Positions 1 to 64,000 of a DNA stretch of 64,000 nt are shown piece by piece; position 1 is the first letter of the stretch; each line of letters starts with the position of its first letter. Below the pieces are notes generated by a model, which was given only the letters and a program-made list of their open reading frames with translations, was not told where the DNA came from and did not search any database. A program made the position numbers and the translations under genes. This stretch comes from Iphione sp. A-MEVVRFRX5. Taxonomy: Eukaryota. Location: NCBI GenBank assembly GCA_976226885.1, contig OZ320318.1, positions 32,984,001 to 33,048,000 on the forward strand. The letters run 5' to 3'.

Positions 1-26
1 TATTGCTGGAGTCTCGGTATTTATTA

Positions 27-1408
27 GGCCCTAAAAACCTAGGTGTGTTTCTGGTTATTATGAGGCCAAACCTAGGGAGGGGGGATTTCTTGTGCTTCTT
101 ACCTCTGGTCATTAACAATTTGGAAGACAATACAAGGAAGGGGACCTATGAGGTTTATTATCCCCCACCAGCCATTAAATCAAGTAGAATTATTTAGTTC
201 TACCTGGGTGAGAAGACTATGACATGGATTCATACTATGAAATCTGCAAACTGACTCTGTATTGTGGGGAGGTCAGGGTGCCATGACCTTATGTTGTACC
301 TAGCGACCCTACCCAGCTGTTCAGGTCCTGGCACCACAAGTTGTGGCACCATAAGTGCCAGTAATACTGGCACCATAAGTGCCAGTAATACTGGTTAAAC
401 CTGAGTATGTGTCAGAGGTGACCTTGGACCCTTATAATCCAGGCACCCATTACTTTGTAGCTTATGCATGTATGCTGATTGGTAGAGAGGATTACCAGAA
501 GACATAATGCATCCATTTTACTCCACGACTTGATATATCAGCTGATCAGTGACCCCAATGTTTGCCAGAAACAAGGACCCAGTATTGCAAATTAAGCAGT
601 CTGCACCTGGAGCTACCTTGTGGAACTTGTCCGCCTGGGGATACTAATGGGACATACCCACTTGGAATACATTGAGGGATAGGCATTCGGATTAACACTA
701 AGGAATAATGATAGGAAAATACCTGATCACAGGAGTAACAAAGACATAGCTTGCTTCAGCAAGTGGGCAGTTCTTAATAAACTCATTACAGTATGTATGC
801 CAGTCTGTGGATACAACCTAATATTAGAATGCATAAATTGATCATTGCATCACTTGGAATAATATAAAAATAAGCTAGTGTCAAGAGTTCATGTAGAGAA
901 ACACCATATTTGAAAGACCCACAAGGTCATGATGGAGGAAGTCATAGCTGGTGGCTTAGAATGATATGTAGTAGTGTATCTTCATTTTTATGGCTATAAG
1001 CCTTTGCATAGGTTGGTTTATATCTATCATCACTACACTTCTTGTACATAAGATACATAGACTAATACTTCGACAAAAGAGATGTGCTCCTTTCTGTACT
1101 TGAGTCATCACAATAGTAATAAATATCATATCAGCCAATGGAAGACCTACCAAATAAGGTTTCCATGGGATCCTGACAGGTCATCTCTCTAGAATAGGTT
1201 AAAAAAGTAATTATACTCTGGGCAAATAATTCACATTTCTTTAATAAATTTTAAGATTTAAAGTCTATTTCATATCAGCCTTGTGCACTTCCCTCCTTCT
1301 CTGTCTCTTACCTAGATTGTGCATCAGGGACTCTTTAGGTAGGGTGAGATATAGAGGGGGGTTATTTTTTTTTTTTATTTATTTTTTTTTTTTTGGGGGG
1401 GGGGCGCC
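27..1408. mobile_element. Possible degenerate Zator-like non-autonomous DNA element
   Basis: Left end TTA|GGCCCTAAAAACCTAGGTGTGTTTCTGGT resembles the ends of the MITEs at 14808 and 47241. Right end ...GGGGGCGCC|TTA is preceded by an inverted copy of the CTCACCCTACCTAAA subterminal motif (about 1335-1350). Pairing these two ends is an inference. Confidence 0.3.
344..391 (+). repeat. 24-bp tandem duplication (TGGCACCATAAGTGCCAGTAATAC x2)
   Basis: Two exact adjacent copies read directly, with a degenerate partial copy just upstream. Confidence 0.85.
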
Positions 1409-3864
1409 TTACCATGATATGCTGGCAAAAAATCAGCATCGGTCAGGTTACTAGGAACATTATTTTGATAGGTCTTACTATAGATGTTCAAACCTAAGAA
1501 AACAAAGCACGTAGTGGTCACTGGTACCACTATACGAAAGAATAAATAAATATATAGAAAATAATGTAGGACATAATATTAAAAGTAATACCTATAGATT
1601 ATTATCGTATAATGTTAGATAACATCAATATGTCTATGCGTTTTATCTCGACAGCAGTTGTCAATGTCAGTTCATCTCGTTTTCTCTGAACAACACTAAT
1701 GGTACTTTATATGCATTTATCAGATGAAAAAGTAATCCTATTTGTGCAATAAAGGAACGATGTGGAAGGAAGATCTACTACTTGTGATTTAATCTAATTA
1801 GGACGGACCGAAAATCAAAGAAACTAAGGGACGGCTGATCATGTGATATTTGTTTCTTGATAACTACATGCAAGAACAATCTTCCTCCCAGATTTCACAT
1901 CACGAAGTAGTTAGGAGAGGCCTATATCCAGCCTACATTGTGGGCTAGTGTCATGTAATGGCATCCTCCTCAATCAAAATTTGATTAAGCAGCGTTATTG
2001 TCAGAGAAACTGAATGAAAGATGAAGGACTTCCCACTATTATCATCTCAATGTATATCTCAAATGCCGAATCGCCTATCTTTGATGGCGACACACTAAAA
2101 TGTATAAAAATGTATTAACATGTTAATGTTTAGAGTACCAAATACAATTTTTGATATTTAACACTTTCATTGAGCTAGTGTTAATTGCAGCACCTGCATA
2201 AACCGATATTATTGGACTTCGAAACAATTGATCTTTTCCAGTAAATTCGTATTTACACATTCATATGTATAGGAATTGTCAGACAAACAGTGTTTCAAAC
2301 TAAACACCTGTTTTTATAATACCGGCACTGACGTAATGGCACGTACATGTACACCTTTGTAGAGCGAAATATGGCAGCATTTAGGGAACCTTTGCGTTTT
2401 GTCAAAAAGAATAATACCCTAATGGGTAGTATTCCACACTTTATATGTTCTTCAATGATCGAGAAATTATCAAAGATAAAACTAAATACCATAATGAACA
2501 TACTTACAGGGTTGAAGAGGTGTATGTAAGTATATCATCTAGTACTATACATTCTTGTAATTGCATGCACACCATGAAGTATTATGTGGACCAGTAAATG
2601 TTCGTGCTTCCTCTGGTACTGCATGTACCACACGATAAATTTAAGTCGATGATTTAGAACTACAGCTCTGTAGGTATGTGTGTCATCCACTATCATACGT
2701 ACTAGTTAAGGCATATAAATGTAATTATCATTAACAGAAATACATAGATTTCACTTATAGAAATATGTAAAGTGGTGATTGTATGCATTTAGATTTTTAT
2801 CCGGTGTACCAGTTTGCCATCTAGTTCTAAATGTACACTGGTAAATAAATGCAGCTCGTCCAGTACCATATGTACCTAAGTACGACGGGACATGCCATTT
2901 AAAATATTCCAGAATGATGATAGATGGATCTAGATCGTTTTACTGGGAATAAAATATTCTCAGTATAGATTGCATCTCTGCCAATTTTTAGATTAACATA
3001 CAGCAGAGAAAATGTTACAATGCAGATCACTTGGTAGACCAAATTGGGACAAAGGCCAAGATTTCTAAGACCAAATCATTCATTTCCCTCTCTGTAAAAT
3101 GTCTCTTTTGAAACCAAACCCTGCAAGGGACCAAAATTGGCCAGTCCTGAGCTTGGTTTTCTATGCAGGTCTGAGCTCTAATGCTAAATGTTGTTTAACC
3201 TTATGATGATATCAGAGTAGACCACTGCTATAGTACCCTCCAGATTTACTTCCGGGAACAGGTAACATTTTCTGATCCCTGTGGAATGACCTTCCAATTT
3301 CCGCTATGTTTGAGGACGGTCCCTCTGCTCAGGCCACACGAAAACCTGACAATCATTCGACGACGGTGTACACAAGCGAATAGAACACACAGTGAGCAGG
3401 TCTCCCTGCAGGAATAGATGTGCATGCCTCAAATAACACACACACATGCTCACTGGTGTCCAGCTCCGGGTTATACTAAATCTTGTGGCTTTATGTCAGG
3501 ACACGGAATCAATTATTCTCCCGGACGTCCTACTTTACATAGCTGATTTACAGGGTTGGGCTCTGTGCAGAACAATGGCGGACAGTCAAAGGCAGAAGTA
3601 AACCGGCAAGACACGATCAGGTTTTTGGGGCGGCCAGAATGTAGGCCATACTAGAAGAGAATCTGCACAATGTACGGATAGATGGTGATATGGACAGGTA
3701 GACGTATATCGATAGGGAGACGGGGACAGAAGAAACAGAATAAGGAGGAATACTGTACAAATTTGGAGAACCAAGTTTACAAGAAAATATTGGAGAGCAT
3801 TAATCAAGGCAAATGAGACAGGATATGTAAAATAAGAAATATAAACAGAACAACAGAACAATAG

Positions 3865-3870
<6 letters not shown>

Positions 3871-3900
<30 letters not shown>
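3871..3900 (+). repeat. (GA)15 microsatellite
   Basis: Read directly. Confidence 0.95.
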
Positions 3901-3903
<3 letters not shown>

Positions 3904-6900
3904 ATGGCAATGTAAACTTAGGACTAGGATCAAACACACTTTGTTAGTTAAGTGATAATGCGGAGCCTTCCGTGTTCGAGATATTTCTTCTTACTGGTAA
4001 CGAGTGAGCATCGTGGTAGCTGTCAAACTCTTGTGGTTTTTGCGTAAAATAGATGCTGTTTAAGTTCGCTTCCACGTAGCAGAGGCAGCTTCTGGTCCTT
4101 TCATATTGTTTTATGCAGCCATTGTTACCGTCAGGTCTTTGGACGTGATTTCTGAGGCCCGTGGTTTGACACAGCGATGGAATCTAATATTTGACTTAAT
4201 TTCTATCTCTATTTTTCAAATTAATTATTACAATTATCACAGTAATGAAAACACGTAATTTCACGGCATAGGAGAAAATATATGTGGAAAAACATCGTGT
4301 TGTAATGTCTTTCCTAACCAGTTGGTGATGGGTTAATTGAGTCGTGTTCATATGGGAGACGTGCAATTATGTAAACGATACAATCTTCTTTTTATAATAG
4401 CCTTCCAATTAGCGATATATCCCTTTTATAGACATGTCCCTACGTCACTGCGAGACAAAGGCTCACTTTTAACAAGAAATTTGGGTTTACGCAACTTCCT
4501 TCCTAGCAACCTAGCGTTAAGGGATGATGGAAGATGGAAGAAAATGACGCGGTGCCAGACAAGTCAGTTCTCGTTGGTCCTTAGAGCATTGCGGTGCAAT
4601 CCCAGACAGGGCAGTGGCAGCCCAATGTGAAAATATATGGCTGGCCTAGCAGGGACCGATCAATGCGTATCCTTGGCACTACAAGCCCCCTCCTATCTTC
4701 TCCTAGTCCACCAAACTGTGTTATTGGTTTTTGTTCCCCCGGATGGGCTTACCTTGTATCCTACAGAGGAACAGGATCATTCACGCCACCCGCGCCGTAT
4801 CCAACCGGCACGTATCAGCTGGAACACGCGCCATCTCTTCAAAACCTTGCAAGTGCTAAACTCATTGAGTGGACACTATTGATATATGACAACATGCATC
4901 ATTATACTGTGTCAAAATAACCAATTGATTCCAATGAACAGAAGTGTTATAATCCTCTGAAACGGCAATGCGGCAAGATGGTCATGGCATATATATGTAC
5001 GTAGTGGTACTAGTTGGCTATGGTCCAAGGTGACTATAGAATGACAACCACTTCCTCAACTCTAGTTACGAATGACCTTCGGGAAAAATCAAGATAGTAC
5101 GACCAAAACAGCAAAATTAGTAAAAGTTTAAAATCGCACAGAACATATAGTTTGGTACACTGAGAAGGAACAACAGCGTACAGAGCATTCAAGATTTTCG
5201 TTGAGTGGGGTTAGCAGCTGACGAGTTCCACTTAAGGCTTCCTATACTTACAAGATATCGTTCAAGTCAGCGATGATTGATCATCTGGATGCATAACCAT
5301 AATGCGTGAAACTGATAAAGAATCCCCCTAGTAGCTGAGAATAAATGAGCTTAAAAAGAACTGGCTTGGGGACAGACCGAAGGTTGATTATGGATGTATC
5401 AGGCGCATGAGAAACAGGGACCATTCGTTACAAAGACTCCCATGACAAAAAACAGCAGTAGCAGTACACACGGGCATTATTGATCCTTATTCTTAGAGAT
5501 ATCTTAATGGGGCAAACTAGACAAACAATCGATCATCTAACAAGCCCAGATTTATCAAGAAAAAGAAATAAAGTTTTGGAAGGTGCACATTTCATGTTTC
5601 TTTTCGTTGGAGTTTTCGAAAGCACACGTTTTTTATTCGTAGAATATCCGTCCGTAATCATATTTTTAGTAGATGATTTTGAATTTTCCCATTGGCATGC
5701 ATACAATCTTTTTACTGTATTTTCCCTGCAAAGGAAAATAATACATTGGTATATGCCTATTTAGACAAGATTGCATCTAAGGGTGGGATTACCACGTAGG
5801 CTTATACCTGTGTCTCTGGTGACAGGCTAAAAAAAATTAGGGTTGTTAGGTAGGTAGATTGCCTTTTTACGGCACATATATTCCGATGAAGAGGATAGAA
5901 AGTACTTGACAATCCTGGAGCTATCACTTTTACTGCTGGTAATGATACTGCTATCATATGAAAGCTGAGGCCCATAGGAATAACATGGTTTATCTATATC
6001 TCTGTATCTTAATTCAGATGGAAGATATTTGCAAAACAATAAGGACAAAATCAGGGTTGCTTGGGCTACCAGAAATAGTATTATTAAGATCTTAAATAAA
6101 AAGACAAAGTAGGTCTATGTACAGTAACAGTAGCTCTATGGTGCAACCTCGGAGAATGCATCATAATAAATCATTTTTCATCGTTCGAACAGCAAGACCT
6201 CGTTAGATTTTTTCAGAGATCTTTTGATCGATTTCTCCACGCTGACTACAATCTATTACCAAAACATGGATCACTGTCCTATATGTGTGAGGCATCTGGA
6301 AATTGTTACCCTCGAAGCATGAAGCAATGATGTAAGGGGTTTTAATTGCAACATAACAATGTTGGAGACGGAAGAATCTTATCATCAAGTGCAGATCAAG
6401 CCTCCTCCACCTAGTATAACCACCCACATAGAGCCTCTGCATGGAGGGATTATCGCATCACTCACGGCCCTATTATAATTACAGACAGATTAAACCATTA
6501 AGGAGGATGGTGCATAGTAGAAACCCTCAGATGAGACCAAGCTAGACTGCGGCTAGACTGTTTAAGCCTCCTGCTTGAGCTGGTCTCGTTGGAGGGTTGA
6601 TAGTTCAAAGAAAATGTAAAATTTGTCCTTTGCGAGGGCAAAGTGAAGTGTTATAGGCTACCCTTCAGCTGAAATTCACGTAACGGCAGTTCTAACGAGT
6701 GCATTATATTCCGGATTGTATTTTATCCAAAACTGTAACGTAGGCGGTCAAAGTTTTACTTACAGATGTATATCTTTTCCTGGTGAGTCTATTGTCTCCT
6801 CTTTTAAACGTTTCTGCTCATCTCTCCTCTGTCTCTCCGTCCGTGTAGAGGAATTCTGCGACTCTTTCTGCGACTTTTTCTCTAACGTCAGTGATCTGGA

Positions 6901-7484
6901 TTGTCAATTTTCAAAACGGCTAAGGCTGAGCCCGATTCTAGGGGTGGTATCTAGACTGTCTGAACACACTTACGAGATTACGCATCAGCCACTGACAATT
7001 CCAAGACTACGATTGGATACAAATGTGGATGGGTCATCAAGCATGTGGTGCTGGGCTGATACTGAGAACGTGAGTGCAGTGTCAGTAGGTTGTACTTGGA
7101 CACTGATGGCACTCGGAGGTAATCCTTATGTAATGAAAGCTGTAATGACCGGGGAATTTACCGTAACGCCAATCCGGTGGTGGTGGAGATTTCAAAGGGC
7201 GTTCCATGAAGATAGTAACTAAGAAAAGAAATAGATATTTTTTCAGAGATCGGTTTTCTTGAATCTTTTGTTAATATTGTACACAATAATCTATGAGCTC
7301 GTGATCTTATAGAAGAGGGCAAGTTGTACAACCCATGTGAGACGGTTCGTTAACAGGGTATGGAAACCAATGTAGTAGTGGTGCTGTACACACAACAGCC
7401 GCAGCTATCGTAGAAGTAATGAGGACTGCGGGGAAAACGCTGACTCTAAGGGTGATTATGAGGCTTAAATTATCCGATGATAAT

Positions 7485-7593
7485 TATGTGGAATATAAGG
7501 CATTTATATGAGTATATGTCGCAAGAGGCAATGTATTGTTGTTTCATAGCAACTGTGATGTCGCTGTTCCTAACGATGTACACTCTCTGTTTA
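7485..7593 (+). repeat. Split direct repeat A1 of element 1 (109 bp)
   Basis: Identical by eye to 11419-11527 (TATGTGGAATATAAGGC...CACTCTCTGTTTA). Confidence 0.95.
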
Positions 7594-7632
7594 ACTTTTG
7601 AGGAGTGACGACGTGCCTTACTGATCAGCACG

Positions 7633-8451
7633 ATGGAGAAATTTTGCAAGAAGTGTAATGTGTCTCATATCTCTCCAGTGGGCAAGAAATGCAGGAGACC
7701 TACCCAGGAGGTGATTGACATTGCTGGGAAAAATGTTGAAGATGATCCAGGCGACGTTATGATTGAGAAGCGATTCCAGAAGATTGAGACAATGCTCGAG
7801 GCATTGGTCACCAGCAAGCCCTCGAGCCAATTGAAGCCGGTGAAAGTGACCAGTGAATCTTCTTCTAGTGGTGATGAATCTTCTTCAGACTCGGACTCTG
7901 AGGTGCAGAAGAAGAAGAAAAAGAAGAGAGGTAAGAAGAAGTTCTCCATTTCGCGGTACGTGAAAGGTGAGAAAGTGGATACGTATGAAGACCTGGTGGT
8001 GGGGTCTGTCGGGTTGTTGAAGAAGTTGATGGCCGACGGTGAGGATGTGAAGGGTTATATCGACCATTTGGCTTTTCTGGCAGACAGGGCGTCAACAAGA
8101 ATCTATACCAGTGCTTCACTGATCGAGTATGACAGCGAGATGCATAAGAAGGCTAAGGAGGAAGGCATGAAGGCCTTCTGTTACGGTGACACAGTCGTCG
8201 TTCATCGCTGCCTTAGCTTGGATGCCACGGTGGATGTGGCCAAAGCTAAGGAATCCAAGAAGAGGCAGAAAAGAGCGAAGGGAGTGTGTTTCAAGTTTAA
8301 TAACTCTTTGTGTGATGATCAGAATTGCAGGTTTAAGCATGTGTGTGAGACATGCCTGAAGGCGGGACATAGAGCATCAGAGTGCTTCACGGGCAAGTCA
8401 TCCGGTGGAGATACAGCCACGAAAGCGAAAGCATCAGTTAAAAAGGACTGA
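7633..8451 (+). CDS. Gag-like ORF1 (272 aa)
   Basis: N-terminal CKKCxxxHxxxxGxxC motif, Ser/Asp-rich and poly-Lys tracts, and a C-terminal CFKFNNSLCDDQNCRFKHVCETCLKAGHRASEC double zinc knuckle (CCCH + CCHC) typical of Ngaro-type Gag. Confidence 0.9.
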   Translation: MEKFCKKCNVSHISPVGKKCRRPTQEVIDIAGKNVEDDPGDVMIEKRFQKIETMLEALVTSKPSSQLKPVKVTSESSSSGDESSSDSDSEVQKKKKKKRGKKKFSISRYVKGEKVDTYEDLVVGSVGLLKKLMADGEDVKGYIDHLAFLADRASTRIYTSASLIEYDSEMHKKAKEEGMKAFCYGDTVVVHRCLSLDATVDVAKAKESKKRQKRAKGVCFKFNNSLCDDQNCRFKHVCETCLKAGHRASECFTGKSSGGDTATKAKASVKKD

Positions 8452-10530
8452 CTAGAGGCCTACATTGATCGATCATCGGAGGAATCCGACACTTGTGAGT
8501 CGTGCATTAATGATTTGCCACCTAGCATGAATTACTGGTCTTTCAAGGAGACCGATTGTGTTGATCGTTTGAATAACGGAATCGAAGGCGTTGCCAAGGG
8601 TAACGCTGGGAATGACGTTGTGGACGGTGGTTACGTCACTGATTGTGATTTGACGTCTTTTAAGTCCCGTGACGCATTGAGCATTTTTGTGTTGAAGGAA
8701 CAGGACAAAGACGGACATCGGTTGACTGTGAGTAGATACAATGGCAATTCATCAATTAACATTTATGAAAGTTGTATTTCAGGTGAATGTTGTTGTACTC
8801 ATTACATCGGTGGTGTTTTAAGTCCCTTGAAGATGTGTAGGTGCTTCGTGTACCTGTCCCGCTCGGACCTGAGTGATGGTCTTGTTGTCGAATTGTGGAG
8901 AGGGATAAGCGAAGGATTTAATATCGTTGATGAAAACTGTAACACTGAGTATTATTGTAGTAATTACAAGTCAATTTTGTGTGAAGGTTTTAAAGAACAG
9001 ATGGATCGTAAAATTGAGGCTGAATTGGAAGCTGGCTTGATTAGTATCACTGTTGAAAAACCTAAATGTGTCAATGCCTTGGGGGGGGTGCCTAAGAGTA
9101 ACGGGGATTTACGTCCAATTACAGACTGCTCGATGCCCCCAGGAAAAGCGATTAATAATTTTATGAATGACACGTGTAAAGAGTTCAGCTTCAAGTCAGT
9201 AGATACTGTCTGTAATATGCTACATGAAGGGGAGTGGTTAGCCATGTGTGATATCAAGAGCGCATATCGCTCAGTACTGGTTCGTCCAGAACATAGGGAA
9301 TTTCAGGGTTTCAGTTGGATGAGTACTGGAGAAAACCCAAAATTTTATGTAAATAATTCCCTATGTTTTGGACTTAAGTGTGCTCCATATATATTTAATA
9401 ATATTTCGGAGCTAGTGGTGTCTGAGTTTCGCTACAGATGTAATGGTAGGATAGTGAACTATCTCGACGATTTTATTGTAATAGGTTCGACAGAAGAAGA
9501 ATGCAGTGTTCTTCAGAGTATCCTTGTTGATGTTATCAGTGAAATAGGGTTTGAAGTATCGATACAGAAATGCACGTATGCTAGCCAAAAATGTAAATTT
9601 CTAGGCATAATGATTGACACTTCAAAGATGGAGCTTTCACTACCTGAAGAAAAAGTAGTAATGGTGAAAGAAAAAATCGAGTTGGCCCTCAAAAAAGATA
9701 AATTGTCAAAAAGGGAGATTGAAAGTTTAGCAGGATCCCTTTCGCATTGTGCGACTGTTGTAAAGGGGGGCCATACATACACACGCAGCTTGTATGACTT
9801 TTTAAAGAATATTAAAAACAATTGTAAAAAGGTAACTTTGAATGATGAGGTTAAAGGTGATCTGAGCTGGTGGTTGAATTTGATGGACGTGTTTAATGGG
9901 AAAAGGAGGATCATTAAGACATCAAGTGTGGAATGTGTTATGACAACTGATTCTTCGATGGACGGCTTCGGTGGATGGCTCAAGAACGACTGGTTTTATG
10001 GGAAATGGAAGGACCAAGAGTGGTGTATTGACTCGTGTGATCACCATTATGAGACTGCTCCTATGTGTGATATTTATGAGGAACACATTAAAGTGTTCGA
10101 GCTTTGGGCAGTACTGATTGGTTTGAAACGCTGGAAAGAATTCTTGGCCAATAAGATGGCCTTAATAAGAGTAGATAACACATCAGTTATGTACATGCTG
10201 AGGTCAGGGAGGAGCCAGAACAGAACTTGTATGCGTTGGCTAAGAGAAATTTTCTGGTGCTGTGTGATTAAAAATATTGCTTTCAAAGTAGAATATATCA
10301 GTACTTGTGATAATTACATAGCCGATGTATTCTCTAGGGCGGTAGAGCCAAAGATGTTGGAAAGAGTAATGAATGATCTATGGTCTCGTTCTGCATGTTG
10401 TAGCCATGTCTTATCTTCCATTTTCAGAGGGTCTGAAAGAACTGAGGCGGAAGATGAAATCCTTGAAGGAGGACGCTTTGGCGGTCAACACGAAAAAGAC
10501 AAGGAACCACCAGCTACAGAATTATTGTGA
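8452..10530 (+). CDS. Reverse transcriptase / RNase H ORF2 (frame open from the gag stop; first in-frame ATG at 8527)
   Basis: RT motifs CDIKSAYR, LCFGLKCAP, YLDDF and KFLGIMID. RNase H motifs TTDSS, HIKVFEL, VDN and NYIADVFSR. Confidence 0.95.
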   Translation, partial: LEAYIDRSSEESDTCESCINDLPPSMNYWSFKETDCVDRLNNGIEGVAKGNAGNDVVDGGYVTDCDLTSFKSRDALSIFVLKEQDKDGHRLTVSRYNGNSSINIYESCISGECCCTHYIGGVLSPLKMCRCFVYLSRSDLSDGLVVELWRGISEGFNIVDENCNTEYYCSNYKSILCEGFKEQMDRKIEAELEAGLISITVEKPKCVNALGGVPKSNGDLRPITDCSMPPGKAINNFMNDTCKEFSFKSVDTVCNMLHEGEWLAMCDIKSAYRSVLVRPEHREFQGFSWMSTGENPKFYVNNSLCFGLKCAPYIFNNISELVVSEFRYRCNGRIVNYLDDFIVIGSTEEECSVLQSILVDVISEIGFEVSIQKCTYASQKCKFLGIMIDTSKMELSLPEEKVVMVKEKIELALKKDKLSKREIESLAGSLSHCATVVKGGHTYTRSLYDFLKNIKNNCKKVTLNDEVKGDLSWWLNLMDVFNGKRRIIKTSSVECVMTTDSSMDGFGGWLKNDWFYGKWKDQEWCIDSCDHHYETAPMCDIYEEHIKVFELWAVLIGLKRWKEFLANKMALIRVDNTSVMYMLRSGRSQNRTCMRWLREIFWCCVIKNIAFKVEYISTCDNYIADVFSRAVEPKMLERVMNDLWSRSACCSHVLSSIFRGSERTEAEDEILEGGRFGGQHEKDKEPPATELL

Positions 10531-11365
10531 CTTTTGTGAAGAGTTTGGGTTAGAGTGTTTTCCGTGCTCAAACACTCAGGCTTGCATCTATGTCACTTAC
10601 CTTAGTAGAAGCCTTTGTTTTAGTTCTATCAAGAACTATTTGTCTGGGCTGTGTTATTGGAGTCGAGTCAGAGGGGTTGAACCACCTGATTATAATGATT
10701 TTAACCTCTCTCAAGTGCTACTTGGGGTCAAGAGATCGACTGACAGGAGGGCTGTCCAAGCTCATGCCTTTTCTTTAAACGATATGTATCAAATTTTTGA
10801 TAAGTTGGATCTCAGTGTACTATCTGACCAGATGTTTTGGCTGGCGTGCTGTTTGGCTTTCCGTTGCCTACTTAGGAAAGAGTGTCTTACCTCAGATGAG
10901 GGTTTAAAGTGGAGTGATATCGAATTTACAGACTTTGGTATGATAGTTCATGTGTTACATGGAAAGTGTATTATTTCTGCTAGGGACGTGTATTCAGTCC
11001 CTGTGTTTTACTGCAACTCATATAAAATGTGTGTTGTGACGTGGATGAAGATTTGGCGTTCAAAGAGTTTTGTATATGATGATCAATTGATTTTCTCTTA
11101 TACCCGTAAAGGATTTCTCAAAAAACTAACTTATGGTGATTTTATGTTGAAATTGAAACAAGTATGTGATTTTATCAAAGATGATGTAAGAGTTTCTTCA
11201 CATGGTTTTCGTAGAGGGGGTACAACATTTTTGGCTTCCAGGGGTGTTGATATTAATGTCATCAAGGATAGAGGGAACTGGAAGTCTTGGTGTATTCTTC
11301 AATATATCGATCTGCACTTTGACCAGTTGTCTAAAGCTGAACATGATATTTCTTCCTTTCTTTAG
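10373..11365 (+). CDS. Tyrosine recombinase ORF3, overlapping the end of RNase H in another frame
   Basis: Catalytic set FRCLLRK (R), HGK (K), SHGFRRGG (HxxR) and GNWKSWCILQY (W...Y). N-terminal SAM-like region YVTYLS...SSIKNYLSGL. Confidence 0.95.
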   Translation: MIYGLVLHVVAMSYLPFSEGLKELRRKMKSLKEDALAVNTKKTRNHQLQNYCDFCEEFGLECFPCSNTQACIYVTYLSRSLCFSSIKNYLSGLCYWSRVRGVEPPDYNDFNLSQVLLGVKRSTDRRAVQAHAFSLNDMYQIFDKLDLSVLSDQMFWLACCLAFRCLLRKECLTSDEGLKWSDIEFTDFGMIVHVLHGKCIISARDVYSVPVFYCNSYKMCVVTWMKIWRSKSFVYDDQLIFSYTRKGFLKKLTYGDFMLKLKQVCDFIKDDVRVSSHGFRRGGTTFLASRGVDINVIKDRGNWKSWCILQYIDLHFDQLSKAEHDISSFL

Positions 11366-11374
11366 CTGGGTTTG

Positions 11375-11421
11375 GGCCTGAGTATACTCCCACTTCCTCG
11401 TTGTGTCCTTATTAGACATAT
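11375..11421 (+). repeat. Split direct repeat B1 of element 1 (47 bp)
   Basis: Identical to 11553-11599 (GGCCTGAGTATACTCCC...TTAGACATAT). Confidence 0.95.
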
Positions 11422-11527
11422 GTGGAATATAAGGCATTTATATGAGTATATGTCGCAAGAGGCAATGTATTGTTGTTTCATAGCAACTGTGATGTCGCTG
11501 TTCCTAACGATGTACACTCTCTGTTTA
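11419..11527 (+). repeat. Split direct repeat A2 of element 1
   Basis: Identical to A1 and overlaps B1 by TAT. Confidence 0.95.
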
Positions 11528-11552
11528 CCTTTTTTTTCTTTTATCTAATAAA

Positions 11553-11599
11553 GGCCTGAGTATACTCCCACTTCCTCGTTGTGTCCTTATTAGACATAT
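11553..11599 (+). repeat. Split direct repeat B2 of element 1
   Basis: Identical to B1. Preceded by AATAAA (11547-11552) and followed by a degenerate (TAA)n tract. Confidence 0.95.
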
Positions 11600-12155
11600 A
11601 ATAATAATGTTTATAATAATAATGATAATAATATAATAATGAGGCTTAAATAATCTTAAATAATTTTCACCTCCTTGTAAGGCATCAGGCAGTATTCAAC
11701 ATGATTAAACATGCAAAACGTTAGATCCTCTCTGGGTGTAAAGAACCATTTAACAAAAGTCAGTGCATGACATTTAGGCAAACGTGTTTATGGATAAAGT
11801 TGAATGCCTATTTGTGACGGCATCAAGCTCCAACCAAATTTTTTAATCTGACAGGTTCAGTTCAGAAGGAAATACATGTACATACGACCACCTAAGGAAC
11901 CAGGCTTAGACAGTTGCTATTGGGGTTGGTCGCTTTTCTAAATGAAAAGGTAGTTGAGTATGTATTATGTATGTATATGCTGTATGCAGGGGGTCTTTCT
12001 CCCTCTCTCTCTATGATTTGAACATTTATTATCATAGGAAATAACAAGAAATATGAATAGCACCACACAGTTGATTAACAATTGCCAAGAAATATTGCAG
12101 ATATATAGTGCACATTAACACAATGAACATGGACATGTAAGTTTAGTTAAGGTTA

Positions 12156-12700
12156 TCACTTCCTGGAAAATAATGAATGAAGGGTTGTTTGGACAGTCTC
12201 CTTCTTGATTCTATTCTGGTTAAATTTGGCAATAGTGCCCATCAGAGAGTCCAAGGTAGGAGTGAATGCATTATTCTGAAGACAGAATGTCCTTATAGTT
12301 TCTAACATTTCATGCACTTGAACCTCTGTGAGGATTGTTTGAGGCTCCTCATCATCTTCCTCCTTGTTTTCTTCTGGTTCCTCCTCTTTCACCTTCACCT
12401 CTTCAAGCAGCTTGTCCTCCCAGTCACGGTCAAGGGATATTGAGAGGGGCAGGTAGACATCTCCTGGAACTCAGTGGTTGACATAGCAGGTCCAGGCAGT
12501 TTCAGGGCTCTGGGAGACCTCCAGATGAGTTCTTCCAGGGGTATGTCATCCTTGTCCTCATAGTTACTTGTAGCTTCATCAGTGGGTGCCTCAGACAGCT
12601 TGACACCTGATTTAATGAACCACACTGTCACAGTGGAGGTGGGGACAATCTTGACAGTCTCCTTGATCAAGGTGATTGATCTGTGGACATCAACACTCTT
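12156..12700 (-). pseudogene. pogo/Tigger-like transposase C-terminal relic
   Basis: Segments IKETVKIVPTSTVTVWFIKSG, EDDIPL-like KDDIPLEEL, an acidic tract and terminal QTTLHSLF resemble pogo/CENP-B family C-termini. Frameshifted. Confidence 0.5.
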
Positions 12701-12870
12701 GATGATAGATCTTGTGTCCTTCAGGTTGCACACCACCAGGTCAGGGTCAGTGAAGTAGTGAAGTCAAGTCGTGAATACTGTCCTATCACACGACCCTGTT
12801 GGCTCTGCTGGGAAACCTTTTTAGGTCCTTAGGTACTTACAACTAACTCAGGCTGGCAAAACACTAGTTA

Positions 12871-13211
12871 GGCCTAAAAGAAAATGTTCTGTATTTCCGG
12901 TAAAAAGCTGAAAATATATAGGGTCGGTAGGTCATTGGTATATATTTTTTATTTCTCTTTTTTTCAATGTGAAATTATACTCACATCAACAAATCAATCT
13001 GGTAATATATGTTCTAATGGTTATATCTTAATAAAATTGCATATAAGAAATGAAAGCAAATAGCATAAGGGACACAATGGTGTATCATATGGGTCTCTAA
13101 CCTTATTCATTCCTGAGATATTCATATAACAAGAATAAAATGAAATTTATATTGACACCAAAATTGGGGTCGGTTGTGTTACCAGAAACACTAATATTTT
13201 TTGTTTAGGCC
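12871..13211 (+). mobile_element. Zator-like MITE, family A
   Basis: GGCC...GGCC imperfect TIRs (GGCCTAAA-AAAA...GTnTTTCyGGTAA) with TTA on both sides. Homologous to 22638-22963 in inverted orientation. Confidence 0.75.
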
Positions 13212-14807
13212 TTATGTTGTCCACACTTCCTTCATGGTCTTGGCTCAAAATGTAATTTGCTCGTTTCTTTTAAACCATTTGATCATTCCCATAAAGCATT
13301 AGACAACACATATTAAGCATAGAAAAAAACTTACAAATATCACATGAGTAAACATTATAAAATTAATATAATGTACAGACACACAGATCATGATCCACAG
13401 GTCATTATGTATTGCGACTGCTTTACAGACATGTAGTCCACCCTGACCAGATTCTTGACCAACTCGCATGGAATGGATTGTAACCAATTGTGATCTAATT
13501 TAGGAACCATCCACCTGTAAGCAACCAACTAAAATTGTAATCCAATTTGTGCGTAAAACCTTTATTCTAAAGTGCATGATGTCGGCAAGGATCGATTAGG
13601 GAAGATATGTGATACATGTATTCATGATACTTTGGAGGTCACCTTTTTGTAATCATTAGTTCTTAATAACAACCCTCTATTCCATATTTTTGTTACAAAA
13701 CGTAGACATCATACTGGTCAATAAAACCAAAACACAAACATTGAATACAATTCACATTCCGATACTTTGAAGTGCCAAATGTGCCGATACCTATTGGTTT
13801 CCAGATGAAGTCATACCTCCTTTTATAGTTGACATTAATTTCTGAGGATTTTTTTTCCAAATAATGAACAATCTGCATTTAATTTCATCTTGAATTTATT
13901 AATTTAAAGTCGATTAAGCTACCTCCGTGTTGTGATGATAGCAAGTTACAATCATACTTCAATATTCGAAAAATATTTTATATTGTCTCACACATAATTG
14001 CACAATTGTCATTAAATACAATATCGTAATACATTTAACACATGATTGGTTGTTATTGCCACATTGTGTTTAGGACACTATTGTATTAAAGGGAAGGAAA
14101 CCTTGATTTAAATGATTTGTTCTATAATAAGAACACGTCAGAAAAAATCTTCTTTGGATAAATATTTTATAGGGTTAAGTGCGGACCTATTTGTGGCAGC
14201 GGTGGAAAGAATAGGATAAAAAGAAAGCCCAGTTGGTGTCTGGGTTGGTGCAGTTGGTGAGATCAATGGGTTGAATCAAGATGTTGTGATGAACATGTGT
14301 GCAATCACTGGATATTATGCTATCATACTTGAGATTTTGTTTGTTTTGCTGTTGTTCTCGATATGTGGAAGATAGGTGGTACAATAACTGATACCTGGCT
14401 CAGGATACCTAACTGGAAGGTCTCTCATGAATGGTGTACCAGCAGGTGACTTCCAGTAAAAGTGGAACACTGGTATAACTTGGCAAACGTAAGCAAGATG
14501 TAACAGAATGTTGGTTTGATGTTGTTTATTGTACAATAGGCACTAGGGAATAACTGTATAAAAGAGCACGGAACTAAAGAAGTTCTTTCAGCTTGATCCT
14601 AACACCTATGTAGACATCTTTCCTCTACTAGGGTTCATCAGTGATAGAAACATTCTACAGTGTGTTCTTGTTGATGAACAGATAGACCAAGTGGAAGGAG
14701 ATCTGGGTGGTCAGCATCACTGCAACGTTCGGGAAGGTACTGTTGCTCCAGTATTGTCTTCTCTGCAGTCTCCTGTTCTGTCACCGGCTTTACCAACCAC
14801 CAGGCTA

Positions 14808-15160
14808 GGCCAAAAAAAAGGTGTGTTTCTGGTAACCCACCCCTACCTAGTAAATCCTCACCCTACCTAAAACTTTTTTTGGCCCAAAAGAGTTTCCAAG
14901 GCTGAATTTCCTTAGATACATGTTTTCACGGCACATGTTTTTGGTAAATTCAATAGAAAAACAACCAGATCCATGGAAATTCAGCAAAAAACTACAAATT
15001 GGTCAACATTTTTCATATTATCTTTATTATTATTGAAAACCAGAGAACGAAAGTAGAAAGAAAATTTTAAAAAAAAGATACCCCCTCCCTACTAGGCTTT
15101 TGGGTAGCCGTTACCAGAAACACACCTATTTTTTTTTTCTTTGGGGGGGGGGGGGGGCCC
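14808..15160 (+). mobile_element. Zator-like MITE, family B
   Basis: TIR GGCC-(A/C run)-AGGTGTGTTTCTGGTAAC at both ends, flanks CTA/TTA. Body homologous to 36658 and 47241. Confidence 0.75.
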
Positions 15161-18100
15161 TTAGCCACTACATGCAAGGGGAACAGTGATGGGTTTAGTC
15201 CTGAAGAAACACATTTGGTCGGAACCAACCTCCACAAGTTCTTCAGATAAGGAAGGTGAAGTTCACAAGAGATCATGTAGCAGTCTGATTAAGGTTTGAT
15301 TAAAGCAACCAATATGGTGGCTCAGCCGACTGCAAAGGCTGGCACCGACAGTTCAAGTTTTTGTTTGGAGATTTGTGTTGGAAGAGACGGCTACATAAGA
15401 AAAGGCTTCAAGCAATACTTGACTGCTTCATTAAAGGATGAGACGAGAGGAACACCATACAGGAACTGTTCTCTTTAAAGAGAAGCAAGGACCATTGTTT
15501 TGGCACTACAGAAAATTACTAGAGACCATATGCAGACTAACACGAACAGCTTACTCTAAGTTTGAAATATGGACGGGAGAAGATGTCTACGTGACCTCAT
15601 CCCAGAAAGGGCTTAAGGAAGAATTGCAGCTGTTTTGCTTTCCAGCAGATATATTCGGTGAAAAAAATACAGATTTACTCAAAAAATTGCAATGCTACTG
15701 CAAACAAAAATTTATGTATGGTTAGCCAGCATGACAGGAGAAGTCATGGCGATGGCTGGCGAAGGTGTGTTGGAACTACAACCGTACAAAAAGACCTATT
15801 CAATTCCTGTAGTTTTTGCACCCGTCCTAAAAGCCGAACGTCCAAATCAAAGGAACACAGAGTTTGTTTATTGGAGCAGAGTACGGAATGGAGATATGTA
15901 CACGTGGAGGTTGAGGCATAATGGACAGTGAGTGAGCACACAAAGAGAAGGTAGTCTCTCTAGGAGCACCCAAAGGGCATATGGCCGATCGGATTGTGAA
16001 AAACCGCCACATGCATATAGGCCAGATGTCCAAATATGGATGTAAACAAAGACCCTTCGTTCCCCGTCTCTCTCTCTGGTTCAGAAGGTGAGACACGTAA
16101 GGGCCCATCCTTTATATCTTCAAGGAACTACCGGTACAGACACGCAGACAAGCAACAAGTTTAGACCTGTAGAGCTGGGCATAGAAAATACTGACGGCAT
16201 GGTCTCTTCAGAGGGTGGGGCACGTCCCACCTATTTACTACCACTCCACAGACTTTGCAATTGCCATCCCCCGGCTTACAAAGTTCAGACCTATCATTTA
16301 AGTAGAACCACGCCATCATCCTCTACATCCAGATGGGATGGTAGAAGTATACGTGTTATCAGGTCGCCTCTATTTTACTACTTTTAAGAGTTGCGATTCC
16401 ACACATCAGTCTGTCAGGCACGTCTTCTGACCTGGCATCCTATTTCCAAGGCCCTTGACCTCCACCTGCGATAGGCGTGCATGCATAGAGCAAGGGCCAA
16501 TTTCTGTTTCCAGCGCCTACCTGGCGCCATTTGATGTATCCCGAAGGCCTCCACTCTCACCTCAGGCCACACTTGCCGATCTCTAACCCCGTGGCGCTGG
16601 CCAACCTCACACGTCTGTAAAGTTGTTTAGGCAACAGGCTTTGCTAGCGCCTATACAGCATATGTCCACCTACAAACCCGTCCTAACAGGAAATCGCTCC
16701 TGCTCTCTGTGGTTGTATATATCGATATTTCCTCACCTTTCTCGCCATGACTGGTGGGACCTACGTATCATAGAGACGGGAAAAAGTCTGAAAACTGTGC
16801 AAAGCTCAGATCTATGTGTTATAGGATAACAGAAGAGAATTTCATTTAATCCATGCTGTCGCTTCTAAAGAATAGTTGATTGTGGAAAATAATACTCTAC
16901 CATCCCAGATAATTTGAAATAAATGGTATGATACCAAAAAAATGTCCAATGACAGAATAGACTAGTGATGCTTTGATGAGATGTGTGGTAAGTGTTGGGT
17001 GGAAACGGAAGTTAATTATACAATAATACCCAATTATCAAACTTAATTTCTATTAATAGGACACGTACCTAATTATGTCCAAGTCGCACTCTGCATTTTT
17101 AATTTGGATATCACTATGTGTGCGTTGGGGTACATTGTGCTTTTAGGTGCATTTTTAATGAGCGTGTCGATTCCAATGGCAGGTGTCTCCTATGTGTGTG
17201 TATCTATGCAAATTTTTTGTCTGCTGTGCATTATTATATGTTGCTTGATAATTTAACACACATGGACTCCAATGCACCAGTAGGGTAAAGGATATATCCT
17301 TTGTGTCAAGTGAAAATAAGTAAGATTATGCACATTTAAGCACATTACCCAATCAAATCCACACATTTATACATATTTACACACAAATTCATCCCTTTTT
17401 ATCATTTTTCTTGTGATTTTCAGAATGTTTTTGCAGCTTGTAGCATCAAATTGGTCTTTTTCATTATTTTTCTCCTGATGTTTGCCTGTATTAATTCATG
17501 GCTTTTAACACCAAATTCATCGTATTTCATCATTTTCCTGCAGCTCTCACACAGCTCTCATGGAAGACCAAAAGACACCCCTCTGTGTGAGGTTGTGTGA
17601 GGCTGCATGAAAACAAAAATGCATACTAACACCAATGGAGTCATATTGTAGGCCAAAGGACACTGGTAAAGGCGAGTAGAGAAACCGTAAGCCTGTCTTT
17701 ATGTCATGACACATTGTAACAACAATCAGCGTAATGTTGTATGTTACTTATACACAATCAATGTATAACCTGTGTTCGAATACATCGTGGACGGAGAGCG
17801 TATTCTAGCGTTAAGTAATTTCATTAATCATGAGGTTCCCTAGGCACTGCCAGAAAGGTTGGAGCTTCCCGAGCGAGATGCGTGCTTTAGCGCCATCTTA
17901 GTTTCGATTGCATATAAAGTATCCATGACATTTTTTTCAACCTTCTTGACAACGTTACACTGCATTTGTCATAATTACCTGAAGTATAAGGAGTATTTTC
18001 GAAAAAGAGAACGGGACGGTCAGGTACTTTATGTAACTGTTCGTTTATAAAAAAAAAAGAACCGCCATTTACTTCAACCCTTATGATACGCCATGTACTG

Positions 18101-19171
18101 CATGTATGAAAATATGAAACTTGCCTTATTTTGTATTTATACTCTGTTTTCGTGCACAGATAAACAAGGGAAGCAATCATGCCATGACACTCCCAGTTAA
18201 TTTATGTTGGGGATGACCTTTCCTACAGGCAGTCTGTACAACTGGTGCGTGTCTGGTTTCCATCCCATCTCCTTTTCTTGTTCAGAAAAGCCAGTCTGAC
18301 ACGGTTCCCAAGGGAACAGCCACGGCCAGACCTTATTCACTGCATTGATTTGGATTTCAGTAACTGTAAGAACGGAAAATGGCAGCTCTTTTCACAGTCA
18401 ACAAGAGCCTTGGTCTCTGTGCTGCGGATCTCCTTCGACAACTATCCGACACTGTGTAGTAAAGGGTTCAACTTGGGCCAGATCTGCTCTGGCATTCTAA
18501 AGGGGTTCTTCATACCAGTTCCGATATCTTACGTTACCGATGAGAATTTTTGTCACCAAGTATCCATTTGAAATGGGACCGTCCAGCATGTCGAGCATCT
18601 ATATAGTATGTACGGTCAGACCTCACTACGTATACTGGAATTTATTAAGAGGAAGCACATCTGACAACCTCTACACTAGAAAACCAACTAAGACGCTATT
18701 TCAGAAATCTCTCTGTAACCAAGGTATCATCGCACGGAATAGGATTAAACACACACTAAAAGGGAAACAGTCAATGGCTGAGTTTAAGAAACTGCTTGCC
18801 TCGCAAAGGGATGTAACAGCTGTGCTAGTTTCTCGCATGTGACTGGTAAATGTGACGTTCCCGTCTCACCTCCCCTGTTGAGGGAGGTCTTTTGGGGAAT
18901 TATTTTTCTTAGGAGGATGTCACTTTCCTCAGCGATCGATTGGGCGGGCAATGTGGAATAAAGCACCTTCTACCTCAGGGTTTTCTTCTCGAATCCTGCT
19001 TCTTCGTTCTTCAGCAGTCCAGGGCGGTGTCCATTCCTGTATCTTTTGGTCTTGAATCTGATGCTTTCTTTCTTCCAGCAATAATTAATAAAGTTTTGTG
19101 TGGATACACCTGTCCCGTGTTGTTCGATCTTATTTCTGTAGAGGCTTATGATCGTCACCCTCACAGGGTAA

Positions 19172-19720
19172 TGTAGGAGACGGAACAGGAAAACGAGGAT
19201 CCCGAGTGTAGGTTTTATCGTGCTTTATTCCAAGTACATCAATGGGATGATACTCTTATTTCCCCTCTGACAATAAAGCTAAGATGGCAGACGCGTGGCA
19301 GTAGGAGCTTATATTAAGGTGGGGGGGGTCAGGACTTACGAGGCAGACCAGAGCCTTGTGGAGTCGAGTCCTAAGTAGGAGAGTTGAAGTCCTTCTTCGT
19401 CAGGAGTTCTTTCGACTAGGCAGCAGTCAGCGGCAGGCCGGAGGATAGGTGATTGCTCCAGCAGGGCTCTGGCCTGATCTCGGCCACTCGAAAGGTGTTT
19501 TAAGCCTCTGGGTTTCAGCCTCTCTCTTCTTCCTACCTGTCTGACTCTGTATCTCTATTCCTATATCTCTTGGGAGGATGTGCAGGCTCCTTATATACGT
19601 CCCTAGTTTTGGACCCTCCCTTCCTATTGGCTGAAAAGGGGCTATTCCGATTGGACAGTTGGGAGAGAGAGCTGCTCTGATTGGCTCACATAAGTAAGTG
19701 TCCCATGATGAAATCCTAAA
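19172..19720 (-). mobile_element. LTR-like segment (probable solo or 3' LTR)
   Basis: On the minus strand: three CCAAT boxes (19680, 19650, 19626), TATATAA (19591-19597), AATAAA (19224-19229) and a terminal ...TCTCCTACA at 19172. The 5' boundary and TSD are unresolved. Confidence 0.45.
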
Positions 19721-19879
19721 GATCAAAGGGATTCCAGGTGAAAATAAATGAGGGCCCTAGGAACTGCACAATCTACTGACAAAGACTGATGAAGATCATA
19801 AACGTCAGTTTAAGCTAAAAGTACACCAGAACTCTCATAAAGTGTGTACTCAGGGCCATAACGCCTGTCAGCTGCTAGG

Positions 19880-20310
19880 AAAGATAATTGGATGGGTGAT
19901 GAGGTAGAATTCCAGGTTCTTTGAAAAGGCCAACATCTGGGTCTAGCTCATCCAAGGGAGGAATTCAGACCGGAGTCACAAAGACAGGAATTTAGCTGAA
20001 TATGCTGGACATCCAGAAGTGGGGCCATAAAGAGAGAGAAAACATCCTTCACCTGTCGGATCCCTATCAGGTTGAGTTATTATGAGGTAGAAGTCTCTTT
20101 TGATCTGGTAGCAACCTTGTATTGGTTGGGAAAGAGAGGGATTACTCATACCTGTTTAGATTGCTTCAAGTTGCATCACAAAATGTTGTTAATTTGCTGA
20201 CTGTCGTTTTGAAGAGAATGTTGGTGTTTCCGGAATGGGAAAGGGTGGGATGGGTATACACTAAGTGCCAAGTCGGCACGGAAGGCTTAGGTAAGACAAA
20301 ATTCGCCTTT
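19880..20310 (-). pseudogene. Degraded DIRS1-type tyrosine recombinase fragment
   Basis: Hand translation across frameshifts gives PKPSVPTWHLV, IPPLDELDPD and KNLEFYL. These resemble the DIRS1 YR segments PxVPxWDL, IPxL..DPD and RALxFYL. Confidence 0.4.
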
Positions 20311-22637
20311 CTATGATGGTGTTGATTTTTGAGGGAGTCGTTGATCTAACATAAATTACACAGCTCAGGAAGATGTAAACATGATCTCATCTTTGAACGG
20401 CTTTGATTTACAAGTGGCTTAGTTGTAAGACTGTTATGAGGCTAATCAAGAACAGAGCATTATTGTGATGAACTGTTATAAAGCTTTTCAACTGTGATAA
20501 ACATGCTCTGCTAGCAGGTATAACATACAAATGATATAAACTTAATCGACTACTAGGTGCTTAAACTTATCATCTGTATATTACACGAGTATAAAGTACC
20601 TCATCATTTCTGTATTCTACTGTCATCACCGTATTTACCATTCACAAAACTACTCAACAGCTTTTCACTTTCACATAGACTTAAGTAATGCTGTTCACGG
20701 GGAGATCTCGATGTATCTGCTTGACACTTACTATGAGATGTGGATAAACCTCTTTTCGATTCAATTCAATCCCGAAAAATGTAAAATAAAAAACTACTGA
20801 GAATGCGCCGAAGTTCCCAGCACTTAAAGTAGAGAGGTTTGACTGTGAATTTGAATGAATTGTAGATGTCCCTATTCTACTGAAACAGGAAGTCTGTCTC
20901 AGGCTTTGACAGAGACAGAGAGAGAGAAATACAGATAACAGATAGAGGCGGGGCCTTCCTTGTTGGCCGAGAGAGACAGAAAGCTGCACAGTAGGAAGAG
21001 ACAGGGAACAGACAGAAAATGTAAAGTTTTGGTTTTGTTTTCCTTAAGTATTAACATTAGATATTGCCGGTCTGTAAAAGGGACCCAGACGGAGACAGTG
21101 ATTCTTGAAATTGGCTACTCCTGAAAAAGGCTAATGGATTCAATGGTGCAAAAAGAGAGAAAAAGGCACTGAAAGTCAATAAATTATAGAAAATATTTGT
21201 AGATAACAAGAAGACGTGAAAAGAAAAAGAGGTAGAGGAATGACCGAAAATATCTGAGAGGGGCCAAATGGCAGCATGGTGTGAACTGACTACTTGCCAT
21301 CAAATGGCACAAAGTAATAAAATGGTCCAAAATAATTTATGAAAACGGGAGGAGGGAGACAGACCGAAAATGGCTAAACCGCAGTAATTGACTTAAACAT
21401 AACAACCATGGTCACAAAATAAATACATACTCACAAACCTTGGAGAAGACAGCAACACCCTTCGTGTCATTTTACTCCATAACTTGAGAAACTTTCATGT
21501 ATAAAGGCTAAAAGACACGTGTAATAATGCTAACCCATGTGCTTTGTTGACTTCTAATTGTAGTAACTATCATCCTATAAAGCAAATTATGTGGATAGAA
21601 GTACTTCAGATTTTTTAGACTTTCTGTTGGCGGGCATAGATCTAAACGGAATTCCTCTGTCGAACTATGCAGCGAAGAGCTCACATTAAGGGGCTTTGTC
21701 ATGTCAGCAGGTTATTTGGATGTGGGGAAACCGACTTCAGCATAATCTATTAAGTTGTATACATGTATGCGGTTGGTATAAGTCCACATGCCGATCTGTG
21801 CAGACCACTGAAGTATATGGTCGATCCTGATTTGTATGTAGATCCATACCTATCCCGTGTGCATGGACATACCCCCTTACAGTATCCACTTTAGGTTCAT
21901 ATCGGCACATTCTAACTAGATAACCCAATGTGAATGCACAGACGGATGAGATATAGGGAAAGGAGAGGGGAAGTCGGAGTTAGGCCTAATTTACCTGTGT
22001 AGCCTGTATAGCCATAGAGCTCTGTGAACTGTCTTGCCATGTCGCCATGTTCATGTGTATCTGTGTAGCTTGTTCATCATGTCACACCTCAGTACATAGC
22101 AATAGTTCCAATTCAGAACATGCATACATGCAGCATGGATCATGGCAGAATGGGATGTTCCATTGCCATGCTAGGGGGCTACGAAAACCGAGAATATGCC
22201 ATCAAGTCATGAGGAATTTTTAATGTAAACACAATGAGGGGTACAGAGATCTACTGCCAAGGCAAAACGCATAGAGAAGGGAACAGAGAGAGGGGAGACA
22301 GAGAATCGGCCAATCAAGCAGATAAGCAGCGAAACCTGCGGACTTTTTATTTATCCAAAGGACTTCTCCTCGAAGCCTCTTATCAGAGTAGTGGTATATG
22401 TCTCCATAACTGAGCCCACTACATCCAAATGTCAAGCGATGCCCTTATCAGAATATTACCTGGGGAACCGGTTTTGCCCACCAACTACCGGTCAGTATGA
22501 TCCTCCTGGATGGAGCCGCAAAAGACCAATCAAGTAGATTGCGTTTAGAAATGGATAAACCAGAGCAGTTTTCCCCTATGCTATGCAGTATATAGATATA
22601 ACATTTTAACTCGTGTTGTGCACAATGATTATCGTTT

Positions 22638-22963
22638 GGTCTAAACTAAAAATATATGTGTTTCCGGTAACCCGACCGATCCTATATTAGACTGTATTGT
22701 AATGTTTTTTTTCTTGTTTTTTAATAATGTTGGGATGAATAATAATAGAGACATGTTCTATACACCAAATTGTTCCTTACATAACTGGCTTTCATTTGGC
22801 ATACGTTTTATTAAGATCTATCCAGGATAAGTAACATTACCATACATATTTGTTGATTTCAGCATCCTTTTACATTAAAAAAAAGAATAGAAAAAAATGT
22901 GACCTTCCAACCAACCCTGTATTTTTCAGCTTGCTACTGCTAACACAGAACTTTTTTTAGGCC
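22638..22963 (-). mobile_element. Zator-like MITE, family A (second copy)
   Basis: The reverse complement aligns by eye with 12871-13211 over its whole length. Ends GGTC...GGCC|TTA. Confidence 0.75.
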
Positions 22964-23696
22964 TTATCATTTGTCTGAGCTTTATACATGTCGATAGAAA
23001 TGTCGTAATGTTTTCTACTTGGAAATGACGCTATGAACTTGAAACCAAGTACGGGTGTATACATATATATGTGTTTTTTAATTGAAGTTTTTTTTAGTGT
23101 TTTGGACCACATTTGATGAGTTCGCCACGTGATTTTGTTTAAATTTCTAATACTTAAGCAGTAACACTGCATATATGTGTTTGGATATAGTGAAGTGAAG
23201 TGTCAGATAGCAAAGTATATTTCCTTTGAAATGTAAGGTTCATATTAAAACTGTAAGTTCATATATGAAAGTAATTTCATCTCAGCTGTTGTTTTGACAA
23301 AATGAATCGTGTGATCTTATTATTATACAGATCTGTATACAAAGCATTCCATTCTTGAACATATATTTTAATAAACTGCCACTACCTGAGCATAGTTTTC
23401 ATATTGCCCTTAACCTAAATTGTAGACGGACAATTGTCTAATTGCTTACACCAGGTTATTGATACAATTATTCATCATCACACATATACCTTGTCATCGG
23501 CACTACAATGTTCATATTATTGAGCAATTAGAGAAAAAAGAGAGATAACAAGTTTATGTGCGAGACAGATGTGCTAGGTAAATGAGGTGTTATTAACGAC
23601 CAAAAGCAAATTTTGCAGCAGTCGATACGGCTACCATCACCTATCCTATAAAGTGACATGTTATTGTGTATGTTGCAAGTCACAAAAGATCTAGCA

Positions 23697-25180
23697 ATAT
23701 ATATATATATATGTCTATTAATACACAAAAAGCAAGGTGAGTTGGGGATTAAGAGAAGCCTTTAATACACAATATCATAACAATACAAACGAAAAAATTC
23801 AAGTGATTGTGTCGTTATGGAAGACTGTGATCTTAGACTCATAACATGGTGCTTGGTAACATAAATAACAATGGTGCTATTATGACATATATCTGGTATG
23901 ATGAATTATATATATATATATGTCTATTAATACAAAGCAAGCAAGGTGGGTTTTGGATTAAGAGAAGTCTAAGCCCAATCAAAGAGAAGGAAAGAGCCTC
24001 CTCACAAGCTTGAAGTTTATCAAAATCAAAGTCAATGTAATTAATTAAAGAGATATCCACGCCACACATAGACAGGAATGTGCTCCCACTCATTTTTAGT
24101 GAATGGGAGAAAATCCTTACACAGATACCGATGTTACTACAAATCGACTTCAACCTTATACTCCAATTGAAAACATTTCGTTTTCCTATAAAAACAAAAA
24201 AGCTGACTGATTTATACCCCAACAATGTTTGGATCTCTAAATCCTCAGCCAAGTGGATGCCCTCAAAAATAAGATTGTTGGAAAAGGACAAAGTTATGGA
24301 CATAGTACTGTCCCTGCTCAGGACGGTCTTACCCCTGCTTATGTCACCCCACCCCCCAAAGAATACTCCTCCCAGAAGGCATGAAAATCCCAATACGTAT
24401 GCCAACCAACACATCATCTTATAAGACGTCAGCTATCAAATGAACCTTGGAACTGAGATATTCTACTCTGAAGTGAATGTTATGTAACACAGAACAAAAC
24501 GATTTCCCTAAGCCAACGCATACATTTGTTCTGAGTTTTACCGGTCTGCAGCAACACTACAGCTGTATTATCTACTTTAATCAGCACCATCTTATCACTC
24601 AAAACTTGTCCCCACCTCTTCAGGGCCAGGAACACTGCCCATTACTCAAAAACCTTGATGTGCTCGTTGTAATCATCAATACTCGACATTCAAATCCTCA
24701 ATTCTTCTCCAACTACCACAAAACCAATCATCTCCGAGCCAACCCCCAAAACCATCCAAAGAGGAGTCTGTTGCGATAACTGCGTCAATACACCTGGTCT
24801 TGATAATTCTTTTTCTACTATTGAAAATATCAATGAAACTCAAACAACCATTTAGGTTGTCTCTAGCTTCGACACTCAGGTTAATCCCTTTCCTAACAGA
24901 TTTGCCCTCCTTGATTAAGTCACATAAACTCCTTGTGTAGGTACATCTACCCTTGACCACGGTGGAACCATGGGGAAGGGATCCTGTCAATTTCTCAACC
25001 TTTCTCCTCGTCAAAACATCTGTTTCTAGCATATTCAGAATTTTTTCCTTGACTTCTTCAACCTTCCCTTCTGGCAATAACAATTGCATGTTGACTGAAT
25101 CGATGACAATTCCAATGAATTTACAATACTGGGTTGGAGCAGAAGACTTCTCAACAGATATCTCAAACCTAAGCTGGACT
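23697..25180 (-). mobile_element. 3' part of degraded Ngaro-type element 2 (RT thumb/RNase H, YR remnant, B1-A2-B2)
   Basis: ORF 24676-25209 aligns with ORF2 of element 1 (FEISVEK, KFIGIVID, TDSSLDGFGGWL). YR remnant SHSLKMSGSTFLSMCGVDISLI. B repeats at about 23907-23969 and 23698-23760 flank an A repeat at about 23765-23906. Confidence 0.85.
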
Positions 25181-25455
25181 ATCCCAGTAAACATGCCTGT
25201 ATTGGCCAAATATCAATTTTGTACAGTTAGTTACTGGCAGTAATGGCAAATAAAAGTCATTACCCAGCCTGTATTGGTCCAATACCAATTTTGTACAGTT
25301 AGGTACTGGTTGTAATGGCAGAATAAACCATTACCCAGCCAATAGTAACCAATACCTTGTGTGTTTTGTATGATCTAAATGATGTACTGGCCCAGTATTG
25401 GCCCGGTATTGGCCTGGTATTGGCATTATTTTCCAGTAGTATGCCTGCCACCTAG
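25181..25455. repeat. Insertion with two ~72-bp tandem units and GGTATTGGC repeats, truncating the RT of element 2
   Basis: Units start at 25195 and 25267 (GCCTGTATTGG...ATTACCCAGCC). RT homology stops at 25180. Confidence 0.6.
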
Positions 25456-25614
25456 GGGTAAAAATTAAAAAATCAAAAATCAACAGTCAAAAACAGATAG
25501 ATGCAGCACAGAAGACAATAGAATTGGCATTTTACAGGTAAATATAGTTTTCTTTCTCAACTATGCATGCCTGATGGTTCTCCTACCTTCATCTAACATA
25601 TACTGTATCAGATA

Positions 25615-26415
25615 GTGTGCAGGAGCTAAGCACCGCATACCATACATTAGTATATATATGCAGGGGTACAGCACTGCATATGGTAAAATGATTGCACTTT
25701 GATCATGCAATATATCCTGTAAATCATTATGATGATGCTACAATCAAATTAAATTTGTTATGCTCAACACAGGTGTATTACTCCAGCTAAACATATGGTT
25801 ATGACGCATTCTGACTAACAAACCAGAGATGCAGGGGCATAGCACTGCATCTAAAATTATCCAGCAAGCTTATAATTATATCAACACCACAACTATTGAT
25901 GTATGACAGACACGGAGCACTACTTCCATAGAAAGTATGTAGTAGCTAGCAGTGTGGATATATACAACTAGGTATTCATAGGGCCTCAGCACCATGTATA
26001 CCACGGTTAAATGAAAGATACAGAAGTGCCTTTTAGCGTAACGTGCTGGTTTGTAATACAATCAAACCAGTGATCTGTAAATTAAATAGTATCTACATAC
26101 AGGAGTCAAGCACCGTATGTAATAGAGTACATAATATAGGGTGCAATATAGCATCCTGTGTGAAACCATAGAGAAGAGCTGAATTGATTACCACTCAAAG
26201 AGTATTTTAATCTGGTAAAGTCAACAATGTTGCTCTATACTACTGGTTGGCACACCTGTCTCCATATGTACATACAGGAGCATAGCACTTCATGTACTAA
26301 AGCTGAGCTGAGATAGTAGTTCACCCGAGTGAATGTCCTAGTTTAATACCTTAACACGACAATGAATTCAAGGAAAATTAGTAAATTCTACACACAGGAG
26401 CTTAGCACCGTGTGT
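25615..26415. repeat. Array of seven 26-bp imperfect palindromes with a conserved 14-nt core and variable spacers
   Basis: Copies at 25615, 25656, 25827, 25974, 26095, 26270 and 26390. Core approximately AGGRGYNNAGCACY. The 6-bp arms differ between copies but are largely complementary within each copy. Confidence 0.75.
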
Positions 26416-26789
26416 ACAACAAAATAGATAACAATAATACTCACCAAGTTATGTAGTTTGAAGGGTAAGCGATGCTTACCGGAGGCTAACTGGAAATGTT
26501 TAATGTATCTCCCTCTATTTTCAGTGGTAAGTTTATCATACCCTGATGATGTGCAATCAACTACAGCTGTCTATTGAGCAATGGGGGCTGTGAATAGATG
26601 ACTGTACAAGTCATCGCTTTCTATCATTCACCTAACCATCCATGTCATCCCTCAGCTGAACATCATCACTGTCGATGGCAGATAAGTGAAATGTGTTTGG
26701 ATACTATCTTGGTACACTATTTAAGTTTGGTTTACTGTATGTGTATTAATAATAGTGCATGTATGTGGGGTTTCTTTAAACCAAGATGA

Positions 26790-29560
26790 TGACTGAGACA
26801 AAACTAGGATACATTAATGCACGTAGTGGCTGGAAAAATATAGATCAGATTAGGGACTTGTTGTATCAACAAAACTGGGAGATTTTATTCATATCTTAAA
26901 CATGGTTACATCGTGATATACCTGACCAAATGATGGAAATTATGGGTTACAATATGTATAGGCTAGACCGTATCCATACAAAGAGAATCAGAGGTGGGGG
27001 CTTGCTAGTCTACTTCAGGAACTTACTGAAGCTTGAGATCCAACATGATGAAAATCAAAGCAATGACAACTTGGTGATCGAGGTGATCTTGCTAAAGTTA
27101 TGGTGCATTAAGTGCTATGTGCATATTGTAGGCTGTTACAGATCACCAAGAGGTGATTAAGGTGGTTTGATTATGCATTTGAAGCGGAAGTTGCTTTCTG
27201 TGGAAGGGTTGAATTGTAGGAAATATGTGATCATGGGGGATCTTAATGTCAACCTCTCTAATAAGAAAAGCGTACATTATGGGATGCTGGAGGAGTTTAT
27301 CTTAGATAGTGGAGGATATCAATTGATAAGGACCCCCACGAGGATAACAATAAATAGTGTGACTATACCTGACTTAATTATCACAAACATTGGCGAGATA
27401 ATGACAGTAGGTGTTGTGCAGGCATCCTTCAGTGACCATGAAGCCATTACAACTACCCTACCAGGTCCCAAAATGCAGGGTGTAGAATGGCGATGGGTGT
27501 GGGACTCTAAACATTTTGATCAGACCAATTACCTAAACAAAGTGCAGACTGAGATAATGTGGATAATGAACGAAAATATGGGAGTTAACATTAGATGGGA
27601 AACAGCTAAAACTATAATTGCTGGTTTATATGATAATATGAAGCCTCTTGTCTGAAGGAGGCTAAAAATAAAAAGGACACCATGGATGAATGGTAATGTC
27701 TATAGCAAGATAAGGGCCAGGGAAAAGTTATACCATGATGCCAAGCAGTCAAATCATCCAGACGATTGGATTCTATTTCGAATAAAGCAGGAGCAAGTGT
27801 GTAAATTGATCAGGAGGGCTAAGGGAGATTACATAGCAAACCAAGCTAGGGAGTTGCATATGAAAACCAGTTTTGGTTAGAATACCAAGAGTTGTGCTGA
27901 AATACAACTGAAAAGCGAGGGATGCCAAATTATGGCAGAACAGGTACCCGATGCAATAAATGATTATTTTACTAGCATAGGGAGGAGGATTAATATTCAA
28001 TTAGGAGGAGAGCCGGAACCTGCTTGTAGTAGGATAGGGGTGCTTAGGGATGATAAATTAGAGGCCTTTCAGGTAAATACTGTGGAGGTGATGAAGCTAT
28101 TAAAAACCTTCAAAAATCACAAGGCCTCTAAAATAGGTGCAGTCCCACCAAAATTGTAAAGGAAATAGTTAAGAACAATATCCACTTCTTCACTGATTTA
28201 CTGAACCAGAGCTTCCTACAGTGCGAAGTTCCACAAGACTGGAAGAGTGCGAGTGTCACTCCCCTCTACAAAGGAGGGAAGAAAGACACAGTATCAAATT
28301 ACAGGCCGATTAGTCTATTGAGCATGCTAGCTAAATTACAGGAACAAATTGTCCACCAAATGTTCTATACACATTTGGAGGATAACAATATTTTGTCAGA
28401 GAATCAATTTGGCTTTAGACTGGGTCAGTCTACTGACCAGGCAATCTTCAAATTAATGAACAGGGTGCATGCAGGGCTGAATGAAGGAAAGTTTGTGGTT
28501 GCCATATTTATAGACTTTATGAAAGCATTTGACTCTGTAGACCATGCTATATATCTGGAAAGGATTAAGAACACAGGATTAGTTGATGCTAAACTGAAAT
28601 GGATAGTGAACTACCTAACAGGGCGCAGACAATGGGTGACCTGTAATGGGAAATGTTCAAAGTGGAGGCCCATCACCTGTGGAGTACCCCAGGGGTCAGT
28701 GCTAGGCCCCCTTTTCTTCCTAGTGTTTATAAACAGCCTAGCAGAGGTTAGCCAAGAAGCGATGACCATACTCTATGCAGATGATGTTGTGCTGGTTGTT
28801 GAAGGTGAGACCATTAATGAAACCAGGAGCAGGGTGAGGAGAGTATTGGATAGGGTTGGGGCATGGTCCACAGAGTCAAAGATTCAAATTAATACAAAGA
28901 AATCATATTGCATTAGCTTTACCTATGTTAGGGTGGTGGCGTGGGATGTAGGTGATAAGGTTAAAACTATGGGGTTTGATTTAGCAGTGACTAACTCTAC
29001 AAAATACCTGGGTGTAGTTATTGATAGGCGTCTCACCATGACTAAAAACCGAAAAATAATTGCTAAAAGATTGGCTGGACAACTGTGGTATGAGAAAAAT
29101 AAGGCATCTGATGACCCAGAGGGAAGCAGTCTTACTGGTAAAAGCAATGATCCTCCCAGTGAGTGAATATGCTATCTTTGTCAATACTCTTGATAATGCA
29201 AGACCACTGCAGAACATATGTAGGCTGCACAAGTGTCTCATCAATTTGGCCTTTGGCTATTGGAAAATAAACCTAGAGCAGGCAAAAAAACAGTTTACTT
29301 AGCTAAGAGATTTAAAACTGCTGCACTTTGGCTATGATCTATCCTCAAACAGAGAGGGTACCAGACATACTAGGAGCCACCTTAAGAAGGTGATCATCGT
29401 GCAATGTCCTAGGAAAGAAAGGTTTAAGAGTTGTGGGCATTATAGAAGCAGTAAACTATGGGATGCATTGCCGACAGACCTGACAAATAAAGATAAAAGA
29501 AATTTTAAACTGGGTTTAAAGTATAGATATAGGAGGTTCAGGGATTTGTTGAAAATTGCC
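26790..29560 (+). mobile_element. Degenerate CR1/L2-like LINE (APE endonuclease + RT)
   Basis: EN motifs GYINARS, YRLDR..RGGGLLVY, MGDLN, TPTRIT...PDLIITN and SDHEAI. RT motifs NYRPISL, QFGFR, DFMKAFDSVDH, GVPQGSVLGP, YADD and KYLGVVID. Many stops and frameshifts. Confidence 0.9.
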
Positions 29561-30183
29561 TAGATATCTGTCCCACACAATGGATGCATAATGCCACCTA
29601 CAAACGTGCACACAGGGTAAGGGGCACTGCCTCTACCCAGAGTGCAAAATGCAAGGTGCTCGTACAACAAAGATATTTTATTTTACTGCAAATAAAGGCT
29701 TATTATGGGAAAGGAACCCAGATATTGAGTAGTATCAAGACACAGACTATGACTAATGATCTGCCACTCATTAATTCGTGAATCACTCATCATTTCATTG
29801 TCATTATCATTCTCACATGGTCAGTCATTTATTGATCTTACCCTAATGCCATAACTAAGTTGGTGTAATGTGAGCATGCAAAGTAGGGTGAGATAGAGCC
29901 TATTGTTCATGTTTTAAGTGAGGTTTGATACTGGATTATATACTAAATGTATTGTGTCATCCAGTGGAAATGAAAAGTTTAAAAAAAAAGCCCCAAGCAT
30001 CGTGAGTTATTGACACAATATCTCCTCACACCCTCAGCCCCCTACCAACAGAAACCCTGAAATTCTCTGTGATCAGGATTAACCAAGACCGACCAGTAAG
30101 CATTGCAGATGTCACATGTACTCATTCATTCTCCACCTATGATGGAATTGCTAACATCATCAACTGACTTGTAACTAAAATCC

Positions 30184-30720
30184 CTATGGGTCACCTCCAT
30201 GAAATTTTACCTTACTGTCCTTCACATAAGACCTGATAGAGTATTTCTTCGCCTCTTCCCTTGATTTTTGCCTCTTCCTCCTCGAGCTGGAGTCATTGTT
30301 GGACACATCTGAATCCTTGTTGTCCTCCAAATTTGAGTTGCTTCTGATGTCCTCCTTGGTTGATTCACTAGGAGTCTTCTCCGTCTTGCTGGACACCAGG
30401 GCTTCTAACATCGTCTCTAGGTGTTCAAACCTACTCTTGCCCATTTCTTCATGAGAATTAACAGTAGAATTTGTTTTCTCACCCGCAAAAAACTTCAGCA
30501 GGAGTCTTCGTACAATTTTTCCCCATTGGAGATTTGTGCTTAATGTCACACTTCTTGCAGTATTTCTCCATTTTGGGAACACAAGAGTAAAATGTCTTCA
30601 CTCCATAAGAAATTAAATGAGTGTGTTGTTATAGAAGGCGGTGGTCATGGACTCGAAATATGTTGCTTGGTTACACAAATAACAATGGTGCTATTATGAC
30701 ATATATCTGATATAATGAAT
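30184..30720 (-). mobile_element. 5' part of Ngaro-type element 2 (A1 repeat + truncated gag, ATG at 30571)
   Basis: MEKYCKKCDIKHKSPMGKNC and RFEHLETMLEALVSSK are homologous to Gag of element 1. 30677-30709 is identical (33 nt) to 23863-23895 in the A2 repeat. Confidence 0.8.
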
Positions 30721-30731
30721 TATATAAATAT

Positions 30732-32330
30732 ATATTGATTGAACAACTGACACACACAAGTTGGGGGTTGGACACAATTTGGGGCTTTATTCAAGAAAAA
30801 ATAAAATTTTTCAAAGTAAGTGTCGTTGATACCCAAAATGTTCCATGGTATACATATGTACGTCATCAGGTAACCAACTACAATGCTAGGTTGGCTAGGT
30901 GATTGAGATGCAGCTCTGACGTTGCCCATGCCAATATACATATAAATCCCTTATATGGCATATTGAATGAACAACTGACACACACAAATTGGGGGTTAGA
31001 CACAATTTGAGGCCAACCCCAAAGACGAAGAAAAAACAAGATCTTCCTTATACAAGTGGTCAGTAGAAGGTTTTAAATAAGCGTAGACTGCATTACTCTT
31101 CCAATTACCCCTTGACTTGATGGAATAGATAGGTACCCCTAGACTTGCCATGTGTGAAGCACCACCTCTCCTTAATGAGTGTGAAGTAATCCTACCAGCT
31201 ATGCCAGCTTCATTGCTATAGAACTTTAGCTTAGCCTGAAAATCTTCATACTCAAAAAGGCAAAACGAACCAAAACTCCTGTAACTCAACACTGGGTCCG
31301 ACGGTGACATCTTGAACAAGGTGAAAATTACCCTTAACCAATTACAGAGACAGAATCTTTTATCCCCACAATTAGACACAACAACATCTTTAGGATTCTC
31401 ACCAAATTGATCTGTCTTAGACTTCAAAACACGAATGATAACACCCTTCTCATTAAAAGTCACATCTCCTCTGCAAAGACCACCTCTACCTGTATACTGC
31501 CTTTTCCGCAATAGACACCTAAAACCCAACAATAAGGCGCACCAGAAAAGGTAATCATAAACCCTTGAAAACTTCAAAACATTAAAAATCTGCACCAAAT
31601 CCTTACTAGTCACTCCCTTGGCCACTAGGGACGGACCTTTGAAGCATCTCTTCAAACCATTAACCATCCATTTGACATTATAATCATGAATGTCAGGACA
31701 CAACAATCCCCTTTTCTTGTGCTCATAGATAACTCCACTCAAAAAATTTACAACTGAACTTGGAGACATAACAAAAGACAAGTAGGCACAATACCTCCTA
31801 ACTGAGTCTGACTACAAGGATACTTAGTCAACCCATATTTCCTACAAAAACCATAATACACCTCCTCCTGTCTCCTCCTTGTTTTCTGGGTGTTCTCAGA
31901 AAAAGCTGACTCCTTCGAATCCAGCATCCTCGGATCCAGCCTCCGAGTTTCCTCTGCAACCAATAAGAAAGGCCTTACAGCAGGCTGTCCTAACCCAGAG
32001 ATTCCATCTATCATCATTGCAAGACAAATCATTGAGAGGCAATCAGCTACCACGTTATCCTTGGTGCTGACATATTCACAAACTAGATGAATATTAAATA
32101 CCATACATGTCCAAAAAATCTCTTTCAACCATGCCATTCATACTTTATTCACACTCCTACCGGTTTTCAACATAAACATGACTTGAGTATTATCCACTTA
32201 GAAAAGGACTGTACTATGCTTCAAAATAGTCTCCCATCTCTTCAGTGCGACAACGACTGGCCATAACTCCAAAACATTAATATTCTTTTCACCCATAGGA
32301 ATACAAGGAACCTTCTCGTAATGATATAAA
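30732..32330 (-). mobile_element. 5'-truncated Ngaro-type element 3 (RNase H remnant, YR, B1-A2-B2)
   Basis: RNase H remnant NINVLELWPVVVALKRW...VDNT. B repeats at 30960-31013 and 30732-30785. The intervening A starts TGCCATATAAGGGATTTATATG, similar to A of element 1. Confidence 0.85.
30996..31781 (-). CDS. Tyrosine recombinase of element 3 (N-terminus in another frame upstream)
   Basis: GFRCLLRK, SKTDQ, SHSLRRGG and RGNWKSNAVYAY give the full R-K-HxxR-W-Y set. Confidence 0.85.
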   Translation of the reverse strand: MSFVMSPSSVVNFLSGVIYEHKKRGLLCPDIHDYNVKWMVNGLKRCFKGPSLVAKGVTSKDLVQIFNVLKFSRVYDYLFWCALLLGFRCLLRKRQYTGRGGLCRGDVTFNEKGVIIRVLKSKTDQFGENPKDVVVSNCGDKRFCLCNWLRVIFTLFKMSPSDPVLSYRSFGSFCLFEYEDFQAKLKFYSNEAGIAGRITSHSLRRGGASHMASLGVPIYSIKSRGNWKSNAVYAYLKPSTDHLYKEDLVFSSSLGLASNCV

Positions 32331-32344
32331 TGTACATTTTTTTG

Positions 32345-33533
32345 TGGTCAGAAGTGTAATTTTTCTAAAAGAAAAAATTGTATTTCCACTAGACTCCAGC
32401 ATTTGATGCCCCATTTGCAGGGTTTGTTTGGCACAAATTGCTTGAAGCCTAATTTCCCCTTATATCTGAACATGGACTCATCGATCACCTCTAGAGGTCT
32501 TGGTCTTGGTCTGTATACCGTTGCAGCTATCACAGTAGATATTTTGAAGAATCCATCCACTTTCCATGTCAGTCAATAGTCACGATCAGTCTTGTCTGGG
32601 CTCTTGCCAACGTCATAGAGGCATAGGTACCTGCAACAGAGGTGATCAAATAATAAGTAAAATGTATTTTAAAATAGTATTTACATGGATATGATGGACC
32701 AATTGGAAAAATATATCACAAAATAATAAAAGGGAATATCATTGTGATCAAGCAACGAGACCCTACCTTATAATTTGACAGAATCTGTCACAATGAATGA
32801 TTTTCGCAAAGAACAGTATTAGTAGAGATTCCAGGGCCCTTTTTGGCATATGCATTGGTGTGGTCGATGATCAGTCTGAGTAGAGTGATGGAGAGGAATA
32901 AACTAAGGAATTCAAGTGGCCTGCTTGAAGGTCTAAGTTGAATGTTATCTTGTATGCCTGGTTTTTCTCCATCAAAGAGCTGCTCTTCTACTTTTATTTC
33001 TTCTTTGAGAACCTCCCATTCATTTTCATCATTTCTGTTGTCGTCATTATGCACTGATTCATTGTTGTCACTCAGCAACTTGTCAGACGACGAACTAGAT
33101 CCATCACCAATTCCCTGTTCCAAGAGTCTCAACACTGCTAGAGGCAGGTTGTCCTCCTCAAAACCAGAACCTGATGAAAAATCAGCTTCGTCCTCAGTAA
33201 AAGAGTTACCGTCATTGTTTTCATCCATACTGAAATGTAGAGAGTCGTCCGCAGGTGCCCGACAGCATCAACACGTCAAAATACGTCATTTCGAACACTT
33301 TGCATGGTTACCCATAGCAACGCACTTGTCTTAGCATTAATTAATGTCTATTCTTTACTTATAACCACCTCCCATAATATTAAAAATAATGGTTCACCCT
33401 TAAAGTACACTTCAAATCATGTAGGTTAAATATAATGCATAAACGCATTATGCGCCATCAGCACAGGAATGCGTTGAGGCACTATCCACCCAGACCACGG
33501 GAATGTGTCAGTCTACTATGCTCCGTCAAAAGG
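32345..33533 (-). mobile_element. piggyBac relic (5' TIR, internally deleted and truncated transposase)
   Basis: TTAA (33534-33537) followed on the minus strand by CCTTTTGACGG. Acidic N-terminus with PLEFLSLFL...IIDHTNAYA, and catalytic-region IDESMFRYKGKLGFKQFVPNKPCKWGIKCW. Confidence 0.85.
32631..32766 (-). other. GT-AG intron (136 nt) in the piggyBac transposase
   Basis: Donor AAG|GTAGGG and acceptor TGTTGCAG|GTAC. Splicing restores FAKIIHCDRFCQIIR-YLCLYD, matching the family motif M.RDRF.QILRYLHL.D. Confidence 0.7.
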
Positions 33534-34033
33534 TTAATATTGTTTTTAACCTTGAATAATAAAATATGATCGCTTCCTCTGTGTGTGCGTGGGTGGTGTG
33601 TGTGTTTGGTGGGGAGGGGTACTAGCGTGCAATATGTCATCTAACTAAAAAATACATCGACAGTGATAATCAAACAGGTAAAAACTGTGTAAACCTAGAC
33701 GGCTTGCAAACCAAATTCAGTTGTGGGGCTTCAGTCGCATTTGTCCTCTGTTTGACCCCATCCTCCTACCGGCCGCTCACTTCTTCCTACCATCCGTCAA
33801 CCAACCGACCCACCTTGCTGCTCCCGGTAACTGCATTATGCGAACCAGAGGCAATCCCCCACAGGGGCCTCACGGTGTGCCCCACTGCCTACACACCCGA
33901 TAGCGCCTCTTATCCAGAAACCTTGTGGACCTGTGACTAAAACAGCAATACTTTCATGCCCCTCACATTATTTCTCTCCAATCCCAAGGTACAGAGACGC
34001 CATCCACGGAAACAGGATATCCGCGGCTGCTCT

Positions 34034-34078
34034 TGGCATGCGCAGTGACATCCGGTACGAGAGGCTCGGAAGTCACTG
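34034..34078. promoter_or_regulatory. Promoter-like cluster (NRF1-like GCATGCGC plus inverted ETS-like CCGGA/CGGAAGT sites)
   Basis: GGCATGCGCAGTGACATCCGG...CGGAAGTCACTG with a CAGTGAC/GTCACTG inverted repeat. Motif match only. Confidence 0.3.
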
Positions 34079-34278
34079 AAGGCACCTAATTGAATCCTAC
34101 AGGAACTAAAGAGTGACCGAGAATGTCGGGTTGAGAATGGATGTGTGCGTGAACCAGTCTGAAAATATTATACATTGTACTCATATTGGATGATAAAACA
34201 AAGTATCATAGACTGATTCTAAATGGAAATGGTGTTAGTATAAGTATGAGTAAGATCCACCAGCTTTTCCTACTATAC

Positions 34279-34281
<3 letters not shown>

Positions 34282-34365
<84 letters not shown>
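34282..34365 (+). repeat. (CT)n microsatellite
   Basis: Read directly. Confidence 0.95.
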
Positions 34366-34367
<2 letters not shown>

Positions 34368-36657
34368 CCTCTTTCTCTCTCTGTCGCTCAGTCGTTCTCT
34401 TTCCTTCGACTCGACATGCATGTTCACATGTATAAGCCTACTTAAATTTCTGCATATTACTGTCTTTATTGCTTTCTTTTGTAACTCGTTCCAAATTCTC
34501 TAAATTGTACCTGTGGATAAAGATGGCGTTAGAAGAAATGTGTTCACTTTTATCATCGATTCTCCACTAGCTGTTCATCCGTGGATCATTCCTTGCCGCT
34601 AGACCCTCGCTGTCTATACACTGTCGGTATAAACAAGGTCTAATTTTCCCATTCGTCACCTGTGGCTTGTCCGTCCTCGTGTTACGGGTAATAATAACCT
34701 TGTAGACCCATGTGACTGGCAGTGTGTCTTTGAACATCCAATTTAGTTTATTCTGCTTGCTCTCACTAAGTTTCCTAGGCGTCTCTCTCTATGAAAATCG
34801 CACTTAAAATGAAAACAGATTGATTAACTAAACATAATTCTATGAAACAAGGCCAATTCGATTAAAGAGGTCCGATCTGTAAGCGAGCGTCATGTTTAAT
34901 TGGAAAATGTTGACAAGTGTATCCTACTTACTGTCTGCAATGTATATTCTTTTGTATTGTATATGTATTTGTAATATAAAAAAGTAAGTAATTTTCTGAA
35001 GAAATCATTATAGGTTCTAGAGAGTCCAATCCTACTGGTAAGAGAAAATAATAATTTAAGAAAACATTATTCAGAGCCAGATATGCACACTTTATTGTAC
35101 ACTTTATTGTAAAAATTGACAAAACGAGACATAATTACCATATCAACCATGTGATGACGTATCAGCAAAAACGGACACAAATACTCTATACATAACTACT
35201 ACAAACACATTGTTCTGAGTGCCAACTCACATCATGGTACACAAGGTGAAGGTGTGCTGATTAGCCCAATGATACCTGCCAGCCGGCAACAGCACCGCAG
35301 GCCCTAATTAAGTGTGGGTGTGCTAGCGTCATTACTTAGTACACCTGATGGGAACACACTTTAACAAGGAGCTCAGGTCTCTTACAGCTGTGCGCCGTCC
35401 GTATGATCAAAGCTGCTCCTTTCGCCACCCTGGAGGTTTGCCGATTTTTCTAAAGCTTAACACGCACATTCCACATGCTTTATTTGGGTGTGGCCGGACT
35501 GAGTGGGCGGTAATCTCACTTTTGTAGAACGAAATGAAAAAGGGAAGGTATAAATAACCCCCAAAGTACTTCAAATCGTATACTGTAACAGTGGGTGTGG
35601 GTATGGTCAATCTCTTGGTGATAACCTATTGGTCACTCTTTGTCTCAAGGGGTCAGTACATTGCACGCGTTAAGCTTTAAGATATGAAAAGTCGCTAAAG
35701 GAAACAACGAAGGAACCTTGCAAGTGGAATGAAAATCGCGATGTAATTCCGTGTGAATTAAAAAAAATTACTTGGACAAATTCTTCATTGCAGTATCCCC
35801 ATGTTCGTAATAAATTCGACAATGATCTTTCCATAGACCACCTCTAGGTTCCTCTGCGTATAAATCTGCGCGTCTACCAGCTTATTACCGAAGATATAAT
35901 TTCGTCGGTCCTCAAAGGGTTAACGTTTAGTTTGCCTCGGTCTATTCCCTCTGGCGCTGAGATTGTCTTTTGGCGGAATTCCTATCCATTGGGTAGAGAT
36001 GCATACATGTATATATATATCATATATATTTAAAGATTAGACTGAATTATCGCATAATACACTAAATATCTATACCTATTCTAGTAATCCTTTGACGGAA
36101 AATATGTGTGGCAGGTTTGAAATGGATGATTATGGTGATTCCTGTCATGAATGAAACGTGTTATTAAAATTTGCTAAGCAAATATAAGAAATGATGTAAA
36201 TATTATGAACAAACTATCTAATAATGCATTGGAAAATGTTCTAAAACGATAAGTTCGAAACGGAAGTTCACTGCCTCTTCAGCTTAGCAAGGAAAAAAAA
36301 CTGAAATAAGAAAGAAGGAAAATATTGTTTCCATGCAAATGTGTGCAGCATGTATATTCTTTAACAAAAGAAAGATCGGTTCACAGAGGCAGTGACCGAC
36401 GAAGACAGAAGCAGACGTAGAGAATTGGAAGGGGACGCTTTTACGGTCTACAAGTGCCTTCGGTGCCTGCATGCACATGCAAGCCCGCCAACACACACAC
36501 ATTCTCCAATGCTACGTGTTGTTTACTTTTCTTTCAAAAGGCAAATGCCATCTTTATTAACCCATGTAGGAGTAGAATAGTACTTTGTGCTTGTTTTCTA
36601 AACATTTTACAGATATCATTTTTAAGGAGTCATACACTTGATGTTTTGCACTAACTA

Positions 36658-36935
36658 GGCAAAAAAATAGGTGTTTCTGGTAACCCACCCCTCTATAGTA
36701 AAACCTCACCCTACCTGAACATTTTTGGCCCCAAAGAGTTTCCAAGGCTGAATTTCCTTAGATATGTGTTTTCATGACACATGTTTTTGGTAAATTCAGT
36801 AGAAAAGCAACAAAATCCATGCATGGAAATTCCTTAAAAACACTGTAAAACTTATACAGATTAGTTAAAATTCTTGATATTGCCTTTATTATTATTGAAA
36901 ACCAGAGGAAGAAACTGGAAAAATCTAAAAAAAAC
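36658..36935 (+). mobile_element. Zator-like MITE, family B, 3'-truncated copy
   Basis: GGCAAAAAAATAGGTGTTTCTGGTAACCCACCCC...CTCACCCTACC...GAGTTTCCAAGGCTGAATTTCCTTAGAT aligns with 14808 onward. Confidence 0.75.
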
Positions 36936-38807
36936 AACCTGTCCCAAAACCAGTTTGGCCATGGGTAAATCTCGCCCAGATGTGTTAGTATAGTATCACT
37001 GCGTGAATTGTTGGGGTGGGGGGCTGTCAGCCATTTTACAACCCTTGGCTCTGCTTGACTGAAACCCATACCCAATTAAGCTTGGCAGTCCTGCCACGAC
37101 CTCCCTGCCACAGGGCCGATGGCCCCAGTGACTGTCTGAATGGGGTTGATATAAACATTCTCTCTCTCTCTCTCCCTCTCCCCTCTCCCCTTCTAGCTCC
37201 TTCCCCCTCCCCCTCTCTTTTGTAGAGGCCAGTTTAGTACTTTTCCTTATCAAATCGACTCGCCTTATTATGCCGCTAATCGGTGGGTTCAGACGCATAC
37301 TTGTACCGAAGACACTTGTCATGTAAACAGAGAGACGGTGTATGTGTTGGTATCTATACACTTTCCTGAAAAAGTAGCCCAATGTGACCCTTTCTTCTTA
37401 CTTAAGCCAGTCAAAATTACAGTTCTTGTCTTCTTTTGCAAAATCTTCATGGAAAACCTAAGTAATCATAAAAAATGTTTCAGGTATAATAAATCACATG
37501 AGTGTGAGACCATCTTTCCATGGCCGGACTACTTTGGGGCAACGTTTTATATATTATGTAGTATAACTTTACCTATATCTTATACTATATGACCCCATAC
37601 ATGATCGCAAAAGTGCTTGACTGTGTACTGACGTCATTATCAGACGAATAGGGATTCTGCTATCTAGTCGTCACATTAAAATAGCTTCACGTTATAAGAG
37701 ATGGGTTCCCATTCCGCGATCACCCATGAAAGGATTTTTATCAACTACCATCCCAATGTACACACATAGATCAACGAAACGGATTTATGATCCTGGACAT
37801 CAAACATACGTTTGTTTACAGTTTAAGAGAAACTCCATATTTTGAGGAAGGGCCCTCAACGATATGGGTGGGGGTAGTTATGATGGTAGTTGGGGGGGGG
37901 GGGGGGGCTTGGGGTGGTAGAGTCCTGTCACCCGCTATTCTCCTGTTTGATGAAATGAGTGACGGGAGAGACGCCACTGGCGAGAGCGAGGTAGTAATGC
38001 TAGTCCCCTGATTCTCTGCAACTGTTTCCGTTTCCTGCTGCCAATAATAGCCAATCGTCGCCGCACCAACGCCCCCACAGTTCAGGTATCGATTCTCGTA
38101 TTCCCCGAGGATGTGGGTCGCACGCGTCACTCCCCCTAAACCTCTGTGTAAGCGTATAACCACCTGAAGATTGTTCTGCAGGAAAAGGCTATTCCACACA
38201 TTTTCTGAATTCAGCGCTGAACATATTTTCTACTAACTCCAATTTTGACCCTGGCTCAATGGTTACCAGTAGAAAAGAAGTATCCCTAAGGCTGAAGCCT
38301 CCACATCATCAATTAGCTAACAATGCATTGGTTCTAGTTTTTAATTTACATTGCTTTTTATCATCAGGTGCCGTAATTGGTTCCATTATTACGTTACTTC
38401 TGGTGAATTGTTTTACATATTCTCTCTCTCTACCTCCCTTTTCTCTCTCTCACTGTACTGTGTATCTCATCTCTCCTAACCATCTTTGTGACTCTCCCAT
38501 TTCCAGAAAACACACACTAAATGCAGCTCTGCACTGTGCAACAAAAATTTCATCTATATATGAATGGAGCTTTACATTAGTCTGCATCGCGTCTGATGAT
38601 TGCAAAAGAAAGAATTTATTGACGGATGGAAGCCGCTCCCCAATGCCAAGAATATTTTCAATCGAACGCCACCGTCGGTCGGAGCCCACTGTTGTGGAGA
38701 GAGTAAATGGTAGCAGCAAATTGTGTCCAGCGCTGTAATTGGTAGTGTCCTGTAGTACCCTTTTGTGCTTTAATGCACTTCGTGCCAATTGTAGCATGCG
38801 CCCACTC

Positions 38808-38827
38808 GTAGATGGCGCTGTCCGTGG
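38808..38827 (-). promoter_or_regulatory. RE1/NRSE right half-site overlapping a CTCF-like core
   Basis: The minus strand reads CCACGGACAGCGCC, an exact match to the 3' 14 nt of the RE1 consensus. The plus strand reads TAGATGGCGCTG. Confidence 0.3.
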
Positions 38828-39241
38828 CAGACCTGTTGACAGCTAGTACAACCAGTGTCATTTTGAAGCAGACCAGGGTGATATCCCTCAGCTAGACTGG
38901 GTTGTCGACTTACTCACACCTTGCTAAATGACATTAATCAGGGACTGCACGTGGATGATTAGGCCTTGCAAATTTCTCCTAATGACAGCGTACAACGGTA
39001 AACCTTTAATTCTTAATCATTATTATTCTTAGTGTTTAATCCTACTGAAATTTCTGAAAACGGTGCGAGAGCAGTATGAATGCTGGAATTGTATTTTTAT
39101 TATAAGCACAAAAAAACGTATATTGCTTGTGCGCTTCAAGTATGAGAGTATCAAATTTAAGGCTTGTTGTCAATCTAAATTAATCCGCAACTGAACCAAT
39201 TGCGGTTTAGTACAATCACTATTCTTTCTGTGGCAATAATA

Positions 39242-41077
39242 CACTGAAAAATAAAGTAGTCAAGACCTGTCTCTAGTAACAAGTTTTGCCTTGTCATATT
39301 GATGGTGATACAATGTACATGTTTAGCATTGTCACTTCAAGTTTGTGACAAGGAAGGTTGTCAAATTTGATAATATAACAAGGTTAAATTTGTAACTGTG
39401 AAAGACTAAACTCATCATAGGGTTGTCTCTAGTGACAAGTTTTACCTTATCCTATTGACTGTCATGCAATGTACAAGTTTAGCATCGTCGCTCAAGGTTT
39501 TGACTAGTAGGTTGTCATAAACTTGTCAAAATAACAATTTTATCCTTGTCACATTAAAAAAGACACCTGTCATAAGATTGTTTATACTACTAGACTGATA
39601 TGTCAAATTGACAATGCAAAACAGATAAGTTTAGCATTGTCACTGAAAGCTATATACAGGAGACTCTCACCCTGCGACCATTCGCCTGGGGCGATAAATC
39701 AGCCAATGAGACCACTTTTACTAAGAATGGATGGAATTTTAGTACACTACAACGAAAGCCTTAGGTGACCATTCTCCTTAGATGACCACTTTTGTTCAGT
39801 CTCTTAGGTGGTCACTTTAGGCGGAGTCTCCTGTACAGAGAGATTACCAGACAGTTGTTAATAAACAGTTTTTTAAAATAAAAATACAAAGTGTAAATGC
39901 ATGATAAAGAGAAAATAAAGAATAGTAACAAAATAGTATAACTAAATAGTATATAATATTTGTGATCTTTATTAAATGAAAGAGAATGTTTTAATGAAAA
40001 CCATTCATCAAAATTTATAAAAACAAAGGAACCCTCATTACTCAGTTCAGCACTTTTAAATTGATATACTTATCAGATACACATTCCACATAGTTTTGCA
40101 CAAAAACACAAAGAAATACACCTAATACCAGTGCTAGGACCTGTTTGTACTCAGGTATGCAATTTAGAATATAGGCTCTTAATGATACATCTATTGAAAC
40201 ATCTGAATATGATACCAAAATAACATAGCATATATAAATGTGTAATACTGTTAGCTTTTTTAAGCACAACATTTCCTATACAAGAGCCCTTCTTTAATAC
40301 ATTATCTTTCAGGCCTGCAGTATACAGTGTATCTATGAATACACTCAAAAGGAACTCCAAAGGACATACTTATATTCATGAATTTTGTAGCTGTTTCTTC
40401 ATCCTTACTGCTTATCTGTTGACTGTTTTTCTAACACTTGGCAGTGACAGTTCTAAAAAGTGAACATGTACAAACTCTAGTGTGTTGGCAAGTATCTGAT
40501 ATTGAATTCTGTGTGGTTACATGGCGATGTATTGCGATCATACGTTTTTGTAAATTCAAGGTCCTAAGCATCATGTAAGACAATATCCAATGCAACAGCC
40601 ATGTAGAGGGGGATCTTAGCTTCATTTTGCTATAAAGCTCTTCTTTCTAGGATTATTTTGAAGGTATGTAATGAGTTAAAATGTTCACACACCCCAGACA
40701 AGTGGCTCCTAACTCCATGACTGTTTAAGGTAAGGTATGCTTCATTTGAATTAGAATGATATGTTTTTCTTTCCTTTACTGATCTCAGAAAAACCTTTAT
40801 ATAGAGTTTAGTAACTCTACTAATAATACTCTATAATTCACAGGTGTATATTTATTGATATCCCTAAAATAATGTAGGTTTATATTCTGTCACTTCACTT
40901 TAAAATAACTGCTGTAGTGAGATCTAAAGGATGACAAGTCTATGACAGGTTTATGACAAAGCAGTACTGTCAGTTTGATTATATCTTTGTCATAGATAAT
41001 TTAGATTGTCAAAACCTGAATGACAACCCTAAAAATTGTCATATTGACAATGCCAGGACAAGTTCATTTTTTCAGTG
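39242..41077. mobile_element. CACTA/EnSpm-like non-autonomous element
   Basis: TA|CACTGAAAAA...TTTTTCAGTG|TA ends. Both subterminal regions are rich in TTGTCA/TGACAA repeats, with internal duplications on the left. Confidence 0.6.
39657..39833. mobile_element. Tc1/pogo-type MITE nested in the CACTA-like element
   Basis: TA|CAGGAGACTC...GAGTCTCCTG|TA, with internal GACCAC repeats. Confidence 0.8.
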
Positions 41078-42683
41078 TATATGACCTACAGGTCATAATC
41101 TGTTTTTGAATAAAGGGAAAGGGTAAATATTCTAACTAGCAAGGCGTGTATGAGTCTAGAGGTTGCCATCATTCCCATAGTTACACTGACGTGACAAACA
41201 TATGGCACAGGGAAGTGGTTGTGAAGGGTCACCTGACTGATCACATGATGGGTGGACTTACATCAAAAGGCTTTTAGATAATGGTCAGAGGAGGTGGCCC
41301 ACCTGCGGTTCTCGCACGAACATACAAAGTCTAATTGGACTGGTGTGGTATAGAAATACACATTATGTTGTGGAACAGGTATGACGATTATTTCAAGATG
41401 CTGAATGCGCTCATAATCATACATTCATTCGGGGGTTCCTGTGTTGATTCATGTGTATGTATGTGGCTAACTACATGAATGATTTCTATGTAAGCAGATA
41501 TATACTTGGAGACACCTGTGTAGTTATCTGTTTGTGTCTCGTTTTTGCTTTCTGCTTCTGATAAACAACAAACAAAAATACTTGGGTTATTAACATGTTA
41601 ATATGGAAAAGTCTACTATAACAATATTTGTTCTAGTCACATTTACAGAGACCAAGGCAGAGATACTTTATCTTAATACTTACTTAACTGATCCCTCAGA
41701 AATCACAAGGTGGTCTCCCACAGTAAAATAAAATCACAGAACTGCAGTATTTTTAAAGAGGGTACTGAATAGACTCACACGCTTTTCGATCACAGGCAAA
41801 TTTTGTTCGGCTCTTTATTTTCTCTTGTCATTGATCCCCCTTCAACCTGCTGTTAAAATAGAGCATTGTCAAGCGCACATTGGGGCGCGACCTAGCGCTT
41901 GCTCGTGATAAATTATGCCTGAGTATAACAGAAGCGTATAATTTCGTTGGGCTTCGCAGCCGTTGGAACTATATTAACTCATTTGCATGCACATTTGTGT
42001 GCATTAATATTGCCTACAGCTTACGTCATGTTTTTCATATATCAGCCCCCCTGCTCAAAGACGGGATAACAATGCTGATATATTTGTTAAACCTACTCAA
42101 AAGCATGTGTTAACGGGAATAGCTGTCAAAATGGCATTTAACGAGACGGTAACATAGTATGAAGCCACATCGTACTAAGACGCTGACATACGTTATACAT
42201 TCTCTGCCTCGTTTGTAAGTATTCTTGGCACGGGTTGTACCTGATTGTCATTCCAGTCAGGTCATCACGAGGGCAGATCTAAAGGCAATGCAGTGAGGAT
42301 GTGTGTGCCAAATGTTGGGAATAAGCTGTCATGGGACCCCTCCAGCATACATATCAGCAAATGGTACAAAATACGTTCCCTTTATACTTTGAACTACATT
42401 ATTAGGCCAGTTTTGTATAGAATAATAATAATATAATAATAATATATGTCACATCTAAAGGCATAATGTGAAGTTCCTTCAAGTGTTGCAGATGTAAGGA
42501 AACAAAAATGTGTACCCCAGCCTGTGCATATCCTAGTCATACCTTAGGGCTAGGTCAATGAGCGGGAAAAAAAATAAAAGCATCAATTTAGGCCTTCGTG
42601 CTTATCATTTGGACACCTGCGTTTGGGGTGGGCTGGGGGCGTGGGTTTACTGTTATCTTCTACTAAATTAACAATTCTAAAAT

Positions 42684-42842
42684 CATGCCCGTAGCCAAGG
42701 GGGTATCGGGGGTATCGTCCGATACCCCCAGAGCAATTAATATCTATTGGGCTTTATAGGGATAGAAAAAAAATTGTTCCACCCCTGTGGTATCAGGGGT
42801 ATCGTCTGATACCCCCCAGAAAACTTCCTGGCTACGGGCCTG
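42684..42842. mobile_element. hAT-like MITE
   Basis: TIRs CATGCCCGTAGCCAAGG / CCTGGCTACGGGCCTG. Internal duplicated GGTATCRGGGGTATCGTCYGATACCCCC. No TSD found. Confidence 0.55.
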
Positions 42843-45800
42843 AAAATGCATACTCTTTGTACATGTAAAATGCCTAACACAAACACCAAATCATATGTGT
42901 GCGCCAGTTAATTTGTGAAACCTCCATGCCATTTAATGCTAAAACGACAATGATAGAGAATTACATTATTGCTATCGTAGCACTAAGGAAAATAATCGAA
43001 GCTCTTTCGCTGGGCTGGGGCTAGAGGGAGGGTTAGGAGTAAGGTTAGGAGTAGGTCTCGGGTTAGATATAGGCTTAGACCTAGGGCAAGGCTTCAAGAA
43101 AGAGTTAGGGAGAAGGCTATGCCAAGGATATGATGAATAACGTCTTGAATAACTATCATGAATTATACTTCTACACCATATTGCTATGTGTGTTTCAACT
43201 CTTATATCTTCAAACCTTGTTCCAATTTTGTATGTCCAACGTGAGTTTATTTGATCTGCCCTTTATTTGTGATTGTAGTCGCACGCCTAATGTCCACCGT
43301 AGCCTGAGCAAGGGTGCAACAATAAACGGTAGATTAGAGGCTGTCTAACAATATTCCAATATAGACATTCCCAAACTGGCTGGCAATATTTCAACAGAGT
43401 CATTCCCACGACACACGTAGGCGTGGTGCCTGTGACACTCACCGGAACCGACCGGGACAGGATAAGTTGAGTCTGACAAGGCCTCTCCATTTCCAACTAC
43501 AGTGCAAGATTTAGAACCTGCAAGCTCATCTGGACTGTGATATGTACTTCCGGTCAGTCCTATGAAGGATAAGATTTCTTAGATTTCCGTCGTTCCTGTC
43601 GAATGGTTTTCATAGGGTGAAGATCGCTTGATATGTATGTGACATATAACATGTTTCAACGTAGAGTGTGACCTGCATTTGTTTCTCAATATATAGATGT
43701 TGATGAGGGAAGAGTGGTTGTAAAGTTATATTAGAGATATAAAAGCTGTAAATGAATTTATTATGTCTATTACCAGTTCTTGTGAATCAACAACAAACAC
43801 CCTATGTTAATTTGGAAAGACTGAATCTTAAGCGAGGGGACCTCTTTATTACACTTGCTACGAGGCTTGATCAGTGCTAGAGTTAGCTAGCCTTTCTCTC
43901 TAATGGGCTTTTACCAGAAAAAAATCTTTAATTTGTCATAGAGATTAAAGGACAATTGCTGATAGGAATATACCTCTTGAAGTATGGTAGTATCAAATTC
44001 ATTTTTTACAGCATAAAATTGAACCAATGCTGTAAGTAAGGGTGAAGAGACTTCAAAATTCTTTTACTGCTTGTTTTGCTAAGTTTTGTTAAGCTTTAGG
44101 AAAGCTTTCGAAGGACAGGGTTCCACAGCAGTAGCAAAGCCTATGATTATGGGCCTTGAACGTGCCACAATGTTTGTTCCTCAACAAGCCAGCTGTATAC
44201 TTCTTTATATGCATTGCATATAAAACTAACAATGATTCATAAAAAGCATCTTTTGCATCTGTTTCATCAGTGCTCTGACATATTTTCCTATTTGGTTTGT
44301 GTGTAATTTAAGACATAAGGATATGTTAACTCTATTTAAAAGTTTCATACTACCACACGTTGATTATTCAACTGTGTTTTTGACCTGTAATACAAATCAT
44401 GATCTAAAAATTCAAAAGACGTGATCATTTTAGTTTAACTCTGATTCATAATATTTTAAATCAAAATTTACTTGATCCGACAGCTGGTACCAGAAATTCC
44501 ATGGGGAGAACCATAGCTGAACCTACACCAAGAACTACTCATGTAAAAAATCGATATTATTTAATATGATTAACAAAGGAACGAACCTGATCCTCTGTAC
44601 CGAGAAACTCAGAGTACAACTGAATTCAGGCAACAAATTTTATTTTTGTCAGTGACAAATGATAGATATTGAATAATGTATTTGCTGTAGCTACCATATG
44701 AACACATTCCACAAACTGAAGACCGCCCTGTTTAGGGAAAATCTTGGAATAACAATATTACTTATCTGATCTTATTCCTTAATCCAGTGTATCTATGAGC
44801 ACATACACGAAAGGAACTTTAACGCTAACAGGAATACTGGTCGTATCCCTTATTACATTCGCGCAATGAATGTTTTTACTCACAGACCTGTTGAATGAAT
44901 GCTATTACTTACTGCCTGATTGAAAAACAGGTCTCTGGCATGCGATCCTATTTCCTCCCATTTGGAACCGAGAGGAACGCTTCAAGAGGCCCCTATTATT
45001 TCAATACGTGTCCTTCACAATGGAGTGGTAGTAACATACAGATGCATCTTTTTCTCAACACATAACAGGCTTGCTCCATAAGAATTGTTCACCTGTCAAA
45101 GAATCAAAGTTCCCACCAAAGCAGAAGGTTTTAATGAGAGATATATCCCACTGCGTTTTTCAGTGAAAATACAAAGAGATATCACGTTTTCTATCATTTA
45201 CTTGAAATATTACCTGAATCCTGTCTCTGGCGTTGGCTTGTTACACTTCATTACCTGCTTGTATTCGTTGGGGGAAATTCTGACAATCAATGTATGAAAA
45301 GTTATATATGCTGTCTTCAAACATTTAGTTAGGTGTATTTTAGATATTAATTAGGAACGAATATCAGTGAAGGTTTACATGAAGATAACGCTGACAATAA
45401 ATTATCTTATTTCACAATGTCGTAAAACGTGGATATCACTAGTCATGCTACATGCGACTGATTTTAAGGCAGCATTTTCTAAGCTATAGGAGATTGTGTA
45501 GTAGCTTAGTGTCGCATCTTTCAACGTAATAATTCTTCTTCTCGTTTAAAAATGGCATTGGAATCATAATAGTTGGCGGTAACAGCAGAATGAGAATTAG
45601 ATCCTCAAATATGTCTAAACCTAAACAATGATCCTTTATGCAATGAAATTATAATTAAATCAAAATTATAAATACCCAAATATCATTACGTAGCAATCGG
45701 AGTAGGTTCTAATAACCTCCGAGGACGGCACACGTCCACAGATCCTAATCGAAGCAGAAATGATTACCAGAATTGCAGTGCAAAAGTGTACCTCCTAACA

Positions 45801-46250
45801 GGAACCTCACAGGAGCAACCAATCACTCCGCGTCAACTGAAAAGGGGCGACATACACTACATGAGTAGAGCGCATAATGCACACCCGCCCTTGACACGGG
45901 CTACGACAGCTGCACACTGTACGCCAGCTGGTGATGGCTTTATGACCTTTAGGAAATTACCTTAGTTCCTGAGGGCCATCGTGCCTCCACCTCGGTCAGT
46001 AATAAGCCCTTTCCTCCTTTTGCAGGCCAGCCCATTAAGTGTGACAATAAGAGTCATCCCACGGGGCAGCCTGCTGTCTGCTGGGGAAGATTAGAGGTCA
46101 TACTAATTGTACAAGCTGGCATAACTATTCCATACAAGATCTAAATTCATGCGCAAAAGAAGGAAACGGTGTAGCTGGGTATAATTCTTACTGTTTGCAT
46201 ATACAGTATACTCTCTTGATTCCGGACACCCTTCGTTCTGCCCCAAACCA

Positions 46251-46279
46251 TCCGCATTTGAGACGCGTCCGCTTCCGAG
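46251..46279 (+). repeat. 29-bp direct repeat, left copy (right copy 46992-47020)
   Basis: TCCGCATTTGAGACGCGTCCGCTTCCGAG is identical in both copies, with weaker similarity on either side. Confidence 0.85.
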
Positions 46280-46384
46280 GCGGGGTAAATGTACAGACAG
46301 GGGGTCAAACCAGAAAATGAAATCCCTTTCTCCCTTTCTCTCTACAACTGATATGTACATACCAAATACTCTGAAACATCCAAT

Positions 46385-46657
46385 AAGTGCTGAATTTGAT
46401 GACTTTAAGTCCAAAAAGTGCTGAACTTGATGACTTTAAGTCCAAAAAGTGCTGAATTTGATGAATAAAAGTCCAAAAAGTGCTGAATTTGATGACTTAA
46501 AGTCCAAAAAGTGCTGAATTTGATGACTTTAAGTCCAAAAAGTGCTGAACTTGATGACTTTAAGTCCAAAAAGTGCTGAATTTGATGAATAAAAGTCCAA
46601 AAAGTGCTGAATTTGATGACTTAAAGTCCAAAAAGTGCTGAATTTGATGACTAAAAG
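46385..46657 (+). repeat. 31-bp minisatellite, about 8.8 units, with a 124-bp higher-order repeat
   Basis: Unit AAGTGCTGAATTTGATGACTTTAAGTCCAAA. Variants occur in the order A-B-C-D-A-B-C-D-partial. Confidence 0.95.
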
Positions 46658-46675
46658 AGATGTGAGATACAGTCC

Positions 46676-46892
46676 CTCCAGGGTGTCAGAGACATCAGAG
46701 AGGTCGCTGTTGACACCCCCTACCTCTCCCACCTCCCTCTCCAGGGTGTCAGAGACATCAGAGAGGTCGCTATTGACACCCCCTACCTCTCCCACCTCCC
46801 TCTCCAGGGTGTCAGAGACTTCAGAGAGGTCGCTGTTGATGCCCCATACCTCTCCCACCTCCCTCTCCAGGGTGTGAGAGACATCAGAGAGG
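46676..46892 (+). repeat. 63-bp minisatellite, about 3.5 units
   Basis: Units start at 46676, 46739, 46802 and 46865. Confidence 0.95.
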
Positions 46893-47240
46893 TGTCCACA
46901 GGGAGGGACTCTGTGAAATTAGCTGTCCTGATTAGAGACGTCAGCTTATAATGGTTATGTATGGGAATAGGTTCCGTTCTGCGTCAAATCTTCCGCATTT
47001 GAGACGCGTCCGCTTCCGAGACGCGTCCGCGGGGAGGGAGTAAACTGTATGTCGAAATATCTAACAGTTGGTCATGTGAGAAAGCAAAACCACCCGGATA
47101 TTTAACAAATTACTATATGTGCGGCATGTTTGGTTTATATCAGCATAAGATGCTTTCCTATTTATAAGATTTAAAAAAATATTAACACTGGATTATAGTA
47201 CAGAGTATGTTTTACCAGTGTCACATATCAAGGCTGATAA

Positions 47241-47516
47241 GGCCCCCCAAAAATAGGCATGTTTCTGGTAATGGCCACCCAAAAAACTAGGTAGGTTTTT
47301 TTTTAATATTCTTTTTTACTTTCTTCCTCTGGTTTTCAATAATGATAAAGATAATATGAAGAATTGTGATCAATTTACAGTTTTTTACTGAATTTCCATG
47401 GATTTGATTGTTTTTCTACTGAATTTACCAAAAACATGTGTCGTGAAAACATGTATCAAAGGAAATTTGGCCTTGGAAACTCTTTGGGGCCAAAAAACAC
47501 CTAATTTGGGGGGGCC
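47241..47516 (-). mobile_element. Zator-like MITE, family B (inverted, internally deleted)
   Basis: TAA|GGCC...GGCC|TTA. The reverse complement aligns with 14808-15160. Confidence 0.75.
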
Positions 47517-48099
47517 TTATGACAAAAATGATATGGGTTAGTGGCTCTACCTGTGAAAATAGTAGTATAACATTATTTTTACTGTAATGTAACCATGTCA
47601 ACCTTATTGTTTCAGATCTATTATATATTGTATGAGTCGTTATTGAACTTAACAAGAGTTAACCAAACCTATAGCTCTGATAATTAATGATAATTATACA
47701 ATTTTCACACAAGGCGTCAATAGTGCTTGATTAAACAGTATGCAGGTAAGGAAAAATGTATACCTATTACCTATCATAGATCCTAGTCCACAGCAGCAGT
47801 ACCTCATGTCATTATGGACCTTTTTCTAGTGCCCCATGCACCTTGTACGGGCATAATTTAAACAGAATAATGAAGTATAGTAAACCTACGGAAAGAGATA
47901 TTAATGGGCATAAATCGTGTCATCTTATGTGGCACAGTGGCAATGCCCCATGTGCCATCATTTCCATGATGCATAGCAAACTCAGTATTCCACAACACAG
48001 TTATGAGTCCCTCAGTTTCACCCTAATCAAAGGACAATTGGAACTCCTTTCCCAAGTATTTTGGATACTTCGTGAGGCTTTCTCCACTGAGCCATCTCA

Positions 48100-50020
48100 C
48101 ATGTTTTGGGAGTTTATTCCAGAGCTGGTGACAGTGATATCTTATTGATTTGCTATATTTTTCCTTTCTTGGTCTATTAATGGGTAATTTGCCTTCTTGC
48201 AGAGAGCCGAGTGCACCCTTGTGTTGGTGGGTTTACAGCCATATCCATCCTTATTCTGAGTATTCCATCTTAACGATGTAGTCTTGAACAGCTTGCTCTA
48301 ACGTGTATCTTTTGTAACCGTAAGCAGTGTTAATAATATTTCGTTCAATTCTGCTACTGGTCTTGTTAAGACTGCCCTGATTTTCGTGAAGTATTTTAGT
48401 TTTCCATCAGTTTGTGCATGGTTGCTAGTTCCTAGTTGTTAGTTCATGACATTGTCAAGTTTTCATCAAGTATAATACCTAGATATTTAACCTCTGGTAC
48501 TACCTCAATCTTCCTCCCTCCGACCTCCACTGTCTTTTCAGGGATAAACTGCCTTCTTTTCGGGTAATTGAATACAAGACATTTTGTCTTTTCCTGATTT
48601 ATCGATATCTTCGAATTTGTAGACCACTACCGCTGCTCTGTTTTCTTTTAACTCCTACGGTGTTCTTCTCTGTATTACGATAGCCACATCGTTGGCATAC
48701 ATATGGGTTGTCCCCTTGGTAATTTTAGTAGGTAGGTTGTTAATAAAGATCTGGAAAAAGAGGGGTCCCAAAATTGAACCCTGGGGCAGCCCTTTTAGAA
48801 GTTTTACCATTACAAAATATGTACAGTTCCCTCCCTGTCAAATATCTAGTTATCCACCCGAGATTCTTACCCTTAATACCATATCCCTTAATTTTGTGTA
48901 GTAGAACTTCATGATCCACCGAATCAAACGCCTTTCTGTAGTTGACAAAGATGCCAGCCGCAAAAATGCCCTTGTTCAGTAGCACATGTATACTATCTAG
49001 TAGGCCGGATATGTCTGTCTCCATTGAATGCTGTTTTCTGAATCCGTGTTGACATTCGCTAAGTAGGTTCTTTGATAGTAGGAACTCGGAAATTTTGGTG
49101 TGCACTACCTTTTCGATGACTTTAGATAAGGTGTTCAGCAAGCTGATCGGTGTATAATTACCTATATTTTCCTTGCTGCCCCTTTCCATAGGGGGATAAC
49201 CTTTGCTAGCTTCCATTATTTTGGGATTATACCCATCTGGAAACTTTGATTCATCACCTTTACTTAAGTTGGGAGTGAACCTAACATAATATCTTTGACT
49301 AGTTGGGATTTCACCTATCTGTGAGGCCTTGGTAATGTTAAAACACTTAACTATCCTTTTTACATTCCCTGAGCATAGCAAGAAAGTCACACAACATTTC
49401 TCACGTAAATGTATGGCATTGATCCTGTTGTGTTTTATTATGAAATTCCAAGCTTATTTTTCTACCTATCTTTAAAAAGAAGGTATTTATATGTTCTGGT
49501 ACCTCACACGGTTGCACATCATCCCTAGGTGCCCTGACCCTTTGATACAATGAGTTTCTGCTTCTTATTTCCTTTAACACTGTGTCTGCCATCCATGGCT
49601 TAGGTCTACCTTTTAGTGTAATATTCTTTTCGGGATTATGCATATCATACAACCTTTTTAAGAAACATAAGTCCAACACAATGTCCACTCTTCCCACAAT
49701 TTCTACCTATATCCTCAACGCCCTTAATTGCATCCAGTATGAACGTACCTCTGTCCCGACCTGTTTTCTTGCATACAGACACCATCCTTCTAGTAGGTCC
49801 TATGCATTCTGTTGTCACCTCCGTGAAAATAGCTCTGCGATCACTAAACGGGCATCTATCACATTAACACATGCAATATGATCCTTTGAGTTGGTTATCA
49901 GTAAGTCAATGATGCTGCTTGAAGTATTTGTGATCCTTGTCAAATCCCTCACTAACTATATTATGAGCACATATCAGACACAAATTTAAACAAGATAATA
50001 ATACCTTAATAGATCCCATA
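48100..50020 (-). mobile_element. Degenerate CR1/L2-like LINE
   Basis: NYTPISLLNTLSKVIEK, QHGFR, KAFDSVDH, YAND (YADD-like), KPWM, and EN tail TSSSIIDLLITN. Confidence 0.85.
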
Positions 50021-51822
50021 TAAATAATCTAAGACGAACATGGGTATCCAAACCAACTGATGCTGCTGGAGCCAGCATGGAGGAAATGATTTGATTTGAA
50101 CATTTTTTTTATTGAGCCTCCAGTCTCCCAGTCGGGGTGCGCAAATGATGATTCCCTATTGGGGAATTTTAGGCTAGAGGTACTTATGAATAATGAAGGT
50201 GTTCCACCATTATGCTACTATGGAGGTTATTGCTTGTTCGGAGAAAACCCGGAAATCATGCTTAGTGCACAAGGACGGCATGGTTGGTAATACAAAAAAC
50301 AGCCTACCACCGATAAGGTATTTAAGGACATGCCTCAATTACAAGAGAGTAGGGACAACAAACACGTCCGGGAGTAAGTAGTAAACTGCTATAACAGTAT
50401 TAAACACACAGTACTTGGGAACACCGCGTACAGTCTAAAGGGAAAGCTCAGTTTGTTGGAAAAGAGCACATAAGATACAAGAGAACAGAATTTCTTCTCC
50501 ACTTGAACAAACACAGAAGGCACACTTTTGCTTGCAGCACAAAGCCAACACCATGGTGTCAGGTTCAATATCAGCCTTTTATTCTTCTTCAGCAAATCGT
50601 ACAGCGAGTCAGCAGTTCAGCGGCATCAGGAAGGCGAGTCTGGCGAGAGCATCAGTTCAACTCTCTTATATACTCAACCCTACCAAAGTGACTACACAGT
50701 CAAACCTCGAAGACCAGACATGGTTGTTTTATTACATGTCAACTGTACAATAGGTCATTATGTCTTAGGTATCATGATGTCACAGGTGCCTGGCATCCAG
50801 GGCATTGTAAGAGCTCACTGATAACATCTTCGTTGTTCACAAAGTGACTCGACATGAAATACAATGGCTTTACACTGTTTAATAGGACTATTTCCATTTA
50901 GTACTGAGATGAAGAACACAAGTACTTTCTAGCAAAAATTTTGTTTGTGCAATATGTAGTACTTCATATTAAGGCTTTACTTCAAGTACTTCTATCTTTA
51001 CACTGTACAACACAGTCTTTTAAGAACATAATTTCTAATGATACACCATCACCTATTATCCAGGCTGAGTTACATGCTGAGATCCGAAGCAAACATTTAT
51101 TTTTTCTACAATTACTGCAGAGTTGATGCCTGACTGTAAAGTTTCTGGAAAAGATATAACCCAAGATACGATCTACACAAGATGTATGTCTGCAGAATTG
51201 ATGATCATGGTGATCGTCTCTGGTGCTTGAGGTGTCTAGAAAACGAAAAACCACACACACAATATATGCAATTGTATATATTTGTATACTGATGTGATTC
51301 AATAAACCTGTTTCTATCAAACAGATACTACCTCCTCTTGGGAAACGACAGTGTCTCCCTAGGAGCAGGGCTCTCCCGAGACTATCTAATCCGTTCATTC
51401 AGTAGAAGCAGTCACCCGCCAACTGCTGAGCATCACCTACGATCTGTATTATATATACTTCGACTGTGATATCGAAGGTGATTCTCTCTAAGGCAATATT
51501 CCAATTCTTTCACGTCTGCTATAATATTTAACAGATGGAAAAACTTGGAACATCAGTGTGAGGAAGTTGATAATTCTCCAAGGAGAAAATGCTGTAATTT
51601 GTATATATTTACAGTCGTTTTGAGCTTATTTAACAAAAATATATGCCCAATGAATGAACTAACCTTCTAAAAATCGTTCAGAATCGGTCCATAAATATAT
51701 ACAAGTGGCGTGTTCGAATCCAGAGGAATAGATAGATAACTGGCGGCACATGTCTTTGCTGCCAGTAATTGTCACTTTGCATGTCACCTGAGATTCCCTG
51801 CCGTCCAGTGGTTACACGAACG

Positions 51823-51838
51823 ACAGTAGGTGGCGCTA
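51823..51838 (+). promoter_or_regulatory. CTCF-like motif
   Basis: ACAGTAGGTGGCGCTA against the consensus CCASYAGRKGGCRSYR. Motif match only. Confidence 0.3.
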
Positions 51839-54800
51839 TTAAGGCTCGGAAGGCTTCTACATGGTTAACAATACGGATGTGACAATTATTTGGCTAATCC
51901 TGCATCCAGTAACCACACAGTTCCATCTTCCCATTACTCAATTCTTATCAAATTTGATGTAGTATTTGAAGATGCATGTATATAGATCATCTGCTGGAGG
52001 ATTGGTTATATATATACGTTCCTTTATACATATATGTACTCGAATTTCCCATTTATGATCACCATAATCTTTTGTTAAGTATACTGAGCTTCAGATTATG
52101 GATGAACGTATTCTCTAGTAAACCAAAAGTAAAATCGATTCCACCTATTATTGGCTTAGATCAAACAGTAAAATTAATGGGCGATCACAATATTACCGAT
52201 GGATGCGATGCCTAGGCATGAGGGCGACTTTAGATTCCGTACTCTAACATACGCCTCAACTTTAATTGAACAGTGCATGAGGGGAAATTCGCAATGACAT
52301 TACGTTATGGAGTCTCCTTATGATTAATGAAAACAAGAATTTTAATTCGTACTAATGTTGTATGAAATAGTGTTCATCATCTTCTAAGAAGAGAAACAAA
52401 AGGAAGATTTACGCGAATTTTTCATGTGTGCGATGGAGCATTGAGGGATGCATCAATGCATTGATTGATTCGCCGTCCATCGATGCGTTGATATAGATCG
52501 CACAAGGATGGTAAACTGGCAAATGAGTCCCTACCTTGCGTTAATGGGTTTGGGCATTGGCTATATGGATATAGTGGTATGCTGCAATTGAATTCCAGCA
52601 CCAAATTATATCAGGACATATGATAAATAAGTTAAGGATACGAAAAGAGTATCTATATTACCTGCTCGGGTGGTATGTAGATGATACTTTTTGTGGAAAA
52701 TGAAGTTAATTTGATAGCTGCTACACTGGTTTTAAGTACCATCTTGAACAAAACAAAGATTTCAGCTTTGCCGTGTACACCTACATATTAATGTGTATCA
52801 AATGTGGCCAATTATTAATGATTTGATACACTGGGGAGTTCCTATTGTAACGAATTGCGCAGTACCTACGGGAACATCTTCAGCGTGATCATCTAATGAC
52901 TGGCATCTTAAGATGTAGTAAAGAGGTGACTGGATTGTAGAGGAGATAAAAGGTTTGAAAGAGGGATTTGATTCTTTGACGACAGGTCTGTTTACAGTTG
53001 GACTATACTGAAGGGGTGAATGAAAAAGAGCGTTTTGACGAAATCCTTAGGCGTTTTCAGATTGTTGGCACCCGATCATCGTGTTGAAGGAATTCTGCTC
53101 TATATGAAGGAGTGGGAAAGCCGCAAGACTGGAGGGAGAAATGCCAAGCCTCGGTGAAGTCGCGACTGCCAGCACGATGACGAAAGCATGCACTGTTCAA
53201 TTAACATCATCATAAGGTTTGATTTATTCATGAATATTTACAGTATCATAATGATTTTCCTCTAAGGAACAAGGTCATAAGAGTATTACTTAATTCCGTA
53301 CAACAATAATATAAAGTAAAATCCCCTAAATGCCCCATATTGCCTAACAATCTGCAGTATCTAACAATACATATATACCAATGGTTTCAATGCGCACAAA
53401 ATCATCTAGGTAGAGATAAATATAGTTACATCCCTTCCATTTCTTCAGCTATATTCTTTACGAACACCCAATGCATGGAGCCCCTAGTACAAAATATTCT
53501 GAGTTAATTTTACAGAGCTAGATGTCTTAATTCTAAGGTTAATAGGACCAAAAGGGATAGAGGAATTGGTAGATGCACAGAAGGTTGGAATATTGAACAG
53601 CAACACTCCTAAGGTTCCTAGTCTCTTTGGCAGAGAACTAATTCCCTGATCATGAGCACGTTGGTGCCAAGCAATTTATTTGAATTGCTTTTAAACGAAG
53701 ATCTTTGGTTTATCAGCAAGACATCTTGAATGTACTTCCCAAGACTTCTTGCCCATTGTGATAATCATGTAAACAAAAAGATTATTTGTGCGGTAACAAA
53801 CTACCTCAGTCCCACTATATTAATCTGACAATACTGTTTCCTAAATGGTTACTTGTTAAAAATAATAGAAAGTAGCTAATGGTTAGGGTACCAGTGATAA
53901 GGTAATTTTGAATATCGTAGGTAAGCAATGAAATTCTCCATAGTCCACATACTCTAGATAAATTATTATTGATCTACCACTACTGGTTATTCCCGTCTCC
54001 TGAAGTTCACGAGAAATAAGTTGAAATTAACACGGTGTCTTACGTGATGTAAAATGTAATACTCTTACGAAGAGAGCCAACCATCAATATAATACTGTGC
54101 TTTGATATGAGGCATACCTTTACCCACACAGACCCAAGTAGAGAGCAGAACCACAAATAAAATGTTTACCCTAGCTATATTTGTGCTGAATACCTGGCTT
54201 CATCGAACCGCAGCCATTCACCAAAGTCATCAAGCGGGGACTGGGGCCATTGCATAATGTTGCTTACATTCCCCATCCCTTGCCCCTGCTCACAGAGTTT
54301 CCCTTGATGGAACCTCGTTACAGTTACAAGAAAATCGGTAGTTATCATCCTGACCAACATTAGATTGAGTGGAAATTGAATACTACTTAGTACGTGTACT
54401 TTCAAAGCGCTCAGAGTAGAGTAATTACATATGGGATATCTAAAGTATTAAGTCTGGATAAATTCTAACCCGCATTTATCAAAACTACCACATATTTATT
54501 GTAACTTAAGCACTTGAGAATAATCTTAGATACGAGGTTCTGAACAATTAGATTGTTTGTTATCTTCTCTGTTAATCCGATTTATAACTGCCTATATCTA
54601 GCTAAATGCTTTTATTGCATTCTGACTCATCATTATTCTATAAGGCGTGCTAACCTTGCAAGGGATTAGATATGACAGAGTTTTGAATATTTTGTTTGCC
54701 CAATCTGTGCGCCGGCAACAAACTAGTCTCCCAAACAACATATAGCACACTCCCGAATATTTGGCCGCCTGAGCCTCGTGTTCGTGCTATCTTGAGTTAC

Positions 54801-56542
54801 GTGATCTGTCCAGGAAGTTGAACTCTCACTGCCGGCGTCTTTTTAGCGCTGGTCCTCCGCCCAGAGCTCTTCCGTTGGCGTAGAGGGAGGAGCTATGTAG
54901 AGGAAGACCGTGCCAATTCACATTCAATCTGTTAAAAAGTGTCATTTAACCCCTTTCTAACTGGCCATAAGCCTAACTGGCCTGATAAGCCTAACAGATG
55001 TATAAAAAGAAGGCTACATGAAGTCTGGGTATTAATTCTCCAATTAGTGGATGATTTATGTACTAGAGGGTGTAAGCTATATAACTATCCATAAAATTCT
55101 TTTGTAATATATGGAATCATTATGATGGTCACATAACTTGCCTGTAAATTACTTTTTTTTTACAAATCATTTTTGCAAGTTATCACCTCTTCTGAGTATC
55201 AGTAATGCTCTATAGCAGACAAATTTCATGTAACTTTATAATGAAACTAGGTAATTTTGTTGAATAATCCTTTGTTTTTAATAGAATTTTGGAGCTATTG
55301 CAGTTGAACACCAAGTTTGAACACCTAGCCAACATAAAAACGTATGGGTGACGACATGCTGACACATGGTTTGTTTTGGGTATCAACTGTTTCTTTCATC
55401 GAAATTTGTTTTTTTTTATAAATAAAACCACTAAGTGTGTGTAATACCCCAATTTATATGTGTAGAGTTATCTTCAATAATCAAAATACAAAGTGATCAA
55501 TTTCCGACCAAATCAATATCTGACCATTCTCACCCTCTGACCAACCTCTGTGTGGTCATATCTATTTATGTTATTACCGATTACCAACCATCTGAAGTCA
55601 TGCTCAAAGGAATAATGATAGAAGTGACGGTTTGAAGTCTATACCCCTTGAGTTGCGGTCTAAACCTACCGATTCCCAGTCTAAACCTAAACCAGATTGG
55701 TGGTCAGAAATAGTTTTCATTTTACTTTGAAAATAAGAAATACAGTGAAAATCACTACAGATTTTCTGTTACAGACCTACTTTTACATAAATACTGGTAT
55801 AACTTAATATTGTGTAATGTAAATGATGTTCACAATCATATATTCTTGGAATGGGGAATCTGGGCACTTTTGCTCAGTAAACTGTGAACAAAGGGTTGTC
55901 AAACCAAATTTGATACTGAATTCTATGATGTCATATGGATCCAGTGTGGTATATTCATTGATTTAGTGTTAATCTAAATGATCAAACTAATGTCTAGATT
56001 TATATCCTTGTCTAAAAGTTTTTTTTTCAGCAAAAAATACTGCAGAGGTGAAGAGTGGGTGATAATCAGGGAGTTTCTGCATATTCTCATGTAAACTCTA
56101 AGGCCTCTTGAAAACATACTAATGGTAATCTTGACATGTGCACTTTGTCTAAAGGTAGTTCTACATGTGTCTCCATTATAATGCCAGTGGTGGCTTTGAA
56201 ATCAAGGCCAAATGATTATAATGGACATAAACATTACAATAGCTCAAAGAGAGAAGCCACTACCTTTCATCTCCACCCCAGGCAGCCTGACCTATATATA
56301 ACTAAGGGTACCAGTCTTATCAGCCACTGTGACGTCATGCCCACTTGAAGAATGTGTATCCTTCAGAAACATTTTGAAGTAAAAGTTATATCAATTTGAA
56401 GTTGTTATACACTAAAACTAATACTTTAGTGTTAACACTGTTTCCATAGTAACCATATAATTTCTTAAATTGCAGACAACATTGACATTCTTTTTGATCA
56501 AAACATACATTGTCTCTTATAGAAACTGATTGGGTCCATGTG

Positions 56543-56558
56543 TAATAAAAAATTGTAT
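56543..56558 (+). repeat. 16-bp target-site duplication of the Penelope-like element (other copy 61715-61730)
   Basis: TAATAAAAAATTGTAT on both sides. The last 5 nt overlap the terminal repeat start. Confidence 0.8.
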
Positions 56559-56820
56559 TATAGTAGGATAACACACCAACACAACGCAGAAAGTGAAGTT
56601 TAAGACGGCTTTAATTGAAAATCCCGACGTTTCGGCTGGAATGTTGCCTTCTTCAGGGGTACATAATGCTAGATTATTGTCTCTAAAGTACCTTTTTGGG
56701 CTGCTTAGGAGCCTACCGTAGAGGTCTATAGTAAACAATCCAATAGTGTACCTTGACTGTGATTAAATATTTCTATATGTTAAATTAATGTCTATTCATG
56801 AATAAAGGTTGATTAAAAAT
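56554..56820 (-). repeat. 3' pLTR (267 bp)
   Basis: Identical by eye to 61446-61712. Confidence 0.95.
56623..56659 (-). ncRNA. Minimal type I hammerhead ribozyme in the 3' pLTR
   Basis: Minus strand: CCC-CUGAAGA-aGGC(loop)GCC-GAAAC-GUC-GGG. This contains the CUGANGA/GAAA core, stem II, the palindromic mini stem III typical of PLE hammerheads, and a GUC cleavage triplet. Confidence 0.85.
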
Positions 56821-57088
56821 CCTCCATCTCTGGAATATAATTGATTCAAGCATAGCTGCCGTCAACGTGTCTTGGTTAAATATATATCAACTGTCTGAAC
56901 GAGTCTCTGGGTAAATACGAAGGTTAAAAAGTGCAAAGTCTCTGTAAATAGATAACGTCTTTGTAGATGGGAACAAGAATATCACAACAGTAAAATATCA
57001 CAGTTATAAATCACACAAGAATATCACAGTTGATTAATCAACGACCTGGAGTAGTGGCAGTGTTCATATGAAATGCAATAAATATACA

Positions 57089-58024
57089 TTACTGATTGTT
57101 AAACCTCTTGTGCTTAAGTAATCCGAGTCGAATCATTTCCTGTTTCATGACCTGTCCTATCGGTTGGTGTAACTTGTTTATGATTCGCCACTGATCATAT
57201 AACACCTCGTTGATAGGTACATATCCTGCATTGGTAGCGTATTGTCCATAAGGCCTGGTGTTGTTAGAGTCACTATGGTGTATCGGCGTAGGTACATAGT
57301 CAGCGCCTGGTTTACGGTAGGCGTCAGGACGGCGTAATGGGACATATTCAGGTACGTATTCCTCATCAGTTCGTACGACCTTACGGCGATCACCCGAAGC
57401 ATCCACCCGATGGGGCGGAGGCCGGTCACCATGGTTAATGCGCACAGTCTTGCTTGTGTTCGTCTTGCCTGTTGGTCTTCTTTCGTCCATTTCGTCATCT
57501 GGTAGGTTGTGCGTACCCTTAAGTACACCGCCCTTGGTGTTCGGCTTAGCTGGTTGTGTCTTGTGGGAAGTCTTGTTGTTACTCTCTCCTTTGAACCGGG
57601 CCGCACTGTGTACTTGTTCGTCGTCACTCTCACTGTCGCTGCTGATCATGAGGTCCTCCTGGAGTTGGGAGTCGCTCGATGCATCTGATTTGCTGTCCGA
57701 CAGACAAACGCGCCTGCGTTTGTTGTTAGTCGGGTGTGGTGGTTTAATTGTAACGCCTGATGTTGATGGTTGCGGCTGAGGCATTACTGGTTTGGCAGAT
57801 GATGATGGTGTTGATGAACGCACATTGTTGTTGCTGCTTGTTTTGTCTTTCGTGACACTAGACTTGGTTCCGTTCGTCTCGTGCTTGCGTTTCAGTAACT
57901 GTACGAGCGGGTGTAAGTCGCGTTGGGTTCTTCTCGCAGTTGTGTCTATCTCCTCCTCGAGCTTCAGGTCGGGCATGGACGGAGGTTTGTTGACCGGTAC
58001 TGGTGGCTTTGGGGTGGTTCCCAC
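57089..58024 (-). CDS. Low-complexity S/P/T/K-rich accessory ORF in the PLE (probable C-terminal part of the ZnF ORF)
   Basis: 311 open codons, basic and acidic tracts, repeated YVP motif. Overlaps the ZnF ORF in another frame. Confidence 0.6.
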   Translation of the reverse strand: MGTTPKPPVPVNKPPSMPDLKLEEEIDTTARRTQRDLHPLVQLLKRKHETNGTKSSVTKDKTSSNNNVRSSTPSSSAKPVMPQPQPSTSGVTIKPPHPTNNKRRRVCLSDSKSDASSDSQLQEDLMISSDSESDDEQVHSAARFKGESNNKTSHKTQPAKPNTKGGVLKGTHNLPDDEMDERRPTGKTNTSKTVRINHGDRPPPHRVDASGDRRKVVRTDEEYVPEYVPLRRPDAYRKPGADYVPTPIHHSDSNNTRPYGQYATNAGYVPINEVLYDQWRIINKLHQPIGQVMKQEMIRLGLLKHKRFNNQ

Positions 58025-58493
58025 ATCTGGTTTGGCGGGGGTCCCTATAAACAGATGGGGCTGGGATCAGTCTAAACTTAACGTTTGCGGGAGTCACGGT
58101 CGGGTCCCGCCAGTATTCAGTGCGTTTAGGTGGTTTCTTTTGTCGTGGTACAATTATCACATTATTATTAACCGGGAATTCAAAGCCATGCGATAGGCAC
58201 TGGTGTCGTCTAAGAGTACGGCGATTAACATATGTTCGTTTGCAAATACAGACATATTTACCTATGCATGAAGGTAGTTGTTCATCGGGGTTATCGAGGT
58301 GCATGCTGTTTATGTGTCGCAGGAGACTTCGCTCGCTTTTGACCAGCTTCCGACAGTTCTGTATTGGGCAGCGGACCCAATTGAACTTCGGAGTTTGGTT
58401 GTCGGCCATTCTCGATGCTTTCTTGATGGTATGTGGTGGTATAATCGGCGGCTTTACGGTGGTGCGGTGTTTAAACCAACTGCGGATGCTCAT
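57858..58493 (-). CDS. C2H2 zinc-finger accessory ORF in the PLE
   Basis: CPIQNCRKLVKSERSLLRHINSMH and CICKRTYVNRRTLRRHQCLSH. ATG lies 80 nt after the RT-EN stop. Confidence 0.7.
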   Translation of the reverse strand: MSIRSWFKHRTTVKPPIIPPHTIKKASRMADNQTPKFNWVRCPIQNCRKLVKSERSLLRHINSMHLDNPDEQLPSCIGKYVCICKRTYVNRRTLRRHQCLSHGFEFPVNNNVIIVPRQKKPPKRTEYWRDPTVTPANVKFRLIPAPSVYRDPRQTRCGNHPKATSTGQQTSVHARPEARGGDRHNCEKNPTRLTPARTVTETQARDERNQV

Positions 58494-58573
58494 TCTGATG
58501 TACTAAAATGGGCCGGTTAGTGTACTAGCGCACAGCATCATCATGAATGTGGATGACGTCATCACTTCTGTTG

Positions 58574-60937
58574 TCATAGTTTCCCATTCATCCCGTGGGG
58601 ATTCCCTGTTGCGAGGGTCCGTATCCACGCTTCTTCGAGCCGCAGGCGAGTGTTTTTGTCTTTCCCAGTGTTGTCAACTGCGAAAAACAATAGTTCAGAC
58701 GGGTCTATGTCATGATCTAGTAGATGTTTGACGCATGGAGCTTCTCTTCGTTTGGTGCGAAGATTATATTTATGTTCTCGGATTCTCAAATGTAGTGCCC
58801 GACCTGTTTCGCCGACGTATTGTCGGCGGCATGCCGGACACATCAGAATGTAAACAACGTCTTTGGTTGTACATGTGTTGTTTCCGATTATTCGGTGTCG
58901 TTTGCCCGTGCTGGTTGAAGTGACAAACGGAGCTTGGACTAGATGTTTGCAGGTTTTGCATCCAATTTGGTAGCATGGTTTACTTCCATGCTTCACCGGG
59001 GCCTTTGGTGGAAAGTCTGAGTTACACAGGATGTCCCGGAGGTTTAGTGTACGTTTAAATGCCACTAGTGGTTGGTACAGGTGTACCTGAGGGTTGTTTT
59101 GTTCCGTGATGAACAATCGTGCCCTCTGCAGTATGGTCCTAGTCGACCAATGTAGCTTATGGAAGTCGATGACAAACGGGATTACTTTGTTGTTGGTGGC
59201 TTTTCTTTTTTCCAATAATTTGTGCCTGTCCATAGATCGTACTGTGCTGATAGCTTCTTTGATTTTGTGGTGTACATGGCCCCGTAGGGTTAAGTGCTTC
59301 AGCAATTCTCGCCTGTTAGTGTCATAGTTCTTGATCTCAGAGCAGATGGTTCTGAGTCTGATGGCTTGTGAGTACGCTATCGAGTCTTTCTGGTGTTTGG
59401 GGTGGTGTGAGCGGTAGTCAAGGTAGAGAAATGCATCAGTTGGTTTGTGAAAGACAGTTGTCTGGATCTTGTTATGAGCATCCCTATACACAGTAGTGTC
59501 CAGGAAATTAACCGTTTCTCGATTTAGCTCATGCGTGAATTTGATGGAGTGGTGTAGGGTGTTTAGCTTGTTGAGGCACTCAGTTATTTCATCCTCTGTC
59601 CCTCGCCAGATGCTGAAGATGTCGTCGATGAATCTTAGCCATAGGCGTGGTTTAATGTCTAGTTGACTTATAATCTGTTGCTCCAAGTTTGCCATGAAAA
59701 TGTTCGCGTAATTTGGGGCCATTTTTGTGCCCATGGCGGTTCCTTGTGTTTGTAGATAGTATTTATTGTCGAAGCATATGAGGTTGTTCTTTAGAACTAG
59801 TTCAGTCAGGTGCGTTGCTGTCTTGTGGTCAATATGTGGTGAGTTCTGGCGGTTCAGAAGGTTTTCTACCGCTTGTATACCTTCCTCATGAGGAATCGAG
59901 GTATACAATGAGCATACGTCAATTGTACACATCCAGTCGTCATCATGTAATGTGTCGTATTCAGACAATTTTACAATGAAGTCTGTGGTATCTCTAATGT
60001 AGCTTGGCAACTTTGGCAGATACGGTTTGAGTATTGCATCTAGGACTTTGCTGATACGGTCTGTGGGACTGTCTATACCAGACACTATAGGGCGGCCTGG
60101 TGTTCCGACTTTGTGGATTTTGGGCAACAGATATAAGGGTGATGTACGTGGGTGTTTTGGTGTCATAAGGGGGACAGATTCTAGAGGTAGTTTGCCTTCA
60201 AGTGCTAGGTTCGTTAGTGTGTTGTTGATTTTGGTTACAGTGTCGAGGCATATGTCATGTGTTAGTTGTTTATAGGTTGTGGCATCAGATAGTTGTCTTA
60301 ATCCTTCCTGTCGATAGTCTTCCTGGTTCATGATTACAATCGCTCCGCCTTTGTCAGCGGGTTGTATGACTATTGACGTATCCATTTTGAGGGTTCGGAG
60401 GGCAGTTTGTTCTTCTATGTTGAGGTTATAAGTAATGTGCTGTGATTTCAGTTTCATCATGTGAGAAAGTACATAGTTGCAGGTTGTGTCGATTTCAGGG
60501 CTGATATTAGGTGGGGGTGTCCAGCCCGTGGACTCTTTAGGGTAGACTGATTTATTGGTGAAGTTCCGATTGTCATCTTGGAAGTAGTGCACTAGTCGTA
60601 AACGTCTTGTGAACAGTAGTGTATCCCGAATGGTGTGTATTCTATTCGGTGGTTGTGGCGTAGGAACAACGCTTAGACCTCGACTGAGGACAGAGATTTC
60701 AGTGGGAGTTAATTGTCGGTCAGACAAGTTCTTGATCTCTTTGCCTGTTTGGTTATTCTCACGGTGGTATTTCTTGAATCGGCGATTTTTTTGTCGCGTC
60801 GGTCTCTGAGTTGTTGTTGTTGGTTTTGTTGTGTCGTTTCGATCAACTCGTTGATTAGTTCCCTTGTTTCGTCTGAGCATTGTGATTTTAGTTGCTCTTG
60901 GTAAGTCTTCAGTTGATTTTCTAATATATGTACGCAT
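58574..60937 (-). CDS. PLE reverse transcriptase + GIY-YIG endonuclease
   Basis: YLLPKIHK.GTPGRPIVS, DVCSLYTSIP, GTAMGTKMAPNYANIFM, WLRFIDD, PCYQIGCKTC, VVYILMCPACRRQYVGET...RIREH and LEEAWI. Confidence 0.95.
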   Translation of the reverse strand: MRTYIRKSTEDLPRATKITMLRRNKGTNQRVDRNDTTKPTTTTQRPTRQKNRRFKKYHRENNQTGKEIKNLSDRQLTPTEISVLSRGLSVVPTPQPPNRIHTIRDTLLFTRRLRLVHYFQDDNRNFTNKSVYPKESTGWTPPPNISPEIDTTCNYVLSHMMKLKSQHITYNLNIEEQTALRTLKMDTSIVIQPADKGGAIVIMNQEDYRQEGLRQLSDATTYKQLTHDICLDTVTKINNTLTNLALEGKLPLESVPLMTPKHPRTSPLYLLPKIHKVGTPGRPIVSGIDSPTDRISKVLDAILKPYLPKLPSYIRDTTDFIVKLSEYDTLHDDDWMCTIDVCSLYTSIPHEEGIQAVENLLNRQNSPHIDHKTATHLTELVLKNNLICFDNKYYLQTQGTAMGTKMAPNYANIFMANLEQQIISQLDIKPRLWLRFIDDIFSIWRGTEDEITECLNKLNTLHHSIKFTHELNRETVNFLDTTVYRDAHNKIQTTVFHKPTDAFLYLDYRSHHPKHQKDSIAYSQAIRLRTICSEIKNYDTNRRELLKHLTLRGHVHHKIKEAISTVRSMDRHKLLEKRKATNNKVIPFVIDFHKLHWSTRTILQRARLFITEQNNPQVHLYQPLVAFKRTLNLRDILCNSDFPPKAPVKHGSKPCYQIGCKTCKHLVQAPFVTSTSTGKRHRIIGNNTCTTKDVVYILMCPACRRQYVGETGRALHLRIREHKYNLRTKRREAPCVKHLLDHDIDPSELLFFAVDNTGKDKNTRLRLEEAWIRTLATGNPHGMNGKL

Positions 60938-61257
60938 GTTATGTAGTACTTGAGCAGTAGGTTGGTCAGTGTTCTGCTAAATTCAAGATGGGCTTTTTCC
61001 CATTTGATCGTGAAGTCCAGATCTTGGTCTGGTATTTGCGCTGGCACTTTGGCTTGTAGGCCCTTGGGGGTTGTGTTTCGGTCAAGGCATATCTGAAGGT
61101 AACTTGCATGATGTTCTGCCTTGGTTTTACCTAGTGCCACCTTCCGTAGGATGCGAAAGTAAGGCACTATATTATCTGGAATGCGCCGTGTTGGCGCAGG
61201 TGAGGGTGACCTTGATCGGTGGTCTGGGACTTGTAGTGTGTTTTGGTTGGTTGCCAT
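60709..61257 (-). CDS. N-terminal domain of the PLE ORF (out of frame with RT)
   Basis: HHASYLQICLDRNTTPKGL resembles the PLE N-terminal H..FL..C.....PKGL motif. It joins the RT frame if one A is added to the A7 run at 60786-60792. Confidence 0.75.
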   Translation of the reverse strand: MATNQNTLQVPDHRSRSPSPAPTRRIPDNIVPYFRILRKVALGKTKAEHHASYLQICLDRNTTPKGLQAKVPAQIPDQDLDFTIKWEKAHLEFSRTLTNLLLKYYITCVHILENQLKTYQEQLKSQCSDETRELINELIETTQQNQQQQLRDRRDKKIADSRNTTVRITKQAKRSRTCLTDN

Positions 61258-61445
61258 TGAATGTGCGTGTGTTCGATAGGCCAGTAGGGCTGTGAGGCCT
61301 CGTGTCCTCAGATCCTATGAAGGATACTAGGTTACAGTCCTGTGTAGGAAGTTCGTAAGGTTGGTGGTAACCAAATGAGGACGGGTTGGCTGGCTCTCAG
61401 GGTTGTGGATCCCAAGTGTAGGATACCGGTGTGGAATCGTAAAGA

Positions 61446-61712
61446 TGTATTATAGTAGGATAACACACCAACACAACGCAGAAAGTGAAGTTTAAGACGG
61501 CTTTAATTGAAAATCCCGACGTTTCGGCTGGAATGTTGCCTTCTTCAGGGGTACATAATGCTAGATTATTGTCTCTAAAGTACCTTTTTGGGCTGCTTAG
61601 GAGCCTACCGTAGAGGTCTATAGTAAACAATCCAATAGTGTACCTTGACTGTGATTAAATATTTCTATATGTTAAATTAATGTCTATTCATGAATAAAGG
61701 TTGATTAAAAAT
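61446..61712 (-). repeat. 5' pLTR (267 bp)
   Basis: Identical to 56554-56820. Confidence 0.95.
61515..61551 (-). ncRNA. Minimal type I hammerhead ribozyme in the 5' pLTR
   Basis: Same sequence as 56623-56659. Confidence 0.85.
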
Positions 61713-64000
61713 AATAATAAAAAATTGTATATCCAAGGATTTCAATTAATTTGCCTAACACTTTCTTAATTGAACATTTCCGTCTAAGCTCAATATTTTC
61801 TAGTGATTTCCTACCAGTGGTGAACATTTAGTGTAAATTAATGTGATCATGTTTCACATTTAACCCTGTTCTCTTGCTGTGGTAACTAAATTCATACAGT
61901 ATATGATATTGCAAATTGTATGTTGAACCAAAAACTACCACTGAAGCTATATTGACCTACATTTACCTCTTGAAATTACACTATTTTTGGGGATCAGAAA
62001 GGAGTTAAGTTACATTGGCCTGCCTGTAATGTCCGCCGCCTGAAAAACACGAAATTTACCGTTAATGCTGCCTATGGTCCAGCGCTAGGGGTGGCACCCG
62101 AAGCTTTCCATACACGGGCCCCCTGGACCTATACATTTGATAAGAACCCGTCTTCCTAGACCACTCTATCAGGACGGTCTGTCGTCCTCACAAAAGAGGG
62201 GATGTTGCTTAGGAATGAGTGGCCCAATGCTGCCAAGTAACCAAGAGATTTGACGCTACCAAATTGGCAGCGTATTTGAGGGAAAAGAAGACTAGGCAAA
62301 CAGGAGTCTTTCCGGTCAGTGAAAAATTGAGAGTTTCTGTTGATATAATTGATTTTTGATGAACAAATTAGACTTTAAATAAAAATATTTTTTATTAAGG
62401 TAAGACAAATTACGGATGACCATCTTAAATGCATGGGGAAGAGATGTGCTGTCAGCTTAACCATACAGGACATGAATGATAAAACGTACCATATGCATAC
62501 TCATGTAAACATCATATGAATATACGTCAAAGCACGTTCTGTATGGATAACGTTTGGGGATGACTTGCTTATAATTATCTTAGAGGTTATAAATAAATAT
62601 ACTGTTATATTTGCTCGATACGTGTACAGTCAGGTTTCGGTGCTGTTTTTTTTAGAATTTCAATTCAAATGGGAGGGAGGCTAAAACGAAATCTTATCGC
62701 TAAGGTGAGACTGCAAGTTACTATACTTTATGTTCAACATGGAGAACATACATTTTATGATATATATCATATATGTGATATATAGAACTTGGGGAAACTA
62801 TATATCTTTAACTGAGGAAATATGTCGTAGAAGACTGATTAAATCTATTCTATCTCGTTCATTATGTCCTCCCAGTCTAGCGCCATCCAGAGATCATGGA
62901 ATCATAGCAGTGGGTGTGGAGGGGCAGCCGAAGCATTACCAGCAGATGTGGACAGATATCGGTCGGCCCGCGTAACAAATAACCACTCCGAGCCATGTTT
63001 CCTTTCCACTTGATTGGGTTTGATTAACTATCCACCACCGTGGGACCTACTGCAGACTCAGCAGGGAGTTTGGCTCCGGTGTCAAGTGTCCATGGAAGCA
63101 AAGGACAAGCTGCTTCATCGAAAACCATGCCACCATTCTTGATGTCCTCAAGGAAAGGATTAATCTTTTTGAGATTTAAATCACGTCTCAATTTAGACAG
63201 ATTTGAGAATCAAAGAGCACATCTGACAATCAACAGGTTGTATCTTTTGGGGAATTAAACCATGTTTCAGACTTCGAAATTCGGTGAATTATACACCACA
63301 TCTCAGATTTCTCAGTTTGGGCATTTGGGAATGTTAAAGTACCATATCTTGGATCCAGCATCTATATGTTATTTATACATTATGAGTTCATTTTGCCACT
63401 GACATTGTCTTCATGAATGCGATCCTGATGTGTGTATGTGTAGTGCATGTGGAAGAAATTGTTGGTTTAGGAGATTCCTGAACCCTCATGCCTAGGGTCT
63501 TTTCATTGATTGATGTGTGTCCCCCCATGTCACTTAGTGTCTTAGTACGCGTGTATATATATGCATGTTTCTACGCGTGAACCACATATGTCTAAATTGT
63601 GTCTTTCGGTGCAAACCTGTTGGAAATAAACCGAGATTTGTGTAAATTGGGCTGCTTTAGCGTAAACCTCTCGGAAATCGACACACAACCCGCACTCACA
63701 ACCCGCACACACGCAAGCATTTGTATTCATTACAATTATCAACCATATCTCAGCAAAATGTTCTAACAAATACGAAATAAAACATCAAGACTGACATTTG
63801 ATGGAACCATTTCTTCTAAGTTGACATTTACACAAACGTAAAATAAGACCTATTTTGTTTCCCTTGTCGATATAATTAATGTATTCTCAAATATCAACAA
63901 GGCCCTTTCCTTTTCTCCCCATTTTTCTTTAGAAAATGTCCACTTGTTAATTTAGCGACTTTTCCACGCAGCAGGCAGGTATAGTTGATCTGCTGATTGG

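Follow-up and report, generated by a model that had tools for sequence, protein, structure and literature searches.

How is pol translated in a retrotransposon whose gag and pol share one reading frame and are separated by a stop codon? The question is raised by one locus in the window (the whole analysed stretch of 64,000 nucleotides from Iphione sp. A-MEVVRFRX5). Its gag ORF runs from the ATG at 7633 to the TGA at 8449-8451 (272 codons), and the pol frame stays open from 8452 to another TGA at 10528-10530 (692 codons, the same frame as gag). The boundary reads AAG GAC TGA CTA GAG GCC, and the first in-frame ATG of pol is only its codon 26 (8527). The original prediction was that the TGA is a programmed leaky stop, by which a Ngaro-type element makes a Gag-Pol protein of 965 codons (272+1+692); its account of the common frame, of the stop and of the first ATG was borne out on re-reading the sequence. 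Having compared the junction with those of the relatives, we believe that programmed readthrough of UGA-CUA(G) is very probably the best explanation for the clade of the window element.

The element and its class

Pol matches the Pfam model RVT_1 above the cut-off (E 1e-21) and, weakly and below the cut-off, RT_RNaseH. The third ORF matches Phage_integrase (PF00589) at E 2e-5, below the curated cut-off; its translation contains HGFRR and a downstream Tyr, that is, the His-X-X-Arg and Tyr of a tyrosine recombinase (YR). For gag, the Pfam search gave no informative match. No Pfam match (E<=0.1) to a methyltransferase domain was obtained after RNase H, and pol ends about 60 residues past the RNase H region. 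The repeats (Table 1) are arranged as A1-[ORFs]-B1-A2-B2, the layout by which Ngaro elements are defined (PMC8547959, section 11; PMC9210276, Introduction).

By its structure, the element is classed as a Ngaro-like tyrosine-recombinase retrotransposon with split direct repeats. PAT and VIPER have the same repeat layout, so that the Ngaro label rests on the repeats together with the absent methyltransferase domain. The type originally predicted agrees with the repeats and the domains, and it is to be read as a structural assignment.

Table 1. Positions of the features of the element in the window
Feature	Positions	Strand	Remarks
Split direct repeat A1	7485..7599	+	115 nt, 99% identical to 11419-11533
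gag-like ORF, 272 aa, C-terminal Cys/His zinc-finger-like motif, TGA end	7633..8451	+	
Predicted 5' splice donor AG|GTAAGA, gag codon 100	7927..7936	+	intron start 7931, phase 1
In-frame TGA followed by CTAG, candidate readthrough signal	8449..8455	+	conservation among relatives
pol ORF (RT and RNase H), 692 codons, first ATG 8527	8452..10530	+	gag frame
Small GNRA hairpin TCGGA-GGAA-TCCGA, probably incidental	8476..8489	+	present in 2/96 elements
Second donor-like motif T|GTGAGT	8494..8500	+	43 nt past the stop
Tyrosine recombinase ORF, other frame, overlapping the pol 3' end	10373..11365	+	PF00589 below cut-off
Predicted 3' splice acceptor, pyrimidine tract and CAG, recombinase start	10410..10427	+	phase 1
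Split direct repeat B1	11375..11421	+	
Split direct repeat A2	11419..11533	+	
Split direct repeat B2	11553..11599	+	47 nt, 100% identical to B1

Conservation of the stop and of the codon after it

The 1.18-Gb assembly (89 contigs) was searched with the gag C-terminus; 1793 candidates were obtained and 150 of them were scored. The main set comprises the window element and the 100 best gag matches of these 150 (n=101). At the end of gag, 97 of the 101 elements have TGA-CT(A/G), namely, 96 TGA-CTA and one TGA-CTG; in 95 of the 97 the junction keeps the frame of the gag match, and in the other two it is shifted by upstream indels. The comparison proposed with the original prediction thus gave a positive result, an in-frame TGA-CTA being retained while the flanking codons diverge. 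Its CTA(G) context stands in part: TGA-CTA is kept, but the G of CUAG is common rather than required (it follows CTA/CTG in 87 of 96 elements). Almost all elements examined belong to one genome.

The stop is absent in four of the 101 elements, by deletion in L046 and L111 and by single-base change in L079 (CGA) and L057 (TGT). A sense codon at this place, which was named as the case against the prediction, is therefore rare, and it occurs as often as decay predicts: over all 101 elements, the residues that are invariant in intact copies decay at 2.4% per codon, so that the two substitutions of the stop codon match the expectation of 2.4. None of the four exceptions has a sister at >=85% identity within the set. 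In L046 and L079 the frame is fully open over 962 and 999 codons, respectively; each may be a mutated insertion or a fused variant that is viable. A reading of L111 as TAT-TGA-CTA was rejected; the locus carries a deletion, its match is out of frame, and it was counted as an element without the junction.

A second set of 20 elements was taken from the RT match list and is absent from the gag list, which avoids the gag-based choice; it includes 13 TGA-CTA, one TGA-CTG, one TGA-GTA and one AGA-CTA, and four elements have no readable junction. The TGA at the junction is conserved and is not a decay mutation.

The constraint on the next codon acts at the nucleotide level. Gag and pol are both intact in 36 elements, whose proteins have a median identity of 56% (50-71); agreement at four-fold sites is 0.34, and synonymous sites are close to saturation. 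Among the 151 conserved four- or six-fold columns of this set, only two use a single codon: the CTA (Leu) after the stop and the GGT of Gly100 in gag. The remaining 31 Leu columns range within 0.22-0.65, and CTA accounts for 290 of the 2478 Leu codons in pol (12%). The codons downstream of CTA vary strongly among the intact elements. The stops at the end of pol look random (TGA 17, TAG 15 and TAA 14 in 46 intact pol frames, with varied next bases).

Sister lineages and relatives in other hosts

Distant RT queries brought in other clades of elements, and the RT tree included 148 non-redundant of 178 elements (FastTree, midpoint root, local supports). For entry into the tree, the RT stretch had to be unbroken, the gag zinc finger had to be followed by a stop at <=45 residues, and the frame relation had to be clear; this left out fused and broken copies. 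All 116 members of a large clade (support 0.987) are in frame; the stop is TGA in 115 of them and TAG in one. Among the 115 TGA elements, the next base is C in 103, and CTA or CTG follows in 94. In a separate group of 18 elements (support 0.994), three overlapping-frame elements are interleaved with 15 in-frame ones that have TAG-CAA. The junction of 14 of these 15 non-redundant elements (33 of 34 before thinning) reads TAG-CAA-YYA, and its second codon varies between Leu, Ser and Pro. No in-frame element of the tree has a TAA stop.

Two further sister groups are informative. A subgroup of 15 elements keeps the stop (TGA in 14), mostly before NGG-TGT; in 12 of the 15, position 5 is an ATG or a near-cognate codon. 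This subgroup may use reinitiation, which the start at codon 5 fits equally well. Another group keeps TGA-CT, and the following G is absent in 11 of its 18 members.

The 17 elements with overlapping frames end gag at TAG (8), TAA (6) or TGA (3) with no favoured next base, and these random stop contexts are an internal control. In most of them an ATG lies close to the gag stop, in some cases as TAATG or ATGA. For these elements -1 frameshifting was also considered and is not supported, candidate slippery heptamers being present in only one of the 17.

In other assemblies, pol relatives are 36-47% identical. In the metagenome set (51 loci), the frame relation was classed where the gag end and pol are both visible. 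Five distinct in-frame junctions were observed, all of them TGA-C, and the codon after TGA is CTG in L123, CCA in L127, CCT in L134/L136, CCA in L150 and CGG in L151. Three distinct types are overlapping (L125; L130/L139; L131-133/L135), and six further loci have broken frames. Among the genome-contig loci, three of four are of overlapping type. A protein library at 50% contains 1896 gag relatives at E<=0.001; fused pol is absent from the best 150 of them, and 138 of 140 from these best 150 end <=45 residues past the zinc finger. Longer fused Gag-Pol proteins were not found elsewhere by a search that is weak for this purpose, and no relative was found in viral contigs.

Other possible routes to pol

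A spliced RNA that lacks the stop could in principle encode pol, with a donor in gag (the codon-100 site or a CAG|GT 47 nt upstream of the stop), the AG of CTAG as acceptor and CTGAC as branch point; we consider this very unlikely. Donors and acceptors were called by consensus splice motifs, and the signals for the recombinase are strong: the gag Gly100 site AG|GTAAGA has its GT in 35 of the 36 intact elements, and a recombinase acceptor with an open frame behind it is found in 31 of the 36, with a mean pyrimidine fraction of 0.69. This donor and this acceptor are both in phase 1, so the predicted splice 7930/10428 would place the recombinase in frame behind 99 residues of Gag; we predict that the recombinase is made from a separate spliced RNA as a Gag-recombinase fusion. 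The two donors proposed for pol are likewise in phase 1, in frame with CTAG|, and CTAG offers them an in-phase AG in 31 of the 36 intact elements. However, purines prevail in the 15 nt before CTAG (pyrimidine fraction 0.28 versus 0.69 at the recombinase acceptor), and the G is absent in five of the 36 intact elements as well as in the 11 of 18 mentioned above. The putative branch A is just 4 nt from the AG, which is too close for the geometry of the spliceosome. TAA would serve as a branch point equally well, yet it is not used by any in-frame element of the tree, and the CAAYYA after TAG is left unexplained. It is the purine-rich tract, the dispensable G and the unexplained CAAYYA that make this route weak.

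A further donor-like motif, GTGAG/GTAAG, begins exactly 43 nt past the stop in 71 of 96 elements; TGTGAGT is present in 27 of the 36 intact elements, and the residue after the motif varies. Joining it to the recombinase acceptor would produce a stop in 25 of 31 cases and so might yield a Gag-only RNA. Adjacent gag-N/YR pairs, which would represent intron-less copies, were not noticed in a by-eye reading of two lists of 150 matches.

Alternatively, ATG 8527 or a near-cognate codon downstream of the stop could serve as an independent start of pol, whether by reinitiation, by leaky scanning or through an internal promoter. The junction of Tca2 contains a minor promoter (PMC2194720), an ATG lies near the gag stop in the overlap-type relatives, and one in-frame sister group has the possible start at codon 5 described above. 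For the window's clade the data speak otherwise. Across 75 non-redundant elements, the first ATG lies anywhere between pol codons 3 and 182 (11 of the elements have it within 10 codons), and in 17 of 72 it lies beyond the conserved CxCx[HYF] Cys motif; even at the best single position, an ATG occurs in at most 16 of the 75 elements and a near-cognate start in at most 34. Since the ATGs are scattered and no near-cognate position is common, there is no shared pol start codon. The case that would have told against the original prediction, pol initiating at ATG 8527, thus finds no conserved start codon among the 75 elements.

The frame after the stop is kept open. In 96 copies, for which the intactness of pol was not a selection criterion, the first 60 codons past the stop contain on average 0.30 stops in frame versus 3.8 in the +1 and 11.1 in the +2 frame, and 87 of the 96 have no in-frame stop there. 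In 86 of the 96 copies the first conserved motif of pol shares the frame of the stop; in six it is shifted, and in four it was not found. An independent start leaves both this fixed frame and the invariant TGA-CTA unexplained, and we regard it as most improbable.

Special recoding, that is, selenocysteine insertion at UGA or A-to-I editing to UGG, is scarcely credible. It agrees with the UGA in 115 of the 116 elements of the large clade; but Rfam, including SECIS, gave no match at E<=5 within 7300-11800, no conserved duplex spanning the stop was found, and neither route explains CUA or the UAG-CAAYYA lineage.

The hairpin to which the original prediction drew attention (Table 1) is indeed present but is not conserved: a GNRA-loop stem of at least 4 pairs at +16..+50 occurs in only two of 96 elements: that of the window and a sister 97% identical to it. 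As a stimulator of readthrough it was rejected, this frequency being no more than chance. Among the elements folded, no conserved 3' stem-loop adjoins the stop. The mean folding z is about -1 at +30..+240 versus about -0.3 elsewhere (46 elements), and the mean pair probability of the best shared helix, at +127..+144, is 0.24; a weak distal RNA element downstream of the stop is possible. Judging from these comparisons, the signal for readthrough appears to be mainly a short context rather than a conserved hairpin.

Finally, nonsense CpG decay of a CGA in a dead single gag-pol ORF, as L079 with its CGA-CTA and 999-codon open frame could suggest, is of negligible probability and already refuted by the counts, since 97 of 101 elements share the stop at about 56% identity, the two single-base exceptions agree with the 2.4 expected and have no close sister, and the best 150 gag relatives carry no pol and end near the zinc finger in 138 of 140 cases.

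Discussion

The kept stop and next codon, the fixed open frame and the lack of a shared start together make it likely that ribosomes read through the UGA. We presume the following order of events. The full-length RNA would be translated from gag, mostly ending at UGA and giving free Gag; at a low rate a near-cognate tRNA would decode UGA, and readthrough of UGA-CUA(G) would produce small amounts of a Gag-RT-RNase H fusion of 965 residues. If the measured UGA-CUAG cases are a guide, the rate might be a few percent or more. The fusion would co-assemble with Gag and, considering that YR elements are reported to be without protease (PMC3783388), would probably stay uncut. The separate spliced RNA, in which gag codon 100 is joined to the recombinase, would supply the latter.

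On a wider scale, we are inclined to think, with moderate confidence, that readthrough is an old and widespread Gag-Pol route in split-direct-repeat YR retrotransposons, represented by the UGA-CUA and UAG-CAAYYA lineages, with stop-start reinitiation in a third. If this is true, readthrough and the Gag-recombinase splice would make up a full expression plan for this retroelement order, for which we came across no earlier one.

In the DIRS/Ngaro literature covered, the ORFs often overlap, and the excerpts do not state by which route RT and recombinase are produced. A report of readthrough in these elements was not found in the full-text literature searched, though subscription reviews, Repbase reports and supplements may mention in-frame stops; the covered excerpts of PMC8547959, PMC9210276, PMC6681497, PMC7192593, PMC3783388, PMC3266345, PMC12440569 and PMC8226300 contain no statement of it. 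Gag-Pol readthrough as such is already known (MuLV); we did not find it described for DIRS/Ngaro elements.

The family offers a testable answer to the question of how DIRS/Ngaro elements produce RT and recombinase. Its more than 100 diverged candidate leaky-stop contexts in one genome also form a natural library, with overlap-type controls alongside. As to annotation, gene calls that depend on a start codon cut Pol proteins of this kind at an arbitrary ATG; a stop in frame at the gag/pol junction should not be counted as the mark of a dead copy.

Comparison with known systems

Recoding between gag and pol in LTR elements was reportedly surveyed by Gao and colleagues in 2003. With the Ngaro superfamily (DIRS order) the window element shares the split repeats, the order gag-RT/RNase H-YR and the lack of a methyltransferase domain; it differs in that an SGNH hydrolase ORF is absent from the region between YR and the repeats. 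The covered parts of the Ngaro papers describe overlapping ORFs (in Xenopus Ngaro every reading frame overlaps; PMC9210276), whereas here gag and pol lie in one frame with a conserved candidate leaky stop.

Closer parallels in gene expression are found among LTR elements and retroviruses. Gag-pol readthrough in MuLV and the in-frame stops of Tca2 and SIRE1 (PMC2194720) involve, as here, a single RNA whose structural and enzyme genes are separated by a stop in frame. These are LTR elements or retroviruses, however, while the window element is of YR type, for which a protease is reported absent (PMC3783388), leaving no enzyme of the element to cut the fusion. MuLV-type readthrough has UAG, a purine spacer and a pseudoknot; the window element has UGA and no conserved hairpin at +16..+50. 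In Candida Tca2, the flanks of the in-frame gag UGA failed to drive readthrough in a yeast reporter, and pol is still made from the gag-pol RNA (PMC2194720).

The readthrough consensus of TMV, CAR-YYA after UAG, is known mainly from plant viruses (PMC2194720, PMC4132726); it is matched by the sister lineage (14 of 15), not by the window's own element. The latter has the same stop and following bases as the UGA-CUA(G) readthrough cases of alphaviruses, AQP4, OPRL1, OPRK1 and MAPK10, and UGA-CUAG is a measured readthrough context (PMC4132726). The differences from the alphavirus and AQP4-type cases are that the signal stands in a retrotransposon, that it would add 692 residues and that no conserved 3' stem-loop adjoins it. 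The likeness extends to the pattern of conservation: in MAPK10 the CUA is invariant and the G usual (68 of 73; PMC4132726), as in the family of the window element.

Results

A predicted splice from gag codon 100 to the start of the recombinase would keep the reading frame in the window's element. Its donor is found in 35 of the 36 intact elements (those with unbroken gag and pol) and its acceptor in 31. Other motifs resembling donors are conserved as well; those of phase 1 within pol, at +338 and +1142 counted from the gag stop, occur in 23 and 27 of the 36, respectively. If the GTGAGT past the stop were joined to the recombinase acceptor, a new stop would arise in most elements. The limit for junction-triggered decay is about 50-55 nt, and the distance of 43 nt from stop to GTGAGT falls within it, so that a stable Gag-only RNA is possible; that this site might be the source of such an RNA is our speculation.

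Most of the intact elements keep a CAG|GTGG at gag codon 258 (32 of 34 have the AG), but the window's own copy lacks it. An upstream readthrough element, a weak splice site and a protein constraint are the candidate roles.

Features of the window, with the comparisons that bear on them
Feature	Window position	Strand	Remarks
Predicted intron, 2.5 kb	7931-10427	+	donor in gag codon 100, acceptor at recombinase start
Position of the CAG-GTGG site, gag codon 258	8404	+	47 nt 5' of the gag stop; site kept in most intact elements, absent here
Donor-like GTGAGT	8494-8500	+	in 71 of 96 elements, at a fixed 43 nt past the stop
Reverse-transcriptase fragment	28132-29166	+	
Second element of the same family, broken and rearranged	~30000-32300	-	gag and pol pieces, recombinase frame
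Recombinase frame of the second element	30996-31811	-	
Reverse-transcriptase fragment	48740-49453	-	
Further side feature	58574-60976	-	

Three elements (L334-L336) are tyrosine-recombinase (YR) retrotransposons of eukaryote type on bacterial MAG contigs; these contigs are probably host DNA binned together with symbionts.

Discussion

The gag/pol junction varies among the relatives. Two of them have a single open gag-pol frame, L046 (962 codons) through a short deletion and L079 (999 codons) through CGA in place of the stop. The lineage with TAG-CAA-YYA at this junction (L194, L219, L227, L234-L263, L294-L313) contains a young family, whose 16 or more copies show 92-95% identity. In the TGA-NGG-TGT subgroup (L176-L179, L181, L185, L186, L190, L200-L202, L282, L283, L287, L292) codon 5 is mostly ATG, GTG or TTG, and the mechanism may differ from that of the window's clade. 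Stop-start junctions occur in some relatives whose gag and pol lie in different, overlapping frames. L206, L210, L211, L216 and L233 have TAATG at the gag stop, L215 has ATGA, and L204 and L207 have TAATCATG. Stop-start overlaps such as TAATG and ATGA are the pattern of termination-reinitiation.
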